In this document: piece after piece, positions 1-10,798 of the stretch
How positions within the stretch are numbered: position 1 is the stretch's first letter
How the letters are laid out: each line of letters begins with the position of its first letter
Origin: a virus
DNA length: 10,798 nucleotides
Virus genome (UHGV): UHGV-1759085
Direction: 5' to 3' (one strand)
Program-made: the position numbers and the translations under genes
Notes under the pieces: model-generated
Database searches by the model: none
What the model was told of the DNA's origin: nothing
Seen by the model: only the letters and a program-made list of their open reading frames with translations

Positions 1-807
1 CTGAGTATTCATTCTTGCAAGTGTGTTATTAACAGACGACACCAAAAGCTCATAATAACCATCACCAACTGGTGATTTAGATAATTGAGAAATTGATGTT
101 GCTCCACGTCCACAATGTACAACTACAGCTCCCCTTCCGCTTAAACGATACCATTCATTGGCAAACTCCCCCCAGGCATGCCCTGAGGATGCAACTCCCG
201 ATGAACTAACCATATTCTGAATTATTGGCTTTATAGTTCCATCCCTGAAATCGTACATTAACGATTTTGGAAGAGGGTCAGGAAAGCCAGATGTATCACC
301 TGATAAAATAGCCTCGCCTACACTATTTGACTGCCCATACGTAACAAATATATCGTATACATCTGGTGACTCAAGATATTCTGTCGCAATAACATTACTT
401 GCTATTTTTGATGCTGTTACTCCAGATATTATTGCTGAACTATTATTTTCTGATAGCCTTCTTTCTAATTGATCTGGATCATACTTCAATACATTTGGAA
501 AATAGAACTGCTGCGAACCATACGCATCATAAACAGCCATAGAATGTCCTTGCACGGTAACGAACTTGGCAATCTGTCCGTTATATACCGGATATCCAGC
601 AGCGTTAATGGTGATTGGTTGAGAAACAGGAACGTGAGAACCGTCCTCGCTCTCCATATAAACCTGAATCTGGTTTTCAGGATTTACAGGATCAGTGTCA
701 ATCTGACCGATATAAATTTTACCATTGGCATTGGCTTTAAATGAACGAGATAAAGTAAATAATTGACTTGGTTGCGATACAACGATATTTGGCGTGATAT
801 CTGGCAT
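1..807 (-). CDS. Tailspike protein, 5' portion only (about 269 codons); P22-type N-terminal head-binding domain followed by a non-P22 domain carrying an SGNH/sialate-O-acetylesterase-like GQSN motif; C-terminus lies beyond the window start
   Basis: Not in the ORF track because it is open at the window edge. Manual minus-strand translation from the ATG at 807..805 (SD-like CAGGAG a few nt upstream) is stop-free to coordinate 1 and begins [50 protein letters not shown]..., which closely matches my recollection of the P22 gp9 head-binding domain. GQSNSVG is encoded at 316..336. Confidence 0.85.
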
Positions 808-978
808 TGATTTGCTCCTGGAATAGAAAAGCTGTGTAAGATATAACTTTCACAGACTTGCATTAAATTCGGTTAAAATTAGTTAATTACTCTGGGTGGA
901 GGGTTGGCTATGCAAAGAGAGATGATGAACATTGCATTCTACATATTTGGTTTTTGCACGTACCTGTTGTTTGCAAAG
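808..978 (-). promoter_or_regulatory. AT-rich intergenic region between the gp16-like ejection gene and the tailspike; holds the tailspike ribosome-binding site and possible sigma70-like elements
   Basis: 171-bp non-coding gap in an otherwise overlapping operon; AT-rich stretch around 840..890; SD upstream of the tailspike ATG. Promoter hexamers are weak matches only. Confidence 0.3.
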
Positions 979-2976
979 CTATTCTGACAACGCATCAGAC
1001 TTAGCCCCCTGCGTCATAGCGTTAATAGCCTTTTGTGCCTGCTGCATGGCTTTCTCAAAAGATGTTGATCCGCGTGGGGTGTTTGCCATTCTGAGCATTG
1101 CATTTCTGAATGGTTCGCCCTCATAGGCGCGAGTAAGAAGTCCGTAGCTTACTGCTGCGCCAGTTGTCGCCGGGTTCATTGCCGTCCCATACCCAATAAT
1201 GAACGGGATAGTTTGCTGCCCTGTGGGTGTTGTTACTGCCGCTTTTGCAGCCTGCTGCGTGGATTGCAGGTAGTTTTTTAATCCTTTCAGATAAGCAGCG
1301 TCCTGCCCCTTAAATGTGATGCCAGTCTGGTTTTGCAGGATGTTAAGCTGACGAAGGAACTGGTCAGGGGATCCGCCAGATTTCTCTATCGCCTTTCCAA
1401 TGATGCCATTGCGCATTTGCGCTCTTCCAACGCGACCAACTGAGTTATACAGCGTCTTAATTTCCGATTTGTTCTTGCTGAATAGCATGTTATTCACAAC
1501 TTCCGGCGTCAGGTCTCCTTTCATGAGAACATTCTTCAGCCTGGTATTCTTTAGTTTCGCCGCTTCGTCAGCGTAGACGGCATTGGCCTGCTGATATTTA
1601 CGGAGAGTATCATTGCCAAGATTCTGACCAATGGCACCATTGATATCGTCGGTCATCGCCTTGTAAACGCGCTGTATGGCGGCATCGGAACGGTTTGGTA
1701 ACACTGGTCGCTCACCCTTCACGTCCATTCTGAACTGGCTGCGCAGATCGCTTAACTGCTTCAAATCCAGATTGACCGGACCATCAGGGCCAGCATTGCG
1801 AACAAGCTCATCACGATATGACTGAAGTTTTGAAATTGTCTCGTTATCAGCTACCTTACCAAGCTTCTGCAGATTAGATATTTCTGTATCAATCTGCTGA
1901 ATTGCTCGTGCAGGCTGAATGTTTACTCCTGCCATAGCATTCTGAACCTGCTCCAGTCGATTACCTGCAGCACGACGAATTCCTGATGTTTTCGCTTTAA
2001 GGCTGTCAATAACAACAGCTGGATCATACTCACCGAATTTATCAGCAAATCTCTGCACCAACTGGCTTCTCGCTTCCTGTTGCGTTGCTCTCATTCCGCT
2101 TGTGCCAGCCAGAGGGATATTTTCTGCTGTAGTCTGCGCCATTTTTCCGACGCGGGAAGTGGGTTGTAACAGGTCTGTGGTGTGCAGAGGTACTCCTTCA
2201 CGCTCTGCAAATCTGATAGCCTGCTGCGCTTCTGGCGCGATAGCACCACGAACGCCACGATAAGCAGCTCCTAATCCACGTCCGGCAGCGTTAATAGCAC
2301 CGCCAGTAAGTACACCAACGCCTAAATCGGTGGCGAGTGCTTCCGCATCATCTTTCGCACTATTTGCTGCAAGTGATCCAACTGCGTTTTCAGCGAGAAG
2401 GCGGGTTGCACCCTGAGCAATTCGACCAGCAAGTGTTGGTGCCTGTGTTGCCGCTCTCTCAACGCCAGCAGGAGTGAGGTAAGGCAATGCTTCAGCAAAT
2501 ACCCTGCCCTCTGTCGTTTGTGGAGTCAGCGCACCTTGCTGAAGGCCAAAGTCCTGCTCTAATCCCTGCGTTGTTACTCGTGGTGCTGGTTGATATGTTC
2601 CATCGCCAATACCGAGTTTACCGCCAGCCCATGCCGCCGCGCTTGTTACAGCATCGGCAACTGATGCAGGTATGTTTGCCACGTTCACGCCAGCCTGCAC
2701 CAGTCCGCGACCAGTCTCTTTTACTGCTTCGCCAAGATCAGACATAAATCCACTTTGCTGTGGTTGTTGCTGTGCTACTGGTTGCTGTGTCTCCACTGGC
2801 CGCACTGATGGCAATGGATAGGCAGCATAGAAAGCTTGCTTAGCCTGCTCTGCATTTTCTCCGGCTTGCGGGGCCACGACTTCATTGAAGTATTGCTCCT
2901 GAGCTTGCGCTTTTTGTTCTGGTGCTAACGCCTGATACTGTGGAGAGGCGATAACATCTTTCCATGCTTTAGCCAT
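979..2976 (-). CDS. Ejection (internal virion / DNA-injection) protein, P22 gp16-like by position
   Basis: 665-aa ORF, last of three consecutive ejection-protein-sized genes before the tailspike, as in the P22 gene order 7-20-16-9; start codon shares a base with the upstream stop (TAATG at 2974..2978); Q-rich low-complexity N-terminal region. Confidence 0.75.
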   Translation of the reverse strand: MAKAWKDVIASPQYQALAPEQKAQAQEQYFNEVVAPQAGENAEQAKQAFYAAYPLPSVRPVETQQPVAQQQPQQSGFMSDLGEAVKETGRGLVQAGVNVANIPASVADAVTSAAAWAGGKLGIGDGTYQPAPRVTTQGLEQDFGLQQGALTPQTTEGRVFAEALPYLTPAGVERAATQAPTLAGRIAQGATRLLAENAVGSLAANSAKDDAEALATDLGVGVLTGGAINAAGRGLGAAYRGVRGAIAPEAQQAIRFAEREGVPLHTTDLLQPTSRVGKMAQTTAENIPLAGTSGMRATQQEARSQLVQRFADKFGEYDPAVVIDSLKAKTSGIRRAAGNRLEQVQNAMAGVNIQPARAIQQIDTEISNLQKLGKVADNETISKLQSYRDELVRNAGPDGPVNLDLKQLSDLRSQFRMDVKGERPVLPNRSDAAIQRVYKAMTDDINGAIGQNLGNDTLRKYQQANAVYADEAAKLKNTRLKNVLMKGDLTPEVVNNMLFSKNKSEIKTLYNSVGRVGRAQMRNGIIGKAIEKSGGSPDQFLRQLNILQNQTGITFKGQDAAYLKGLKNYLQSTQQAAKAAVTTPTGQQTIPFIIGYGTAMNPATTGAAVSYGLLTRAYEGEPFRNAMLRMANTPRGSTSFEKAMQQAQKAINAMTQGAKSDALSE

Positions 2977-4271
2977 TAATCACCCCATAGTGAAGAAAAA
3001 TTACTGCCAGTAGTAGGTTGTTGCGCTGGCGTATTCTGTACTGGCTCCTGATAATCAAACTGTTTTTTAACAGTGCTCAACTTGCTTTCAAGCTGATTTC
3101 TAATCTTTCCGATAGAGTCACGAAAAGCCTTTTCACTCATTTTGGGGCTTAGGGCACCAACCGCATCGGATAATTTTTTACCCTCAGCATCTGAAAGAGC
3201 ACCCATCCCCTTCAGGGACTGCACCATAGGAAGGAATGTTTGAGCTTTAAAGGTGTCGAGCCTTGCTTCAAAGTTAGCCGCATCAGAGCCAGGAACTGTC
3301 GGAAACGCTGAGCGAATTCCTACTGCTTTTGAAAGGCCGGGGCTTTGCTCTATCTCGTTGAGAGAATCAAGCGCGGTGCTGAACGTATCAACTGCACCCT
3401 GAGCGGCGGCCTGCCTGTCAGCGCGGGCTATGTCAGCCTTTTGCCTAACATCTGCCTGTTTCTGTTTTAGCTCTTCAAGCTTTAACTGATTGCTTTCTCT
3501 GGCTATCTGTCTGTCCAGAGCCTTTTCTTGTAATTCTGCTCTTTGTATTTCGCGGGAAAGAGCAGCATTCTGTGCGCTGATGTTCTGTCCACGTATCTGG
3601 ATGTCCTGACCTCGAGCTGTTAGCGCCTCTCCAGCCTGATTGCTGCGGATTGTCTCTGCCAGCCTGCCTCGGTCAATTTCACGACCAGCCATCTTGTCCT
3701 GAACATTGAAGTAGTCAATCGGACCAAGAGCAGCCATCCCAAGGTGATCAACAAACTCACCAAATCCTGAGGGATTCTGCTGATACATCTGAGCAACGTT
3801 GTTAGGATCAACACCGACGCGCGCCAGCTCATTGGCGTTGTTTTGCAGCCAGGATTGCATTGCTTCTGGAGATGATGATGCAAGGCGAGCGCCAGCCGCT
3901 AATGTGCCGATAGAATTGCGCTGGTCTTCATCAATGAATCCCATTCCTTTACGAACAGATTCAATCTGGTCTGGATATTGAGTAGCCAACTGACGCAAAG
4001 CACCGCGATCACCAGACGCATAAGCATTAGCGTATGCCTGCTGAAATTCTTTCTGCCGCTGAGCCTGCTTTTCCTGCTGAAAAACCCCCGCAATACCAGA
4101 AAGACCTTGCAAAGCAGTCAGCCCAACATTGTTAGCGCCTGAACGCTCAATATCATTGTTCTGCCTGATAAGCTGAAGCGTATTGCCGATGCCATTTACG
4201 TTAGGAGCGTTTGAGTTGACGCCACCGATACCAGCCAACAATCCGCCGTTTGTTCCTTGCCAAGTAGCCAT
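2976..4271 (-). CDS. Ejection protein, P22 gp20-like by position
   Basis: 431-aa ORF between the gp7-like and gp16-like genes; AAGGGG SD upstream of the ATG at 4271..4269; long predicted helical, charged central region. Confidence 0.75.
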   Translation of the reverse strand: MATWQGTNGGLLAGIGGVNSNAPNVNGIGNTLQLIRQNNDIERSGANNVGLTALQGLSGIAGVFQQEKQAQRQKEFQQAYANAYASGDRGALRQLATQYPDQIESVRKGMGFIDEDQRNSIGTLAAGARLASSSPEAMQSWLQNNANELARVGVDPNNVAQMYQQNPSGFGEFVDHLGMAALGPIDYFNVQDKMAGREIDRGRLAETIRSNQAGEALTARGQDIQIRGQNISAQNAALSREIQRAELQEKALDRQIARESNQLKLEELKQKQADVRQKADIARADRQAAAQGAVDTFSTALDSLNEIEQSPGLSKAVGIRSAFPTVPGSDAANFEARLDTFKAQTFLPMVQSLKGMGALSDAEGKKLSDAVGALSPKMSEKAFRDSIGKIRNQLESKLSTVKKQFDYQEPVQNTPAQQPTTGSNFSSLWGD

Positions 4272-4280
4272 GATTACCCC

Positions 4281-4973
4281 TTAAAACAACGAGCCAAGCA
4301 GGCCAAGTCCGCCGCCAATTGCCGCACCTAATCCAGTGCCAAGTCCGGGAACAATAGAGCCAAGAGCAGCGCCAGTCATAGCTCCTGAAGCTCCGCCACT
4401 AATTGCTGTCTGAAGGCCTGATGGTTTATTGGCATTAGCAGCGGCAAGTGCTGCGCTTTGCTGTGCAATGCTGCTCATGTTGTTGGCGTACGTCTGCCCG
4501 GCGTTTGCCTGACCTTGCAGAGCACCAAGCCCAACGTTTGCCAGATTGTTGTAATTGCTCATCTGGTTTGATAACCAAGACTGACCGAGAGTCGGCGCGA
4601 TCGTAGCCAGTTGATTGCTTGTAGCTGTCGAACCAAGTCCTCCCGTAGCCTCCGCAGCAGCAAGACTCTGGTAACGAGCCTGACCTGCAAGGTCTTTATA
4701 CTGCTGAGAGTTGTAATACTGATTAAGTGCCTGACCCTGTCCTTCTAAACTGGAAAGGTTCTGAAGCTGGTTAACATACTGCTCCGCAAGCGGCGTGAAC
4801 GGAGCAAGGTTTTTCATGATCGTCTGCCACTGCTGATTTTGCAGGTCTGCGGCATACTTCTGGGCTTCTGCTGCATACTTTGCGCTTTTATCTGAGCCAC
4901 CTTTCCCGCCTTTTTCAGGGCAATAAGGTTCCTCGCCGCGCAGTTTTCTGCCCAGCTTAAATGCATATAACAT
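4281..4973 (-). CDS. Ejection protein, P22 gp7-like by position, with a glycine-rich hydrophobic C-terminal tail
   Basis: 230-aa ORF (P22 gp7 is of similar size, from memory); GGGAG SD inside the upstream gene; C-terminus ...GLGTGLGAAIGGGLGLLGSLF. Confidence 0.75.
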   Translation of the reverse strand: MLYAFKLGRKLRGEEPYCPEKGGKGGSDKSAKYAAEAQKYAADLQNQQWQTIMKNLAPFTPLAEQYVNQLQNLSSLEGQGQALNQYYNSQQYKDLAGQARYQSLAAAEATGGLGSTATSNQLATIAPTLGQSWLSNQMSNYNNLANVGLGALQGQANAGQTYANNMSSIAQQSAALAAANANKPSGLQTAISGGASGAMTGAALGSIVPGLGTGLGAAIGGGLGLLGSLF

Positions 4974-4975
4974 GG

Positions 4976-5431
4976 CTATCTCCCGTGATTCAGGAAATCG
5001 ATTAGTTCTTCGCGTGTTGCGCTGTAAAAAGTCACGTCATCCACGCCTTTGAAGTATTTCTTGATGGTTCCTACACGCTTAAGGCCAATCATTGCGCAGT
5101 ACATCTGCCCGTGGCGGAATTTGCGTGCAGCGAACGATGTGACGCACTGAACGGTGGTGTTAGTCAGAATGTATCGCCAGAACGCCAGCCCGATTTCCTT
5201 GCTGAAGCCGCGAATCTCTGGCAGGTACATGGCGTGGCAATCGAATGTCAGCGGCTGAATCTCCTGATAGTAAACAATGCCGCCGAACTGCCCGTGCACG
5301 TTAACCTCAAAGTAATGGCATTCAGGCTTGTAGTCGTATCCATCGCCGTTGTTGCTCCCGGCAATAATGTCAGGGTGATTTCCGACTGCTTCGATCAGGT
5401 CGATGTTTCGCGTTGGTTTGAACTGAATCAT
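4976..5431 (-). CDS. P22 gp14-like virion-associated protein (position-equivalent gene between tail needle and ejection proteins)
   Basis: 151-aa ORF whose ATG shares a base with the tail needle stop (TAATG at 5429..5433); matches the position of gene 14 in the P22 late operon. Confidence 0.65.
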   Translation of the reverse strand: MIQFKPTRNIDLIEAVGNHPDIIAGSNNGDGYDYKPECHYFEVNVHGQFGGIVYYQEIQPLTFDCHAMYLPEIRGFSKEIGLAFWRYILTNTTVQCVTSFAARKFRHGQMYCAMIGLKRVGTIKKYFKGVDDVTFYSATREELIDFLNHGR

Positions 5432-6384
5432 TACTGCTCCGCGATTATCTTGATGGTTGTGGCAGTAAACGCCGCACCATTCGACTGAATGGTTAACGTA
5501 CTGCCATTTGTGGCAAGAAAGCCGTCTTTATCCACGCTGAAGAACGTAGCTAACAGGATGTTGTCGGTTGTTGTCACCGCATTACGACTGCTGACCAACG
5601 TGTCAGGAACAGAGCCGGAAAAGGTTAGCTGCATTGACCTGTTGGCGGTTCCGCTGGGCCACGTCCCGACGATCGACAGCTTGAAGAACAAGGTTTTGTT
5701 CTCGTTGAACACAACCATCTTGTTGTTAACGGTGTCGAAGAATGGTGCCAACGAGCCTGATGACGGCGTGAGCGTTTTCAGCAGGCTAACAAGGTTGGTC
5801 GGCGCTGTCGGGATGGTTACAGATACGCCAGAGTAAACAACCTCTGATTTCTTGCGCGTGGTGGCATACTCAAGTGCAGATATTCTTGTTGAGTGATCAC
5901 CAGCTGTGCTTTGTAGCGTCGAAATACTTCCCTCTGCCGCTGTGAGCCTGGTATCAAGTGCGTCGATATCGTTTGTATTCTGAGTTATGCGCGCATCATG
6001 GTTTGCTAACTCAGATTCATTGGCAGCAATTCGCGTCTCGTGATCAGCCAGCTCTGTTTCAGCAGCCGTAATCCTTTTTTCATGATCTGCAAGAGTGCTT
6101 TCCGCTGCTGCAATTCTATGTTCATGATTGATGAGAGTTGCTTCAGCAGCTTCAATTCTGGATTCATGGTCTGCAAGGGTGACATCCTGCTCATCGTTCC
6201 TGACCTGTGCATCATAAGCGCCCTGTCCGGCCTCGTTGGCTTTGTTAGCCACGTTACCAACATCAGTGCCCTGTGCGATAACGTAAAGCAGATACGACTG
6301 CGAGAAGATATTGCGTGGAAGGACTGATGTGTCGAGCCGTGTAGCCTGAATGATTACCGGCACATTGAGATTCGAATCCGCCAT
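5431..6384 (-). CDS. Tail needle (P22 gp26-like) with conserved N-terminal plug domain, repeat-built coiled-coil and a C-terminal beta-rich knob-like domain
   Basis: 317-aa ORF; N-terminus [68 protein letters not shown] matches my recollection of P22 gp26; followed by 14-residue LADHExRIxAAExx-type repeats and about 140 C-terminal residues without heptad character. Confidence 0.9.
5953..6204 (-). repeat. Tandem array of about six degenerate 42-bp units inside the tail needle gene, encoding 14-residue coiled-coil repeats
   Basis: Plus-strand units anchored by ttcatgatctgcaag-like motifs at 5995, 6037, 6079, 6121 and 6163, spaced exactly 42 bp apart; each encodes L-A-D/N-H-E/D-x-R-I on the minus strand. 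Confidence 0.7.
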
Positions 6385-7802
6385 TACTCAATCCTTATCT
6401 GGCAGCCAGACAGAGTGACAGGTGACTTAGTGATAACGCGCAATTTGAAGCCGACATTTTTCCTTATTCGCCCGACACGCTTCCACAAAACGCGTTTGTC
6501 GTAAACGAACGGTTCATTCTGCTCAATCATCTGCTCACGCCCGTAATTGATGCCGTCAGTGGTTGCAGAGAGAAAAAGGCGGTCAGCATACTGCGCAACT
6601 CCAGTTGACGATTCAACTTCAAGGTCGAAAACTCTGGCGTTATCCGCTTTGAACAGAGGAGTAAACAGCAGATGTTCCTGTTGCTTGTCGTACTGGCTGC
6701 TGATGTCGAATTGCAATTTCCCGGTCACGGACTCCAGTTTATCGCCGCACGTTATCTGATTGCCTTCGTAAATGAAGTCGATAGCGCGGTACACATCGTC
6801 ATACAGTCCTGTTTTCAGCACACACCATTGCGGACCATTAGCGCTTGAAGATGCGTCGTACACGAGAACATGGCGCGGAAGGTGGATAATCAGCAACTCA
6901 TGCGCATCAAATCGCAGAGACTCCATCACGCCATCAGCCAGTTCATCAGCAGTGTAGGAGCGTAGTATTTTCTCAATGCTCGCGCTGGCGATTGGTGATA
7001 CCTGACCGGAGCCGATGATGTACACAGACGGCGCACCTGTTGCCGGATTGCTGATGAACGCATATGAATCAGAGAATGGCGTTTTGCAGTAAGTCCCGGC
7101 AATGCCTTTCTGCACCATCAGCGATGGCTGGGCGACATACAAAGCAGCACCAACTGTGGTTGCACCAGTCAGGGAGAAATATTCAATCGTCGATGAACCA
7201 AAACAGACGATGAAATCTCGCCATGTACCTATGCCGATGATGCCGTCCGGCTGAGACTCGGCACGATATTGTGCACTGTAGCGGTCAGGATGCGATTCGT
7301 CTTCAAGGTCAGTGATAAACCATGAATCAGTGCCGTCTTTTGACCACGCATAACGCCCACGTAAGCGTGTGATGTCACGGACTGAGCCTAACTCATACTG
7401 CGTGAATCCGCTGTCTGTAGGCCAGTTTGAGACAGTTTTAACCGTGCCATCATAGCGATACTCGACCAGTTGACCATTAACGCCTACAGCCTGAGATGTT
7501 CGACCATGCGCCATTGATACGCGACCACTTCCGGCGACGTCACCGACTTCGCTTTCGCCTTTGTAGAGCTTCCCACCACACACGCGATAAACAGCACTCT
7601 GCGCCATGTTGTACTCGACGCCGCGCGATATACCGTTCACATTAGAACGTTTGGCAATGCCCGGGAATGAGCGAAGATATCCGCTGCTGTTGAGGATTTC
7701 TTTGGGTGTAGCCAGCATATTCACTGGCAGATAGTCGATATAGTCGGCGTTTCGAAAGTCTTTGCCGACACCTTTCATAAGCGGAAGTTGCTGAATCGGC
7801 AT
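6384..7802 (-). CDS. Tail hub / head-completion protein, P22 gp10-like
   Basis: 472-aa ORF (same size as P22 gp10, from memory) immediately after the gp4-like gene; GAGGTG SD overlaps the upstream stop; start shares a base with the needle gene at 6384. Confidence 0.8.
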
Positions 7803-7811
7803 TTATTCACC

Positions 7812-8273
7812 TCACGTACTCGGATCATCTTTCTCGATGTAAAACCGATTCCACGTAAACGCGCTTTTGTTACCACTACCGCGAGGCATGTCATTTCGCC
7901 GCTCAAGTGGTGGTATTTTGGTTAAAGCGATACAGATTGTCTGATATGCACTGTCAGCAGCGGTAAGGAGAGCGTCTGACGGCTGAATGACGTTATCCAT
8001 GCACACTTGCACAGCGAGTTTCAAAGCGACGCCATCATTTGCCCATGCAGGGATACCTGAATCATCGTCAGGTAACGGCATGATGCCGTTTTCTGTATCA
8101 GCAAACTGATATCCAAGCTCGATACCTTTAGCCTGCCATGCTGCCATCATGTCTTCGAGGTCATTAATGGCATCTTCAATTGCCTGAGGGTCAGCATCTG
8201 TCAACGTGGCATTGGAATACAGCCCGGCTTTTCGTAAAGCCTTAAGAACGAGATCACCCTTCGTTTTCGCCAT
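7812..8273 (-). CDS. Head-completion / tail accessory protein, P22 gp4-like
   Basis: 153-aa ORF; N-terminus MAKTKGDLVLKALRKAGLYSNATLTDADPQAIEDAINDLEDMMAAW resembles my recollection of the P22 gp4 N-terminus; sits between the coat region and the gp10-like gene. Confidence 0.85.
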   Translation of the reverse strand: MAKTKGDLVLKALRKAGLYSNATLTDADPQAIEDAINDLEDMMAAWQAKGIELGYQFADTENGIMPLPDDDSGIPAWANDGVALKLAVQVCMDNVIQPSDALLTAADSAYQTICIALTKIPPLERRNDMPRGSGNKSAFTWNRFYIEKDDPST

Positions 8274-8442
8274 CTTCTTCCGCCTTAGCCACTTTATGCT
8301 TCGTTGCGGTTTCTTCAGGAGTTTTTACCCAGCCTTTTTTCAGGTGAGATTTAACTTCTTCGTCATCAACAATGATGTAATCGACAGCAAACTGACCACA
8401 GGTGATCATGTTGCCAGGCTTATAGAGCATTGTTCGTGCCAT
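8254..8442 (-). CDS. Small hypothetical protein (62 aa) between coat and gp4-like gene; acidic C-terminus; function unknown
   Basis: ATG at 8442..8440 preceded by GGGAGAAG SD; 3' end overlaps the gp4-like start by 20 nt in another frame. The track's longer 75-aa version, starting at 8481, would begin inside the terminator hairpin with no SD, so the internal ATG is preferred. Confidence 0.5.
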   Translation of the reverse strand: MARTMLYKPGNMITCGQFAVDYIIVDDEEVKSHLKKGWVKTPEETATKHKVAKAEEDGENEG

Positions 8443-8452
8443 TGTCTTCTCC

Positions 8453-8477
8453 CAATAAAAATGGGGCCGAAGCCCCA
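8453..8477 (-). terminator. Candidate intrinsic (rho-independent) terminator or attenuator just downstream of the coat gene
   Basis: Minus-strand reading GGGGC-UUCG-GCCCC (plus 8463..8476) followed directly by AUUUUUAUU, starting 7 nt after the coat stop codon. The stem is only 5 bp but all G-C, with a UUCG tetraloop. Confidence 0.5.
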
Positions 8478-8483
8478 CCAAAA

Positions 8484-9737
8484 TTACTGCCCGGCAATAA
8501 CGATGCCCGTATATTCAGGAACAAGTACAGAGCAACCGTACAGGGTGGTGAAACGCGCAGTGGTTACACCTTTGATGTGGTCGAAGGCGTAAGACATGAT
8601 CAGCGTAGCGCCCTGCTCGGTGGTTGCTGTCATTACCTGTGGACCCTGACCAGTTGGGAACGCCAGCTTGCCGTACATCAGTTCAACAGAACCATCAGCC
8701 CAGAACAGGTTAGCCGGTGCGGCATTTTTGTTGAGAATGGTGATTGCTGCGCTACTTGCCGCATTAGCATCAACGTTTGCATATGGTCGGCTGGCGACAT
8801 CCGCGTTGTCAGGCGGCAGAATTTTCGGGGAGATAGTTACTGTCGTTCCGCTTACTGCCAGAACGCGGAATACCTGCGGCTGCCCGGTGGTATCTTTGGT
8901 GATCTGGTGTACAGAATTCACCCCTGCGATGGTAAACGCATCGCCAACCTGCAAACCTTCAGCAGATACCGTAATGGTCCCCTGTCGGTTATCCACTGGC
9001 ATATCGTTAGCATCTTTCGCTTCAACCTTGTGCGCAGGTGCTGCTGCCAGCGTAATGGAAGTTGCTGTACCCTTCGGAACACGACCAGAAATATCGGTCT
9101 TGTAGCTATCGAAGGACGCAACCGGAGGGATTTGCGCTTTTTCGTATGCTGTCAGGGTTGCGCCCTGAGCATAGGCACGGTGACCAAGCTCGCCAGCAAG
9201 GTCTTTGTAGTTGAAGGGGTTCCAGAAAGAGCGACGGTTGATACCCTGAGGTACACCAATCGCCGTCATGGTGGCATCAATACCTGCCGCACAGTTCCAC
9301 AAATCACGGCCCTGTGAACCTGTGGTTGAGTCAGCCATCGTGATCACGTTAGTAGCACGCTGCGTAACCATGGAAATCAGGTCAGAGTCAATCTGTGCAG
9401 CAAGGCGCATACCTGCGGCGCGACCAGCTTCAGTTTTATGTTCCGGGTCACGCATTTCACGCGCATCCAGAGTGTACAGAATGTTTTTCGGCTCCTTGAA
9501 CACAGAAGGAACAAGGCGCTGAACCAGTGCTGTTGGCGTTTTGCCGCTGAGGTCTAGGCCTTCCTCAATGTTCATGTGGTAATGCTGCGGACGATACAGA
9601 ACATCACCTGCTCGCTGCATTGCTGTATCACCGGGACGGAATTTTTTAGCGTTACGGGAAACTACGCAGGCGGCCTCAAAGCCTTCAACGTAGTTTTCGA
9701 ACATGATTTCAAGGTCTTTTGCTAATTGGTTAGCCAT
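8484..9737 (-). CDS. Major capsid (coat) protein, P22 gp5-like
   Basis: 417-aa ORF directly downstream of the scaffolding gene, with size and position matching the P22 gene 8 then gene 5 order; SD GGAG upstream; followed by a terminator-like hairpin, as expected for the most abundant virion protein. Confidence 0.88.
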   Translation of the reverse strand: MANQLAKDLEIMFENYVEGFEAACVVSRNAKKFRPGDTAMQRAGDVLYRPQHYHMNIEEGLDLSGKTPTALVQRLVPSVFKEPKNILYTLDAREMRDPEHKTEAGRAAGMRLAAQIDSDLISMVTQRATNVITMADSTTGSQGRDLWNCAAGIDATMTAIGVPQGINRRSFWNPFNYKDLAGELGHRAYAQGATLTAYEKAQIPPVASFDSYKTDISGRVPKGTATSITLAAAPAHKVEAKDANDMPVDNRQGTITVSAEGLQVGDAFTIAGVNSVHQITKDTTGQPQVFRVLAVSGTTVTISPKILPPDNADVASRPYANVDANAASSAAITILNKNAAPANLFWADGSVELMYGKLAFPTGQGPQVMTATTEQGATLIMSYAFDHIKGVTTARFTTLYGCSVLVPEYTGIVIAGQ

Positions 9738-9755
9738 GCTTAATGCTCCGATAGG

Positions 9756-10649
9756 TTATTTTTTTGCCTTTTTAGCGGCGAAATACGGCGTCCAGTCACC
9801 AGTTTCCAGCGCCTTGGCTTTCAGTTTGTCGAGGTTGTTGATTACTGCGCCGTTGCTCCCCTTAACTGTCGGGGTTGTGGCTGCCGTGGTTTTTGCTTTT
9901 GGCATGATTCTGGCCTTCGATTCGATACGTTCCAGCAGACGACCAATTGCTACGTGGTTGGTAGCTTCTGCCAGTTGCTTGCGCAGTTCAGCGTTGCGAC
10001 CGAGTGCCAGAACAACGATTTCCGGCTTCTCTGACTCAAACAAGATCGCGTTTTGTGTCTCGATGGGGATTTCCTCGAGTACGGCCTGCTCAGCTTCCTG
10101 ATAGCCAGGAACTTTGAGAGCCTTAACACGTTGCTGATATTTGGATAATCGCTCTTGATAGGCAGCCTGAAGCTCCTGCTCCTTCTGCTTGCGAGCCATC
10201 TCCTGTTGCTGGTACTTGCCGTTATCCTCTGCCCACTTAGCCATGCGTTGCTGGTAGATTTCTTCATCGAAACCGATGTCCTCATCATCCAGTTTTGGCA
10301 TTCGCGGTGGTTGAGTGATTACCGGCTGCTGCTCGACGGGTTTCTGATACTGACGCATCAGCTCTTTCAGCTCACGGTCTTTCTCTTTAATCGTCTTGCG
10401 CAGGTGTTTTACCAGTCCATGCTCTGCGCCATCTTCGCTGGTTGGCGAATCCAGCTTTTCGTCACCAAAGTAGAATTCCTGTTCTGATTCGTCGTCATCA
10501 GTTTCAGTAGCTTCCTCTGCATCATTGCCGGAGGACTCACTGCCATCTTCTGTTTCGACTTCTTCAGCCAGTTCGACATCATCAGGAATCTGCTCTGACG
10601 CGTCGGTTTCGATTTCAACTTCTGGTGTGTTTTCTGCCATCTGGTCCAT
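9756..10649 (-). CDS. Scaffolding protein, P22 gp8-like
   Basis: 297-aa ORF with an extremely acidic N-terminal 75 residues, a central charged helical region (KEKDRELKELMRQYQ...) and a basic C-terminus (...KLKAKALETGDWTPYFAAKKAKK) resembling the coat-binding helix-turn-helix end of P22 scaffolding protein; AGGGG SD upstream. Confidence 0.8.
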   Translation of the reverse strand: MDQMAENTPEVEIETDASEQIPDDVELAEEVETEDGSESSGNDAEEATETDDDESEQEFYFGDEKLDSPTSEDGAEHGLVKHLRKTIKEKDRELKELMRQYQKPVEQQPVITQPPRMPKLDDEDIGFDEEIYQQRMAKWAEDNGKYQQQEMARKQKEQELQAAYQERLSKYQQRVKALKVPGYQEAEQAVLEEIPIETQNAILFESEKPEIVVLALGRNAELRKQLAEATNHVAIGRLLERIESKARIMPKAKTTAATTPTVKGSNGAVINNLDKLKAKALETGDWTPYFAAKKAKK

Positions 10650-10695
10650 TTGTTACCCCTGTTTACTCGATGTTCAGCCCATCGGAAGGCAATAG

Positions 10696-10798
<103 letters not shown>

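Follow-up and report, generated by a model that had tools for sequence, protein, structure and literature searches.

A P22-type tailspike gene joining a gp9-like head-binding domain to a predicted SGNH-family O-acetylesterase

The window analyzed here, a 10,798-nucleotide stretch of the virus genome UHGV-1759085, encodes a P22-type virion module and the first part of a tailspike. The tailspike gene is a stop-free minus-strand frame running from an ATG at 807..805 to base 1, and its 269 codons represent the first 269 of about 634 residues. A preliminary description of this DNA had noted that the gene is cut by the window and does not figure among the listed ORFs; the sole reason for this omission is that the frame continues beyond the end of the window. 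The features of the locus are collected in Table 1.

Table 1. Features of the truncated tailspike gene and the adjoining virion module, in window positions.
Feature	Position	Strand	Remarks
Tailspike ATG start codon	805..807	-	N-terminus aligns from residue 1 with Sf6 gp14 and P22 gp9
Shine-Dalgarno-like AGGAG	815..819	-	7 nt upstream of the tailspike ATG; read from the sequence
P22 gp9-type head-binding (tail-hub anchoring) domain, residues 1-113	469..807	-	Pfam PF09008
Neck/linker and module junction, residues 114-150	358..468	-	P22-like similarity stops, esterase module starts
SASA/SGNH carbohydrate O-acetylesterase domain (predicted), N-terminal half, residues 151-269	1..357	-	Cut by window end
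SGNH block I, G158-Q-S160-N161	325..336	-	Ser160 (nt 330..328) predicted nucleophile; alignment
SGNH block II, G233-R-G235-A-T-S-I	91..111	-	Gly235 (nt 105..103) predicted oxyanion-hole glycine; alignment
Intergenic spacer, 171 nt	808..978	-	Between gp16-like ejection-protein gene and tailspike gene
gp16-like ejection protein, 665 aa	979..2976	-	
Scaffold-position protein, 297 aa	9756..10649	-	
Virion module, in order: 297-aa ORF (scaffold position), coat, gp4, gp10, Sf6-type needle knob, DUF2824 (gp14), gp7, gp20 (Inj_translocase), 665-aa gp16-like		same strand as spike	Pfam

Pfam annotation of the ORFs identifies the rest of the window as a P22-type virion module encoded on the same strand as the spike. 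Two of its members, the gp16-like and the scaffold-position proteins, find no match in the local Pfam search. At the Escherichia fergusonii locus L004, gp16 carries a precomputed PF26808 annotation while the scaffold gene carries PF09306 and cannot be aligned to the scaffold-position ORF of the window. A 75-aa ORF between gp4 and coat (8254-8481, minus strand) matches no Pfam family. The tailspike gene ends the virion operon, following the gp16-like gene, and the same order is found in loci L004-L009. Four independent contigs carry a near-identical full-length spike, P0035, in this slot as their sole Head_binding gene, and P22-like prophages of Proteus mirabilis encode spikes combining Head_binding and SASA domains in the same position. 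The spacer upstream of the spike is 95.5% identical to that of L004 and unrelated to the corresponding regions of the complete E. coli genomes EC6622 and MS 115-1, which encode related esterase spikes. As in Sf6, no immI region (arc/mnt/ant) is present in the window spacer, and a promoter and terminator scan of this spacer gave no signal above chance. The EC6622 prophage carries arc, a second arc-family gene and ant between its gp16-like and spike genes.

Comparison of the window with L004 reveals strongly uneven divergence. Across the tailspike, identity at the DNA level is 99.5-100%. Measured in 200-nt windows, it is 91-99.5% for the gp16-like gene (mostly 94-97%) and drops to 52-76% in bases 3801-4800, which cover the gp20 N-terminus and gp7, whereas the coat and scaffold genes cannot be aligned. 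Since the spike is near-identical while head and ejection genes diverge, one spike cassette is carried on different P22-like head and ejection modules, a textbook example of mosaicism by cassettes. The spike gene and upstream spacer (1-1000) have a GC content of 34-46%, versus 50-56% in the ejection-protein genes (1000-3000), which fits a horizontally exchanged receptor-binding cassette. Immediately past the spike stop, at L004:11923-15699, a converging gene cluster lies between spike and integrase in all four contigs with the 99.6%-identical spike. It encodes a GT2 glycosyltransferase (332 aa), a Wzx/Polysacc_synt-like protein (411 aa), an Acyl_transf_3 (AT3) O-acyltransferase (340 aa) and a 104-aa ORF that is called in one contig. 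The cluster is absent from the EC6622 and MS 115-1 relatives. With spike and AT3 gene located on one element, such a prophage encodes a spike predicted to remove acetyl groups as well as a putative conversion gene for adding them.

The first 113 residues of the window protein form a P22 gp9-type head-binding domain. PF09008 (Head_binding) matches residues 1-113 over its whole profile (1-113/113) with 219 bits (cut-off 24) and E=1.4e-65. Searches against solved structures align residues 1-120 with Sf6 gp14 (PDB 7sg7, E=5.5e-61) and residues 1-115 with P22 gp9 chains (E about 5e-49 to 1e-48). The domain is 72-89% identical to those of P22 gp9, Sf6 gp14 and HK620 gp9, which share gene position, virion module and the YDPDQ hinge (residues 109-113, nt 483..469) at the end of the head-binding domain. 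This bears out the preliminary description, which had recognized a P22 gp9 head-binding domain ending at YDPDQ in the first ~113 residues.

Similarity to P22-type tailspikes ends shortly after the hinge. The earlier view that positions 1..468 do not resemble the P22 endorhamnosidase holds: the resemblance to P22, Sf6 and HK620 stops at about residue 120, and that to P22-type tailspikes in general goes no further than about residue 120-190. A tblastn search covering 50,697 phage records aligns about 200 P22-like phages, but over the first 113-146 residues only (189 in the case of Sf6), and among the best 25 of 28-30 matches no P22-type tailspike PHROG extends past about residue 174 or into the esterase domain. 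The same tblastn search detects gp076 of Klebsiella phage KP8 at residues 107-269 with 62% identity. As the KP8 similarity starts at residue 107 and the P22-like similarity stops, the junction sits immediately after YDPDQ, in agreement with the domain swap at a modular junction that had been suggested initially. Residues 114-150 are a short neck and recombination junction. Helices are predicted in the neck at residues 111-118 and 132-143 with low pLDDT, and the motif L..L...NS.V.I.GV.A precedes the esterase on other adaptors too. A longer version, L..LA..NS.V.I.GV.A ... YLE.PDVYD, is kept ahead of the esterase in all adaptor types (P0005, P0039, P0047, P0052). By analogy with the conserved inter-module motifs reported for receptor-binding proteins of lytic phages (PMC10408124), the neck motif represents a candidate recombination linker.

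The receptor part of the P22, Sf6 and HK620 spikes is a right-handed beta-helix endoglycosidase, whereas the window spike instead carries a predicted alpha/beta SGNH esterase with a small beta domain behind it. Against the Pfam SASA family (PF03629, of which we take DUF303 to be the former name), the window fragment reaches 18.7 bits, under the cut-off of 24.8 bits, because it encodes only profile positions 2-116/226 and half of the domain is cut off. We therefore turned to full-length relatives. A homologue search seeded with the C-terminal region of the EC6622 spike identified P0035, an E. fergusonii/E. coli 'phage tailspike protein' of 634 aa that is identical to the window protein at 268/269 residues (99.6%); the genes differ by two nucleotide substitutions in 807 nt, one of which causes the single amino-acid change (A163V). 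P0035 matches Head_binding with 217 bits and SASA with 48 bits over residues 151-387 and profile positions 2-222/226, and its esterase domain extends to about residue 395. The EC6622 and MS 115-1 spikes (635 and 634 aa, both annotated 'phage tailspike proteins'), whose DNA is 87-88% identical across the junction, match the entire SASA profile with 54.8 and 52.7 bits, and the Proteus spike P0085 reaches 75.6 bits. NCBIfam gives no match for either the fragment or its full-length relative. A phmmer search of PDB sequences with the esterase and C-terminal part finds only 1zmb, at E=0.076.

Conservation of the catalytic blocks was assessed by aligning 44 homologues, whose identity to P0035 spans 24-94%. 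Invariant in all 44 are Y157-G-Q-S160-N161, G164, S207-x-G209-H210, G235, G283-E284 and H372-Y373, and H281, Q282 and D286 are nearly so. The GQSNSVG motif at residues 158-164 (nt 336..316), initially read as the nucleophile block of an SGNH hydrolase, thus corresponds to block I within an invariant YGQSN. The remaining blocks, which the preliminary description had proposed to look for, are found in full-length P0035: G235 for block II and, beyond the window end, H281-Q-G283-E284-T-D286 for block III and E369-G-V-H372 for block V. E369 is present in 30/44 homologues while the others carry a nearby Asp, and the EC6622 group reads TD-GGVH. Using an esterase-domain-only profile aligned to PDB sequences, GQSN of P0035 aligns with GQSN of At4g34215 (2apj, E=1.7e-9), GRG235ATSI with ASGGTAI of 2apj and EGGSsI of 1zmb, HQGE284TD with YQGESD of 2apj and HQGESD of 1zmb, and E369GVH372Y with the canonical DGLHF of the SGNH lipase 1yzf. 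By these alignments, all four SGNH blocks are present, I and II within the window and III and V past its end. For the window copy, we infer blocks III and V from the 99.6%-identical P0035, and the 3' remainder of this copy could be disrupted. Codon 163 (window 319-321) reads GTA in the window, giving GQSNSVG, versus GCA, giving GQSNSAG, in the closest relatives (≥98% identical). GQSNSAG is also found in most of the 44 aligned homologues, and no exact match to the V163 allele was found in the GTDB species representatives.

The predicted structure of P0035 supports the family assignment. In an AlphaFold2 model built on the 44-sequence alignment, the alpha/beta domain (150-395) and a beta-rich domain (420-634) both reach a pLDDT of about 90, while the N-domain is poorly modelled with low pLDDT in this monomer prediction. 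The model displays the alpha/beta/alpha fold of SGNH hydrolases. A fold search retrieves gp63.1 of E. coli phage G7C with a score of 15.1 and places NanS among the top matches; Foldseek concurs and adds Moo19 gp82 and SFP21A gp09. Against viral predicted structures, the best Foldseek match is KP8 gp076 (E=4e-75), and the spikes of ViI (E=5.8e-11), Vi06 (E=2e-8) and PP99 are also matched. The structure 9h4u is that of a bacterial CE20 esterase and does not come from a phage. Proteus P0085 and P0035 have the esterase in common, BLAST similarity between them ends at residue 386, and their C-terminal domains are unrelated in sequence. The comparison suggests that modules are also exchanged at a second junction, behind the esterase, and that the distal domain contributes to specificity.

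In fold and profile, the spike is matched best by the SASA esterases NanS (3pt5), prophage NanS-p, A. thaliana At4g34215 (2apj), C. acetobutylicum 1zmb, CE20 XAC1771 (7kmm) and mammalian SIAE. These have the GQSN / GG / QGESD block pattern in common with the spike but are soluble or secreted metabolic enzymes rather than virion parts, with sequence identities of only 14-20%. G7C gp63.1 (PDB 4QNL; Prokhorov et al., 2017) is likewise an SGNH-fold esterase in a podovirus tailspike. According to the summary in PMC13123978, it takes an O-acetyl group off LPS and is essential for infection; it deacetylates the O-antigen and leaves it undepolymerized (PMC13123978, PMC11654681). No sequence homology between gp63.1 and the esterase domain was found; gp63.1 serves as the functional model for the window spike. 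Experimentally shown esterase or deacetylase spikes and fibres also include gp55 of Pectobacterium phage PP99, which deacetylates a 6-deoxytalose side chain of the O-polysaccharide (PMC6989608), Moo19 gp82 and B2 gp49 of Shigella phages, which depend on O-antigen acetylation (PMC11654681), and SGNH receptor-binding proteins of Klebsiella prophages. PP99 and Moo19 are structural matches, but distant ones (Foldseek E 1e-4 to 1e-6) with other adaptors and from other phage families. PMC3220722 describes a DUF303 esterase domain in Vi01 Tsp2 aimed at the acetylated Vi capsule and cites Pickard et al. (2010) for the conserved acetyl esterase domain of Vi-phage tailspikes such as Vi01/ViI Tsp2 and Vi06, where it is grafted onto different phage morphotypes. 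The Vi-phage spikes, whose substrate is the Vi capsule of S. Typhi, differ from the window spike in showing no BLAST-level similarity and in having Ackermannviridae, T7-like or sipho adaptors; none belongs to a P22-like temperate phage. The closest homologue from an isolated phage is KP8 gp076 (YP_009837525), which is 53% identical over residues 114-634 and has the neck motif too. It is known by annotation alone (note 'SGNH-hydrolase family') and differs in its unrelated N4-like 300-aa N-terminal adaptor, its Klebsiella host and its likely capsule target.

We consider it probable, at roughly 0.8, that window 807..1 encodes the sole tailspike of a P22-like (Lederbergvirus-type) Escherichia prophage, consisting of a gp9-type head-binding domain and a predicted SGNH/SASA O-acetylesterase. 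The analysis establishes the domain assignments, the conserved catalytic blocks, the predicted fold, the genomic position and the module exchange; activity, substrate, trimer geometry and C-terminal role are predictions. In the mechanism that we propose by homology and precedent, the N-terminal domain would dock a trimeric spike on the gp4/gp10 tail hub. The spike would bind an O-acetylated surface polysaccharide, most likely O-antigen. Ser160 as nucleophile and His372 as base, positioned by Glu369, would then take off acetyl groups, with the oxyanion hole presumably formed by the backbone of Ser160 and Gly235 together with block III (G283-E284-x-D286). Engagement could be reversible and processive, so that the O-antigen layer may be crossed without a cut in the glycan backbone, as for G7C gp63.1 and PP99 gp55. 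The choice of O-antigen is a guess because capsule is the most likely target of the module's relatives in Klebsiella.

The same enzyme might accordingly face another substrate, a capsule or exopolysaccharide such as K-antigen, colanic acid, a Vi-like polymer or O-acetylated polysialic acid. We regard this as unlikely, while several observations point in its direction: the closest isolated-phage homologues all belong to Klebsiella phages (N4-like KP8 and Kpn16-P2, and T7-like phages of about 40 kb), for which capsule is the usual primary receptor, and the Pfam family is named for sialate esterases, with NanS a top fold match. For most characterized P22-like tailspikes from Escherichia, Shigella and Salmonella the target is O-antigen, an exception being the endosialidase spike of CUS-3, which acts on the K1 capsule, and this background counts against a capsule substrate. 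So does the gene cluster that follows the spike in the E. fergusonii/E. coli contigs, whose GT2, Wzx-like and AT3 genes are of the O-antigen modification type. Precedents from other phages point both ways. A capsule substrate is favoured by the correlation with K-loci seen for SGNH receptor-binding proteins in Klebsiella prophages (PMC13123978) and by the Vi-phage spikes, which belong to the same Pfam family and have the Vi capsule as substrate (PMC3220722). It is opposed by the esterase spikes of G7C, PP99, Moo19 and B2, which act on O-antigen (PMC13123978, PMC6989608, PMC11654681).

It is improbable that the SGNH domain is catalytically inactive and serves lectin-like receptor binding only. 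In favour of this reading, the block V acid varies (E in 30/44), and A163V in the window copy lies two residues past GQSN, the block with the nucleophile. Val163 also occurs in the distant homologues P0085 and P0088, however, and the substitution is therefore probably tolerated. A Ser-His dyad is reported to be what NanS and similar SASA relatives use, a further point against an inactive domain. The nucleophile Ser, the block II Gly, the block III G-E pair and the His are all invariant in the 44 sequences, down to 24% identity, a pattern expected under selection for catalysis.

There is similarly little chance that the spike is bifunctional, with the C-terminal beta-rich domain (about residues 415-634, beyond the window) cleaving glycan and the esterase acting as a helper. 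This domain is confidently folded and matches no Pfam family, and its replacement by unrelated sequence in the Proteus spikes is what one would expect of a specificity determinant. At about 215 aa it is nevertheless too small for a typical tailspike beta-helix depolymerase, and neither a glycosidase nor a lyase match was found for it in Pfam, PDB sequence or fold searches; fold searches of the P0035 model revealed no resemblance to beta-helix depolymerases. Deacetylation alone is moreover reported to suffice in G7C and PP99 (PMC13123978, PMC6989608).

Two further readings were rejected. A NanS-p-like prophage 'moron', that is, a soluble sialate O-acetylesterase serving lysogen metabolism, would account for the Pfam family and fold in common with NanS and NanS-p and for the 'sialate O-acetylesterase' names at NCBI, but it is very improbable given the complete P22 head-binding domain, the tailspike slot after gp16, the status as sole Head_binding gene of the prophage and the consistent placement of the module behind a virion adaptor (PF09008, PF18668, PF03906 or an N4-like N-terminus). 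GQSN as a chance motif in a conventional beta-helix glycosidase tailspike, which the sub-threshold SASA score of the fragment alone might have allowed, is ruled out by the invariance of YGQSN in the 44 homologues and by full-length P0035 scoring above the SASA cut-off. The esterase interpretation of the preliminary description is thus largely supported, and none of the outcomes it had named as speaking against that interpretation (no esterase-family match after residue ~115, absence of the other blocks, a beta-helix glycosidase) was encountered. The idea is less novel than that description implied: tailspikes with an esterase from this Pfam family have been on record from the Vi phages onward. 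With Vi phages, G7C gp63.1 and PP99 gp55 already known to deacetylate, the window spike is a further, rare case.

What the locus adds is that the P22 junction after YDPDQ accepts a receptor module that is not a beta-helix, is predicted to be non-depolymerizing and is common to N4-like and T7-like Klebsiella phages. If the spike is active, it would make a tractable model of the P22 type, in which the genetics are good and the tail machine is well understood structurally. With such a model one could ask how a podovirus gets across the O-antigen layer and triggers DNA ejection by deacetylation alone, and it would show the interplay of prophage O-acetyltransferases and esterase spikes in serotype conversion. 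A tentative and rather doubtful extension holds that a P22-like podovirus uses its sole spike for purely processive deacetylation without O-antigen cutting, and that prophages with the near-identical spike both erase and write the acetyl marks of their own receptor. Were this true, the virion spike as eraser and the lysogen's AT3/glycosyltransferase cluster as writer would control adsorption and superinfection exclusion, in contrast to the P22, Sf6 and HK620 model in which the spike cleaves O-antigen en route to the membrane.

The esterase and C-terminal module is rare and is fused to at least five adaptors: PF09008 (P22-like), PF18668 (Tail_spike_N), PF03906 with or without PF18668 (T7-like), the N4-like KP8 N-terminus and an unassigned 240-aa N-terminus. 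Complete E. coli genomes contain the module in 6/5,426 cases, with the P22-type head-binding domain present in 989. Among the 50,697 phage records it occurs in 13, from Klebsiella N4-like, Klebsiella T7-like and Vibrio phages, and in none from an isolated P22-like phage. We found no paper joining a P22-like tailspike with an acetylesterase and none on the Pan3 tailspike. A search of 1.84 billion cluster representatives yields only 53 matches at E<=1e-30; the majority are 500-1000 aa long, with the esterase beginning 150-300 residues in. Several relatives are called 'sialate O-acetylesterase' by NCBI, and annotation under this name or as only 'phage tailspike protein' misses the host-range implication.

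Follow-up and report, generated by a model that had tools for sequence, protein, structure and literature searches.

An HS1-type tail needle gene encoding a shaft of 14-residue units that vary in number among relatives

Results

Genes and features at the locus

The window, by which we mean the whole stretch of viral DNA that was analysed (UHGV virus genome UHGV-1759085, 10,798 nt), carries its long open reading frames on the minus strand only, in the layout of a P22/Sf6-like late operon. The subject of this study is a minus-strand open reading frame of 317 aa, listed at 5431..6384, which directly follows the tail hub gene gp10 and precedes the ejection-protein genes, a position that defines the gp26 family of tail needles. 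In the direction of coding, the genes of the window are:

Minus strand, 297 aa: protein in the scaffold position, with no Pfam match; its counterpart in related phages is annotated 'capsid and scaffold'
Minus strand, first gene after the 297-aa protein: coat (PF11651)
Minus strand, between coat and gp4: open reading frame of 75 aa
Minus strand, just before gp10: gp4 (PF11650)
6384..7802, minus strand: tail hub gp10 (PF11134, E=7.5e-300), upstream neighbour, whose channel the needle is predicted to plug
5431..6384, minus strand: tail needle gene, orthologue of P22 gene 26 and Sf6 gene 9, of HS1 type (open reading frame list, identity with HS1, Pfam and PDB matches)
4976..5431, minus strand: DUF2824 protein (PF11039, E=4.3e-53), downstream neighbour
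Minus strand, after DUF2824: gp7 (PF25688)
Minus strand, after gp7: gp20 (PF16928)
Minus strand, after gp20: protein of 665 aa in the gp16 position
Minus strand, running off the left end of the window: tailspike, first 269 codons only

At both borders of the needle gene the junction sequence TAATG gives a 1-nt overlap, between the gp10 stop and the needle start and between the needle stop and the DUF2824 start. The loci of relatives keep the gene order gp4, gp10, needle, DUF2824, gp7, gp20, and Escherichia phage vB_EcoP-720R6, Sf6, Gally, Sf101, CUS-3 and others align to 56-80% of the window DNA at 93-96% identity. In the tailspike, a head-binding domain of P22 type precedes a segment that matches SASA carbohydrate esterases weakly and below threshold, and this segment is rare among closed E. 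coli genomes.

No promoter-like site was found in 4900..6900, and no terminator-like site was found on the coding strand around the needle gene; three terminator-like sites were detected, all on the non-coding plus strand and at the level seen in shuffles. The window gave no Rfam match to a structured RNA. Plus-strand open reading frames overlap the region of the needle gene (5489..5836, 6040..6327 and 5111..5488), and the minus-strand gene at 5431..6384 is the one backed by family, structure and synteny.

Identity with the HS1 needle and the terminal domains

The needle gene is 97.4% identical at the nucleotide level to the chromosome of E. coli HS, and its protein differs from the HS1 needle at 8 of 317 residues (97.5% amino acid identity). 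Read from the window to HS1, the substitutions are D100E, K103T, A107D, N138A, A161V, S211T, A269S and V270A, of which the last two adjoin the tip triad S266-R267-N268. Judged by its sequence, the gene is an allele of the already characterised HS1-type needle of a P22-like E. coli phage.

The HS1 needle has 317 aa and a shaft of 16 heptads, compared with 11 in Sf6 and P22; the 1.1 Å structure of its knob (4K6B) shows a homotrimer of TNF-like jellyroll fold in which three L-glutamates are bound, along with a phosphate at the tip (Leavitt et al. 2013, PMC3741392). Across P22-like phages the needles measure 220-320 Å and comprise 11-16 heptads, and the needle tip affects the kinetics of DNA delivery without setting host specificity (PMC3741392). 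In the needle trimer, the N-terminal hairpin closes off the hexameric tail hub, so that the DNA is retained (PMC9728967; for the plug role of this domain see also PMC3741392). On the window, the corresponding parts of the gene are:

6205..6384, minus strand: residues 1-60, gp26-type N-terminal virion-binding or plug domain (alignments to P22 gp26)
5860..6204, minus strand: residues 61-175, shaft, a continuous heptad-repeat helix (register, AF2 model, alignment to the P22 gp26 coiled coil)
5434..5859, minus strand: residues 176-317, knob of Sf6/HS1 type, a TNF-like jellyroll (PF16532, PDB, Foldseek)
5433..5431, minus strand: stop codon, after 317 codons

In a PDB search, residues 3-64 aligned to 8EAP_B, a gp26 N-terminal fragment from a tail structure (E=2.3e-27), and residues 1-150 aligned to P22 gp26 (2POH and 3C9I, E~1e-42 to 1e-44). 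Across 32 relatives, about 40 of the first 67 residues do not vary, and the conserved N-terminal plug domain of ~60 residues that marks the gp26 family is present. The AF2 monomer model is poor in the N-terminal 40 residues, with pLDDT<50 in the plug domain, which is not surprising in a part of the chain that packs against the trimer.

At the other end, residues 136-317 match PF16532, the 'Sf6-type phage tail needle knob' that characterises the Sf6/HS1 subtype, with E=3.5e-105 and 349.6 bits (cut-off, 27 bits). Residues 165-317 are ~98% identical to the knobs of HS1 (4K6B) and Sf6 gp9 (3RWN), which were retrieved by the PDB search with E=3.6e-89 and E=2.8e-88, respectively. The AF2 monomer places beta strands between residues 179 and 316, and Foldseek ranked the same two structures best (TM 0.84-0.85), followed by the TNF-type folds of PRD1 P5, BclA, EDA-A1 and C1q. 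All of the L-glutamate ligands listed for HS1 (E181, K235, S283, D285, L290 and K312; PMC3741392) are present at the HS1 positions, as is the tip triad, and the near-identical homologues of the knob are trimeric in crystal structures. Knob-bearing needles occur well beyond Escherichia and Shigella.

A tip of P22 type was considered and rejected. The phmmer alignments to P22 gp26 chains end within the shaft, C-terminal stretches score below zero, and no homology was found between the C-terminal ~90 residues and residues 141-233 of P22 gp26. The initial annotation of this DNA had described a gp26-like N-terminal domain and last ~140 residues that are beta-rich, non-heptad and suggestive of a knob instead of the P22 tip; both descriptions agree with what was found, namely the alignment of residues 1-64 to P22 gp26 chains and a knob of 142 residues.

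The shaft and its 14-residue units

No break interrupts the heptad a/d register between about residue 56 and L171, and the AF2 monomer (32 relatives) is a single helix over residues 42-175, with pLDDT 96-98 over residues 70-160. A long continuous heptad helix after the N-terminal domain is a further mark of the gp26 family; the segment aligns to the crystallised coiled coil of P22 gp26, and by homology the shaft would be a trimeric coiled coil. It contains the polar layer NxxQD (N63, Q66 and D67), and N63, E65, Q66 and D67 are invariant in the 32 relatives; in P22 gp26, NxxQD is a Ca2+ site (PMC13580157). Taken together, the protein shows all the defining features that could be assessed, both those of the gp26 family and those of the Sf6/HS1 knob subtype. 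The repeated part of the shaft and what follows it are arranged thus:

5968..6177, minus strand: five tandem 14-residue units, residues 70-139, 42 nt each
6177..6136, minus strand: unit 1, residues 70-83
6135..6094, minus strand: unit 2, residues 84-97
6093..6052, minus strand: unit 3, residues 98-111
6051..6010, minus strand: unit 4, residues 112-125
6009..5968, minus strand: unit 5, residues 126-139
5905..5967, minus strand: three heptads lacking the DH-x-x-RI motif, residues 140-160
5863..5904, minus strand: terminal DH-x-x-RI unit, residues 161-174, joining the shaft to the knob

The units follow the consensus L-A-[DN]-H-[ED]-x-R-I-x-A-A-E-x-x, with L or I at heptad position a and H and A at position d, so that the d positions of the shaft hold His 73, 87, 101, 115, 129 and 164, and Ala or Asn136. 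Each unit contains R-I-x-x-A-E, which we take to fit the R-h-x-x-h-E trimerisation pattern; a literature search on 'trimerization octad' found nothing. Residues 140-160 are similar to the LDxRVTxxExxI repeats found in P22 gp26 and in the stalks of trimeric autotransporters, and this segment matches several times over in giant adhesin-like proteins.

Five to six near-perfect units, encoded by 42-bp DNA repeats at 5953..6204, had been proposed for this shaft. The five units quoted are exact, and the array is present, at 6177..5968, which the proposed range overshoots by 27 nt upstream and 15 nt downstream. The sixth unit exists as the terminal DH-x-x-RI unit, offset from the five-unit array by three heptads. 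'Near-perfect' does not describe the units well: compared pairwise, they are identical at 5-10 of 14 residues (36-71%) and at 16-30 of 42 nucleotides (38-71%), and the longest exact word common to any two is 9 nt. TRF reported only 6058..6181 (period 42, 3.0 copies, 69% matches, score 102), and a generic repeat finder did not report the five-unit array.

It could be argued that the 14-residue period is a mere by-product of coiled-coil constraints, and that length differences between needles come from the mosaic replacement of shaft modules. The low DNA identity between units and the array's escape from the generic repeat finder fit the first half of this explanation, as does the sharing of codons for identical residues, which is at chance in units 4 and 5. 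However, over residues 70-174 there are 41 identities in 91 comparisons at lag 14 (13 at lag 7), compared with 8.9 +/- 2.8 in free shuffles and 24.7 +/- 3.5 in shuffles that keep the composition of each heptad position, with 0 of 5000 reaching 41 in either case. When the order of heptads was shuffled, the value was 24.7 +/- 4.6 and 2 of 5000 shuffles reached the observed one. This excess indicates that the 14-residue period exceeds a generic heptad signal. Moreover, codon sharing among units 1-3, and only there, is above chance at about twice the expected level (18 of 27, 9.8 expected). The combination of low DNA identity with this pattern of codon sharing suggests that the repeat is kept mainly at the protein level, with the mark of a less ancient DNA duplication in units 1-3 only.

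Shaft length among relatives

Relatives were taken to be the 120 closest cluster representatives in a collection of 5.8 billion proteins. Their lengths include 268, 282, 289, 296, 303, 310, 317, 331, 338 and 345 aa, and 107 of the 112 full-length relatives have a length that leaves a remainder of two on division by seven. The junctions of the variants were read by comparing shafts as 14-mers and from the DNA of seven alleles.

Shorter forms have arisen in several ways. The 303-aa length occurs as one type in which units 1 and 2 are fused at a common AGAATTG of 7 nt, a second in which units 4 and 5 are fused at CGCGAAT|AACT (2-4 nt), and a third in which units 2 and 3 are fused, as read at the protein level (P0039). 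One type of 289 aa has lost units 1-2 between CTTGCAGA[C/T]CATGAA repeats, and in another units 1 and 3 are fused (P0050, protein level). The 268-aa variant (L006) carries a junction at TGATCAC between unit 4 and the terminal unit, with 147 bp, or seven heptads, deleted. In the longer 345- and 331-aa alleles, units 1-2 are present twice through an 84-bp duplication, whose copies are 100% identical in one allele and differ by 1 nt in the other; the two events were independent, since the lineages differ in the duplicated units (A/E and N/H). A 28-residue unit occurs in one, two or three copies in a sister lineage (P0068, P0051 and P0052), and a separate lineage has a 14-residue duplication (P0062).

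Some length variants could be artefacts of short-read assembly or gene calling, with the true copy number constant. Among the lengths found, P0008 (324 aa) results from a wrongly called start and P0057 (394 aa) from a fusion of gp4 to the needle; the out-of-phase lengths of 285, 298 and 316 come mostly from short Logan/ENA contigs; and the 345-aa allele was seen on one contig only. Of all the variants, the 331- and 345-aa alleles (GCA_011944205.1, GCA_026334955.1), with their 84-bp duplications, are the ones that assembly error could affect most. Nevertheless, units that have no common word longer than 9 nt are too divergent to collapse in assembly, and the 303-aa alleles lie on many independent contigs (P0010 is indexed in 31 collection blocks, of which 24 contigs were read), with one of them annotated as a 912-nt CDS in the closed 5.29-Mb chromosome of strain CFSAN061770. 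The 331-aa form P0009 was found on 5 contigs. The divergence of the units, together with the allele in a closed chromosome, leads us to take the length variation as real and to consider an artefactual origin very unlikely.

The other half of the explanation raised above, mosaic replacement of shaft modules, is in keeping with the clear mosaicism of the needle, seen in O157:H7 remnants that match the knob only and in other genomes that match only the first ~68 codons, and with the 282-aa shaft of Sf6 type, which is a different sequence and no simple deletion derivative. In contrast, at seven variant loci identity to the window is 91-100% for the first 69 needle codons, for the knob-coding part and for the end of gp10, and variants with such flanks differ by exact in-register fusions or by the 84-bp duplications. 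The DUF2824 gene is of a different type (57-59% identical) in 3 of the 7 loci. Considering both its halves, we regard the explanation by coiled-coil constraint and mosaic exchange as improbable.

A third possibility is that the repeats form a programmed, contingency-type hypervariable locus that switches needle length frequently for host adaptation. Independent events do recur at the same units, including the two duplications of units 1-2, there are several fusion junctions, and all events are in frame. Against this, the locus holds no perfect repeats, and the near-identical tandem DNA repeats that could support frequent slippage were not found in it. Among the closest relatives, the 317-aa form makes up by far the largest cluster (P0006, 1430 members), and its five-unit layout is kept at ~75% identity in relatives from Klebsiella aerogenes and Serratia marcescens; this conservation across genera suggests that copy number is mostly stable. 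In 5426 closed E. coli genomes, exact-match probes for the duplication junction and for the fusion junction 303b found no match and the probe for the fusion junction 303a found one genome, so that the variants are either rare in that collection or carry SNPs that break the 28-nt seed. No recombinase, DGR or invertase signal was found adjoining the needle gene. A programmed hypervariable locus was rejected on the degeneracy of the repeats (38-71% DNA identity between units; 69% over 3 copies by TRF), and we rate it as extremely unlikely. The low identity of the units and common words of at most 9 nt imply instead that the rate of length change must be low.

The initial annotation had named the DNA repeats as a plausible site for recombinational change in shaft length. 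Close relatives of 268, 289, 303, 331 and 345 aa, with junctions inside the units, support that proposal, and the comparison of related prophages rules out an identical repeat number in all of them. Copy number does vary; the degeneracy of the repeats argues against homologous exchange between near-identical 42-bp copies as its source. The best reading of the length change is slipped-strand or illegitimate recombination that happens now and then at microhomologies lying in register, with the need to preserve heptad phase acting as a filter.

Discussion

In summary, we consider it very probable that the product of this gene is a tail needle of three modules, belonging to a temperate E. coli podophage of the P22-like (Sf6/HS1-like) kind, and that units of the needle shaft are gained and lost at microhomologies. 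By homology the needle would be a parallel homotrimer. Residues 1-60 are predicted to fold back as a helical hairpin, closing the hexameric channel of gp10 so that the packaged DNA stays inside the head; residues ~61-175 would form a thin trimeric coiled-coil shaft of ~16 heptads projecting beyond the tailspikes; and residues 176-317 would form a TNF-like jellyroll knob binding three L-glutamates. During infection the needle would be the first part of the virion at the outer membrane, and its release would open the channel for the ejection proteins gp7, gp20 and gp16, encoded just downstream, with the needle tip probably influencing the rate of DNA delivery. We infer the trimeric state and the plug and trigger function from solved homologues and the literature.

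The recurrence of the same motif codons every 42 nt places short microhomologies (2-9 nt) in register. Slipped-strand or illegitimate recombination between them could delete or duplicate whole units, amounting to 14, 28 or 49 residues, and selection for an unbroken heptad phase would then keep almost only multiples of seven. Each unit gained or lost is expected to change the length of the needle by roughly 2 nm. We infer both this mutational mechanism and any functional effect of length.

More tentatively, the DH-x-x-RI units might be an evolvable module of length and stability, the gain and loss of which is adaptive and tuned to the thickness of the O-antigen or capsule or to the type of tailspike. 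Each unit would contribute ~2 nm to the shaft together with a buried His layer and an R-h-x-x-h-E trimerisation motif, and the 3 to 7 units of close relatives (268-345 aa overall) could set how far beyond the tailspikes the knob reaches and how easily the needle is released. We consider this adaptive reading possible but doubtful.

The protein itself is already known, and its shaft length of 16 heptads and its knob have been described previously, such that the needle gene of the window is one more allele of an ordinary, known protein. We did not find a DNA-level account of recurrent in-register gain and loss of units in the accessible literature; the DNA-level record of a recurrent, heptad-quantised polymorphism in shaft length presented here is a small extension, not a discovery. 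The first reading of this gene, made from sequence only, was right, and its prediction of copy-number variation was borne out. Looking forward, the natural in-register variants (268, 289, 303, 317, 331 and 345 aa) provide a ready allelic series that can be used to ask how needle length affects adsorption, the kinetics of DNA ejection and fibre stability, and the catalogue of variants could guide the engineering of gp26-type fibres with defined length.

Among known systems, trimeric autotransporter adhesins and giant fibre-like proteins carry a two-heptad trimeric coiled-coil repeat of the same kind, also with polar layers in the core, and shaft residues ~70-172 match 6-10 times in proteins of 1000-2185 aa with 14-residue LDxRVTxxExxI repeats. 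These proteins have neither plug nor knob, and their biology differs, as they are bacterial adhesins; the likeness of the shaft to adhesin stalks extends no further than the repeat motif and could be convergent. The gp26 protein of Salmonella phage P22 (2POH, 3C9I) is homologous to the window needle in its N-terminal domain and the first part of its coiled coil, including the NxxQD layer and two DH-x-x-RI units, but it has 233 aa and ends in a triple beta-helix and inverted coiled coil, without a knob. Sf6 gp9 of a Shigella phage (knob, 3RWN) agrees with the window needle in plug, knob (~98% over residues 165-317) and operon position, and tblastn gave 79.5% identity over 96% of the query. It differs in length (282 aa and 11 heptads, compared with 317 aa here) and in a divergent shaft sequence with only two N-terminal DH-x-x-RI units and the terminal one. 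The HS1 needle (E. coli HS, EcHS_A0316) has, as here, 317 aa, a five-unit shaft (16 heptads by the count in PMC3741392), and the same knob, L-glutamate and phosphate ligands and gene neighbours, and between it and the needle of the window there is no architectural difference.

Matches to the needle shaft in giant proteins, and truncated needle derivatives

The shaft of the tail needle (residues ~70-172) found matches beyond phage needles, with 6-10 matches each within giant proteins of 1000-2185 aa, including the cluster representatives P0153, P0177, P0230 and P0222, among others. P0153 and P0177 are fibre-like proteins; P0230 and P0222 carry 14-residue stalk repeats of the LDGRVTTNEGGITS type and look like trimeric autotransporter adhesins. 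It follows from these repeated matches that needle shaft and bacterial adhesin stalks either have a two-heptad repeat with polar core layers in common or have converged on it.

Parts of the needle also occur as derivatives in other genomes. In P0057, a 394-aa cluster representative from Shigella sonnei, an N-terminal portion of gp4 continues in frame into the needle from residue ~56 onward; this fusion implies that the tail hub gene gp10 and the needle plug domain were deleted in a decaying prophage. Many chromosomes of E. coli O157:H7 and its relatives match only the knob-coding part of the gene (window 5433..5878, 94% identity). A small P22-like remnant with a needle gene homologue has been mentioned (PMC3741392), and the knob-only matches are consistent with it.

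Other genes of the late operon

The following features accompany the needle gene in the window:

1..807, minus strand: first 269 codons of the tailspike gene, which continues past the left end of the window
979..2976, minus strand: 665-aa protein at the gp16 position
4846..4887, minus strand: 21-bp tandem repeat in the gp7 gene (2.0 copies, 86% matches)
8254..8481, minus strand: short ORF separating the coat gene from gp4, with a 75-aa product when read from its TTG start
9756..10649, minus strand: 297-aa protein at the scaffold position

The tailspike begins with a head-binding domain of the P22 type, which takes up residues 1-113 (PF09008, E=1.4e-65). Further on, residues 151-263 gave a weak match to the SASA carbohydrate acetylesterases (PF03629, E=0.0014) that at 18.7 bits lies below the cut-off of 24.8 bits, hinting at a tailspike of an O-antigen-deacetylating type instead of a glycosidase. 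Similarity to related phages ends at window position ~466, a mosaic junction inside the tailspike gene, and among 5426 closed E. coli genomes just two have a match to window 98..747 (87-88%).

The 21-bp tandem repeat encodes a duplicated 7-residue stretch (AKYAAEAQKYAAD) close to the N-terminus of gp7, an ejection protein. The gp16-position and scaffold-position proteins had no match in the Pfam copy searched; precomputed annotations place PF26808 (Phage_P22_gp16) on homologues of the former, whose size differs among relatives (602-713 aa). A Pfam search with the 75-aa ORF likewise returned no match, and a 62-aa gene is called at its position in three related prophages (L001, L002 and L007). 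The ORF probably represents a small, conserved late gene of unassigned function.

Distribution and tip of knob-bearing needles

A 2013 report described knob-bearing needles as restricted to Escherichia/Shigella. Full-length knob-bearing needles were found in genomes of Klebsiella aerogenes and Serratia marcescens (317 aa, 75-77% identity), as well as in phages of Klebsiella, Salmonella, Aeromonas and Shewanella, and their distribution is thus now broader than that earlier picture. Within the knob, the window needle has A269-V270 (codons 269-270, window 5575..5580) at positions where the HS1 and Sf6 needles both have S-A.
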